From Podarcis filfolensis (taxonomy: Eukaryota): a stretch of DNA of 64,000 nt. The position numbers were made by a program, and so were the translations under genes. The stretch lies in assembly GCA_964270895.1 (NCBI GenBank), contig OZ185436.1; one strand, given 5' to 3'. The notes beneath the pieces are model-generated. The model was not told where the DNA came from and did no database searches. It saw nothing but the letters and a program-made list of their open reading frames with translations. Below, in pieces: positions 1-64,000 of the stretch (its first letter is position 1; each line of letters opens with the position of its first letter).

Positions 1-135
1 GGAAATGCACCCAAACCATCATGGGGGGAGCCGATTTTAACGAAAATGTATTAATTGGAAGTTGACTGGCACTTTGAGAATTGAATAATTTGGGAATTAA
101 TTGTTATTGTTATAATTTGGCTATTATTGGAAGTA

Positions 136-381
136 CAGTGATACCTCAGGATGCAAACAGGATCTGTTCCGGAGCCCCGTTCGCATCCTGAATAGAACGT
201 AAGATGTGTCTGCACGTGCGCGGGTCGCATTTTGCCGCTTCCGCGCATGTGCGTGATGTCATTTCGAGCGTCTGCGCATGCGGCGAAACCCGGAAGTAAC
301 ATGCTCCATTACTTCTGGGTTGCCGCAGAGCGCAACCCGAAAGCGCTCAGCCTGAAGCACATTCAACCCGAGGTATGACTG
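136..381. mobile_element. Tc1/mariner-type MITE (family B)
   Basis: TA-flanked, termini CAGTGATACCTC ... GAGGTATGACTG; related to copies at 20952-21141 and 49308-49524. Confidence 0.75.
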
Positions 382-1371
382 TATATTGGAAAACTAATTA
401 AAAAATGTTAAAAAAAAAAGAAGAAATGGCACCTAGAATTAAGACGGCAGTTACCATGTTCATTCTTAAAGAGTGTTTGATTTGTGGCATTCCACAGAGC
501 GTTGGAATAGTTAAGAATGTAGGTCATTGCCCGCATCTCTGCTTTTTCCTCCCTTATCTAGTTGCTACCTATTCATGCTATACAAACTGAAGGTAGCAAC
601 TCGAAGGCCTTGCACACACAGCTATGGCTGGCAGCCATGGCAGGAGGCTAGTGCAGAGAATTTACCTGTGCTCCTAGAATATCTCGGCATTAATTACATT
701 AACAGAAGCCAGCTTACTTAGGTTAGGCTTACACTCCTGTTTATACATCTTGGAGATCCAGCTGCAAGCCGACACCTCTGTGCGCAAATATGAAGTGAAA
801 ACCTGCTCGCTGTGGCAGGAGCTGCTTGGGTATATTGATGCTGGTTGAACTTTGATGTTTTTTCGCTCCCCTGGGGATGAGTGTTTCTTTTTCTCTCTCC
901 CCCACAGCAAACGGAGGGCTGGCTTTTGTTCTGCAACTTTCCTTACAGAAGGAAGGCAGAGTCTGGTTGGGTTGGCAAAACAGGTTATGTAATATTTCTG
1001 CTCCACTGGGGCATGAGCTTGCTGGCTGAACCAGCTGTGAAATCAAGACAGATCAGAAGCAACGGTATCAGGCAGCGTCTCCCTTTTAAAGGGGAAGATA
1101 CTCATTTCCTATTTGTTCAAACCATACGCTGGGTTCTCCTCCTGTTACGCTGAACAAGTGTGATGATGCTTTTCCAGGGGATCAACTAAATTTTAACGCA
1201 GCAGACGTGTTAACATGGACATTTGAACGTTCCTTTCTAAATGACTAAAACTGGATTTAATTGTTGGTTTTTATAAGCCAACTGTAATCGGTTTTATAAA
1301 CCAACTGGACTGTAATATAAACCACCCATGATTTCAGATAAAGAATTAAGAGGATGTTATAGCTATCTAAC

Positions 1372-1712
1372 GGGACGCGAGTGGCGCTGTGGTCTAAACC
1401 ACAGAGCCTAGGACTTGCTGATCAGAAGGTCAGCGGTTCGAATCCCCACGACGGGGTGAGCTCCCATTGCTTGGTCCCTGCTCCTGCCAACCTAGCAGTT
1501 TGAAAGCACGTCAAAGTGCAAGTAGATAAAGAGGTACCGCTCCGGCGGGAAGGTAAACGGCATTTCCATGCACTGCTCTGGTTCGCCAGAAGCGGCTTAG
1601 TCATGCTGGCCACATGACCCAGAAGCCCTTGGCCAATAAAGCGAGATGAGCGCCGCAACCCCGGAGTCGGTCACAACTGGACCTAATGGTCAGGGGTCCT
1701 TCTACCTTTACC
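1372..1712 (+). mobile_element. Sauria SINE, full length
   Basis: GGGACGCG head with pol III B-box GGTTCGAATCC, TTTACC tail; flanking TSD ATAGCT(A/G)TCTAAC. Confidence 0.9.
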
Positions 1713-2356
1713 ATATAGCTGTCTAACACAAAGTGGTATTATCAGGTGAGAGACAATAGTCAGAAGTCAAGTCTGAGAACGCTAATCTTTCCCATACATT
1801 AACTCTGCAACATGGTGGTCATACTTTTCAGCAAAATTCTCAAAAAAGAAAAAAAGGAAAGCCCAGTTGATAATTTCAGCAGGAAATGCTGGTGGTTGCA
1901 GAATATGCCAAATTAGAATGCATCAATGCAAACAAATCTTTTTCCAACACCATCTGAATATAGAGTCCTCTCCCGCCTCTCCAACTCTTTGCTCACATGA
2001 TCTAGCACCACTGGTGCTTTCCCAGCAACCACAATATCCAGTCATTCACTCACTATGAGAGGAAATGCCTTCTTTGTCGATAAATGTGTCAGGAACCAAA
2101 CAGTGACTTTTAAATCTCTCAGACTAAAAATCTGAGCAGGAGAGAATACTAGGCAGAAAGTTCAGATAATCCAAGGCTGCTGTATAAAAGCTGCCTCTTT
2201 TCCAGGGCCTCATCCAAAAGGTAAATTCTTCGCTGATGTGATTATCTTTGTGCAGACCTTTTTGGAGGATTTCAAAGGTGGTCTCTGCCTTGATCACAGC
2301 TTGGGCCCAACACCTTTTGGACATAAACTACAGGAATCAGAAAATGACATACTTAC

Positions 2357-2461
2357 CACTAAGGGAGCGGCTTGGGGAGGAATGTTGGCTGTTTGGTGTG
2401 CTCACAGTAGGGCCCACAATCGTGGAGGTGAACTCCTTTTCCAAAGAGGAATCTCCACTAC
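2357..2461 (-). CDS. IKZF4: IKZF4 coding exon (105 nt, phase 1-1): GSGDSSLEKEFTSTIVGPTVSTPNSQHSSPSRSLS
   Basis: Acceptor ttgttccccaaag|GTAGT, donor AGTG|gtaagt; peptide matches the recalled human Eos segment SGDSSLEKEFLGAPVGPSVSTPNSQHSSPSRSLS. Confidence 0.95.
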
Positions 2462-3657
2462 CTTTGGGGAACAAAAAGAAGCAGAGAGCACAGGTAAGCC
2501 TCGTTTCAAGAAATCAAGAAATATTTTTCCTGTGCTTAGGACTGAAGATGGGCACAGAGGAAAGGAAACTCTCCTGATGAGTTTGAGTAAAGTCTAGATT
2601 TTGCAGCCTACAAAATCTGAATGAAAAAAATTCCATTGGTGCTCTGACTGAATGAAAACCTAGCAGGAGGAATCCCAACAAATCCCAACCATGTATATAA
2701 TAAGTGCCCTGTTCTTGCACCGTATAGTTTATGATGATCAGATGATTACCAGTGTAGACCCAGATACAATGAACATCCGACCAGCATTTCAGAAGAGAGA
2801 TGTCAGATACTGATAGAACCAGTTCTATTACATACATAAAGCAGCCTTCTTGTATTTATAAGACTAAATTCATAAATGTTTTCAGAATGATGATACTGGT
2901 GTAACATGTATAACATGCATTGTCAAAATAAGCCTGCAGCCTCTAAGCTACCCGAATGCTTGTAACCAATATATGCAGCAGCACTTGGGAATCATCAAAG
3001 AAGTGCAAATATCTCATTACATGGCAATTATAGGATAAAGGGATCCCCATTTAAAATTTGAATCACCTCAAATAAAAGCAAGGGTATACGTAGCTTTGTT
3101 GTTGTGCAAATAATACGCAATATGAATACAGAAATGTGTCATACAGAAGAGTTTCAACATGAAGTCTCATGGAATAGCTGATATATATATATATGAATGA
3201 TTATGGAATCCAGGCTCAAGATAACAATACTACAGTGAACTGATTTCAAATACATTCTTCATGTATGGATTCCTGTGTTGTTTGCTGTTGCCTCCAAGAG
3301 GAAGAAGGCATGCACCAAAAGCACTTGCTTAGTTCGTTCTCTTTATCTATTTATGGGGAAGAACATGAATCAGTTGCATATAAAGATCTTATTAACAGTT
3401 TATTAGCTACAGTGTACGTGGAAGTCATGCAACACTAGGGAGTTCGCAGAATCTTGCATTTTACTTTTTTTTAGAGTCTGACAGCTTGCCCTTTTAGAGA
3501 AGCTAGCCCAACTAAATTATCCAAATGTGTACTCTTGTTGTTTTTTAGTGTGCAGTTTCCATTTCTTCCATTAATAAGAACCCATCCTCCCTAAGCCCAC
3601 CTCATTTATTGTTTTGGAAAGGGTGTGGGTTGTATTCAACAACAGTCATGCTCTAAG

Positions 3658-3770
3658 TAGAATCATAGAATCATAGAATAGAATCATAGAGTTGGAAAAG
3701 ACCACAAGGGCCATCGAGTCCAACCCCCTGCCAAGCAGGAAACACCATCAGAGCAGGAAACACCATCAGA
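3658..3770 (-). mobile_element. CR1 LINE 3' end fragment
   Basis: Repeated ATCATAGA tail (reverse of the CR1 ATTCTATG tail) followed by gagttggaaaagaccacaagggccatcgagtccaacccc. Confidence 0.7.
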
Positions 3771-5556
3771 GTAGGACCAATGGAATTTATGGACATGGCT
3801 AAGTTTGGTATATTCATTTCAACAAGTCTTCTCTGAGAAGAACTTCATTGGATTCAACCCAATCTTACTTAAGAGAGGAATTCAACTAAGTTTTACTCAG
3901 AGTAGACCCACTGCAATTAATGGGCTTAACTTAGTCATGTTTATTAATTTCAGTGGGTCAATTGCTTGAACTGACACAACCATCTCCTTAGTGCCATGTT
4001 ATATTCCACACATTATCCCATTTTTTAAAAAAAATCATTGTACACTGTATACTGAAAACACAACCTATCGATAAAAAAACCTACTTGTTTAGTGACTTAA
4101 CATGACTATGGAGGGACAGAATCACTCAACAAGATACATCAGTGCACTTTACACACCCATATTAAATATTTGCATTGGTGTATCTGCCTGCAGCTCCACC
4201 AATTTAAAGGAGTTAAGTGTACTTAATCTAAAGACTCAGTTTAAGATGGGGCATGATCATCTTTATGTTTTATAATGAAGCCAAATGAAGGCAAGGGACG
4301 ATGTTGCTCCTTTTGGATACAACATTCCTGGCTTGCTATAGGATTGCAGCCTACCTCCTTTTGCATGCATTGGGGGGAACCCTCTTAAATAAATTTTATT
4401 CATTTAAACTAAATAAACCAGGATAACTAACTACGCCAAAGCTAACATAAAATGGGAGACCCAATGTTTGTCGCTGACTTGCTAAGGAATCTCCAGCCTG
4501 TCGGTGTGTCATTATGCCCAGTGTAGGTCCCAATTTAGCCCACAAAGCCATTTTCTCCAAACCACATCAACCTTCCTCCATACTTGATAACTTATGTGGG
4601 GGAGAGAAGGGAATGGTTCCAAAGGAATAATCTCGAAACCACTGGGGGCTTCAAGGGAACTCTGGACTGTTCTTTTCCAAGCAGGGCTTGCTGATCTGGT
4701 GGAGTCCCATATTGTCTATTTGTAGCTAATTAAAGCAAGCCCTTTTGAAGCTGTCCCAGGAGGTCATAATGATGCCAGGAGGTTGACAGGTAGGCAGAGC
4801 TGCCCACCTGTCAAAGTTGGCCCACAGGTGTGTATGCGGGAAGGATTTAGCTTGCCAGCCACGTTCAGTTCACCACCCCTGTGCTAAACTGCAGTTTAGC
4901 AATCCAGGATAATTACAACTTAACCAGTCCATTGTAGAAAGCTGCAGGGAAGCAGAGCAGAAACCATGGAATGCTAATTGACGGTAGCTTGGTAAACTGC
5001 ATTTATCACTGTTTCTCGCTGAAGGTTTTTGAAGAGACTGGAAGGAATGTCTTGGGCTTAAATCTCACCGATGTGACAAAATCTGTCTCAGTTCTACTAT
5101 TTCAGAATGCAGGTGGGGGCTCACAGGAGTCCAAGCTCCTCCATACGAGAAAATCCCTGTGCATGGGAAAGAAGCGTCACAGCTGTCAAGACAGGAGGTT
5201 ACTAGAGTATGCAGAAGTGTAGCCAGGCTGAACAACAGCAGCAGGCAAAGCTGGAAATTGGCACTCCTTGCCACTTGATGCCACTGGGGCCTTGTGTAGC
5301 AATGATGGCCATTGAATGTCTTCTATCTCCCTTCCACGCTGCAACTTAAGACCGTGGGTTGTATCCAATGTAGCGTGAAGTTAAAGAAACTTAGCAATGA
5401 ACCTGTTCCATTAGTGAGTTATCTTGCGCAAGAGGTTCCAAAAAACGAACAGCTTGTATTTTTAAGTGCAATTTGTACACCTGTGCTAGTGCAAGCTCTT
5501 GCGCAATCGTTACATCGGCGGACCTGCTACGTGGGTTTACCCCTAATATGCAACAC

Positions 5557-6068
5557 AAACCTAGACAGCATCTTAAAAAGCAGAGACATCACCTTGCCAA
5601 CAAAGGTCCGTATAGTAAAAGCTATGGTTCTCCCAGTAGTGATATATGGAAGTGAGAGCTGGACCATAAAGAAGGCTGATCGCCAAAGAATTTATGCTTT
5701 TGAATTATGGTGCTGGAGGAGACTCTTGAGAGTCCCATGGACTGCAAGAAGATCAGACCTATCCATTCTTAAGGAAATCAGCCCTGAGTGCTCACTGGAA
5801 GGACAGGTCCTGAAGCTGAGGCTCCAATACTTTGGCCACTTCATGAGAAGAGAAGACTCCCTGGAAAAGACCCTGATATTGGAAAAGATGGAGGGCACAA
5901 GGAGAAGGGGACGACAGAGAACGAGATGGTTGGACAGTGTTCTCGAAGCAACCAGCATGAGTTTGACCAAACTGCGGGAGGCAGTGGAAGACAGGAGTGC
6001 CTGGCGTGCTCTGGTCCATGGGGTCACGAAGAGTCGGACACGACTAAACGACTAAACAACAACAACAA
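5557..6068 (+). mobile_element. BovB/RTE LINE, 5'-truncated 3' end
   Basis: Peptide LKSRDITLPTKVRIVKAMV...RLQYFGH...WRALVHGVTKSRTRLND is the BovB ORF C-terminus; (CAA)n tail; 9-bp TSD ATGCAACAC. This explains ORF 5312-6055. Confidence 0.92.
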
Positions 6069-6389
6069 ATGCAACACTGGAAAACAGACCTCTGCTTTCA
6101 CAAGGAAACTTGCACGAGCGAACTAACAGCTCTGGATACAACCCTTTGACTTAAAATACAGACTCAAGCCATTACTTAAACATCAGCCAAGCTCTTCCCT
6201 CTAGCCTGGTGAAGGGTTCTGTGGAACCTGAAAGTTTGCTCAGTACAAAGGTATTGTCTCCTAATGTCGGCTTTTTTTCTTACGGGTCAACATGAGTACT
6301 TTTGCTTTTCTATTTATTCAGATGAAAATAAGAACAACTTCCTTGTTGTTCATTGGCACTGCATTTAGAGAAGCAGGATCAGTACAGGC

Positions 6390-6734
6390 CATAGCTGTCA
6401 ACTTACAGATTTGAAAATAAGGGACCAACAGCCTCGAAAATAAGGGATCAGCAGCCAAAATAAGGGATCAACAATTACTTTGATAAAATACATACTTTGT
6501 TGCATGCAACATATTTTTTTGCATGGACCTATTAGGTCCATAAATTACCATATAGCATATATTCAACACAAAAAACAGCAACAATTTGTTGTTGACAAAG
6601 GACAGCTGGACATAGAAAGGGCCCCATTACCTTCAGTAGCTTATTAAAGGGACATCATCAATAAGGGACAGCAGCGGGACATGGTGCTGGGATAAGGGAC
6701 TATCCCGCCAAATAAGGGACGCTTGACAGCTATG
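6390..6734. mobile_element. hAT-type MITE with AATAAGGGA subterminal repeats
   Basis: 12-bp terminal inverted repeat (TIR) CATAGCTGTCAA/TTGACAGCTATG and perfect 8-bp TSD GTACAGGC. Confidence 0.88.
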
Positions 6735-7946
6735 GTACAGGCAGCATAATGACTGCAATGAAAATACTGTAGCAATGCCAGCCCCCCAAACGTCTTTTCT
6801 GCAAGGCACTGTCCCCTCACCCCAATTCCTGTCTAGTGCCCCTGTAGTTTGGAAGCACTCTTATCTACTTAGGAAAAAAGCAAGTTCTAAAAGACAGGAA
6901 GCAAGTCTGGAGACATTCTCATCAGAGAGGCTTTAGTACAGAGACAGGTGATTTTCTTCAGAGTTTGAATGCTAGCTGCTGTTCTCATGCCCACATAGCT
7001 TAGCACATTCCAGGATCTGCCAAGATAAAGGAAACAAACTGTTCCGACCAGGTGAAGTCAAATTTAACACAGGCACAGCATGCAAGGCTGGTGCCTTGTG
7101 ATCATTTTATCGTTAAGGAAAAGTTGTTGCTTTCTTCTCCCAGGTGGGCCCCAAGGCCAAGACTTTCTGGGTCCTGAAAAAAGGAATTTCACCCTTTCCC
7201 TTAAGGCTGTCATTCCTCAGGTGGGTAAACAGGAGAGTCTATGTCATAGTAAGCCTATCTCTGCAAGTGCCTAGAAGCAGCCACACACCCCTCAAGATGG
7301 ATATGAATCGTTTAATTAGAAGTTAGCCGTGATACGACTATGCAAAATAGGCACCAGCAGCAAACAGTTCGCAGCGGAGCACATTTAAGCAGCAATTACT
7401 CGAACCAAGGATTTCTTCTGCTCCTTGCCAGAGCACACAGAGAATTATGGCCCTGACCCCTTCCCTAGGCTTTTACTAAATAGCAGAGGGTGGAGGAAGA
7501 AAAAAGGGGGGCGTCTTTAACAGCCTTGTCCGCTGCTTTTATAACACATACTACATTTATCTTTTCCCTTTGGTTGCTCATCCCTAACCGATCGCCGGCA
7601 GTTGCATTTCTGATTTCGAACAGACTCTATCCCCCACCCCACCCCCTGACACAGACGATGAAGGAATTCTAGAGATCAATTTACTTGCATCGAAAGTGAG
7701 CCACTTCCTGCACTGTTCTGCATGGCATCAGACACACCCCAAATGGCGCCAAGTGTAAATGAAAACAGAAAAGAGCATGGAGTTATTTCACACGGCCACC
7801 CCGCTCCCCATTTAACTTACATTATTCTAGCTTGCTGAAGATACCCTGGAGTGTTATCACAGCCAACTCCTTGGAAACAGCACAGGAATACAGACTGTGT
7901 GTGTGTGTGGCTGCATCTCGGCAGTAGGGTGAACTCAGCCACTCAC

Positions 7947-7992
7947 CTTCCAGGAAGAAGAGATTCCTGGAAGTGAGAGAAACGGCCGTCAT
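7947..7992 (-). CDS. IKZF4: Probable alternative first coding exon of IKZF4: MTAVSLTSRNLFFLE(G); coding part only
   Basis: ATG with A at -3, 46 coding nt ending at a strong GAAG|gtgagt donor in phase 1, in frame with exon 2357-2461. Confidence 0.6.
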
Positions 7993-10778
7993 TTTACAGT
8001 CAAGCAGCACAGTTAGAGCAGGAATCCATACGGCTGCAGTGTCCCCTTTCGCTGAGATTCTGGCTTGCTCCTCTGAACGCTTTATATGCCTTGCCTCTGA
8101 AAACAGAGCCATCAGCTTACAAGGGGACATCCCTTTAGTGATGGGGTTTTTTAAAAAAAACAACCCCACATTGCCCGGGCTAGACAGAGCAAGGAAGTCC
8201 GTGGAAAAAACATCGCAGTTGTTGCCTAACCCCCATCACTTTGGCAACAGAATGAATGCTTCACAGTTGCTCTGGAAAGATAAGAGCTGCCACCGAAAGA
8301 GCCTTTAACACTCCAGAAAGTGGCAGGAGAAACTGAATAAGTACAATGAAACACTCCACTGCATTCAACAGAATATATATATATTTCTATTAAGGTGTGC
8401 TGCACATTGTACACAATTGACTCATTCTTTCACAGTAAAGTAGCCATGTTTCTTTGGCTAACCAGTTTTCTCTTGGCCAAATAGCTAGATCAAAACCATT
8501 AGGTACGGGATCAGCGCAAACAGCATACTTCATTTAAACGTTACTTGGGTAAATTGAAGAGCCAAAGGAGAGAGAGAAAAAATCTACTGAATGTGTGGAG
8601 TGGGGAATAAAGAAAATGTTTCCCTGCTCTTTCGAATACCTTGAGGAGATAAAGTAAAATCTTGACGGAAGCTTTCCCGTTGTAACTGGGCTCATCACAA
8701 ATCTAGTTCGTTATTCTTTTTGAAATCCCTACCCCATAGTTTTTCCCCATTCCGTCTTTTCCGCTAAGAGTTTAATCACTTCATGGAAACATGTTTTTTT
8801 GTTTTTGATTAGGAGTATAAATGCAAGCTACTGCTATCTTCTGATTAAAATTATGCACTTAGCTGTTGTATTTCTATCACGCCTACTTAAAAAAATCAGG
8901 AGAAAGAAGTGCATGTTACAGGAGCTTTAGCCGACTTCTGCAGAGTTAATTTCCATAATAAAAATAATAGTTCTAAAGGGGGGGAAAAAGCAAATGTCTA
9001 AATTTTAAATTATGCATATGTGTCCTAGCAGGCATTCATCGCCTCCTGCACGCAAGTGAGAGAAAAAGCAAATGCCTTCAAGAAGGCACCTACCACCCAT
9101 GGCTTTTAATCAAGAATAATGCTAAAGATCTGCTGCTCAATTAGTCAGAGGCACTTTTTAAATAGTTAAAGTCAATTTAACTGATCAATCAACTTGAAGT
9201 TGCGTATTTAATCATTTCAGACCAAGCACAGGCCTTTTCTTGAGAAAGGGAAATCCTGAGCTCAGTACTACAAACAAACAAACAAACTCATTGGAACCAG
9301 GACCTAAGTTTTCAAGTCAGCACTGTAGAGAGCGAAAAAATAAAAACTGAATTCCAGCTTTGAATTTTTCAATGGTCAGACTCTGGGATTTTTCTAGCCT
9401 TGTCTACACTATGTATTTACCGCACATCAGTGCTGGTTTCACGGTCCAATGTGTTTCTCACCTGCTAGGGATACACTGCAACATACATCCTCCCTGCTTC
9501 TGCCTGATATGATTACACCAACAATAATGGTTGCCATATTTTATCCCAGGCCAATGAGGACAGACTGCTGTGCTTCCATCTCTCTGTCCTGCTGCAGAAG
9601 TGTGCTTTAATGGAAACCCTGTGAACCAAACATCAAGGCTATTGTCCGCTTTCTACTAGTTGAGGAGGAGCAACTGTCAATTCTCAGCTGCAATCGTGGG
9701 CACTCTGACAGTTTTTCAAATAAAAAAGAGAGCACGCACAATTGCAATTCCTAACTTGAAGTTCCATCTCTTTTCCTCGTTTGGAACACACGTACAATAA
9801 TATTTTCCATGATGGGAATATTCAAGAACAGGAGGAGTACACAACTGTGCAATTCTAGCTCAAGTGTGTGGGGGGGGGAGCTGGGGAAAAGGGTAACAAA
9901 CTAGGAAATGTAACTAGCTTTGTTGTCCTAGAAAAAGCCAACATCATTTGGGAACAGGATGAGACGACAAGTCTAAGCAGGTGATCAGCAGATTCCCTGA
10001 GTTAATGCAAGTCATTCTCAGAGTAGACTCATGGGCTTACTTATGGATGGCAATGGGTTTACGCGGAGCATTCCCCATTATCTGAAGAAACCTGAGAATA
10101 CTCTTGGCTTTAAATGAACTGAAAACAGGAGCCCATAACTTTCAGCTGGCCTTGGTCAGCCACAATTTGTGGGTGCTGTCGACCCTTGCTATTGCTCACC
10201 CCATTGGGGGGCAGAGCCTCCTTCCTTATTCATGCTGAGCTTTATAAACATTCTGAAAGCAGTGAGACCTCTTCCTTCTTTCAGAGTGCCTCTAGTCTAG
10301 ACCTCTTGCCAGATTAAAAGATTACTCCTGCCACTGGAAAGCTGGAAAGCGTACTTGTGGACCTACTAATGGTGAAAAGTCTTTTCCATGTTCTACAGCA
10401 TCAGTCTGAAAGGTTGTTGTTAAGTAAAATCCCTAAATATAACTGTCCTCACACCATAAAGGTTAGGACCACACTCACAACAAGAGGCAGTTAAGCATCT
10501 GAAGAGGAATGACCACTTGAATATTGAATATCTCTTGAATATATCCCCATCAACAGGCAAACTGATCAACATCTCTACCGGCTTCCTTGATTAGCTCTGC
10601 TCACCTTGTCAGCAGCCTGTTCCCAATCTGCATGTCACACTAATGTCATAAGCATAACCGAGAGCTCAGCAGAAAAGGGAAAAACAGGTAAGACTGAAAA
10701 TGTTTCAGATTATGTAGCTCCTGGACTGTACATTGTAGGGGAAAAGGCTTTCAAAGAAAGGAACCAGACTGGTAATAA

Positions 10779-12694
10779 CACTGGGCAACAATTTTTTACT
10801 TTTTGAATGTTGTCTAGATTTCTACAACTGATTTAGGGTATTTTTGCACTGCTGAATCAGGAAATGGCATCCGTTTCTCTCCATCAGGTCAGGTTTACTG
10901 TAAACTGAATGGTGGGCATTGATAAAGGTAAGTACACGTAAATTGCATGTTGCTTCACCATTTTTCAAACTTCTGGGTTTGAACTTCCATTTCTTGGAAC
11001 TCCTGGAATGCTCAGCGGCAGGGAGGTCTCTCTTCAGAGTCCAACAGTAGTCAGCCATCATGACTGCATCCCAGCGACCCTGATACCTGGTCTCCATCTC
11101 TTTCATGTCCTGATGGAATCTCTCCCCCTGCTTGTCACTCATTGAACCCAGGTTCTCAGGAAACCGGTCCATATGTGAAAATAGGTAGTGCATCTTGACG
11201 CTCATGTTGCAGTCCAGGTTTCTGAAAGCAGACAGCATGTTGTTGACAAGTTCTGCGTAGTTTTTGGCCTTATTGTTGCCAAGAAAGTTCTTCACTACGA
11301 GAACAAATGCCTTCCATGCTTCCAGTTCCACTTCATTCATTGAGTTTCCAAACTCTGGATCTCTGATGAGCTGACGGATCTGAGGACCATCAAAGATGCC
11401 AGCTTTCAACTTCTCCATGGTCAATCCTGGAAAAGCCTGGCACAAGTAAGTGAAGCAGTCACCATCCTTGTCCAGAGCCTTGGTGAACTGCTTGATTAAC
11501 CTGTGCTTGATGTGCAGCGGTGGGAAGAGTATTCTGTCTCTGTCCACCAGAGGGGCGTTGATGACGTTCCTTTCTTTGCAAGGCACCAATTCCTCCCGCA
11601 CAGGCCAGTCCTTCTTTGTGTAATGCTGAGCACGGTCCCTACTATCCCACATGCACAGAAAACATGGGTATTTGGTGAAGCCAAACTGTTGTCCTAACAA
11701 AAAGTTCACCATCTTCAGGTCAACACAAATAAACCATTTATGCTGATCATAACCAATTTTCTCCAGCACATACTTCACCGCTTCATAGTTCTCCTTCAGT
11801 GTACACGAGTGAGGCAGGGGTATAGAGGCAAACTGGTTGCCGTTGTGTAGCAGAACACATTTCAGTGATCGCTTGCTGCTGTCAATGAACAGTCTCCAAT
11901 CTTTGGGTTCGTACTGTGGCACTCCAAGCTTGAGCAGAAGCTGCGCAATATCTGCACAGTACACCAAGTCCTTCTCTTCCGAGAAAAAACGGAGGTACTC
12001 TTGATGCCTGTTGCGGAAGAAGCTGATGCGAGCACTGTCAGAGAGGAGGTTTTTTTCCTTCAATCTGGATGCCAAAAGTTCGGCAGAGTCCTTTGACAAG
12101 CTGAGGTCACGAACTAGATCATTCAACTCCTTTTGGGAAAATGGATGTGGAGCATCATCTTCAAGAACCACTTCTTCTTCTTCATGTCCTTCAACACTGG
12201 AGGCATATTCGTCACTAATGTCAGGAAGTTCTCCGGAGATAGGCACCGGAATTTCATCACAATGAGCTGCAGGACGACGTGCTGATTGAAGATCAGGATA
12301 CTTCGTGGGGCGGCTGCCCCATTAACTTAGTTTTGATCCCCCAACTTTATGCTTTGCCGCACCAATTTATGGAAGATTTCGAGGTTTTATGACTTCAAAC
12401 TGATCCCTTTTCGACATAATCACCCAGAACTATCAGACCTGAATACTTCTTGTCATTAAAATAATCATTTCCAATCAAAACAATTATTCGACATGGCATT
12501 TTACCCCCACCAACTTCTTCTAAAATGCTCCACACAAGCGTACATGTGAACAAAAACGTAAAAAACGACATGTGGCCATAGCTCAAAAACTTGACCTGAT
12601 TGAGCAAAACCAATGTGATTTTTGGATTCAGCGCATCAGATTCGTCCTAAATCAGCTGAAAAAATGCAGACAACAAATTTGTTGTTGACCAGTG
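10779..12694 (-). mobile_element. Chapaev3 (CMC superfamily) DNA transposon, 1916 bp, internally deleted
   Basis: Termini CACTGG(G/T)CAACAA inverted at both ends, 3-bp TAA TSD on both sides, subterminal GCTGAATC/GATTCAGC inverted motif, transposase core inside. Confidence 0.88.
10822..12321 (-). pseudogene. Chapaev3 transposase core, open frame lacking the N-terminal cysteine-rich domain and an upstream in-frame ATG
   Basis: Motifs KYPDL..RRP, FSQKELNDLVRDL, WRLFIDSSK, CVDLKMV, KYPCFLC.WDSR, PPLHIK, GERFHQD, MMADYCW; open from 12321 to the stop at 10822. Confidence 0.8.
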
Positions 12695-13384
12695 TAATCC
12701 TTTGCTGACCCTGTGTCAGCATCTGTGGCTGCAGAGGATATCAGCCATGGCTTGAATGACAATCCTTAGGATCTAATATTGCATATACGATATCTCTTTA
12801 TGAATTCATACACAGCAAGAAAACACCTACCACACGTAAGCCCATGGAGTTACCTTTATTTCTCAGTTTTATTATCATAGGATGTTCTCACAGCCCTCTA
12901 GGGTTGTTGTTTTTTTAAAAAACGATGACTAAATATGGATTTCTCCAAAACAATTAGTACTTTACATCCTGTTCCCATAATCAGATCCCCACTAGGTCTC
13001 TTTTAACAAACTCCATCCTCCTGGGGTGTATTATAAATTTGGCCTTCACTGGTCTGGATGATTTACCAGCATTAAAGAATGAAAGGCAAAGCAGCATTCT
13101 GCAAACCAGCCACACAAAATATGCATTTGATTCTGCACAGTTAGACACAGCCTACTGATTACTGCGATTGGTGGCATATAAGTCATTGATTTCCCTCACT
13201 CTCAACACTTTTATAGTTGAACAAAGGTTCTTACTTCATCCTCATAACATGCACGTCACCTGATAGTGACTGGTTTTTTGTTTTTTAAAAAGATATGTAA
13301 GAAATATACAATCTTTAAGCTTCAAGGCACTACTGCATATATCTCCTGAAGACTGTTAAATCCAAACAGTGTCTGTTACAAGTA

Positions 13385-13626
13385 CAGTAGTACCTCGGGT
13401 TAAGTACTTAATTCGTTCTGGAGGTCTGTTCTTAACCTGAAACTGTTCTTAACCTGAAGCACCACTTTAGCTAATGGGGCCTCCTGCTGCCGCCGCACCA
13501 CCAGAGCCCGATTTCTGTTCTTATCCTGAAGCAAAGTTCTTAACCTGAAGCACTATTTCTGGGTTAGCAGAGTGTGTAACCTGAAGTGTATGTAACCTAA
13601 AGTGTATGTAACCCGAGGTACCACTG
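13385..13626. mobile_element. Tc1/mariner-type MITE (family A), immediately followed by a second truncated MITE (13629 to about 13810)
   Basis: TA|CAGTAGTACCTCGGGTT ... AACCCGAGGTACCACTG|TA; the next element starts CAGTGGTATC after the same TA. Confidence 0.85.
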
Positions 13627-14472
13627 TACAGTGGTATCTTGATACTCAAATGGCTTGGCTCCCGAATGCCGCAAACCCAGAAGTGAGTGTTCTGGTTTGC
13701 GAACGTTTTTCGGAAGCCGAACATCCGACACAGCTTTCGGTTGAGTGCAGGAAGCTCCTGAAACCAATTAGAAACTGCACCTTGGTTTTCAAACCGTTTC
13801 GGGAGCCAAACTCCTGTAGTTACTTAATGAGATTGTCTTGTTCCTTTGCATGTTGCATATTCTAGCTATCATTTCACAATTCTGGCTACCATCAGATCAG
13901 TCTGCTCCTTGTAACTCTGATTGAGCTACTTACAGCTTCACTAACAACCTTTGTCCAGGACAAAATATGAGCCGGTGTACCTGGCTATGAGCTAGAGGAT
14001 GGCATTTATTGGGTGGGTATACATCCCCAGCAAACATACTCCTTCACTTCAATTTAGTGGGGCTTTCAATACAAAGAAGTCAACTCATTATTCCAGTGGC
14101 CCACTCTGAACTGTAGTCAGTCAATATGTTTATTTACACCAATGTATTTGTATGCAAGTAGCTTTGATGATCTTTCCCTCATTCATAATGACTTCACGGC
14201 TCTGTTTTTTCCTGTTTAATGAGGACTCTATGCTCTGTTCTTCCAAAGAGAAACAGCCAACAAAATAAGATCATGCACTTTTGACCTCTTTTTCTTCAAA
14301 ACCAGTGTCTGGTTTTATTTTAGTGTCTACCACAAACAATCCCTCAGAGGTTTTTAAAAAAATGCTTGAGTAAATTATTTAAATCCTATAGGAGTGTTAT
14401 ACAAACAGAACCAACTAATATATTTTCTACCTTCCCTACCTTCCTCTATTAGGCTGTCCTATCCTATGCATA

Positions 14473-14828
14473 AAGGTAAAGGTAAAGGGACCCCTGACCA
14501 TTAGGTCCAGTCGTGGCCGACTCTGGGGTTGTGGCGCTCATCTCGCTTTATTGGCTGAGGGAGCCGGCGTACAGCTTCCGGGTCATGTGGCCAGCATGAC
14601 TAAGCCACTTCTGGCAAACCAGAGCAGCACACAGAAACACCGTTTACCTTCCCGCCGGAGCTGTACCTATTTATCTACTTGCACTTTGATGTGCTTTCAA
14701 ACTGCTAGGTTGGCAGGAGCAGGGACAGAGCAACGGGAGCTCACCCCGTCACGGGGATTCGAACCGCCGACCTTCTGATCAGCAAGTCCTAGGCTCTGTG
14801 GTTTAACCCACAGCGCCACCCGCGTCCC
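14473..14828 (-). mobile_element. Sauria SINE, full length
   Basis: Reverse-oriented consensus; 13-bp TSD TATCCTATGCATA. Confidence 0.92.
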
Positions 14829-15058
14829 TATCCTATGCATACTTACTGGAGATTTGATTTCCATCAAAAGAAACATCACTAGATCAGGCTGTTAGGCAAG
14901 TGTTCTAACCTGGTCATTCTACAATTCCCCTTTTCTGAAAAATGTATTTAAGTTACTACAGTTTGCACTTAGTATTGCTAATAAGAATTTGAACACTCTC
15001 AGTTAATGCACTTCAGATATGGCACTCCTGAGTAGCAACTGCCTTTATAGCTTTAAAG

Positions 15059-15480
15059 AATCATAGAACTGTAGAGTCAGAAGGGATCCCAAGAGTCATC
15101 TAGTCCAGTCCCCTCTAAAGCAGTAATCTCAACTAGATCATACATGACAGTTGGCCATCCAACCTCTGCTCAAAAACCATCAAGTCCTAGCCTCTGGAGC
15201 ATACGGGGAAAAAGCTTGCTCCATTCTTCGTGCGACAGTCCTTCAGATATTTGAAGACGCTTATCACATCTCCTCTCAGTCTCCTCTTTATCAGGCTACA
15301 CATACCTATTCCCTCAACCGTTCCCCATAAGGTTTGGTTTCCAGACCCTTGATCATCTTGGTCGCCCTCCTCTGCACATGTTCCAGGTTGTCAATATCCT
15401 TCTTAAATTGTGGTGCCCAGAACTGTACACAGTACTCCAGGTGTTGTATGACCAAGGCAGAATGGAGTGGGACTATAACT
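15059..15480 (-). mobile_element. CR1 LINE 3' fragment
   Basis: aatcatagaa tail plus reverse CR1 ORF2 C-terminal sequence (ctgggcaccacaatttaagaaggatattgacaacctggaacatgtgcagaggagggcgacc). Confidence 0.8.
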
Positions 15481-16601
15481 TAGCCCTACTTATCTTCTGA
15501 AAGAGAATGTGATCGGGGACAAGATATTTTAAATAAGGTATATTTTAAATAAGGTAGAAGCATCCAACTATGCTTAAGGATTAATTGGAAGAAACTTTTC
15601 CAATTATCTTTCCCAGCTGTAAGGTAACCACCATATTAAGTGAAACAATTTTACTATCAATCACCAAACTCTTTCTGTACTCATATTTAATGAAACGGTC
15701 ATCACACAAAAATACTGCCTATGGTCAAGCTAACTGAAACAAGCAGAAACAGATGGAATTTAAAGGGATGCCAAAAGTTCGCTTTTCCTTCAGTATGATA
15801 CGTAAGGATTTGCTCTAAATTTTTGATGAATCAAATATCCTCAAACTGATTTAATTGCTGTGCGTGTGAGTCTTAACTATGTTGCAAGTCTCAGGTATAT
15901 TTAACAGCTAAAACACCTGTCGAATTTGGCAGGTGGGCAGATACAGAGCTCTAGCATTTTTCGCAGGCACCGAACAGTAACTTAGTAAGACATGGCCATC
16001 CATTTGAGGTTGAGCTGAATTTGGAGGGTTGCTCCAGGCCAACTGTAGCCAGGGAGAAGATTGCATGCCACAAGATCAATGTGCAATGACCTGGCGGGGC
16101 ATGGCTTCTTGTCTCAAGTTGCACTTTGGAGCACTGCTCTGAGCTGAATATGGGTAAGGAGGGCAGAGGCCATGAATTGCCAGGTCACTGTTCAGCTGAT
16201 CAGAACAGAGGCTGGCTGTTACACTCCCTTAGGTGATGACTCCATCACCAGTCAAGTCCATGGAGCAACTATCACTGGTAAGAGACTGAAAGGTGGGGAG
16301 GAGGCTATTCTCCCGTGTCCACCCCTGAGATCTTGAAGCAAGACGAAAATGCTGGATGTAGCTGCCCAAGGGTGCATCTATCTAAGAAGGCAGGTCATGT
16401 CAGGAAGCTGGGGGGGGGGGGAACCATGTTGCTCCTCAAAACCTGAGGCATGCTGAATATTCCAGTGCCGAACCAAAAGTTTATTGTGACCAAAATGCAG
16501 AAATCCTATCCTGTCTTTTGCACTATGTATTAAAGACAAAACGGCACCTAAAAACAAAAATAAACAAATCGAGATCTGTGAAAAGCAAAATGAGAACATA
16601 C

Positions 16602-16641
16602 CGGATATGTAAGAGCGTCCATTGCAGTCCTCTATATCCAT
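16602..16641 (-). CDS. IKZF4: IKZF4 start-codon exon, coding part MDIEDCNGRSYIS(G); whole exon 16602-16656
   Basis: Acceptor ctctttttctttag|AAGAG, 15 nt UTR plus 40 coding nt, donor CCG|gtatgt. The 40-nt phase-1 layout is that of Ikaros-family exon 2; the peptide matches the recalled MDIEDCNGRSY isoform start. Confidence 0.9.
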
Positions 16642-16814
16642 CTTTACAACACTCTTCTAAAGAAAAAGAGACAAAGGTCTATCAGAACAGCAGCTATAAA
16701 CCAAAGCAGGAACCTTTTGGTGAGATCCCAACCCACCCCCTGGTTGCACATCCTAAAATACAAAATTTAACTAAAGTACTTTTCAGGACTGAGGCCACAA
16801 TGGCAAAGGGCCAT

Positions 16815-16995
16815 AATTCACTGGCAGAGCATTTGAAATGTATGCAAAAGATCCCAGGTTAAATCTTCAGCCTTCTCAGGAAGGGCTGGGAAATCTCCTC
16901 TCTGAAGCCCTGGAAAGCAGCCACCAATCAGTGCTAGTCAATACTGAGTTAGATTGATCAACGGTCTGACTCTGAGTAAGGCAGTTTCCTATACC
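16815..16995 (+). mobile_element. tRNA-derived SINE (non-Sauria family), degenerate; another copy on minus at about 62425-62580
   Basis: A/B-box-like head (ggcagagcat...cccaggttaaatc) and shared tail gtctgactc...aaggcagtttcctat. Confidence 0.55.
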
Positions 16996-18654
16996 AATAT
17001 AATCGTGGATCATTGCCATGGAAGTATTTTAATGAGCTTTTAAAAAATCCAATTTGTCTCCTAACATTTTACCAATTTTTTTTTTAAATCCAGCCTATAT
17101 CTATATCAATATTATATATATAACCAATACGATATCAGATGATAACCTGGGAGTGCAAGTCTTCCAATTTGTGGCTTGGCAACAAAGAAAGAGAAAAGCT
17201 ACTTTTGACACATACGCACCCATTTTACTGGAAATAAAAGGCAGGGCATATATACGTATATGTATATATATATACATACACACACACACCAGCAAATAAC
17301 TCTCATAAAGTGGGGCCCATGTGGTTAATTTCGGTAGGGTTTTCTGTCATTGGGTCTGTATTCAGCTGCCCTTTAAAGGAGGAGGCTGTCAAACGGTGTT
17401 AGTTCACGAAACAGAAGCTAAACACTGCTTCAAAAGGTTGCAAGGAAGGAGCAGCTGTCAGTCTTACATCTGATGAGGCAAGACCAGATTCAAACTTCAT
17501 TGGTCTAGAACACAAGTGGCCACAGGCCACTGCTAAATTTGAATCCTTCAGTGGCAAGGTACAGTAACAACTGTCCAATGCAATTCATTTTCAATAAAAC
17601 AGACTCTCTGCTGTCATCCGCTCTTCTGGGTTCAGTATGAACTAAAATTGATGCTGGTACGTAGAAGGTACAGCACACAGGTAATTCTGAGCCCCAAATC
17701 CAGAAGTGCAGCTTTTATCAATGAAAAGCAATCGTTCTTTGGAAATGAGACTGAAAACCGACACATCGCATCACTGAGCAGTCAAGAAACAGGCATTTTC
17801 AAAGATCAGACTGGAATAACAGTATATATCTTGGTACTTAGCACCCCACAGAGATAATGAACATATTATGAACATTTTATACATTCAAATGCCTTCCCCC
17901 CATTACACTTAATGTTTTTTTAAAAAAATAAAAATAAGTGCAAACAACCACAAGTTTTACCACTTTGAATTCACACTGTAATTGACTACCAGTAAGCTCA
18001 TAAATGAGAACTCACTTGGAAAAAACAATTAAGAGCAACAATTTCCCGAGATATATTTTGGCTTAAGGATCTAATTTAGGTGCAGTTCGCAGAACACAGG
18101 GGAAACAAAGAATTGGTATAAAGAGGAAGGAAGAATGCAAGTTCTCTGGGGAAAAGTCAAGTGATGTACTTACATCTGAATGCGAAGCGAGGACGTTGAT
18201 GGATCCTAGGATAGCTTCCAAATACGGAAGACAAAGGCAAAGGAGAACGATACTCAACTGCAGCTAGGTTTAGGTTAATATCAGGAAGTAAATTCCCAAG
18301 TATAAAAAGTATATCGCTTACCACGGGGAGTTTTTAACTCACCCACCCCATCAGTAGCAAATGGTTTAGGCCAATGGTTCTTTGACTTTTTCAAAGCAAG
18401 CCTTTCTAACCGATAAGCAGGTGGGGGGGGGGGAAGGAGGTGTTTATGGTAACCCAAGGTCTCAGGTCTGGGAAGAGGCATATTTTTTTTAAAAAGCAAG
18501 CGTGAAAAGTGCAGGACCAAATGGATTAACAGCATACTGTAAAGTTATTAAGGGAAGTACGCTTGAAAGCAAAAAGCTCCAACGTTATTAGAAAGCGTAA
18601 GGACACACAGTCAATCTCTACCTCCATTAATGTACAGACTAAGGACAGAATCAA

Positions 18655-19011
18655 GGGACGCGGGTGGCGCTGTGGGTAAAACCTCAGCGCCTAGGACTTG
18701 CCAATCGCATGGTCGGTGGTTCGAATCCCCGTGGCGGGGTGCGCTCCCGTCATTCGGTCCCAGCGCCTGCCAACCTAGCAGTTCGAAAGCACCCCCGGGT
18801 GCAAGTAGATAAATAGGGACCGCTTACCAGCGGGAAGGTAAACGGCGTTCCGTGTGCTGCGCTGGCTCGCCAAATGCAGCTTGTCACGCTGGCCACGTGA
18901 CCCGGAAGTGTCTGCGGACAGCGCTGGCTCCCGGCCTATAGAGTGAGATGAGCGCACAACCCTAGACTCTGTCAAGACTGGCCCGTACGGGCAGGGGTAC
19001 CTTTACCTTTT
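18655..19011 (+). mobile_element. Sauria SINE, CpG-rich subfamily variant
   Basis: 15-bp perfect TSD TAAGGACAGAATCAA; diagnostic AAAACCTCAGCGCC and CGCATGG variants. Confidence 0.92.
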
Positions 19012-19549
19012 TAAGGACAGAATCAAGCCACTGCTTACGACATGGTGAATGCTTGAAAAACTCCCCATCACGAATGAGAGTCCACAACCAGGGTGTTAAG
19101 CCAAACGTATCAACCCAAACTTACGATAAGAGCTCGGCTGCATCCGACCAAAGGCTCAGCCCACTTCCCAGAGTGCTTATGGGAAGCCCAAAAGCAGGAA
19201 AGAAGTGGAACGGTCCTCTCCTGCTTTTGTTTCAGAGAAGCTGGTCTTCAGAGGCATGTTGCCTCTCATTCAGGACAAAGGAAACAGCAATTATGACTAG
19301 AGTCTCATCCCTCGTGAATTCGTCTCACTCCTGTTTGAAGTTATCAAAGTTAGCAGCCATCATCACATCTTATAGCAGCAAAATACCATGGTTGAAAGCA
19401 TGCATGGTCCAAAGAAGTACTTTCTCTTGTCGAATCACATTTCCGGTTGTCCGTAACCCTTGCTTAAGAAGTCACTCAACAAGCTGACTCTCAGTATGGT
19501 TGGAGTAGTCACGTAAGAAGTTTTAAAGTGGCCGCTATATAGCAGGTTA

Positions 19550-19900
19550 GGGACGTGGGTGGCGCTGTGGGTTAAACCACAGAGACTAGGACTTGCTGAT
19601 CAGAAGGTCGGCGGTTCGAATCCCCGCAATGGGGTGAGCTCCCATTGCTCAGTCCCTGCTCCTGCCAACCTAGTAGTTCGAAAGCACGTCAAAGGGCAAG
19701 TAGATAAATAGGTACCGCTCCGGCGGGAAGGTAAACGGTGTTTCCGTGCGCTGTTCTGGTTCGCCAGAAGCGGCTTAGTCATGCTGGCCACATGACCCGG
19801 AAGCTGTACGCCGGCTCCCTCGGCCAATAAAGCGAGATGAGCACCGCAACCCCAGCGTCGGTCACGACTGGACCTAGTGGTCAGGGGTCCCTTTACCTTT
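19550..19900 (+). mobile_element. Sauria SINE, full length
   Basis: Consensus head, body and CTTTACCTTT tail; no clear TSD. Confidence 0.9.
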
Positions 19901-20894
19901 AATATATTATAAATAAATAAATGTGGAAGTCAACCTTCGATCTTCCATCAATCAATTAATGAAGTGTATGTAGTTGTATGCCTCTCCACATGCTGTGCAA
20001 CACTGGACAAGCTGGTGCTACAATTTTGTTTTATCACAATCAAGAAACAAAGCTGCCTCCACAAATAGGTTATGGACAAAAAACCCCCCACCAGGCTGCA
20101 ATAATTTGACAACACTGTCAACTAAACGCTCCGTAAAAATAGGGTGAATAGAAACTGGCAATTCTAGCTAGTTACGAAGCAGTTTGAGCCATTCCTCTCT
20201 TCATTCAATAGTCTAGTCCCAGGACTTTATGGCTCTATAATGGACATTTGTGCTGTTCTGATCATTCCCATTATAGACATTTAAGAAATTATGTTCACCT
20301 AATGATTCAGCTATTGGTATCTGAATCCTAGAAACACACTTCTTGTTTAATTTTGGCATGAAAAGGACACAGGAGCCACATTGAGCTAGTTACTCACATA
20401 TCTTCTAGACAAAACCCCAGTGGGAAAAGGTCCCAGGGAACTGGGTTCTGTGTTGGAATAATAGAAGCATTTGGGCAGGGTGGACTGCATGTGTCACTCA
20501 GGCACAGTCCTGAGCCATGTGGAATCTTCTAACGGAAAAGTAGCTCACACTCAGCTAGAGCTATGTCTAAAGGGCACGCAAGTACTAACTGAACACTGGC
20601 AACACATCCTCTTTCTTTATTGGAAAACTTATGAATTGCCATGCTGAGTTACAACAAGGATCTGCCCAAAGCTCTGTTCTCTGTGATGTTCATTCCCTCT
20701 TAATCCAAGGCACTGGACAAGGATCCTCTGTGAAAACATCCACAAAGATTACCTGCCCACAAACTTTATTGTAGTGCATCTCTCTGCACACAGCTGCCAG
20801 CCATCTGTATATTTGTGACATAAAAGCAAAAAAACAAAAAACAAACCACCGCCCCCAGGAATTTATAAATTTACAAAACCCTTACTTATTCATA

Positions 20895-21312
20895 CAGTGG
20901 TACCTCGGGTTACATACGCTTCGGATTACATACTCCGCTAACCCAGAAATACAGTCATATCTCGGGTTGAATGTGTTTCGGGTTTCGTCGCTTGCGCATG
21001 CGCAGACGCTCAAAATGACGTCACATGCATGCGCAGAAGCGCCGAAACGTGACCTGCGCACGCGCAGACACGGGTTACGTTTGCTTCTAGATGCGAATGG
21101 GGCTCTGGAACGGATCCCGTTCGCATCTAGAGGTACCACTGTAGTACCTCGGGTTAAGAAGTTTGCTTCAGGATGAGAACAGAAATTGTACTCCGGCGGC
21201 GCAGCAGCAGCGGGAGGCCCCATTAGCTAAAGTGGTGCTTCAGGTTAAGAACAGTTTCAGGTTAAGAACGGACCTCCGGAATGAATTAAGTACGTAACCA
21301 GAGGTACCACTG
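20895..21312. mobile_element. Family A Tc1/mariner MITE with a family B MITE nested at 20952-21141
   Basis: Outer CAGTGGTACCTC...GAGGTACCACTG with TA TSD; inner CAGTCATATCTC...GAGGTACCACTG inserted at an internal TA that is duplicated. Confidence 0.88.
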
Positions 21313-22216
21313 TATTCTGCCTTTCTTCTATGATAGAACTTGTGATGTACAAGTACAGTATTTCCCATGCAGTTTCCTATCTAGGCACTGACCAGACCCA
21401 CTTAACTTCAGCAAACAGCATTATATGTCTTCTAGCAGTTACATTTTGAGTCCCCTACATGCAGAGGGAATTCTAAGCACTTAGGACAAAACTCCAATGA
21501 CTGTAGCACCACAACAGGAGGCTATCATTGACAGGACAAACCAGTCCTTAAATAGAAACCACAGCGAAATGGAACTTTTCTGCAATGGGATAGTATGGCA
21601 ATGAACTCTTTCATGCGCATCTAAGGTGAGAAGCAATACATACAATGCTTAGTGTGCGACTACACAAACTCCACCATTATAACTACAGTTTCAGGCAACC
21701 AAGTAGAGAGGCCGAGACATCTTCTAAAGTTACATACACAAATATTTTCTAAATTAAAGTCAATGCAGTGCTATTTTAAAAGGCCGATTTTGGCTAATGG
21801 GCATCCATAGCGTTTTGTGACAATGGATTCCTTGGATTATTATGCATTATGTGCTTACTTCAGAAGGCTCCCTCGTGGCAAACACTGAACTACACTCACC
21901 TTCCAGGGAAAGCAGTTACCCCAGTGTAACATTTACCCTGCCTCCTTGGAGTTATGCAACTGCAGAAGTAAACGTGTCATGCAAACATTCCAGAGCAGAT
22001 GGAAGGCTTGAGAGGGAAAAGCCACCATTCACTGAAGAGAATTCATTCTCAGTTGAAAGCTGCTCAAGGAGACCAGCTGGCTTCCACAGTTTAGCCATCG
22101 GGGCTGTCTAAACAGAACGGACGATTCAGCTCTGCTTGGTGTTTTCTCAGGAATGAGTTCAGAAGATAGCTGCTGCAACAGGGCTACAGAGCTCTGCCTA
22201 TGGTCATGACCACATA

Positions 22217-22432
22217 TAGGGTTGCTATACGTCCGGGAATTCCCAGGCATGTCCTCTTTTGGGGGTCCGGGGGAATTTTAAATTTTAAAGCAAATGTCCT
22301 GGTTTAAAAAAAATTAAATAAAATTGTGAACGGGTGGCTCTGGCGTGGGTTTGGGGCTGTCGGGTGATTGCCCTAAAAAAAGCTGAACAACTTTTTGTCT
22401 GGGTTTTTACCTCTTGAAATATGGCAACCCTT
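22217..22432. mobile_element. hAT-like MITE
   Basis: TIR-like TAGGGTTGC ... GGCAACCCTT; TSD not recognisable. Confidence 0.55.
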
Positions 22433-24579
22433 GTCTGATCTCAAAAGCGCTGCCTAGTACTTCTAATTTCTGCTTCATCACTGTTCACTGCATCAAACAT
22501 AACCCATAACCTAAAAAACAGGTTAAGGGTTCTAGCTGGGGTGACGTCCCCTGCTGGAGCAATGCCCCTACCTGTAACAGCTCCCACAATCTGGAGTCAT
22601 GTTGCAGAAAAAGTCTACAATATCCTTACACTATCACAGATCCCTCTTCAAGCCTAGAAAGCTACTGCCTTTTAGTAGAAAGGCAAGTAAGGAAGTTTAT
22701 TGTGGAGTGGCACATTTGGGGGAGTCAACCTTACTGCCTGGACTTCCCTAAGGCAGCAGACCTCCTACGTCAATATAGGTAGTGTTATGCTACTTTAAGA
22801 GGTGAGGAGGAGATCATAAGCATCCACAGGGAACATGAATCGGGAGGCAGATCAAATCAACTCTTTTTTTTTATCTATACCCTGTGAGCGTTTGCCAGCC
22901 ATGTGTTACATGGAACTGGGGAACAGCTTTTGGTGGAAATCAAACATTCAACTCTTTTTTGAGGTCTGTTCACATGCTTTTGTACAGCACTTTATGGCAA
23001 TATTATAGCTTCCTGGGAGTGAGAAATTCTCACTGTTTTGGAATTCAAGCCCAGATATACGGTGAAGTTTCCAGATTTCAGGTACAGCAAGAGAGAAACA
23101 GGGCCAGTGTGCAGAATCCCCTCTAGGCTCAAAGAATTAAGAACATTAGCACATTAAAAGTAGAACGCAGTGGCTTCAGAAGCCCTTGAAGTTCCTTTCA
23201 CTTTTGAAATAAGGGCTTTCCCCCCCAAGTGACAAAACTTAGGGAATAAAACCTTCAGAAGTAGTCCAATTATTTTAAACATGCATCGCCTCCCAACCTC
23301 TGCATGATGATGTTTACATGCATCCTTTTGCAATAGTTAAGACAGATCAGCATTTTTATTTTTTTTAAGGAAAGCAATAACTGAAAAGCTTCAGTGAAAA
23401 GAAACCCAGCTGGACCTTTGCATATCTCCTTTTTGCTCCAGACTGTGTCCGCATCTCGGAAATGAGAAAGTCTTATCAGGTTAATGCAGACCTTTTCCTT
23501 AGAGTTACTGTCGCTCCCTACAAGATACTTCCAACTGGGAAATATCAGCCGCACTGGGCAAATTTCAGTCTTGCAGGATCTGTTATGTTTTCTGCTAGAA
23601 CCCCCCAGGTTCACCAACTGGAGCCAGGTACAAGAGAGAAGCACTTATAAGCTACCAGAGATCTGACAGTAGATCCTGATCTACCTTCCGCCTACAGTTT
23701 TAACTCTTGCCGAGAAAGAAAAGGGAACGAAAGGGAACACAATGCAAGGTATTGCCCCAGGGCTACAAATCACCCAGGCCAGATTTCAACCTCTGAGTCC
23801 ACGGCTTCCTTGACCAACCACATTCTTTCTGCAGCACCTCTGTGGGGCTCAGGAGCCCAGTTATGTCACCCCTTGCCTGCAGAGGTGGCAGCCTCTTCTC
23901 TCCCCTCTCCTTGGGAGTCCTCTGGGCAGCAGCCACAACCGCCCCTGGTCTCTTAGCTTCCCCCACTCTGCCCCAAAGAGAGGTGCCTCCTTACACTGCC
24001 CCCCATGGGCCTGGGAAGAGGAGGCCCCCAGCCTTAGTGGCCTAACAGAGACTGGTCAAAGGTGAACACGAGGCCAACACCTTACCTTGGGAGACAGCAG
24101 CAGGCACCGTTAGGCCTGCACGGCAGAAAGGCTCCCCTTCAGCACCGGGCACACAGCTCCCGGGCAGGCCTTGCAGACAGCAAGCACAAGGAAGGCCAGC
24201 GCAGCGCCTGCCCACCCGGCCTCCCACTTGTCTGTCTGTGCCCAACTGGCTGCCTGGGCTCCTTTGCCCGCTTGCTTGCTTACTCCGAGGCTGCTTCAGG
24301 TCCTGGCAATCAGCACCCCCTGGCCAGCCCCAGAGGCACCAGGAGCTTGTAGCCAGGGCTGCTGCAACAAACAGCTGTGCAAGCCTTGGGGAGGCAGAAA
24401 TGTGAGAGGGCATCAGAGGAGGGAGGGAGGGAAGGAAGGAAGGAAAGGGGGGCAGAGGTCTGCAGCACCCCTGACCATCATTCAAGGCATGCCAGGGTGT
24501 CACGGCACACTGGTTGAAAACCACTGACCCAGGCTATTGTACCAGTGCAGCAGCTCAGGGTAACCCCGAACTGTATTTT

Positions 24580-24627
<48 letters not shown>

Positions 24628-24700
24628 TTTATTTATATCCCGCCCTCCCCAGCCGAAGCCGGGCTCAGGGCGGCTAACAACAATAAAACAGTACAACAGT
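24580..24700 (-). mobile_element. L2 3' end with (TTA)n tail
   Basis: Reverse of tgttagccgccctgagcccggcttcggctggggagggcgggatataaataaa followed by about 14 AAT units. Confidence 0.7.
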
Positions 24701-25559
24701 ACAACACAATGTGTACTGTTGTGATGCAATGTAATGTTATGTGATGTGATGCAAATACACACACACACACAATAGAAGTAGACACGCTATGTGGGCAGAG
24801 GGGTTGCATGGCAACAATACAGACAGTCTTATACATCAACAAAGTCCAGGATCTTCTTGCACTGGCACGGCAATATGACAAAAAAACCACAGCATTTAAC
24901 TGAAAAATTGCATGTGTTCTGAAGCTCTCCCATGCACCTCAGGATACCAAGCAGGAACAGGATACCGACTACCACGCAATGGAGCAAGTGTTGACACAGC
25001 AGCGGCTCTTGCGAGTGTCAAACAACAGAGGCAAACATCAATCATGTAAGGAGGTGGAATTCAGCAAGCCTGATCAACCTTTTAAGATGCTGCTCTGCAT
25101 CTAAAAAAAAACAAGGTCAGAAGGGAAACATTTTCAGGTTTCCCGATATTATCATCACTGAAGCACACAGCGACCTAACATTCCAAACAAATTACTCAGC
25201 ATTACCTGGAAGACAAGTAGGACAGCAAAGCAATGCACATTATTAACCTCCAATGAATCTGTTGGTGAGCAACTGTTGTTGGGCAGTGCGGGGACACATT
25301 GCTTCTGATACACTGCTTGTGGGAGTGGGGTGGGACCGTGAGTCTGCATGATGAAAATGTTAACACCAAATTATAGGTCACATTTATTTAAAATAATTTA
25401 TGCTATGCTATAAGCATGCTCTTAGGTTGGCAGTTCACTACAAATATTGAAACAAATTAAAAAGTACATTGAATTTTATTTTATTTTTAATGCTTACAAT
25501 CAACATAAACACCACATCTCAGACAAAACTACATTAAAACCAAAAGGTATGAAAAGGCA

Positions 25560-26530
25560 TGGGGAAATAAAATGTGTCTGCCTAGCAAGGTAAGTACTAG
25601 GCAAGCCTCTTTGGACAAGGCTTTCCGCAGCCGGGGTGCCACCACCAAAAAGGCCCTTTATCCATTAGTCAGCCCACTGAGACCCCCTGGAGAAGGGCTT
25701 TTTTTGAAGATTTTAAAGTTAGGGTATGTGCATATGGAGACCAGGGATTCTTCTGGTGCACTGGTCCCAAGCCACAAAGGTCTAAATCGGCAGATTGAAT
25801 TTGGCCTGGAAACAAACTGAGAAGCGCATGGGAAATTACCAGTGTGGTATTCTCATACTACCCAGTTCCAGCAATCATGTACACAACTCTATGAACTTCC
25901 TGGACTATACTCAAAGGTTCCTCCACACAAAATGTGTTACAGTAGACCAAACAGGAGCTTTGATAACTGAAGCCAAGCTAACCCTGTCTACGTAGAGTCA
26001 TAGTTGATACACAAGCCTAACTTGGCAAAACCAAGCCAAATAAGGAACCTGAGCTTTCCAGTGGAAAAAAAATGGATTAAGGTGGAGTCTTGAGGGCTCA
26101 AGCAGTTATTACTCCAGCACTACATTCTAAAATTGCTCGTCTGCATAGGAATTCTCTAACTCAGGCAACCCAGCTAGAAGCATACCATGGTTGGCGGTAT
26201 TGATATCTGCTGAGACATCCAGGAGAAATAGGACACACACAGCATTTCTTTCCCAGCAATGGTCCTCCCACAGGGTAACTATAGCATGTTCTGCGTCAAA
26301 ACCAAGCCTGAAATTATCTAGAAGTATGAATGCCTGGCGCTGACCAAGAACTAACTGCATGAGCACCTTGCCCAGGAAGGGAATGTTAATCACCAGCCAG
26401 TAGCTTTTTCAAACCTTCAAGGTCCAATACAGGTTTTCTACAGATGTGGTCATACCACAGCCTCCTTAAAGCCCACATGGGCCACCATGTCTCTCAATGG
26501 ACGTAACTGGACACCCCCCTTCTACTATAT
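25560..26530 (-). mobile_element. Degenerate L2 LINE relic (RT region)
   Basis: ORF 26127-26393 gives FLGKVL...GF..EHA...LLDVSADINTANHGMLL, a decayed L2 RT motif (FLGKVLE...LLDLSAAFDTIDHGILL). Confidence 0.6.
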
Positions 26531-28271
26531 TTAATAAGCTGAGACAGACAAGAATAAAGCAAACAGGTGGTTGGCTGAACTTGGCCAAACAGCTTGTATA
26601 ACTGAGTCATTCAACAAAATAACCCAGATGGTGCCTTGGTTGCCTCCATTGACTGATCTGCATTGCGGTGGATAGGAGGAATGCCCTATAAACGTCTCTT
26701 TGTCAATTAGATTTGGGTATGCTGAGAACGCCAGAAGCTGCGTGCCACACCCCTGCCTGATTCTCCAACAGGTCAGGACTAAGACTTTCGAACATTATGT
26801 CCGTCACCTACTAAGTTGTAGGTTGACTTTCCTAACAAAAATTGTAATATGATGTAGATTGCCTTCAGATATTTCATATCCTCTGTCCTCTGGATTAACA
26901 TATTTTTTCATTTGTGCTTTGATGTTTGTGATCAAATAAACTAGACCCATTCTTCTTCATCAGCGATTACGATGAGGTCCCTAAGCGACTGCAAAAGTTA
27001 AACCTTCTTTAAAGTGTTAATGGCATCACTGTGATTACCGGACAAAGCAAAGCTGTAATTTTTTATTTCATTTATATTTTCTTCTTCTTCTTCTTTGTGA
27101 TCCACCTTGAATTTTTATAAGGAAAGGCACCACGCAAATATTTTAAATAAATAATAAACAATCTTAACAAATGGCAAGTTGCAGTAGACACTTCCCAGAC
27201 TGCTACAAGGAAATTGCTTTGCAGAAATTCAAGAACCAAAGATGAACTCAATGAGCCCTGACCACTGGATTAGACTGGAACAGGTCATAATAATCTTAGA
27301 AAATAGGTAATACTTTTTCAGCCTGGATGTTTCTGCTCAATCTGTATCATATGTCTTCAGTAAAGCAATTCCAGAATAACTTCAGGTAGGCTGTTTGGGC
27401 AGTAAATTACCATCCCTTAAAGATTTGTGCCATTTTGACAAGATTTATCTAAACGGCATCTATCTGCCTCTAAAACCCACTATGCTTTTAAAAACTAAAA
27501 TGAGTGATTGTTTGTGTGTTCCCGTTTCATCTGCATAGTTCACACTGTGACAGAAAAAGCCTGCTCCCGTGCCCCTCCATTTTCTGCAAGTGAAGGATAG
27601 CATGTATGCAAACAGCTCCTGAAAACACAAACCTCAGGAAATGTGCTGTCTGGCAGGAAATTTGGAAAATCCCAGTGATATATATTTATGTCTACCCAGG
27701 GGGTGCCTAGTATCCCCTCTCGCCTCCAAAAGGTGTCAATCCCCTTTACCTGCTGAATATGAACATTGTCAAAAGGAGCAGGTGCTACTCAAACCAACCT
27801 GGAAGAGTCCCTAAAAGTGAGCTGAGCTTTGCAGCTTTCGTCCCTGTCTGAAAGGATAAAGGGTCCGTTCCATCCTTTATCCTCATCTATCAGGAAACCT
27901 TGCAACTAACCAACTGCACTCTGTTACATGTGAATAGGCTGAGGCGTCTACTTGTAAGTTCCTAGGTCAGTACAGTACTAGGATTTCCTAGGTTTCTTTT
28001 CCAGCATGTTGGTAAGGTCCCACCAGGAGTCTCAGATTTGAACAAAACTGGAGAACGGCACAAGCAAATGTACAAGTATCTCTTGCACACTTCTTGGGTG
28101 GGGAAACTTAAAAAAAACCACAAGGTGCATACACAGCTATTTCCCCTTTTGTCATTATAGGATCAACAAATCTGAAGGCAGGGACAAACGGAAAAGGGAA
28201 CATCTACTGGTATGTATGGGAAAGCCCCAAATTTCCTACTCCTTATACACAAATTCAAATACTGGGCTAAA

Positions 28272-28420
28272 AAAGGTAAAGGACCCCTGACAGTTAAGTC
28301 CAGTTGTGAATGACTCTGGGGTTGTGGCACTCATCTTGCTTTACTGGTCGAGGGAGCCGACGTTTGTCCGCGGACAGTTTTTCCGGGTCATGTGGCCAGC
28401 ATAACTAAGCCGCGTCTGGC
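28272..28420 (-). mobile_element. Sauria SINE, 5'-truncated
   Basis: 3' tail and body only. Confidence 0.8.
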
Positions 28421-29549
28421 TACTCTGGTCTAATTCGAACAGGGGAATTGTGGAAACGTAGCTTAATAATGTTCATATATGGACAAGCCCTGAAAGGTCA
28501 TCAGAAACCCTCAATCCTGCATTTGATTCTATGCATGTAAGTGTTGTTTTTTTTAGAAACTAACTAACTAACATGCTCACATGTGGGCACAGGCTCAAGG
28601 CCTTTGTGGGTAAAATCCTATACCCTCTAGTCTGAGAATTAGCCTCACTGTATTCAGTGGGACTTCCTTCTAAGTAGAAATGTATAGTATGACACTATCA
28701 TGATGGTTATGTTGGATGTTGTATAACAAGGCACATCACCTAAGCCTTCAAGTGCCTTTGGGGAACCTTTTCTCATTTTTTCCTAATCCAACACTTGACC
28801 AAGAATCATTTCTGAACAATGAATGGCTTTGTTTAATTGTCTTCACAAGGATGATGGGAAATGTCAGGTACTCATGGAATATTAAGATTTGCTGCCCAAG
28901 TTGTCAAACTTGTTTTATCTAAAAAGGCACAGTGATCTTTAAGGTTAGCACCTGACAGTTTACTATATATTTTTGCTGAGGTCTCTGGTGTTAACAGCAG
29001 TGCCATCGCGGACTGAATTTGGGGGGATGTGGGGGAGAGAAGAGACTGAATTTCATCAAACAATATTAATTTGAATCCAGATATTCAAGTAATATATTTG
29101 ATGTGAAACACTGTGTTAACCAAAAATGTCCTGTTAATCTGTAATGTACAAATTCTTACAGAGCAGAACTGAATAAAAATCATTATATAAGGATTTTTTT
29201 TTAACAGTGAGGCAGGATTGTAGGTTTCAGCTGAAGTTCAAATAAAAATCTGCAACCATCAACATATTTAAAAACAATCAAATCACAAGATTCTGGGGGT
29301 TAATTTATGTTTCGATTTATGTGCATGTTTATGTTATCATTTTCTTACATTATCTGTTTTGTCAACACTTAATTGAAAGCCTAAGTAAACAAATGTTTCT
29401 TTAAAAAGAGACAAAAGGAACATTCATACAGAGAAACAGTCTATGTGGCTGTTACAACTACAGCCCATCAGTAAATCTATTTAAAAATCCTGGGCAAGTA
29501 AAAAGGTCCTTGGTGATTTTTTTTTATAAAAAAAAACACCATAAGAATG

Positions 29550-29783
29550 CAGTGGTACCTCGGGTTAAGTATTTAATTCGTTCCAGAGGTCCATTCTTAA
29601 CTTGAAATTGTTCTTAACCTGAAGCACCACTTTAGCTAATGGGGTCTCCCGCTGCTGCCGGAGCACGATTTCTGTTCTCATCCTGAAGCAAAGTTCTTAA
29701 CCTGAGGTAATATTTCTGGGTTAGCGGAGTATGTAACCTGAAGCGTATGTAACCTGAGGCGTATGTAACCTGAGGTACCACTG
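29550..29783. mobile_element. Tc1/mariner MITE family A
   Basis: CAGTGGTACCTCGGG ... GAGGTACCACTG|TA. Confidence 0.88.
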
Positions 29784-30147
29784 TACCAAGCAAGCCTCTC
29801 CACTGGTAACCAAGTGAAGATGCCTGGGCATCAGGATGGTGCCTGACATCTCCACCATCTGGAGGTGCATGCCTGGGGATCACTGGATCTTGCCTGTTTT
29901 CACACACTAATACCCCATCCTGTAGAGTTCTATCAGTTATATTTTTTCTGCACAATTGGAATGAATTTCAGGAACCAAAATGCTTTTTTGTGCAGTCTGA
30001 GCAGGAGTTGTGAACAACGTTATAGTTAATTGTTGTAGCTTGTCTTCACTTAACCCACCCCACTGTCCCGCTCACAGTTGTGAAGAATATCCCTACGTTA
30101 TGAATGGTCCAGGTCACCATTAAGAAAAACAGGTAGAAATAAGTATA

Positions 30148-30356
30148 CAGTGGCACCTCGGGTTACATACGCTTCAGGTTACAGACTCCGCTAACCCAGA
30201 AATAAGAACTTTGCTTCAGGATGAGAACAGAAATCGTGCTCCGGCAGCGCGGCGGCAGCAGGAGGCCCCATTAGCTAAAGTGGTGCTTCAGGTTAAGAAC
30301 AGTTTCAGGTTAAGAACGGACCTCCGGAACAAATTAAGTACTTAACCCAAGGTACC

Positions 30357-30360
<4 letters not shown>
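30148..30360. mobile_element. Tc1/mariner MITE family A with small internal deletion, followed by (TG)n
   Basis: TA|CAGTGGCACCTC ... GGTACCACTG, then about 18 TG units (30361-30397). Confidence 0.85.
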
Positions 30361-30400
<40 letters not shown>

Positions 30401-30752
30401 CAGACTGTCCCAGGATCTAGTGGCTTTTCTTCTTTAAGTTCTCAAAGTTCTTAACCTAGCTCAGGATGGTCATCTGAACTAGCCAGATGTCACAATCAGT
30501 CCGTCATTTGAAAAATAAGGGTTTAGAGCCATATTGCCCAAAAATGGAAACAAGACCGCTGTTTTGATGACTGTAACCTTGGTTTAAGAAGCTATTTGGC
30601 GCCTAGCTTATATATCTGTGTTTCTAACCCTGCTTTAAAATCAATGCTCTTATTATAGTTTTCCAACATTGGCTCTTTCCTTATATTGTGCTGTTCCAAA
30701 TAACAACCAGAGTTACGAAACCAGCCCATACTGTGGGCTCAAGCGAATAAGT

Positions 30753-31003
30753 CATGGGTAGGCAAACTAAGGCCAGGGGGCCGGATCCGGCCCAATCGCC
30801 TTCAAATTCCGGCCCGCGGACGGTCTGGGAATCAGCGTGTTTTTACATGAGTAGAATGTGTCCTTTTATTTAATATGCATCACTTGGTTACATGTGGGGC
30901 ATAGGAATTTGTTCATTTTTTTCTTCAAAATATAGTCCGGCCCCTGACAAGGTCTGAGGGACAGTGGACCACCCCCCTGGTGAAAAAGTTTGCTGACCCC
31001 CTG
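30753..31003. mobile_element. hAT-Charlie type MITE
   Basis: CATGGGTAGGCAAAC ... GTTTGCTGACCCCCTG with 8-bp TSD GAATA(A/G)GT. Confidence 0.8.
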
Positions 31004-32714
31004 GAATAGGTCATCAAGGGGTTTCTTTTTGTTACAACAAATCCAATGTTATCAGGTCTCATGAGTAACAAAAATTATACAAACACCAAAAAAACCCTAA
31101 AATAAAAATCTGAAAATGTATCAGTAGCACATAATGGTTGTCATCTTATGCAGCAATTTCAGTTTTCAGGGTAAGTTTGACAGACAAAATTCTATGCATG
31201 ACATTTCTTCAAAACAGCTTACTGTTACCAAGTCTTTTTTTTTTAGTTCTGCCTTAAAGAGAAGACAGACCTGACATTCTCAGGCAGGTCACAGTGGGTT
31301 CTTCACCCACAAGGTGAACTTGGAGCCACAACACATGTTACAGACATAAAGAAAATATAACAAACGCAAAGCAAGTCTGTCAATCCAATCTTGCCCCACT
31401 TCTTGCGCTGCATATAGCCACCTGCCATTTATTAAACCAGCATATATTTGTGTATACACACACCCTAAAGTTCAATCATAATTATAATAAATGTTCCACT
31501 GCGAGCAAAATGCACTCCACAGCTGGATTCAGATGCTGAAACTGTCCAGGAATGAGCAATTATTTTAGTAGGTTAGCCCTGGAATATAACATATAATGCA
31601 GGTCTCAAAACAGATTGAGGGTATTTTTGAAAACCGAAAGGCAGGAAAAGGGCAAGAAACCCTTTCCCAACCTCTATCGTATGCTGCCAGCCAGTGTGAT
31701 GGAAAACCAAGGCAATTAGCAAACAAGGCAAAAAAGAAAAAAAAGAAAAAAAAAGCAGCATTTAAGTGTCCAATTCTCATTAAGAGACACTGGACAATCA
31801 TAAGTCTCCAACCAGGGATCTCACCGAAGGGGTGGGGATGGGTGGACATTTGTCAAGACTAGCACCCGAAATTTGCTAGTAGCCAGCAATTAGCTCCATA
31901 AGGCTTACAGAGTTAAGGGAAGATTTAGTAAGATCCATAAAGGCTTTACTGTTTTCCCCCAACCCATTGTTTCCATGAGCAGCCGTTTATTTTCCTCTGT
32001 AAAGACTTGTTTTCCACTCTTGCTGCAAATAGAAGTTAGTCAGATGAACCAACCATTTGAAGCAAAGGGGAAGAAGGGAGGGGGGGTGGAAAAGAAAGAG
32101 GCTGGATTGTTTGAAACATTTGAAAAGCCAGCCTGGGAGAAACCCATTTGTATTTTTAAACAAACAGCAAAAAGCTAATGTAGCTATCAAACTGGCAGCA
32201 CATTAAACACCAAAGAAAATGTTTTCCTGGCGATCAGTGTGTGTGCTGACACTAAATGGCTTCTGGCGGTGGCACAGAGAAAACTCCATGAAAAACTGGG
32301 GGAGCCTGTGCAAAGGGGCAAGACGGAGACACAGCAATCAGAAAAGGAAAGCCCATACAGCTTCGTATCATTCTCGCGGCTGCTGGGTTGCAAATGTTTT
32401 GGAGCACATTTGCAAACCTTGTGGAGTTCTCACAGCTGAAAGACGGGAGGGAGTCAATGGTTTTGTGGAGATCTTTGATTAACACACATATCACTGGGGG
32501 GGGGCATTTCAAGTTTCTGTGGGTCAACAGTTAATGTTTAGGCTCCCCAGATTTTTCCAGCAGCAGTTGCAGAGAAGGATCACATTAGTACAGGAGTAGG
32601 CATCAGATGCTACACTATTACTGTCTCCCACCTGCCTCAAACCACGAGCAATAGTTAGAAGGCTGAGAATCTGAAACTTTCATTAAAACGTATTTGCAGG
32701 CCTCATGCATGAAT

Positions 32715-33405
32715 GCACAGGGACTAAGACCTGGCCACAGTGATCCATGCGGCGGTCACCTCCAGGCTTGACTACTGTAATTCGCTCTACGCGGGGCTGC
32801 CCTTGAAGCTGTCCCAGAAACTCCAGCGGGTGTAAAATGCTGCAGCGAGGCTCCTCACAGGGTCTCTGCCATGGAAGCATATTCGCCCAGTGCTTTTCCA
32901 GCTACACTGGCTCCCAGTGGAGTACAGGGTCAGATTTAAGGTGCTGGTTTTGACCTTTAAAGGCCTTCACACCCTAGAACTCTCATATCTACGGGACCAC
33001 CTCTCCTGGTATGCCCCATGGAGGACCTTAAGGTCCATAAATAGCAACACCCTAGAGGTTCTGGGCCCTAAGGAAGTTAGATTAGCCTCAACCAGAGCCA
33101 GGGCCTTCTCAACACTGGCTCCGGCCTGGTGGAACGCTTTGTCTCATGAGACCAGGGTCCTGCGGGATCTGATTTCTTTCCGCAGGGCCTGTAAGACAGA
33201 GTTGTTCCGCCTGGCCTTTGGCTTAGATTCAGTTTGATTCCCTCCCCCTCTCTCTTTTTCCTTTCTCCTCCTGTGAAGAGGCTGTATCCTAATGTTTTAA
33301 TGTTGTATTTTAATCTTGTTTTTAAAATTGTATTTAAACAACTTGTTTTTATTATTGGTTGTTAGCCGCCTTGAGCCTGGTCTTGGCTGGGGAGGGCAGG
33401 GTATA

Positions 33406-33440
<35 letters not shown>
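32715..33440 (+). mobile_element. L2 LINE 3' end with (AAT)n tail
   Basis: LHWLPVEYRVRFKVLVLTFK peptide, tgttagccgccttgagcc 3' motif and AAT tail. Confidence 0.9.
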
Positions 33441-33443
<3 letters not shown>

Positions 33444-36400
33444 AAACATTCCCAAAGCCCTGCCGTTTCATGATTTCAAAGAACTGGATCAGTTTTGAAC
33501 ATTTTAGTTACCCGTTTGGTTGGACAGAAGTCAAGACTTATCTATGCTACACGGGATCTGGTCATAGCTGTAAGAATGTAAAATGATGCGGGCATTCTAA
33601 GCAAAGTTAAGCATTGCTAATTGCGTGCTTATCTTTCCCGTGTTAATTACTATAAACTTGAAATGCGTATGAGCAGTGGCCCCTTGGTTCACAATATGTT
33701 TCTGATGGGTATCTGCTCCTCCATCAGCACACCACCAGCTTGTTTTACGGTTATGCATCTTCTACACTCCCACACTTTAATATTAAAAGTATTTAACATT
33801 TCAATTTAGCATTTCCTACATGCTCGTTCCAACAGAACTCTTGATATCTCCCTTAGGCCTATCTTTGCAGGCTAATGCACTTTAATTTTGTTCTTTAGAA
33901 GAAATTTACATACAAATTCCCTCAAACAGCTTCCACCAGGGAGCTGCTTTTTTCAAACAACTAAGCGCATATGACAACATGTTTCGGTCCTTCTGAAGGA
34001 AGTTAAAGACTTGCGATGAAGATGCCGCCAATAATAATTGACTTGTGGACCACTGCCAAGATCCAAACACCAGTATTACTTCATGCAGGGAGATTCATGC
34101 TCCCTGTCAACTTGATTTTGCAGAACAATTCTCAGAAAGATTGCAACAGAAAGAGGCAGAGAAATTTCCCACCTTCCCTATTTCCCATGCTACCCTCATC
34201 TCCCCCATAGGAGCCAAAACTTGTGCCACAGAAATAGGGAAGAGACATTATGAGGAGTAGATTTACAAGGGACGAAGAGAGAGTAGCAGGTAGCCATAAA
34301 AGAAATGGTGATTGTTTTCCGCCCTAGTGTATATAATAAATCAGAAGTCAATGAACTTTTCCAGACATTGGAATCGAAAGGTCTAACACTGTACCACATT
34401 TTATTAGCTAGTGGATTGTTCCTGTGAGGATTCCCAGGCAAATCTCTAGTGGTGATGGACAGGGGAATTCCATGTCAGCAATTCGGGGAAAGAAACTTCA
34501 GCTCAAGAGAATTTTCATCCCCAGGAATGTGGGCAAACAATTCTCCTGTTAGTACAGTTTGCTCGTCAAATTTGTATGGTAATCACATAGGAATAATCCT
34601 CCAGCAGACAAAACGTTGTGAAACTGTGCAGTGCAATTTACGATCACAACCTAATTATCATATGGGCAATTATTTGAGTGCTCATCAATACAGTATTACA
34701 AAGACACACGTTTTTTTAAAAAAACACACACACCAAAAAAGCCCCACACACTTACTTCTTCAGCACATGTCTAGAGTGAGTCACAAAAGTTAGTCCAACA
34801 TTTGCCCACCAACCCAAGACAGAGTAGCGCTTACCATTAAAAGTAAAGCTGTATACCACTTCTGAACACTGATATTTCTACAAGTACTAATGAAATCCAA
34901 CTAATGTTGCTCATGAAAGGCACACAGTCGTTCCAGATTGAAAAGGTCCACAGTAACTCAGCTTCTCTCTCTTGCCTGCCACAGAGCTCACCCTGACACT
35001 TTACGCCTCTCTCCCTGCAACTGAACTCAGATAACCTCCATCTCGCAGGGTGGAAGGCCAAATACTTGTGACCCTATAATTTTATTATGTACAGGCTTCC
35101 CCTGGCTAAATCAATTTCAAAAAGAAATTTGTATCCCTCTTGGGGAAAAGGGTTAACTGCTAGGCACTATTACCATCAGCTATAAATGGCGACACATATA
35201 GAGAGCTGTGGTGAACCACTTTCATTCCACAAGTGGAGTCACAGAGAGCTAACCAACAACAGTCACACTCAGAGCAAAGTCCACCACCAAATATAACTAA
35301 CATTTGCTATCTCCAACAGATCACTAAGGTGTCAGGCTGGCAACTGCCATATACTTATAGAGTGCTTTGGAAAGATGAAAAAATGTTTCCTGTACAATAC
35401 AATAGCCTAGTTCACATGCAACAAACGAGTCTAGCTTGTGAAGCGTAAATCCAGACTCCTAGAGGCTTATTCCTCTCCAAAAGCCCTGCAAGTGGAAGCC
35501 AAAGTTGGTCCTTCTTTGGAATGAAAGAAGGTTGCAGTAGCTGGGTTCTCACGTCGTGACAAGCCAGACTCTAGTTTGTTTCCTCCCATATGGAGCAAAG
35601 TCAGCAATGGGGAGGAGCAAAGTGCTGGTGTAAATTAAACCATGGTTTGTTTTTATAAACCATGGTTTAACATTACATGCAAATTAGTTCAATATGTACT
35701 GTCTTGTCACCTCAAGAAATGAGAGAGGTATGCTGAGTTAACCTTTAAAAAAGACTTTAAAAAGACTTGGTCTAAGGGCATAGAAAGAATGGTGCTCACA
35801 TTATGGAAAGTCCTTCTAGTAATCAGGGGTGGAGAACCTTTTTTCTGTCTCCAGGACTATGTACCAGTGATAGGCATGTCTAGAAGCAAAAGTAGTATGG
35901 CCAGACCTAAAACTGGGGGAGCAACAGATGTGACTTATCTGTATACAATAAGCTACATTCCAGCCACGCAAAAGACAAAGGTTTCTACATATCTAAGCAA
36001 GCAAGAGCCACTATAACAATTAAAGGACACTCCTGAGAAGGGCTTGAAGCAGTGCTAGTGAGGGGTATAGCCTGAGGGGAGCCCTCAAGACCAGATAGGG
36101 AGGCCCCAAGTCCTGTGACTTCTCTTCCCTGAAGTAAATGCTTGCCAGGGTCATAGCAAGTACACATGTCAATATGGTTGTGCATAGGAAACATGAGAAG
36201 CTTTAGGTATTTTAAGATTCTGCACTATTTTATTTTTTGATATTTTGAGACACAACCCACTCTGAGTCTCCAAGGTGAGCTGTATATGCATCCAGATAAA
36301 CTAACAGGAATAACTTCCGGGACAAGGGATTTCAGTCAAGGAGTCTGATCCAAACATGAAAATTAATCATTTGGCTGATCTTCTCAGTAAAAGAAAAACT

Positions 36401-39379
36401 TCAGGAGGCTACAGCTAACTTGAGTCAAAAGTCTTGCTGAGCTTTTGCTTGGATCTATGACAGTTCCCTGTTCCAGTTTTTAAGCTTACCTTCTCCTATG
36501 AACTAGAGTAATACAACAACATTGCTAAATAGTGTGAAAAGAATAAGAGGCAACTGAAAGATTCACCATGATGGTCAAGTCCGCCCTATGTAGGCTTAGT
36601 CCAGGCCACCAAAAGACTAAATAAGAAGTTTGCTACATAATGTTAATGGCTGAGGCAAATCTAAACAACTCTTACCATTAAAGAGCAGGTACCAGGAATA
36701 GTTCTCTATGATTTTTTGCCATACTGGTAGGCTATTCAGTCTGAGGGAGGTTCTGACAAAACGTCCTGGGGTGATCTTGAGACCACAAAAAGGAAACAAG
36801 GTTGGAAGTGGTTGTTGAAGCACATACAGCCCAAACCATTTTAAAACAGGAAGCTGAAATACAAGAGAAAAGGCCACTTTCTCCTGCTGCTCAACAGCCT
36901 GCCTTCAAGGTGTGGTGGCAAAGGCCACACCATCCATTTATCGTGATTACAGATTTTTAACTTGTCAAAGCGTAATCAGTACTATTCATAAGAAACAAAG
37001 CTTTCACCTTAGATAAGCCTGGAATACAATAGCAGAGGAAGTGTTATGGTTTCACATGGTTGTTAGCAACGAAGTGGTCCATGGAGAACCGGTGTAGCAT
37101 AGCAGCTTGGAGAATGAACTAGGAATCAGGATGTGTCTGGTTCAAATCCCTCCTTTGCCATGAACTAAATAGGTTGCCTGAGGCAAGCTATTTTCTCTCA
37201 GCCTTACAATTGCTAATACAATAATCACACTGTCCCTACCCTACATGGTTGTTGTACGGATAACAAGTTAACGTATGTGAATGATTTAGAACAATCTCAT
37301 TATATAAATGCTAAGCATCATAGTTCTTTGTATGCATGACTGCAAGCTCTAACCTTGGAAGTGAGTCATTTAAAAACAGTGGGATTTACTAAGAATTAGC
37401 CACATATAAGAGCGGAAGAATAGACCTGAGAGAGAGAATCCCAAAGCTTATCATAAAGTATTGCAGTAACAAATAATGTCCACATTTGATTGTCAAAGAA
37501 ACTCAGTGAGATGAGTTTACACAATACACTGTGATAGTTAAGAACAAATATGAAACACTAGCATCTTGAAGTGGGCAACAAGAACATTGTTCCTTTTAGA
37601 CAAAGGAACTACCATGGCTTAGAAAGTGGCATGGTTTCTAATGCACAGTTCGCCCGGGCTACCCCTGCACTTTACACCATTTGAATAAGTCAGCAGAGAA
37701 GTTCGTCTTGAAACCTAACAACCAGTTTGGGGATAAAAAGCCTATCCACAAAGCCGGTGCCAGCTCATGTGACTTAAATGCACCAAACTAAGAAACTTGA
37801 AACCTTCTTAAGATTCACTGGCCTGATACATGTCTAGCAGCATTAAACATATGCTAGAGAATGAATGAAGTCCTGCCTTTATCTGATGAGCCTCAACTGA
37901 CTTGGAAAGAACATTTTGCCCCATGAATAACGCTTTCAGGTGTATATTGTTGCATTCATGACAATGAGAGTCAGCTTGGTTCTGAGACTCTGCTAGGTGG
38001 GATCCAATAACTCAACAATACACATCTCCCAACAAACACTGGCTATTTAGAGAATTTGCCACTTCATAAATATAAAGAAGCAATAGAAAATTAAGGCTGA
38101 TAATCCAAATGCATGCCAGGAAAAGCATGGCAGACACCTTTCCAACATAACCTTGTTAATATCACACTGAAAATGTCAGAAACTCTTGCACAACTGTGTC
38201 ATACTTAATAAAACTCCAACTATATTTTTAAGGAACCTCATACACACAGAGAAGAGAGCATGTGGAACAAATTGTCCTACTCTAGCACACCCAGCTCTCT
38301 TAAGTATAGTTCCACCTTCTCAAACTCCACACCTCCTCTATTCATTGCAGATGCAAAAGCAGCCAAATTTGGGAGCTAGGCAAGCTGGAATTCAGTCCTT
38401 CAATTCCAGAACAAGATGCCCATTACAGCTTACCAGTATTTCTCTTAGCAGGATACTATGGTGGTTTGAATAAAGAAAACAGTACTCCAAAAATGTAAAT
38501 CCTGATATATTAGTGTAGAAGAAACTCAACTAAAGCAAAACAGTGAAAATGAACTTTTCATACTATAAGCCTAAAAGTTTCCACATTTCCCCAAGCAAAG
38601 GAGCGTTTTTTGTTTCAGTTTTAGACTGCATTTTTAGGGGAGATACTCACATTCCTGTTACTTTTCTCTTGCTCTCTCACACATACAACCACCCCGGAAA
38701 TAATATACTAGTCTCATTGCACAAGGGAAATATTAAAAGTTTAATTTAGCAAGAGCTGGAAATGGGAAGTGATTGGAATTTAGACTAACCAGGCTACTAG
38801 CAAAGCTTATCATCAAGAGAAGGTTTGTTTCCTTTCAGAGGTAACCACAGATAACCAGGCATCTAAGTCTTCATTCAGATTCTTCTCTGCAAGAAGGATG
38901 CAGTCAGAAGAGTACAGTAAACAAGCATGCTCCCAAATCTATCAATTCCTCCTTCACCTTCGATTACTGATGCATAATAAGGGATGCATTAGAGGAGGCA
39001 ACTACACTCCACGCTGTACAACGCTGTACTTTTCTCCCAGGGAGAAAAGTACCTTTTGCTAAAGACTTCATGGCAGCCCATCAGAATACAACACTCACAA
39101 CCTGTGTGTGTGTGTGTGTGTGGCCAGGACCATGTGTGTGGACAAAAAACAGATGCACGCGCAATGCGGAGCCAAACCTATTCAAAACCTGAACGATGGG
39201 ATTCAAATCCATAGCCTGGCACAAGACAAGAGCCTGCATTTCGTTGCTTGTTTCCAGCATGTTCAGAGTAACACTACCCTGAAGTGACAGGTACCTCTCC
39301 TTCCTTGCGTCCCACTTCTTCTCCAACCCGTATGGCAGACACCATCCCGAAACAACCGCCTCCAGTCAGTCCCCGCCAC

Positions 39380-40420
39380 TCAGGACGAAGCTGAACTTCT
39401 AAGTGCTCCTAGCCCTGGGGCTCGACTTCCTCGCCGGGCCCTTCTTGAAAAGCCTCTATTATTAGCTCCTGCAAAGGCGCAGCCCAAGTTTGCGCCTTTC
39501 TCCCGGCAGCCAGCTGTTCCTTAGTTACCACCTCTTCTCGCACAGAGCTGCTCCTGACAGAGCGCCGCACACTTTGCCCCTCTGCCCACAGAGGAATCTC
39601 CTCGCTCCCCTTGGAGCCCTCAGCGCCTTCACCCCAACTCCTTCCCCCTCGCCTTGCCTCACCCTCCGCTATCCGACTCCCCACTTCCAGAGACACCTCT
39701 CGCCTCAGCCCCGCTTTGCTCGTTCTTCCCTCCCGGCCCCCGCCCGCCCCTCTCTTTCCTCACCTGACTCGGGGGGGCTCCAGACCCAGCCGCCTCGCCG
39801 TGGGGAGGGCCCCCCCGGCCCAGCCGCTGGGAGGGGGGTGGGGGGCGCTGGAGGGGGGCTCAATGGCTCCGCGACGGCGGCTCCATCCACAGCGCCTTCA
39901 CCTGAGGAGGGACCGAGCCCCCCTCCCCTCCCCGAGCCACTTCCGGTCCCTCTGCTAGGCGACAGGCGCGGGGAGATGAGCGTCGAGAGGCTCGAGTGGT
40001 GGTCAAAGAAAGCGCCCAGGGCATCATCATTCCGTCAGGGGGTGGTGGGAGAGGGAGCGCGTCGAGCGCATCGAGCGAAGGCTTTAGAGGCTAGGCAAGG
40101 GGGAGCGGGTAGAGAGCCGAGCGAGTCGATACGGGAACTGATGGGCGGGGGGGGGGGGGAGAGAAGGGTCGTCGCTGTGGGAGGCGGCGGCGAGGAGGGA
40201 AGCAGGCCGAGCACGGAGGCGCCTGGATAGAAGTAGGGACGATCCGAACGCCGGGCGTATCGATGGCGGTCTCAGGAGGAGAGGGAGCAGGGGGCACAAG
40301 CTGAACGCCGAGAGCATCGGCTCAGAGCGCTGGCGAAGGGGAGATACTGGGGGGGGGGGGGTGTCGGGGCGTGTCTGTCTGGGAGTCCGAATATTCGCCG
40401 ATCGGGGGACCCCCTCAAGT
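39380..40420 (-). promoter_or_regulatory. IKZF4: CpG island, probable distal promoter and first exon of IKZF4
   Basis: GC- and CpG-rich block, ETS motif CCGGAAGTG (minus, about 39938-39946), GC boxes, minus-strand donor TCAG|gtgagg at 39764/39763. Confidence 0.7.
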
Positions 40421-40430
40421 TGCTCCCCAA

Positions 40431-40551
40431 TCTTAAATTAACAGCAATTAGTCTTGCATCTTAAATTAACAGCAATTATTAGCCTTGCATCTTGAATTAA
40501 CAATTATTAGCCTTGCATCTTAAATTAACAGCAATTATTAGCCTTGCATCT
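40431..40551. repeat. Minisatellite, four units of 28-31 bp (TCTTAAATTAACAGCAATTATTAGCCTTGCA)
   Basis: Direct inspection of the tandem units. Confidence 0.9.
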
Positions 40552-43438
40552 GCCCCCCGGTCGCCAGCCAGCGATTAATGCAACGTGACACTTCGAGGCG
40601 GGTCCTGCCGTTTCCCCAATTCCAGTCCTTGCAAATCGCGATAATGATGGTTCTAGAGGTGCCGAAGGAACTAATATGTTGCACGCGGGGTATCGATAGT
40701 GTGTTTTTGCGTGTTTCACCACCAGCAGGGACGACCGATTTCTTTCCGACGCGCGTGGGAACGTCCTTGCCGATTTTCTTTCATAGTATTTTTTTTTTTT
40801 TTAGTGTAACGAATAAACTGTCTGCCTTTATTACGTACTCTCTCTCTCTCTATCCTACCAGTTTTCGCTCAGACGTAAGTACGCTTGTAGCTTCACCCAT
40901 AACGACCCAAAGCCTGGGAAGTTTCAGTGGGATTTATTTGGAACCGCCCAGCAAGCAGGCATAGGATTATATATACCCTTAGTAACAAAATAAAGTACTG
41001 GAGCAAACCAGTGGGGATAAATTAGGCAGGACCCAGCCTGGTCCTTCCTTACACTTGCCAAGCGAGGAGGTTGCTTAGATGAACTGTAGGTCTCCAGCAT
41101 CTTCGCGTGTCCCGTTATTTCCGTTTTACATTTTGACACAGTCTAAGAACAGACCCCCCCAAACAAACACACAAAGGCACAACGGCTTAAGTAACCAGCA
41201 GTTATTTATTATTATTAATGGTTATGCTGATAAAGAGGCATAGGGTTTCCTGTGGCTCTAGCTTCCAGCACAAATTACTGGTTATAGCTAGCTTTCAAGA
41301 GACTTATAATTCCTCCTGCTGCCACAGGGTCTGTGGGTTCCCCTATATGTAACACACAGGATGGAACTGCTTCATGGGGGTTTTTTTGGGGGGGGGAGAG
41401 GATGAAGCACTTCTTCATCGTAAGGCTGATAATAGTTTTCAAATTGTCATTTCCCGTCCAGTCAATTTTAATTTAAAATTCTCTTTGAAGCTGGCAGCAT
41501 TGTCTGAGGAACACATTAAATTTGGTTGTTTTCACCCTGCGTGTGCTAATGTGGTCCTCTTTTGAGCTTGCAGCTGACGAATTAGCTAATTAAAGCCCTT
41601 TATCCCACATGTAAATAGGACAGAGAATCCGTGCTGACATGAACCAAATTACCTTTGGCTCCGAGAATCTCTTTGATCTGGATGCAAGATGCACATCAAA
41701 CACAACACACCATCTAATAATGCTGGTCAGGGAACAAAATCACCATTGTCCTCAAAATTGTGGCGTACCACCCCTCATTTACTTAGGCAATCATTATTAT
41801 TTTCATTATAATTAATCCATAGGCACGAACCTGCACAATTTCTCCTTATGGGGGGTGGGAAATGTTATGATCAGAAGCAATCCCCTCACCGTCTACTTCA
41901 ACACTTAACCAGCTCCCCTTGCAAAAGCCCACTAGGAAACTTCATTCAGTAGCGTTATGTTTCATCCGATCTTATGTTTAGCTCAGCACTGCTCAAGTTG
42001 AGGCTTTTGCGTTGCTGCAAGCTTGCTGACTAGACTTGAGGTTGTCAGCAACAATCTAAATCAGGTTAGAGTCACTGGATTCCAGCCCTGTGTTGCATTC
42101 AAGGCTACCCTCTCCCCCTTGATATGCCACCAGATGCTGGGCAGGCCCACTACAACCTTGTCGAAGAACCAGCTGACTTCTACCACTGGTATGCTACTGA
42201 ATACCAGTTACTGGGGGAGTAAACAAGGAAGCTGGCTATTGTCCTCATCGTGCCCTGGCTGCATCCTAGTGGCATCTAACTCGCCGTTGTGAGAAGCAAA
42301 CATCAGATTGTCCGGACAAGAATAAGATAGAAAGCGGATCCCTGCAAATGAGACCCCAATGGGGTCAGCTGACAAATTTAATAGTTGAGAGGAAATGTAA
42401 ATTAATTAAGTTATAAGCAATCTGCCAACTGACATACACCTAATAGAGCCAGTGTGACATTGTACTATGCTGAACATTCCTTCTGTGCAAGCATTTCAGC
42501 ATGCCAGATGGAACAATCGCCCCTCGTGACACCCCCAAGACAATTTCAGGGGGCACAGGGGGAGAGGGGAGAAGGCTCCATTGCAAGTCCTTGCGCAGGG
42601 AGCTCCCATTCATCTTCAGATGAATCCCACTCAAGCAGTTACCAAAGTTACTTTATACTGAGTTTTATAGAAACAGAAAGGTGGATGGGTCGTTAGATAT
42701 AATCTAGTCCAATCCCCTGCTGATGCAGGAAATCTAGTGCTACAGCACCCCCAATAATTATATAATTATGGCTGTGGTTTCCATAGCTGGGGCCTGTCGC
42801 AAGAGCAGAGTATAGATTAAACTAATAAGAATACACACTGCAGACTGAAGGCAAGTTCCCCTGAAATTAAGCGGATGTACCTCAAATTAAAGTGTTTCAG
42901 ATTACAGGTGGTTCCCATTGGGCGTGGAATTCTCAAATGCCAGCATTGTTAATTTATCCCGAGCTTTTATGTCTGAATGAAGTTCAAAAGCAGAGCAAGA
43001 GATGGACCTGCAGATAACCTTGCAGCAAGGAAGAAGAGATGTACATAACACAGGTGGAAACAAAAAGGAGATAAAATCCGGAGCGTTTATTAAGGACCAC
43101 TAGAAAAGATAGATTCTTACCCTGTGCAAAATAACAGAACAAATGCAATATTTTATCACACTCATCAGCTTTCAAATGAGGACAGAGAAGAAGGAGCCAT
43201 TACACAGTAAAAAATTATTATAGTTTCCCCTGTGCAGTGTGGAGATATTAAAAGGTATCTGATTTTAAGAACTACTCATTCCTTCCCCATGCAAAAGGGG
43301 AAGCTTTTTCAGCTTAAGGGCAAGTTCCCTTGTGTACAGCCTTTGAGGGGAGGGGTGCTTGCCAGTGGTGGGCTGGGCCAGAGGCAAAACTGGGCGGATC
43401 ATTGGATGTAGCTCTTACTTTTGTACAGTAGGCTACAT

Positions 43439-43551
43439 CAGGGTTTCCAGCAGTTTTTGGACTACAACTCCCATCATCTCTAACTAGCAGGTCAAGGATG
43501 ATGGGAACTGTAGTCCACAAACAGCTGGAGAGCCAAGTTTGGGAAACACTG
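43439..43551. mobile_element. Short hAT MITE (gactacaactcccatcat type)
   Basis: CAGGGTTTCC ... GGGAAACACTG with perfect 8-bp TSD GGCTACAT. Confidence 0.85.
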
Positions 43552-44330
43552 GGCTACATTCCAGCCATGCAAAAGTCAAGAGAGGTTCCTCCACCTCCTC
43601 AGAACACACTTTACCAGAGAGCATTTGCTATCCAGACCCCTGCTCTAGGAAACCAGCCTACTGATGACAATTTATCGAACAGACTGCTCGGGCTTGCTTT
43701 CCATCTTATGCCTCACAGCTCAGAGTTCTCAAGTCTTGCTCTTAAGTGGGTGGAAAACTTCACCTGATAAATTTGGGGTAAAGCAGAACAGCAAGGAAGA
43801 GGTTGCAAGCCACTTGTTGTAACATAAACTTCAACTTGACTATAGGCAGCCTGTGACCAGTTCCCATTGGCTCTCTTATCGCTAATGTTTTCTGTGTGCA
43901 CTAAGGAGGGAAACCCCTGCTAAAAGTACAGTACCAGGCGTTTCCCTTTGCTTAGCAATGGTTTAAATGCAAATCCCTTCCCGAATCAAGAAGGGGTTTG
44001 CATTGAATCCTGCCAAACTGAGCAGGATTTAACCCCTGCGGAGGGGGGAGTTAAATCCTACTCAGTTTGGCTACGCTTTGAAGTCCCCATGTTGGGACTT
44101 CAAATAACCTCAGAGACAGCCAAGTGCTAAATCTTTGCTTTAGCAGTGCCTTGCTGCCAGTGAGGTGCTTTGAAGCAGACTCCAGACTTCAAAGCCCCAA
44201 AATGTCATTTGTGATGTCAGGCGATTTGGCATTTGGTCAGCCCCACCTGTCAAATTTGGCTTGTGAGGCAGATCCTGATAAGGCTCCTCATTCCCCCCAC
44301 ACACTTTGAAGTTTGTTACCACAAGCGGGA

Positions 44331-44671
44331 GGGATGCGGGTGGCGCTGTGGGTTAAACCACAGAGCCTAGGACTTGCCGATCAGAAGGTCGGCGGTTCGA
44401 ATCCCCGCGACGGGGTGAGCTCCCGTTGCTCAGTCCCTGCTCCTGCCAACCTAGCAGTTCAAAAGCGCAAGTAGATAAATAGGTACCACTCCGGCGGGAA
44501 GGTAAACGGCGTTTCCGTGCACTGCTCTGGTTCGCCAGAAGCGGCTTTGTCATGCTGGCCACATGACCCGGAAGCTGTATGCCAGCTCCCTCGGCCAATA
44601 AAGCGAGATGAGCGCCACAACCCCAGAGTCAGCCACGACTGGGCCTAATGGTCAGGGGTCCCTTTACCTTT
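44331..44671 (+). mobile_element. Sauria SINE, full length
   Basis: Consensus sequence; approximate TSD ACCACAAG(C/T)GGG. Confidence 0.9.
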
Positions 44672-46377
44672 ACCACAAGTGGGGGTGACAGAACAGGCAC
44701 TCACCAGCTCCTTGCAGTCTAGAATAGCCAATTTGCCTTCCAAACCAACATGTGTCAGCCTCCTCTCTTGGGCTCACTGGGATTTACCCAGGAAGCGCTT
44801 TGTGCACAGTGCCAGGGATGGAGAACCTGTGGTCCTCCAGATGTGGCTGAACTCCAGCTCCCATCAGCCCCTGCCAGCTTGGCCAATGGTGAGGGATGAT
44901 GGGAGTTGGAACCCAGCAACATGGGAGATCCCTGGTGTACATGCATATCCTGATTTTCTGGCTGTAACCCAGCACCATTTGAATCATGTTGTAGTTCCAA
45001 ACCAACCACCCCATTGTCTTGCTTTGTTAAAGAGTTAACAGGACCTGGAGCTATGGAAGAGAATCTCCTGGAGCCATACAGTGATGAAGGCACGTGGACA
45101 GGATTCAACCCATTAAATCCTCTTACCTGCCCCACCCCATACACAATGCCACAGCACTAGTGGAAGGGAGGAGGTGAAGGAATCCCCTATCATTTTTGTA
45201 CACCGCCTCAAACAGGTCATCATGGAAACTCTAGACAAAGTATTAAAAACGAATGAGATGAATAAATTTCCCACCATGGCCAGCAGAGGGAAGCAGCAAA
45301 TTAAAACAAGGACAAAAACCCTGAATAGATACAGATGTCTTTTATAGTGTGATGAAAGCTTTTCCTAACCTCTCTAAACCGGATTCTTGAAGCTTGGCAA
45401 GTGTTGTAAAGGGGGACGGGCGGGAATGCTTACAAGCTAGTAGGCAGTGTTTCCAGTCTGGAATGTGATTAATTTTCCCAAAGCTCTCCAAATCCGTCCT
45501 CCAATTACCACTTCAGATACTTGGGGAGGGCAGGTCGGAGACTCACCCAAATCCATCCATAGCGAAGTTTTCCATCCCCACCCTGAAACGTCAGAGCAAG
45601 AACTGGCACAAAATGCTGGGGTACCAAGAGTACAGTGAGTGTCACGTAAACTCACAAATCCACAGTGGAAAAATCTCTCCAGGCACTTATTGTGTACACC
45701 TGCTTTTGTGCGTGGCAGGTGCTGGCAGTGCCCTGAACAGGCACATGTTGCAAAAAGAAAAGAGGTGCAGCTACGATGTCCTGATCTGATGGGAAGGATC
45801 AGCAATGGCTGACCTAATTTTGGACGGGGTGGGTGGTGGTACACACTGAAATGCACAGCACTGGCTCCCAGTGCATTTCCAGACACAGTTCAAAAGCACA
45901 GTTCAAAAGCCCTGTCTACATTACAATATTTTGGGCAGCAGGTTAAAAAAGCTTTAATGTTTTCCCAGGGCTTTTTTTCTTTTCCAAAAAGTGGGTGTTA
46001 AAAAAAAAGTCCTGAAATTAAATTGAATGTTACACTGTTTTACCTATGACTGCTTTCTTGTAAGTTTGTGATGTTATTTTAACGCTTCATGGCTAACACC
46101 TCCCCCCCCCCAAAAAAAAACCACACCAACACACACATATAGAGAAGGCACAAAGTGTTCATGGTAGGAGAGAAATGCCCATGGAGAAAGCCAATTCCTT
46201 GGACACACACACAAAAAACTAAGCTCCCCATATGACCAGGTGCAATCTGACCTACAACTACTGTTGTAGGAAACCCAAAGCATTCAAATTTAGTTTCGGT
46301 ATACACACAAACACACATTGCCTCTGTTTTGTATGCTGTTTTCCTAAACCTGGATTCCCATATGTGAGCAAACTACC

Positions 46378-46383
46378 TTTATT
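46378..46383 (-). terminator. SUOX: Candidate SUOX polyadenylation signal AATAAA
   Basis: TTTATT on plus about 730 nt past the stop codon, with a GU-rich tract downstream on the minus strand. No transcript evidence. Confidence 0.35.
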
Positions 46384-47106
46384 CCCAAGCTCATTCCTAT
46401 GTGCAAGCAGAGCAGCCATTCTCTCTGTGTTTTTAGTCCTGCCAGGACAGGAGTTAAGTGTTTCACAAAAGCGATTGTCAGAACCCTTCCTTACAGATAG
46501 AAAACTGTGCTAGATTGCCAGATGCAAAGGACTCCTGTAACGGGTAAACAGCTGCTGAAATCGCCTCTTCGAAAGAGTCGAGATTTCTGTCCTCCTTTTT
46601 CATCTGGTCACCCACGACCGTGTCTTCTGAGCAGGGGCGGGGAATGAGGGAACAGCTCTTGTAACGGCGGCAAGAACCACGAGAAAGCAATCCAGAGGAG
46701 GAGGAGGAGGAGGAGCAGAGCGCAGGAGATAACGAAGGCAACTCAGCGAAGGTTGCGCGCATTCGCCTCTCGAGAAACAAACGCATACGGAATTCTAAAG
46801 GGCAGCAGAAGGGCTTCCTTAAAAGACAGAGAAATTAGAGAAGAGGTAGTAAAAGGGCCGTCATCTTGCCAAGGTGGTGACCTCCAGCTGTCGATGGGCT
46901 ACAACTCCTTTCAGTCCCAGCCAGCAAAGTCGATGGTCAGGAATGATGGAAGCTGTAGCTCAGTGGTAGCTACAGAGTGACAACAAATGCTTAATCTCTT
47001 CTCCAAGAGGATGTAGGCAAAGGTACTCTTGGAAGAAAGAAGGTGCGGAACAACCGCGATCTATGACCCTTTGTTTCTTTCAGGCAACGAGGCACGACTC
47101 AGCCTC

Positions 47107-48537
47107 TTACTCCTCGCCCACGCTGACGTGGACCCGATGCCATGCGCTGTTGAGCACTCCCAAAATGTTCCAGATGGGCGCCACTGTGTTGGGCTGGTCG
47201 TTGTAGCTGGCATCCACAGCCTTGCAGACAATGTCCAGCTCTTTGGTGCCTTCGGGCACGCAGGCGTCCAGCTGCCACAGCTGCCACGCCCAGGCTCGAC
47301 CAGGCAGCTGCTCCTTCCCGGTGAGCTTGGCCACGTGCCAGCTCTTCCCACCATCCAGCGAAACATCGACGCGGATCACCCTTCGCCCCCCTCCGCTCCA
47401 AGCGTAGCCCTTCACTGTGAGCTCCCCAGGGCAGACGCAGGCACCTGGGCCCGGCTCGGTGATTGCCGACTGCACGGGCATATCTTGGATGGCAGGGGCG
47501 CTGGAGAAGTCCACGTTGTCCCACGTCATGGAAGGGGAGAATCCTTTGTAGTCCTTCTGCTGCCAGTGGCTCTGGCTTTCCTCCGGGCCCACCGTGATCC
47601 GGGCCAGCCACTTGACGTTACGAGCGCCGACTATCCCCGGCGCGATGACTCGGAGGGGGAAGCCGTTGTCCCGGGGCAACTCCTCCCCGTTCATCTCATA
47701 AGCCAAGAGGACGTCCCCGTCGGGACTCATGGCCTTCTTGAAAGGGATGGAGGCCCCGTAAACGGTGCCGCTCTGATCCTTGTCCAGTCCCTCAAAACAG
47801 ACGTGCCCCTTGTCGCCGGGTCTGTACCCGGCTTCTGCCAGGACATCCCGAAGCAAGGCTCCGCCCCAGCGCGCGTTACTAATGGCCCCGACACCCCAGC
47901 CCAGCCGGTTGGTGTTCTTGATTGCGTTCATCTCGGCCCGGCGATTGCCAGCGCATTGCAGGGTAGCGGTCACCTCGTGCTTGGGGAATCTCCTCTTCAG
48001 GTCCTGCAGGGATAGGGACATCGTCCGCCCGCCGGAACTCTGTACTTGCAGCCGGTAGGTGGCAGGGTCCACCACGGGCACGGGGAAGTGGTTGCGCTTG
48101 AAGAAGAGCGCGTTGGGAGTCAGGTAGTTCTCGGCAATCAGCTCCGGGGGGGTCTCTGCATTGAAGGGCTTCAAGGTGTTGATCCGCAGGGCGGGGTGCC
48201 GCTGGGGATCATTGGCGTATGGGTCTCCCGGGCTTGGCTGCGGAGGCTCCTCGGGGCTCAGCTCCCCCACTTTGTACCCGCGGAGGATCTCCAGCACGTG
48301 TTCCTGCTTGTGCATGGCGTAGAGGGCCCAGAACGGTTCCAGAGCGCCTCCTGCCGCCAGGAGGATCTTACTTTTGCCTCCAGGATGCACCTCTACGAAG
48401 TCTGTGATGTCAAAAACGTCGCTGCCATAGGTCACCCACACCCGACTCGCTTCACTGTTGTGGCGAGCCACCTCCTTCCGGGTAAAGACCGGAAATGGGG
48501 GTCCAGCTGCGGGCGCTGGGGTCTCAGGCTCAGCTGC
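47107..48537 (-). CDS. SUOX: Sulfite oxidase last coding exon (cytochrome b5 heme domain, Moco domain, dimerization domain)
   Basis: Acceptor ttccctacag|GCAGCT in phase 0; [48 protein letters not shown] and AWHRV motifs; TAA stop at 47107-47109. Confidence 0.98.
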
Positions 48538-48752
48538 CTGTAGGGAAGCAAGAGGGGAAAGCCATTAAGAAAGGAGAAACAAGGGCCTCTTTGCAGCCCT
48601 TAGCACTCTTCTGCCATGATCAAAGAGCCCCACTTATTTACACGAGAAGCCTGTCAAACCACAGTTGAACTATGGAGTTTGTTTCCTTTTTTAAAGCAAT
48701 TTTAAATTGGTTTTTAAACAAATACAAACACATTCACCACGAAACAGCAGTA

Positions 48753-48978
48753 CAGTGGTACCTCGGGTTACATACGCTTCAGGTTACAGACTCCGCTAAC
48801 CCAGAAATATTACCTCGGGTTAAGAACTTTGCTTCAGGATGACAACAGAAATTGTGCAGCGGCGGCGCAGTGGCAGCAGGAGGCCCCATTAGCTAAAGTG
48901 GTGCTTCAGGTTAAGAACAGTTTCAGGTTAAGAACAGACCTCCAGAACGAATTAAGTTCTTAACCCGAGATACCACTT
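48753..48978. mobile_element. Tc1/mariner MITE family A in SUOX intron
   Basis: TA|CAGTGGTACCTCGGG ... GAGATACCACTT|TA. Confidence 0.85.
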
Positions 48979-49059
48979 TACATCTAAGGGTGTGTGTTTT
49001 ATCCTTTGTCTCTAGACAAACACTTACACATTCAAGCATATTACTTAACGTAGCCCCTC

Positions 49060-49300
49060 CACTGAGAATATAGAGCAGTTGGTATAAGAAGGTCTTGATT
49101 TTGGTAATTAAGATTGTTAAAGAAAGGGGTCCATGTTTCTCGGAAGGCGTCTCTATTTGTTAGGCCTTTAACTACCCCTCCTGGGTCTGGTGAGACACTC
49201 AGACATTGCTATATCCAGGAGTTTGTTTTCATAAGGCCTAGTGATGGTCACTAACGTCCTTGACTTTCTAAGAGGATGAGATAAATTAATGGAGGATAAA
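49060..49300 (-). mobile_element. Degenerate L1-like ORF2 3' end
   Basis: Minus-strand LLDIAMSECLT and FRETWTPFF motifs resemble the squamate L1 ORF2 C-terminus. Confidence 0.45.
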
Positions 49301-49307
49301 TGGACTA

Positions 49308-49524
49308 CAATGGTACCCTCTGGATACGAATGGGATCCGTTCCAGAGCCCCGTTCGCATCCTGAAGCGAATGCACCCCGCGTCTGCGCGTGCTGTGATTC
49401 ACCGCTTCCGTGCATGACGTCATTTCGATCGTCTGCTCATGCGCGAGCGGCGAAACCCAGAAGTAACGCGTTCCGTTACTTTTGGGTCTCTGCGGAGCGC
49501 AACCCGAAAGCGCTCAACCTGAAG
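49308..49524. mobile_element. Tc1/mariner MITE family B, truncated
   Basis: Near-colinear with 136-381. Confidence 0.75.
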
Positions 49525-50068
49525 CTGGGAGTTGCAAGTGGGGGTGCATCTTATGTTTATCATCTCCCACCTTGCTGCTTGCAAATTTAAGTTCAGGCAC
49601 AGTGCCAAGAACTTTTTTTGTACAACAGCCCAGCTCTCAACATTTAGCTCTTCTTTTCTTCACATCCCACTGTCGGCATGCAGAGGGTCGCAAGGCAAGC
49701 TAGCTAGCCCCAGCTGGGTCGTCTCCTTCCAGCCATCCCGCTGCGAAGACCCATCAGCCTCTGCTCCTACATATATCAGTGACCCAGAGCGAACTGCGCA
49801 CACAGAATAGGTGTGAGGCTTGTAGAAGCATACTACAACTACGGATTTATTAATCATAAATCAGGACAAAGAAACATGTCGTCTCTCTCTTTGTCTTCTC
49901 CAAGAGACAGGGAAAAAGCAAAAGCTATACACGCAACGGAAGTTCCCAGCAAGCTGTGCTGGTATGTAAACAGACACGTGACATGTAACAGTTCGATGTC
50001 TGCAACTAATGGAATGGAATTTTCCAACGCCTACTACACATCCCACTTCCCCAAGCAGCCCCACTCAC

Positions 50069-50240
50069 CCGCCGACGGTGATCTCCATAAGCCAAGATGG
50101 TGCCTAGGCCCAGCCCGGCCCCTGCTGCTACCATGACCCTGCGCCTTGTGCTGCCAGCATCGTTCCAAGTGCCATGGTTGCGGGAGGTTGTCCAAGCCAT
50201 GCAGGCTGGAGGGTGGAGCCTCCAAGGCATCTCTCTCAAC
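50069..50240 (-). CDS. SUOX: SUOX second coding exon (172 nt): LREMPWRLHPP...GAGLGLGTILAYGDHRRR
   Basis: Acceptor ttggttacag|G, donor CGG|gtgagt; phases fit both neighbours; hydrophobic stop-transfer segment like recalled human GLGAVLAYQDHRCR. Confidence 0.92.
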
Positions 50241-50569
50241 CTGTAACCAAAGCAGGCCAAAACCTTAAAAGAGAAGATATCTACAGCATATACTTCGGAC
50301 ATGTTAAACAACACTGTTCTATGATTCTGTAGTTTTATGCAGTGTCAGGCTTAAGAGACATACAGGAAAAGGACACGGGAAGAAAATGCAGAAATAAGTT
50401 GCAGAGCAGGACAGGGGAGGAAAAGAGATAATTTGCTATGGCGGCACAGGGTCTGTCTTCCAGGATCCCAACAACATAATCAAAGGAATCTGTACCTTCC
50501 CTTAAGAGCACCCTTGCCTGACAAACACAATATTCCCCACTTCACACACAGGGAGGGAACTTAACAAAG

Positions 50570-50705
50570 ATGATGATGATTATTATTATTAATTACTTAT
50601 GACCCGCCCATCTGGCCGGGCCTCTCCAGCCACTCTGGGCGGCTTCCAACAGGATATTAAAAACACAATAAAATATCAAACAATAAAAACTTTCCTAAAC
50701 TTCCC
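50570..50705 (-). mobile_element. L2 3' end fragment
   Basis: Reverse of gttggaagccgcccagagtggctgg...gatgggcggg with an ATT/GAT tail; same family as 56920-57366. Confidence 0.65.
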
Positions 50706-52648
50706 TGAAGAAAGACTGTGGGCCAGTAACCTAGGAAATGTATGCCAAAGCAGAAAGGAAAATGAGTGCAGTTTGTTCTGCTTCCAGGCTGCCATTCTTA
50801 ACTCCTTGGCAAAGGTGCCTTTCTCTTTTTTTAAAGAAGAGTGTGTGCCTGCAATTGCAACCTGCAGCGTGTTATCTGGCAAATTCCAGACCTGACATAT
50901 AAAATAAGGAAGCTTTCTAGAGCCTTATGGTAATTGTTTATAAAAACAGGCCTGCCGCTTCTCTTAAGAGAGTCAGAACAGGATGGCGATTCCTGTGGGA
51001 CAGATTATCAGCACCCCGCAAAGCTACTTGATCATTGTCCTCAGCTGCTACCCTCACAGAAACTGCAACATTCATATACTTCCCAAATTCTCCTCCTTTA
51101 CTCACCCCCCCCAGCAATTCATTAGGCAGGTACCCTCACCACCATGTTTTAGATGCCTGCTGATTTTTTCATTGCGGCAAGCCTACCCAGACATATCATT
51201 TATCTATGTATTTTTTGCTTCAAACAGTTTTTCTGATTCCATATTCCACAAGAATCTATATTCTGATTCTATATGCGTTTTACTGATAATATTGTGTGTA
51301 CAACCTCAGAAGTTTTATAATTAAGCAGCCTAAACATTTTTCTCAATAGAAATAAATCCCAAGGGTTGTCCTCAACGTAGCGCTAAGCAAAACGTTCTGT
51401 CCAGAAGAAGAATTTGGAACATTCTCCACCTCTTCTTCCTCTGCGCACCCCCTAAATCTGATCTGGGGGTTCCCCCTAACCCTTTGTAGCAGGTTTGGTG
51501 ATGGCTGGTCTCCAAGAAGGTGATGGCGCTGGGGGGGGGAGCAGAGTGGGGAGAAGGTAGAAATCCCATTGTGCTACAGCTAATCCATGCACTAGCACAA
51601 CTATTTAGTTGAATATCATCCCACATTTTGAATTCACAGATTTTAAAAAAAAAAACCCCAAAATTATCCCCCACCCTGTGAGACTGAGATAATTACATTT
51701 TTTTGCTGGGATTTCTAGACACCAAGAGCATAGGTAGCCTATTTCCACTCAGGCCAACCGGTGATTAATCTTTAACTCCTGCCTCCACAACAAGGCAAGG
51801 TAGAGGGAATTATAAACCTAATAAAAGGAGTCTCCCTACCTAGATCCTTTGCCTAGGATCATAGAAGCAGAAGTCACATTGAAAGGGAAGTGATGCACTT
51901 GGAGATAAGATTAGAGTCCATATACAACTGGGTAAGGAGCCAAAACAAATACTCTGGAAAGGCTCTTTAGGAAAGTTCAGGTAAGGTCTTTTTGCAAGGT
52001 CTTTTTGCTTCCTTTTAGGCCACAGAAGCAATACAGCCTGCTGGAAAGGAAGAGACTTGGTAGGATGTGACTGGATGGGGGTTTAAATTGCCAATGTGAG
52101 TGGAAATTATAGAGTAGAGCTAGAGAGGGAGGAATAGCAAAAAGGCCCTAGCTTGACATGAACTTTTATTAGTAAAAATATAGCATTTTTTTTATTACAG
52201 AAGCCTTTTCTCCCTGTGTGTGTTGGAAACTTGGTTTCCCCTTTCAACCTCTCTGCTTTTCTTTGGGACCAAGAAACAATCTGAAGAAGGAATGTCAGCC
52301 CTGGCATTTTCTTTCCTAATAAACTCAACAACTTTCCACACTAGAGCTTTTCCTGCTATACTGTCTCTAAGCCTTCCTTACCCTAGAGAAGAGCCCTATG
52401 CGCTTAGGAGCTTGCCCTCTATTTGCCAATTGTTCCAATAAAAACAGTATTGTTTTTTATTTACTTTCGCAATTTTTTGGCCTGACTCATTTGCCAAAAA
52501 CCCCACAGGCAGCAGCTTTTTGAGTCCATGTCAGGATTTTGAGAGGTCAGAACAGAAGGGAAGATGCCCACCTTGGATAGCAAGTTAAAGATCAAAATGT
52601 CCTTTCACAAGAAACACAGAGTTGATGTAAATAGTCCATGCTCCTTAC

Positions 52649-52704
52649 CAGTGTGTTCTGTGAAGGATGCAGAAGCCATTCCTGCTGGGTTTGGACAGCA
52701 GCAT
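52649..52704 (-). CDS. SUOX: SUOX first coding exon: MLLSKPSRNGFCILHRTH(W); whole exon 52649-52715
   Basis: Acceptor ttttcctgttgcatgtag|GTATTGGGAAG ATG, donor CTG|gtaagg in phase 2; basic presequence-like peptide; spliced CDS of 1659 nt (552 aa). Confidence 0.85.
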
Positions 52705-53024
52705 CTTCCCAATACCTACATGCAACAGGAAAAGTCAGACAGGATTTGCACCAGACAACACAAGTTCTAGAGCTGCCCATCGGCTGGAAATTCAGTTGTC
52801 ACAGGGACAGTCTGGCTTCAGTTGTCTATGCTCTGATACTTCAAGTTAGACTATTGCAAGGTATTGCGCCGCCTTTGAAGATGCACAGCTAGTGCAGAAT
52901 GCTGTGGTTGGATTATTAACTGAGATAAGAAAGTGTAAGCTCGCTTTCAACATTTTCAACATTATTGAACCAACCAGAGTCTTTACTTCACTTCCACTGC
53001 ACTGTATTTACCTCTCTCTTAATA

Positions 53025-53372
53025 AAGGTAAAGGGACCCCTGACCATAAGGTCCAGTCGTGACCGACTCTGGGGTTGCGGCGCTCACCTCGCTTTATTGG
53101 CCGAGGGAGCCGGCATACAGCTTCCGGGTCATGTGGCCAGCATGATTAAGCCGCTTCTGGCGAACCAGAGCAGCGCATGGAAACGCCGTTTACCTTCCCG
53201 CCGGAGCGGTACCTATCTATCTACTTGCACTGGTGTGCTTTCAAACTGCCAGGTTGGCAGGAGCAGGGACCGAGCAATGGGAGCTCACCCCGTCGCGGGG
53301 ATTCGAACCGTCAACCTTCTGATCGGCAAGTCCTAGGCTCTGTGGTTTAACCCACAGCGCCACCCGCGTCCC
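53025..53372 (-). mobile_element. Sauria SINE, full length
   Basis: 12-bp TSD TCTCTCTTAATA. Confidence 0.92.
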
Positions 53373-54165
53373 TCTCTCTTAATAGATTCTTATTAATTAA
53401 GAGGTACGTGCAGCCCAACCCATGTTTACTCAGAAGTGAGTGCCATCAAGCCCGAAGGAATTTACTTCTATGAAAATATGTATATAATTACAGTGTTCTG
53501 CATTATTTCAGCTTTGCTCTACATGTTCCTAGTTTCCTTTATGCTAATCATCAATAGGCTTCCTACTTGCAATATTGAAGACCCGTTTCGCTCCTTATAT
53601 TTGCGGTTCTAAAACGTACAGGTTGTGTTGTAGCCATTTAATTCCACATCAGCCAAGAGAGGCAGGAAAACACCCCTAAGGTAGCAAAATGGGTTCTTGG
53701 AGACCAGCTAAAAATGCTGACCTTAATTTAAAGTTTTAATAAAATGCATACGGAATACATGGTATGATCAGTTATTATTTACTTACTCGGCTGGATGAAA
53801 ACAAAATCTAATTATTAGCAAGGAAACGAGAGAATGCAACTTGAGGCTCATTCTGAATTTGCCCGCTTGTCCTGGCGAGACCTGGTTAGCATACTTTATT
53901 TTATTTTACTCTTGTATTGGTTCTGGCTGTGTCCTAACAGCCTGAAGTTAACACAGGTTAATGTTTTCCCATCGTTTTATCGCCACTTGCTGCATGTCAG
54001 GCTGCTGTAAAAAGCAGTCTATTAAAAGGGAAGTCAGCAAGCTGATAGTGGGACCAACACCTTCCCCTGCAATAAATATTCTTAGGAGATAACCTTTCCT
54101 AGAAAATGAATTTAAAAAAAAACTAGGTGAAAAGTGATCAGACTACTATTTTTTATATGTGCACC

Positions 54166-54515
54166 CAGAGCCGGATTTAGGTTTGATGAGGCCCTAAGCT
54201 ACTGAAGGTAATGGGGCCCTTTATATGTCCAGCTGTCCTTTGTCAACAACAAATTGTCGCTGTTTTTTGTGTTGAATATATGCTATATGGTAATTTATGG
54301 ACCTAATAGGTATCTAAAGCCATTTGCACATAACAAATAGGAGCCCATACAACACAAGATACTGTTGCTGTATGTAGGTTTTATTTTATTTGTTTTTTAT
54401 CTTATATTTTGGAAATGTACATCCAGGTTTTTTTCCCTTTATATTTTTTGGGGGCCCCCAAGAGAGCGGGGCCCTGAGCTATAGCTTGTTTAGCTTATAC
54501 ATAAATCCGACACTG
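54166..54515. mobile_element. hAT-like MITE
   Basis: TIR-like CAGAGCCGGATTTA ... TAAATCCGACACTG; shares about 115 bp with 6534-6650 in reverse; no clean 8-bp TSD. Confidence 0.65.
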
Positions 54516-54550
54516 CACCATATCCAAGCTGTGCAATACAGAAGTAGATA

Positions 54551-54889
54551 AAGGTAAAGAGACCCCTGACCGTTAGGTCCAGTCATGACCAACTCTGGGG
54601 TTGCGGCACTCATCTCGCTTTATTGGCCGAGGGAACAGGCGTACAGCTTCCGGGTCATGTGGCCAGCATGACTAAGCCGCTTCTGGCGAACCAGAGCAGC
54701 GCACGGAAACACCATTTACCTTCCCGCCGGAGCGGTACCTATTTATCTACTTGCACTTTGATGTGCTTTTGAACTGCTAGGTTGGCAGGAGCAGGGACTG
54801 AACACCCCGTTGCAGGGATTCGAACCGCCAACCTTCTGATCGGCAAGTCCTAGGCTCTGTGGTTTAACCCACAGTGCCACCCGCGTCCC
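54551..54889 (-). mobile_element. Sauria SINE, near full length
   Basis: Reverse consensus; approximate TSD ACAG(AG)AAGTAGATA. Confidence 0.9.
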
Positions 54890-55599
54890 ACAGAGAAGTA
54901 GATAGATGGATATAATAACACCGCAGGCTTTTGAGAACAATCCCTGCATACAAAGGTCTCCTAGGAAGTCCACGAAAAGCTGCTACAGCACCCAGAAGTC
55001 GCCAGAGGTTCACTCAGATTTAGGAAACAAGGGGTCTCTCTGTACAAAATGCTGAAGGATAAACGCTTCTGAGAGGCTGGAGAAAAAAGGCCCAGGGCCA
55101 GCAAGACACATCCACAGAAAAAGAGCAGTGACAGACGTCTGACTCTAAGGAACCATCACGGCTACCTTCCAGATCCTTTTTTAAAAATGGAATATTATTG
55201 TGTAGAGGAACATTTTGTTTAAACTGGCAACCCTATTAATAACGCTGATAATGCACATATATTTGGTCTTTTGCCAGTCTGCTGAAGTGCGTTGCGCTCA
55301 GGGGTGCCAACCTGAATATAATTTTTTTTGGGGGGGGACAACGGGGGGGGGGTTAAAAGGCAAGTAAGCCCCTCCCTGCATAATCGATCACATGACATGG
55401 CACATTTGAATGGGAGTTCCCCATAACTTGGGGGGTGTCCCCTTCAAATATGTTATAGGGGTGGAGGGGAAGGGACCTCCTGGGAGTTGACTCTACTTTT
55501 CCACGCACATCCTCGTAAAAAAGAGCAGCCCCCATAAGAGGCAGGGGACGCGTCAGCACAACCCCCCCCCAAAAAAACAGATGCCACTCAAAGCCAGGC

Positions 55600-56130
55600 T
55601 CTTCCCTCCCCCCGCCTTTCGCCCCACTTCACCCCCCAGGGCATCCTTGCCCATGTGGATTCCTTTTCCTCCCACCTTCAAGTCAGGCCGGTCCTCCCGG
55701 GAAAGGTCCGTCTCCGTGACGCAGCGGCGGCCGAGCGTTGTTCTCCTTTAAGAGGAGGAGGTGGGTTCGATGCGGGGGGGGGGGGCGGCAGCGACGACAG
55801 AAAACGAAAGTCCTCGCCCACCGAAGCAGGAGAGATTTAAAGGGCCCGCGGCCCAAAAAGAGCTGCCGCGGCTACCTGAGTTGCGCGCAGCAGGCGAGAG
55901 ATCCAGCTGGCCGACGTTGCCCGCCTGGAAGATGCTCCCGTGAGCCGCGTGGAGTTTTCTGTTGCGCAGGTGCTGCGCCCTCTTGGCTCCGCCCTCGCGG
56001 CTCGGCGAGCGGAGGAAGAGGCCGCCCTCCCGCCCAAAATGAAGCCCAAGGCCGGGCCGGGCAAGCAGGCGCCGGCGGGGAGAAACAGTATTCTTCCATC
56101 CCCGATTCTCAGTGTCTCTGGCTGGCGTCC
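55600..56130 (-). promoter_or_regulatory. SUOX: CpG island, probable SUOX promoter and non-coding first exon
   Basis: CpG-rich block about 3 kb upstream of the first coding exon; GC boxes, E2F-like TTTTGGGCGGGA (minus), candidate donors CAG|gtagcc (55876) and AAG|gtggga (about 55677). Confidence 0.7.
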
Positions 56131-56149
56131 CAGGTTCTTTAAAATAAAT

Positions 56150-56720
56150 AAAAATAAAATAAAAACATCTTTATTGAAAGTTCAAAAAGTACACAATTCT
56201 ATGTGCACTAAACATTGTGAGACGTAAATAAAAGAGAGGAATAAAAAGAGAAAGAGAACCCGTGTAGAAGGAAAAATAATGGGGCTTCCCCGAAACATCT
56301 ATACTGTACAAGATTGTTATTGTACTTCACCAGATCTTACAGTATTTGTAAGAATGGATTCCAAATTTGTCCATGGCAAGTCTGTGTTTATATGCAAGTT
56401 GTTCATACGTTGTGAGTCTTCAAACTTAGAAGGGAGCCGCCTTTTTATTTTTCCAGTTCCTCAGGATTTGTCTTTTTGCTGTGGTAAGGGCACGAGATCC
56501 CACTCATCTTGTCCTTTTGTAAGGTTGCAGGTGCTGGGTATATAATTCAATAGGATATTTTGCTCTGTAAATGTGAGGTTGTTCCGTATGGTTCTGCTGA
56601 TGGTTTCAGCTACCCTCTATCAAAAATCTTTCAATATAGGACAATGAAAAAACATATGTTTTAGAGAAGCATTATCCCTATTGCATCTCCAACAGGCTGA
56701 CCCCAAATTCTGGCCTGAAG
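56150..56720 (-). mobile_element. L1/Tx1 LINE 3' end (ORF2 cysteine-rich domain)
   Basis: Minus strand reads WRCNRDNASLKHMFFHCPILKDF, the L1 ORF2 C-terminal CCHC motif, then an AATAAA-containing tail. Confidence 0.75.
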
Positions 56721-56741
56721 AGAAAGGACTGGAGTAGAATG

Positions 56742-56912
56742 CTTATTTATTTATTGTACTTAAATGCTGCCTTTCTCTTCAAAGGCTGTCAAGGCGGCGT
56801 TGTCTACGTACTTCTCCTCCTACCCATTTCACCCTCACAACAACCCTGTGAGGTAGATTCGGCTAAGAGGCTGACCCAAGGTGAGCTTCGTGGCCGAGCG
56901 GGGATTCGAACG
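56742..56912 (-). mobile_element. CORE/MIR-like SINE fragment
   Basis: ccctcacaacaaccctgtgaggtag core and ggattcgaac B-box in reverse. Confidence 0.65.
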
Positions 56913-56919
56913 CTTGCCC

Positions 56920-57321
56920 GTTTCCGAGTACGTTTCCAAGCACAATTCAAAGTGTTGGTGCTGACCTTTAAAGCCCTAAACGGCCTCGGTCCAGTATACC
57001 TGAAGGAGCGTCTCCACCTCCATTGTTCTGCCTGGACACTGAGGTCGAGCGCCAAGGGCCTCCTGGCGGTTCCCTCGCTGCGAGAAGCCAAGTTACAGGG
57101 AACCAGGCAGAGGGCCTTCTCGGTAGTGGCGCCCGCCCTGTGGAACGCCCTCCCACCAGATGTCAAAGAGAAAAATAACTACCAAACTTTTAGAAGACAT
57201 CTGAAGGCAGCCCTGTTTAGGGAAGCTTTTAATGTTTAATAGGTTATTGTATTTTAGTGTTCTGTTGGAAGCCACCCAGAGTGGCTGGGGAAACCCAGCC
57301 AGATGGGCGGGGTATAAATAA

Positions 57322-57366
<45 letters not shown>
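56920..57366 (+). mobile_element. L2 LINE 3' end with (TTA)n tail
   Basis: RFQAQFKVLVLTFKALNGLGP...FRRHLKAALFREAF peptide, 3' motif and about 14 ATT units. Confidence 0.9.
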
Positions 57367-57369
<3 letters not shown>

Positions 57370-57446
57370 CTCCAAGGTCCCCGTCCCAACACGCTTAACC
57401 GTTATGCTGCGCTGGCTCTTTCCTCTGTCTACTTTCTCCCCACACC

Positions 57447-58420
57447 CGTGTCGTTGGCATGTCTAGAGAGACAATGGAGTGTGCCTCTGGGGGTGAAGTT
57501 GAGCCAATGTGTTAGCAGCAACCGAGGTGACCTCCCTGGTCAGTGTGTATGGAGGTCCTGGGCTGCCCAGACGACAAGACCCCCACTCTCGGCTTCGCCG
57601 ATGTGGTCCAAAGGAAAGCAGAGTGATACATTTGGTACCAGCTTGGCTGCAGGAGTTGCTGGAAGGAGGAATACAAGGTGCCATCCAACCGTCTTAGGAA
57701 CTCCACTCTGGATTTGTGCAGGGTTTACTTCGGCTTTATCTTCTTCAAAAGATGCCCCGCAAGGCAGCGAAGGTATAGAATCAGAGTTCTGCCCCTCACT
57801 TCCCTCTACAGCACATACTGAAACCTTCTTCTTGACCACTATTGGTCTTGTCTGCTCAATCCACCAGAGCCTGTCTTCTCATGCAGGGCAAGTCCCTAAC
57901 TCACCAAGGGCTTATAAGACCCGTCAGCTGCCCTCACTTGGTTTAGCCGGCCAGTCGAAGCCATTCCTTGGGTGTGGCTGCTGTCACCTCCTGACAGCTT
58001 CTAGGTGGAATAAAATTGATCCCCTCCTCCTCTTCCTTTTTCCTTCTGTGATGGAATTCCTATTTGGGGACTTCCCTGGCTTTTTTCCGGCCCACGTAGG
58101 ACCAGTCTGGATAGTTGGCCTTGGTGAAGACTTGACGTTTTCATCCCCCCAAAAAGTTTTTGATTTGCGTTCCTACTGAAATGAGGCTGTATTTTAATCT
58201 TGTTTTTAAGTTGTATTTCAGTCAATTGTTTTTATACCGGTGTTAGCCGCTCTGAGCCCAGTCTTGGTTGGGGAGGGCGGGTATAAATAAAATTTAGTAA
58301 TAATAATAGGAGCCACAGGTGAGGGCTGAGTGTAGGGTGGATAAGGGAGGACCAAAGGTGGATAAACTACCTCAGAAGGAGCACAGCATGACCCCCACCA
58401 GAGGTACTACCCACCCCCAA
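57447..58420 (-). mobile_element. Putative non-autonomous RTE-derived element (5' UTR joined to 3' end), interrupted by an L2 3' end at about 58003-58310
   Basis: Minus 3' end gcacactccattgtctctctagacatgccaac resembles RTE termini; 5' part resembles recalled squamate RTE 5' UTR; the insert matches the L2 3' UTR at 33230-33440. Confidence 0.5.
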
Positions 58421-58431
58421 CAACCCATGTA

Positions 58432-58786
58432 AAGGTAAAGTAAAGGGACCCCTGACCATTAGGTCCAGTCATGGCCGACTCTGGGGTTGCGGTGCTCATC
58501 TCGCTTTATTGGCCAAGGGAGCCGGCGTACAGCTTCCGGGTCATGTGGCCAGCATGACTAAGCCGCTTCTGGCGAACCAGAGCAGCGCATGGAAACACCG
58601 TTTACCTTCCCGCCGGAGCGGTACCTATTTATCTACTTGCACTCTGAGGTGCTTTCGAACTGCTAGGTTGGCAGGAGCAGGGACCGAGCAATGGGAGCTC
58701 ACCCCATTGCGGGGATTCGAACCGCTGACCTTCTGATCGGCAAGCCCTAGACTCTGTGGTTTAACCCACAGTGCCACCCACATCCC
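58432..58786 (-). mobile_element. Sauria SINE, full length
   Basis: TSD AACAACCCATGTA. Confidence 0.92.
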
Positions 58787-59242
58787 ACAACAACCCATGT
58801 ACTGCATAATAAACATATGCACCTCTGTCATGTTTCCTCCTTAGTTGTTTCCCCCCAACTATGAACATTTCTAAAAATCCCAAATGTCATAACCTTTAGT
58901 CATAGGGAAGTTGTGCCATCTCTGTTGTGCCATCTAGTTTGCCCTTTCTAAACCCTTTCCTGCTCTGCAATGTCTTTTTTTTATTTTTAGGTGAGGTGAC
59001 CAGAACAGCACACAGTATCCCAAGTGTGATTGCACCATAGATTTGTATAACAGCATTGTGCCAGGTATGAGGAAGTTGTGACCCGGCAGATGGAGGACTC
59101 TCAACTCCCAATCAATGGTAAGGGATGATGGGAGTTGATGTTCAGCAACTGGAGAGCCCCAGCTTCCCCAACCCTGTTAATTTTGGTAATTTTAGCTTTA
59201 ATAATGTTTTCCTTCAGTTTTCCCAGATCAGATATTAACCTA

Positions 59243-59595
59243 GGTAAAGGTAAAGGGACCCCTGACCATTAGGTCCAGTCGTGGCCAACTCTGGGATTGC
59301 GGCGCTCATCTCGCTTGATTGGTCAAGGGAGCTGGCATACAGCTTCCGGGTCATGTGGCCAGCATGACTAAGCCGCTTCTGGCGAACCAGAGCAGCGACA
59401 GAAAGGCCTTTTACCTTCCCACCAGGGCGGTCCCTATTTATCTACTTGCACTTTGACATGCTTTCGAACTGCTAGGTTGGCAGGAGCAGGGACCGAGCAA
59501 TGGGAGCTCACCCCATCGCGGGGATTCGAACTGCCGACCTTCTGATCGGCAAATCCTAGGCTCTATGGTTTAACCCACAGCGCCACCCGCGTCCC
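59243..59595 (-). mobile_element. Sauria SINE inserted in the CR1 relic
   Basis: 12-bp TSD GATATTAACCTA. Confidence 0.92.
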
Positions 59596-61098
59596 GATAT
59601 TAACCTAAGTAGCCTGTAATTTCCCATATCTCATCTTGCTCCAATTTTAAAACTGACCACTTTCTAGTCCTTGATGCGGAGGCTGATCTTAGGGACAAGC
59701 TGAATATATTTGTTATAAGATCAACAATGTTCTTTAAGAATATTTGGGTGGATGCCTTCCGGAACGGACAAATCTGTCAGTTTTAAAATTGTCAGTAGGT
59801 GTTAGAATTTTGTTGCATAAGTTCCTCATTCTTTCCTGAGGAACTAATTTAGTTACAGGGATCGGCCCCACTGTGAAGATATATGCAATTAATTAATTAA
59901 GCGTTGCCAGTTTCCAAGTTGTCATTATAAATGCTAACTTGGTATCTTATCACCATTAGTTGCGTCAGTTCCTCAGACTTTGTTTTTCCTGAGGACGCTA
60001 CTTTACATACAGGAACCTGCGCTAAACCTCCCTCTGAGGAGACATATGCAAAGTTCTGCAATATTCATTTCCTCCTTTAGCATCCTTCTGACTTCCTTGT
60101 CTTTGAAAGGTCCAGCCACCTCCCTGGCTGCTCATCTGCCTCTAATGCAATTATTTTGTTGTTGTTCTTCAGCTAAATACTTACCGGTACTTACATATTC
60201 CGCATCCCTTATAGTCTTCTTACATTTCTTTTGCCAATATTTCTTCCTTTTGGTCTCTTCCTGCCTTTAATAGCTTTATTAACTCTGCTCATCACGCAGG
60301 GATCCTCTTAGGCCTGGTGGTACTTTTTCTGATTTGCAGTATATATTCTAGCTAAACTTCTATTATTATGGTTTTGAACAACCCCCAAGCATTCTGGAGA
60401 GATTTGACCCTCTTGACTTTCCACTTCAACTTCTTTTCTACCTCATTTTTGGCAAAAATTTTATTTGGCAGTCAAATGTGACTGGGTGGGACTTTGTTGG
60501 CATTTGTCCACCTACATCTACGTTGGATTTAATAGTACTATGGTCGCTGTTTCCAATTCAGTAAAACTTATATCTGTTACCAGGTCCTGGGTTTAGGATT
60601 AAGTCATCTCCCCTCTTGTTGGTTATGTGACCAGCTGTTCTAGGACACAGTCATTTAGGGCATCTAGAAATTTTGCCTTTTTGTCATGACTGGAATATGC
60701 ATATGCTTTGTCTATGCGAAGCAGTGTTAGAAACTGAAATATGAAAGCTAGGAGCTAAATGGCACCTTAAACCTAGGTTGTGGGCATAACAACAAAATGT
60801 CTACGAGCTTTTTTTTTTTAATAACAATAATACAAAGCTGAAAATAAATGAACTGCAGCTAAAATCTTACCTTCATTTTTCACATGGTCCAGTCCTTCCC
60901 TTGCCCATCCCCTTAATATACTTAAGAGGGTCTCTTCTCCAGTCTTCAGAGAGTAGCTGGAAGTGGAGAGGCAGAAAAAGGCCCTCCTTTCCTACCACTC
61001 TGCAGTTTTAATCTGAAATCTCAGGTGCGGTACTGTGCCCAGAGCTCAAAAATCAGCTTGCACTAATGAAATCCCCTGTCGCAAAATGCACCTGGAAC

Positions 61099-61361
61099 TG
61101 TTATGTACTGAATTTCTCACCCTTGGCCAGCAGGGGGATACTGTGGATAGCTTTCACTCAGGTCCACATATGCAAATAAGGGATTGAAAGTGACATTCAG
61201 TGATTGGATAGTTACAGAAAGTGTTACAGTTGCGTTGTACTGGAGCTCTATATAAGCAGGCTGGCTAAACCCTTCAGTTCTGTTCTGTTCTGTTCTGTGA
61301 GTAAACAAGAGCTGTTTGAAGAATCGCTGTGTCGTCTGATATGTTCACCCACAACTTAACA
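61099..61361 (+). mobile_element. Solo LTR (263 bp)
   Basis: TG...CA termini, 5-bp TSD GGAAC, ATGCAAAT octamer, TATATAA box, AGTAAA polyA-like signal. Confidence 0.8.
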
Positions 61362-61844
61362 GGAACAATGGGAGTTTCAAACACTGATGTGAAGGTAGTG
61401 AGGGCAAAAAGTTGGTCACCAGTTAATATTGCACTTTTGGATCCCTCCTTCATTTCCTTCTCTATCTTAGAATCACTCTGGGCATTTTGGTTTGGGGGAC
61501 GATAATATATCCCTGCTACTACATTACCCTTCAGGTCTGGTATCACCACCTAGAGCAATTCTGCAGAGGAGTCCACTATTTGGGGGATCTGTAGCTTGTT
61601 GGACTCCCATGTTCTTGTTGATATGCAGATTGATATTACCTCCAATACACCCTTCCCGGTCCTCCATATAAAATTTATATCCAGAGATAATCATAAGCCT
61701 GCCTTTCATCCAAACGACCTCATTGCCATTATTGTCTATGTTATGTGTGCATTGCAGGAGCTTTATTAAAATAAAAAAAGTTGTGTGTTTTTAATGTTTT
61801 AAAATGGGATGGATATGGGTTTTAAAATGCCACTGTAGCCGACC

Positions 61845-62237
61845 AAAAGTCCAGAGGTAACATTATTATCAATTTACGATGGGGTGGAAGGTTTGCAGGC
61901 TATGAAGGACTTGCTCACAAATTTATTGACAGCTGCACAAATTAATATAGCTAGGAAGTGGAAGGGGCAAGCAGAATATAAAATGGAAGAATGGTGTAAA
62001 GAGGTGTGGGATATAGCTATTAACATGTGCCATTAAGGTAAGACGGGGAATATGCAGGAGAAATGATTTTGAGGAGATATGGAAGGTGTTTGTAGAATTT
62101 GTACTGTTAAAATGGAAAAGGGGTCAAACCATCACAGTTTTGGGAGGTTGGGTCTCTGTGGTGGGGTGCACATTTTTATTTGTATTTATTTATGATTATT
62201 ACTTTGTCAAAAATAAAATTATAAAATAAAAATTAAA
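61845..62237 (+). mobile_element. L1 LINE 3' end
   Basis: LLTNLLTAAQINIARKWK...EEWCKEVWDIA peptide typical of the L1 ORF2 C-terminus, followed by an A-rich tail. Confidence 0.7.
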
Positions 62238-62276
62238 ATGCCATTGCAGTGTGTGGTGGTGGGTGTTCCTCTAAAG

Positions 62277-62415
62277 CAGGCATGGGCAACTTGTGGCCTT
62301 CCAGAGATTGCTGAACTACACTTCCCATCATCCCCTAGGAAGCACGGCCAATGGCCAGGGATGATCAGAGTTGTAGTTCAGCAACATCTGGAGGACCAAA
62401 GGTTCCCTACATCAG
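62277..62415. mobile_element. Short hAT MITE
   Basis: CAGGCATGGGCAAC start, aactacacttcccatcatccc body, 8-bp TSD CT(C/T)TAAAG. Confidence 0.7.
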
Positions 62416-63077
62416 CTTTAAAGCATAGCAGCATAGGAAGCTGCCTTATACGGAGCCAGACCATTGATCCATATAACACAGTACTGTCTGCACTGGCTGG
62501 CAACAGCTCTCCAAAATTTCTGGCAGGAGTCCCAGCGCTTCCCTGGAGCTGCCAGGGCTTGAACCTGGACCTTCTGAGCTACATCCCTTCAGCAGCAGTG
62601 CTTCTGATTTTGAAAACAACAGTCACACGTCTTGTATGCTTTTGAGTCTTATGAGGTTCCATAGCACTTATTCCTAGGTAAATGTAATAGAATTGCAGCC
62701 TTAAATACGTGTTGTGAGTTGGAAAACAGATGTTTCTGGAGGTTATGAGATACGGCAGCTTTCCTTGACATACGCCCTTCATCAACTAAGTGCAGAAAAG
62801 CACACATGGGCAGCTTGTTATGGCAAGATAAGAATGTAAATTCACCAGCAAGGACAGGAGGAAATCTCCAGCCCTATCCTATGGGAACAAGCCCCAATAT
62901 ACTGTACTCTATTAGCTTTGAGCAACTGAGTGGCAACTAAAAGGAGCGGAACTGCCCTTAGTAACCTGTTTCCATACAGCAGAAGGGAGCACTGTACTGC
63001 AGCACAAAAGGAGCCCAGGAAGCTAGCTTATTCCACGTCAGGCCATTAGTGAATATATCCCATTATTGGCTGCAGTG

Positions 63078-63460
63078 GCAGATCCAGAACGCAGGAGGTG
63101 CTGTGGTCTAAACCACTGAGCCTCTTGGGATTGCCGATCAGAAGGTCGGTGGTTCGAATCCCCGCGACGGGGTGAGCTCCCGTTGCTCTGTCCCAGCTTC
63201 TGCCAACCTAGCCGTTCAAAAGCACACCAGTGCAAGTAGATAAATAGGTACCGCTGCGGCGGGAAGGTAAACGGCATTTCCATGCGCTCTGGCTTCCGTC
63301 ACGGTGTCCCGTTGCGCCAGAAGCGGTTTAGTCATACTGGACACATGACCTGGAAAGCTGCCTGTGGACAATCGCCGGCTCCCTCGGTCTGAGAGATGAG
63401 TGCCCCAACCCCATAGTCGCCTTTGACTGGACTTAACCGGCCAGGGGTCCTTTACCTTAC
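63078..63460 (+). mobile_element. Sauria SINE (different subfamily, altered 5' end)
   Basis: AAACCACTGAGCCTCTTGGG variant; approximate TSD TGGCT(G/A)CAGTG. Confidence 0.85.
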
Positions 63461-64000
63461 TGGCTACAGTGACCTTTCAGGATTATCATGATAAATTTCC
63501 CAGACTTTCTATGATCTGGCAGGGAATCACATCTGACTCTTTGCATGCTAAGTGTGTGCTGTAGCACCAAGCCATGGACCTTCCCTACAAGGAAATATTT
63601 ATTGGGAATTTCCATGCCAAATGTTCACTAGGCGCCTGCTTGATTCACTTTGTTGAATTTGGGCTAAGGTAATGAAACATTGCTGGCCAAAAGATAGGGC
63701 ATGAGGAAGGGCTGGCAATAAATTCATACTATGCCTGGCATGTGAAGGAAGTCTCTTTCTCCAACAGCTGTTTACAGAGCCAGGAAATCAATATCCCGAC
63801 ACAGCTTGTGAATGCAACAAGGTTTTGTTTTGCCACAGGGAGAGGGAACCACCCTCTCGTTTGTAAAACTGTTTTGACATATAATCGACAGGGCTATTCT
63901 AAGACGCACCCATTCCATTTCATGTACAGAAGCCAACTAGACCAAGACAGCATGGTTCATTATGGTCAAGAGCAGTAGGCTAAGTTAGGGGGTGCAAACC

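Follow-up and report, generated by a model that had tools for sequence, protein, structure and literature searches.

Replacement of a conserved sulfite-binding arginine, with accompanying pocket-region changes, in the sulfite oxidase of lizards and snakes

Sulfite oxidases (SO) of animals and plants are treated as binding sulfite with three conserved arginines, and one of these, Arg450 of the chicken enzyme (Arg472 in human), figures both in mechanistic models (QM/MM, PMC5856855) and in the engineering of substrate specificity. In the QM/MM description of the chicken SO sulfate complex, one sulfate oxygen is held by Arg190, the backbone N of Leu202, Arg450 and a water molecule, at distances of 3.26-3.37 Å from Leu202 N and 3.09-3.18 Å from Arg450, and Arg450 hydrogen-bonds the substrate or the product in every reaction state (PMC5856855). 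D330, K200 and G201 are mentioned neither in that paper nor in its supplement (PMC5856855).

Several described systems depart from this arrangement or share only part of it. Engineered chicken SO is available as a double mutant, Y322N/R450M (PDB 3R18, both changes visible in its phmmer alignment), and as a triple mutant, Y322N/R450M/V452M (3R19), and the titles of both entries among the Foldseek matches describe them as having 'altered activity and substrate affinity'. The molybdenum domain of Pichia angusta nitrate reductase (2BIH/2BII) has the SO-family fold, with a Foldseek TM of 0.68-0.74 and 30% identity to the lizard protein. Its pocket has Asn in place of Y322 and Met in place of both R450 and V452, leaving no arginine at the R450 site. 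The two engineered chicken variants, made by Qiu, Wilson and Rajagopalan in 2012, reportedly no longer oxidise sulfite and reduce nitrate instead. Arabidopsis SO (1OGP) and Starkeya novella SorA (2BLF) have the same Mo-domain fold (TMq 0.78 and 0.70, respectively) but, unlike the lizard enzyme described below, no fused b5 domain; heme-less plant-type representatives carry V/T-K/Q-G at 199-201 and Arg at 450.

Here, we describe the sulfite oxidase gene (SUOX) of Podarcis filfolensis as found in a stretch of 64,000 nucleotides of contig OZ185436.1 (assembly GCA_964270895.1), hereafter the window, together with its homologues. The lizard enzyme is an orthologue of chicken (1SOX/2A99/2A9A) and human SO, 67% identical to the chicken protein and built from the same three domains, and it differs from chicken SO by R450L, L449I, D330T, V199T, K200N, G201R and x203G, all at or beside the sulfate pocket, and further by N320K and V64M. 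Position 450 is uncharged and hydrophobic, as in 3R18 and 3R19, but the lizard enzyme keeps Tyr322 and Val452, has Leu rather than Met at 450, and adds G201R and the loop changes; with the Pichia angusta nitrate reductase it shares none of the residues at the Y322, R450 and V452 sites.

The SUOX gene and the reading of its active-site codons

The three SUOX exons (Table 1) have GT-AG boundaries and join into 552 uninterrupted codons followed by a stop. Exon 3 encodes most of the Cyt-b5 domain together with the Mo-cofactor and dimerisation domains, and its open reading frame of 454 codons (48471-47107, minus strand) matches PF00173 (Cyt-b5, 1e-14), PF00174 (Oxidored_molyb, 4e-61) and PF03404 (Mo-co_dimer, 4e-41). 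This domain order, on a single chain with an N-terminal presequence, is that of animal SUOX. The protein is 98% identical to Podarcis muralis SUOX, differs from that of P. raffonei at 6 of 454 positions, and has as its nearest relatives proteins annotated as SUOX; these identities mark the source as a lacertid, in or close to Podarcis.

Table 1. Coordinates of SUOX features in the window. The last column gives the codon change from outgroups to squamates and the number of steps.
Feature	Positions	Strand	Description	Basis	Codon change
SUOX exon 1	52649-52704	minus	start codon, residues 1-19; GT donor 52648-52647	tblastn, 100% identity to Podarcis muralis SUOX
SUOX exon 2	50069-50240	minus	mitochondrial presequence and start of the linker toward the heme domain	tblastn, GT-AG boundaries, RNA contig ends
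SUOX exon 3 (last)	47107-48537	minus	stop 47109-47107	AG acceptor 48539-48538, ORF, Pfam, RNA contigs
Met151	48313-48315	minus	replaces chicken V64; adjoins His152 (=H65); squamate-diagnostic	alignment
Cys271	47953-47955	minus	molybdenum ligand (chicken C185), codon TGC, CAGNRR motif, intact	alignment
Thr285-Asn286-Arg287-Leu288-Gly289-Trp290 (TNRLGW)	47896-47913	minus	replaces V199-K200-G201-L202-x203-W204; Arg287 codon CGG at 47907-47905	alignment	V199T: GTC/GTG to ACC, 2 steps; K200N: AAG to AAC, 1 step; G201R: GGG/GGA to CGG/AGG, 1 step
Lys404	47554-47556	minus	codon AAG, replaces chicken N320; two residues before Tyr406 (=Y322)	alignment
Thr414	47524-47526	minus	codon ACG, replaces chicken D330 (Asp in 101/101 other vertebrates)	alignment	D330T: GAC to ACG/ACT, at least 2 steps
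Ile534 Leu535	47161-47166	minus	codons ATT (47166-47164) and TTG (47163-47161), replace chicken L449 R450 (human L471 R472)		L449I: CTG to ATT, 2 steps; R450L: CGG/CGC to TTG (all five squamates), 2 steps

Among PDB chains, the best phmmer match of the protein is chicken sulfite oxidase 1SOX (E = 1e-214). The window reads ATC TGG AAC ATT TTG GGA GTG CTC AAC at 47175-47149 on the minus strand, translated as IWNILGVLN, and the leucine of this segment, residue 437 of the exon reading frame and 535 of the 552-residue protein, is aligned to R450 of 1SOX within a gap-free block of 41 residues in which chicken has APIWNLRGVLS. The third pocket arginine of animal SUOX, R450 (human R472), is thus Leu535 in the window. 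The equivalents of R138/R160, H140, R190, L202, W204, D321, Y322/Y343, G451/G473 and V452/V474 (chicken/human where two numbers are given) are intact, and the pocket residues R138, R190, W204 and Y322 are invariant across 20 squamates and 101 other vertebrates.

A first-pass annotation of the window had placed a TTG leucine at the human R472/chicken R450 site, preceded by an ATT isoleucine, in an uninterrupted gene with intact equivalents of the Mo-Cys of CAGNRR and of R160, Y343, G473 and V474, and had considered a single base-call error unlikely. The alignment to 1SOX, the reading of the codons and the three-exon gene model agree with this account in every particular, and independent DNA bears on the last point. 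Public runs were compared over 47000-48600, where DNA of a run from a different sample and study under the same organism label (X3) covers the whole segment as one contig, with 18 differences, none of them in codons 47161-47166 or in the loop at 47913-47896; the difference at 47524 leaves Thr unchanged (ACG to ACA). The confirmation of the codons rests on X3 and not on X6, X14 or X20, the difference lists of which are incomplete. Contigs of X6 and X20, two small, putative RNA runs from related organisms, match the window up to 48538 and then continue for 30 letters that match 50070-50099 exactly; this jump is the exon 2-exon 3 junction and the contigs hence represent spliced transcripts.

We therefore reject an assembly error, given the independent DNA contig, the same TTG codon in five squamate genomes and the spliced RNA contigs over the exon. 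More broadly, an artefact of assembly or base calling, or a pseudogene copy, has nothing in its favour and can be discounted almost entirely: the codons recur in X3, TTG recurs in the five genomes, and the coding sequence of 552 codons is intact with GT-AG introns, is matched by spliced RNA contigs of relatives and evolves with a dN/dS of about 0.1. No second squamate SUOX copy with the canonical residues, which the first-pass annotation had suggested looking for, was found in two protein searches (annotated proteomes, best 120 matches). The gene is a single, expressed SUOX orthologue, secure in its membership by descent and fold and missing one canonical active-site feature.

Two differences between the window and other sequences concern single samples. 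Met413 (ATG, 47527-47529, minus strand), beside Thr414, is Val in the other six lacertid SUOX sequences, and all four runs that cover the stretch, X3 included, have GTG (Val; 47529 T>C), so that Met413 is either a base error or a variant, allele or polymorphism, private to the individual that was sequenced. The X14 contig, from a related organism, is without 36 bases (47056-47091) of the SUOX 3' UTR, an indel just 3' of the stop codon.

Distribution of the changes among vertebrates and in the wider family

In an alignment of the window's protein with its best 120 homologues, Leu occupies site 450 in 20/20 squamates and Arg in 101/101 other vertebrates, the latter comprising turtles, birds, an alligator, mammals, amphibians, a coelacanth and ray-finned fishes. 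All 19 squamate clusters among these homologues carry the leucine; those with names represent Podarcis, Rhineura, Elgaria, Hemicordylus, two Anolis, Varanus, Salvator, Gekko, Paroedura, Eublepharis, Pogona, Phrynosoma, Pituophis and Naja, and four further clusters without names (Logan sequences) fall inside the squamates in the tree; one cluster represents skinks. When ten of the squamate clusters were expanded into their members, 48 more usable sequences became available, covering about 40 named species and including Zootoca, Lacerta, Python, Candoia, Liasis, Crotalus, Notechis, Pseudonaja, Thamnophis, Pantherophis, Ahaetulla, Phrynocephalus, Sceloporus, Sphaerodactylus, Euleptes, Heteronotia, Lerista and Tiliqua, and 48/48 have x-Leu at 449-450. 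These species come from each major squamate group in the sampling, dibamids not among them. With Leu found across squamate homologues, a private change of one species is rejected; nor is the change common across vertebrates, a possibility raised in the first-pass annotation, as it is confined to squamates, which form a clade in the SUOX tree with an SH-aLRT of 100.

Beyond the vertebrates, Arg at 450 is near-universal over about 270 wider homologues, about 245 distant homologues having it. Among at least 150 representatives of the wide family, clustered at 50% identity, it is present in 128 of about 140, and several of the exceptions have visibly derailed C-termini. Of at least 119 C-terminal fragments, the 118 with an intact C-terminus all have Arg (117 by motif search, one by eye) and the remaining one is derailed.

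The timing of the change is bounded by the squamate sampling. A search for tuatara or intermediate sequences with the C-terminal 177 residues, which returned fragments of 97-310 aa, had a pigeon fragment as its closest match, and a search scored on residues 180-454 recovered the same 19 squamate clusters, with the next match dropping from 493 to 452 bits. As these searches returned no tuatara (Sphenodon) sequence, the change is datable to before the squamate crown. Fixation in squamates would then be more than about 200 million years old.

R450L is one of several changes of the same distribution. A screen for columns with at least 95% conservation among the 101 non-squamates but another residue in squamates gives S111T, V199T, G201R, D330T, L449I and R450L, and inspection of the segments adds K200N (19/20 squamates), x203G (20/20) and N320K/R; the loop TNRLGW is present in 48/48 further squamate sequences. 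Judged from these alignments, at least eight changes in the pocket region are fixed across the clade, well beyond the single substitution first noted, and they go back to one origin on the squamate stem. All changes lie on one branch and thus count as a single evolutionary event, which means that their co-occurrence is not statistically testable as coevolution. An unnamed, gecko-like Logan sequence (P0010) is the only squamate with Lys at 200, in a loop reading TKRLGW; as it combines K200 with R201, the two residues can coexist.

A looser criterion yields 13 squamate-diagnostic sites, five of them at 198-203 and the others including 320, 330 and 450. V64M also belongs here, with Met in 20/20 squamates versus Val in 93/100 other vertebrates. 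Its neighbour H65 (lizard His152) is the presumed second axial ligand of the b5 heme, and the heme centre may, on this pattern of substitution, have changed together with the Mo pocket.

In the wide family, the individual changes differ in how exceptional they are. Gly occupies 201 in 141/150 representatives and Arg in none (at least 150 representatives), and among all sequences examined Arg at 201 is found in squamates only. T at 199, Q/S/N at 200 and T/S at 330 each occur widely alongside Arg450, and V199T, K200N/Q/S and D330T/S are therefore not in themselves tied to the loss of R450. Since these other variants occur with Arg450 and Arg201 never does, the combination unique to squamates is G201R with R450L. 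V/I at 199, K/R at 200 and D/E at 330 are associated with one another (Fisher p = 7e-5 to 0.04, phylogeny ignored), a pattern that shows two alternative states of the pocket rim and is uninformative on 201 and 450, which are invariant outside squamates.

The codon changes in Table 1 were read from exon 3 DNA of the window and of Gekko, Paroedura, Anolis and Rhineura, with Carettochelys, Alligator and Dromaius as outgroups. Within squamates, pairwise Nei-Gojobori dN/dS is 0.08-0.16; the underlying dS is high (0.3-1.3), which makes the ratio rough while leaving the constraint clear, and between squamates and outgroups dS reaches 0.9-4, near saturation. The coding sequences indicate that the remodelled SUOX is kept by purifying selection, and the new residues vary no more among squamates than the old ones do in other clades.

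Position separates these changes from those of other clades. Taking as near the pocket any site within three residues of the sulfate-contacting positions 138, 190, 202, 204, 322 and 450, 6 of the 13 squamate-diagnostic sites are near it (hypergeometric p = 2e-4), compared with one of 11 in mammals, one of 7 in birds and none of the 0 to 5 diagnostic sites each in turtles, amphibians, anurans and fishes. Four squamate-diagnostic changes, V199T, G201R, D330T and R450L, fall at sites with at least 97% invariance outside the clade; a single such change, off the pocket, is seen in each of birds, mammals, amphibians and ray-finned fishes, and none in turtles. Squamates are thus unusual in the position of their changes and not in their number.

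These comparisons bear on whether the set could be the product of near-neutral drift on a long squamate stem, that is, of uncoupled substitutions with the loss of R450 tolerated and then frozen. The counts are compatible with such a history, in that the totals of diagnostic sites are similar (13 in squamates, 11 in mammals) and the squamate stem does not exceed the mammalian one in length (0.22 substitutions per site in both) and is not much longer than that of birds (0.18). R450 and G201 are, however, invariant in other vertebrates, and R450 is near-universal in the roughly 270 wider homologues, so the sites are not tolerant ones; furthermore, the changes cluster at the pocket (p = 2e-4), which the mammalian and avian ones do not, and the replacement residues are themselves invariant over about 40 species. 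We consider drift improbable.

Predicted structure, charge and possible roles of the new arginine

An AlphaFold2 model of the exon 3 protein, built with a 70-sequence alignment, has a mean pLDDT of 92.9 and a pTM of 0.87, and the block that contains the new loop has a pLDDT of 90, with 97-99 in the neighbouring blocks. In Foldseek, the model aligns to 1SOX with a TM of 0.90 and to 2A99 and 3HBP with a TM of 0.98, showing the Mo/dimerisation fold, and the chicken Mo and dimer domains superpose at 0.9 Å over 373 columns. The structural comparison with chicken SO that had been suggested for this gene accordingly gives a matching predicted fold, and from the 0.9 Å superposition the backbone is predicted to be unchanged. 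Residue 201 directly precedes the backbone N of Leu202, so that an arginine there is within reach of the site of the R450 guanidinium, and we infer that the side chain of Arg287 is turned into the pocket and makes up for the missing arginine.

The reading that we favour, with a probability of roughly 55%, is that the third pocket arginine was relocated, with charge conserved, in an enzyme that stays a sulfite oxidase. R450 and the invariant D330 were lost, and on the adjoining loop K200 gave way while a new arginine appeared at an invariant glycine (G201R). The guanidinium of Arg287 would replace R450 as an anion-binding group, reaching its sulfate oxygen from the opposite side, with the third pocket arginine supplied by the 199-204 loop in place of the C-terminal domain. 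D330, left without its cationic partner, would have been removed together with K200, and the conformational glycine would have shifted from 201 to 203 (x203G). The pocket would be built differently, and the enzyme would still be a sulfite:cytochrome c oxidoreductase. The summed charge of K200, G201, D330 and R450 is +1, as is that of the squamate N, R, T and L, and the new Arg201, beside the backbone NH of Leu202, would keep the pocket cationic. The more specific proposal, that in all lizards and snakes the substrate-binding arginine itself migrated within the active site, from 450 to 201, with the removal of K200 and D330 coupled to the move, is one that we advance only tentatively.

The same substitutions can be paired differently and still be charge-neutral: K200/G201 to N/R would move the lysine charge locally by one residue, and D330/R450 to T/L would remove an ion pair. 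Two substrate-binding arginines would then be left, which implies altered kinetics or selectivity. Such a shift in function, in which one of three substrate-binding arginines is lost, Arg287 serves another role, such as docking of the heme domain or of cytochrome c, and the enzyme differs physiologically in its Km, its turnover, its inhibition by anions or a side activity like nitrite reduction, is in our judgement the less probable reading. It would accord with the hydrogen bonds of R450 to the substrate in all reaction states (PMC5856855) and with the altered activity and affinity in the titles of the chicken variants that include R450M (3R18, 3R19). V64M, which adjoins the presumed heme ligand, hints that electron transfer may have adapted along with the pocket, and the concentration of stem changes at the pocket fits adaptation as well as it fits compensation. 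On the other hand, the net charge over the changed sites is kept, and Y322 and V452, the other determinants of nitrate reduction, are unchanged. To our knowledge, no lifestyle or physiological trait concerning sulfite or nitrite unites squamates as against turtles, crocodilians, birds and amphibians.

With regard to nitrate and nitrite, the first-pass annotation had seen in the gene a naturally remodelled SO that might have moved toward such chemistry. The remodelling is real, and larger than had been supposed, in the form of a Squamata-wide set of changes; the shift in chemistry finds no support in the sequence, because Y322 and V452 are intact, and 450 has Leu instead of Met and an arginine has been added. 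Where nitrate-reductase-type enzymes have Asn for Y322, Tyr406 is present in 20/20 squamates, and where they have Met for R450 and V452, the lizard has Leu535 and Val537. Nitrite reduction is a known side reaction of SO. If the relocated geometry that we favour altered anion selectivity or this side reaction, an essential mitochondrial detoxifying enzyme would differ in a whole vertebrate order.

Significance and other features of the window

The squamate enzyme is apparently an undescribed natural redesign of the active site of an essential enzyme. A full-text search, with most subscription journals outside its scope, found no description of a squamate-wide replacement of R450 with a G201R partner. 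Literature on sulfite oxidase or SUOX in squamates gave as its only match a paper on viper colour pattern that has SUOX papers among its references, and among matches to the residue names R472 and R450 the QM/MM paper (PMC5856855) was the only relevant one, with no kinetics of R472/R450 mutants found.

For enzymologists, squamate SO offers a natural double-mutant cycle (G201R and R450L, plus K200N and D330T) that could be used for testing the role of pocket electrostatics in substrate binding, product release and Mo-heme electron transfer. Additionally, it provides a clean case for the study of epistasis and of the order of substitutions in active-site evolution. TNRLGW together with WNILG can serve as a marker motif for squamate SUOX, and variant-effect predictors trained on strict conservation would miscall the squamate residues as deleterious.

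Elsewhere in the window, an open reading frame of 474 codons at 10822-12246 (minus strand) has no Pfam match, and its composition and a C-x-x-C motif (YPCFLCMWDSR) resemble a transposon-derived protein and not a host exon; Pfam searches with four long open reading frames of the window other than that of SUOX gave no matches. Finally, a short (GGA)n/(GAG)n run at 46690-46715, 3' of SUOX, is probably an ordinary microsatellite.
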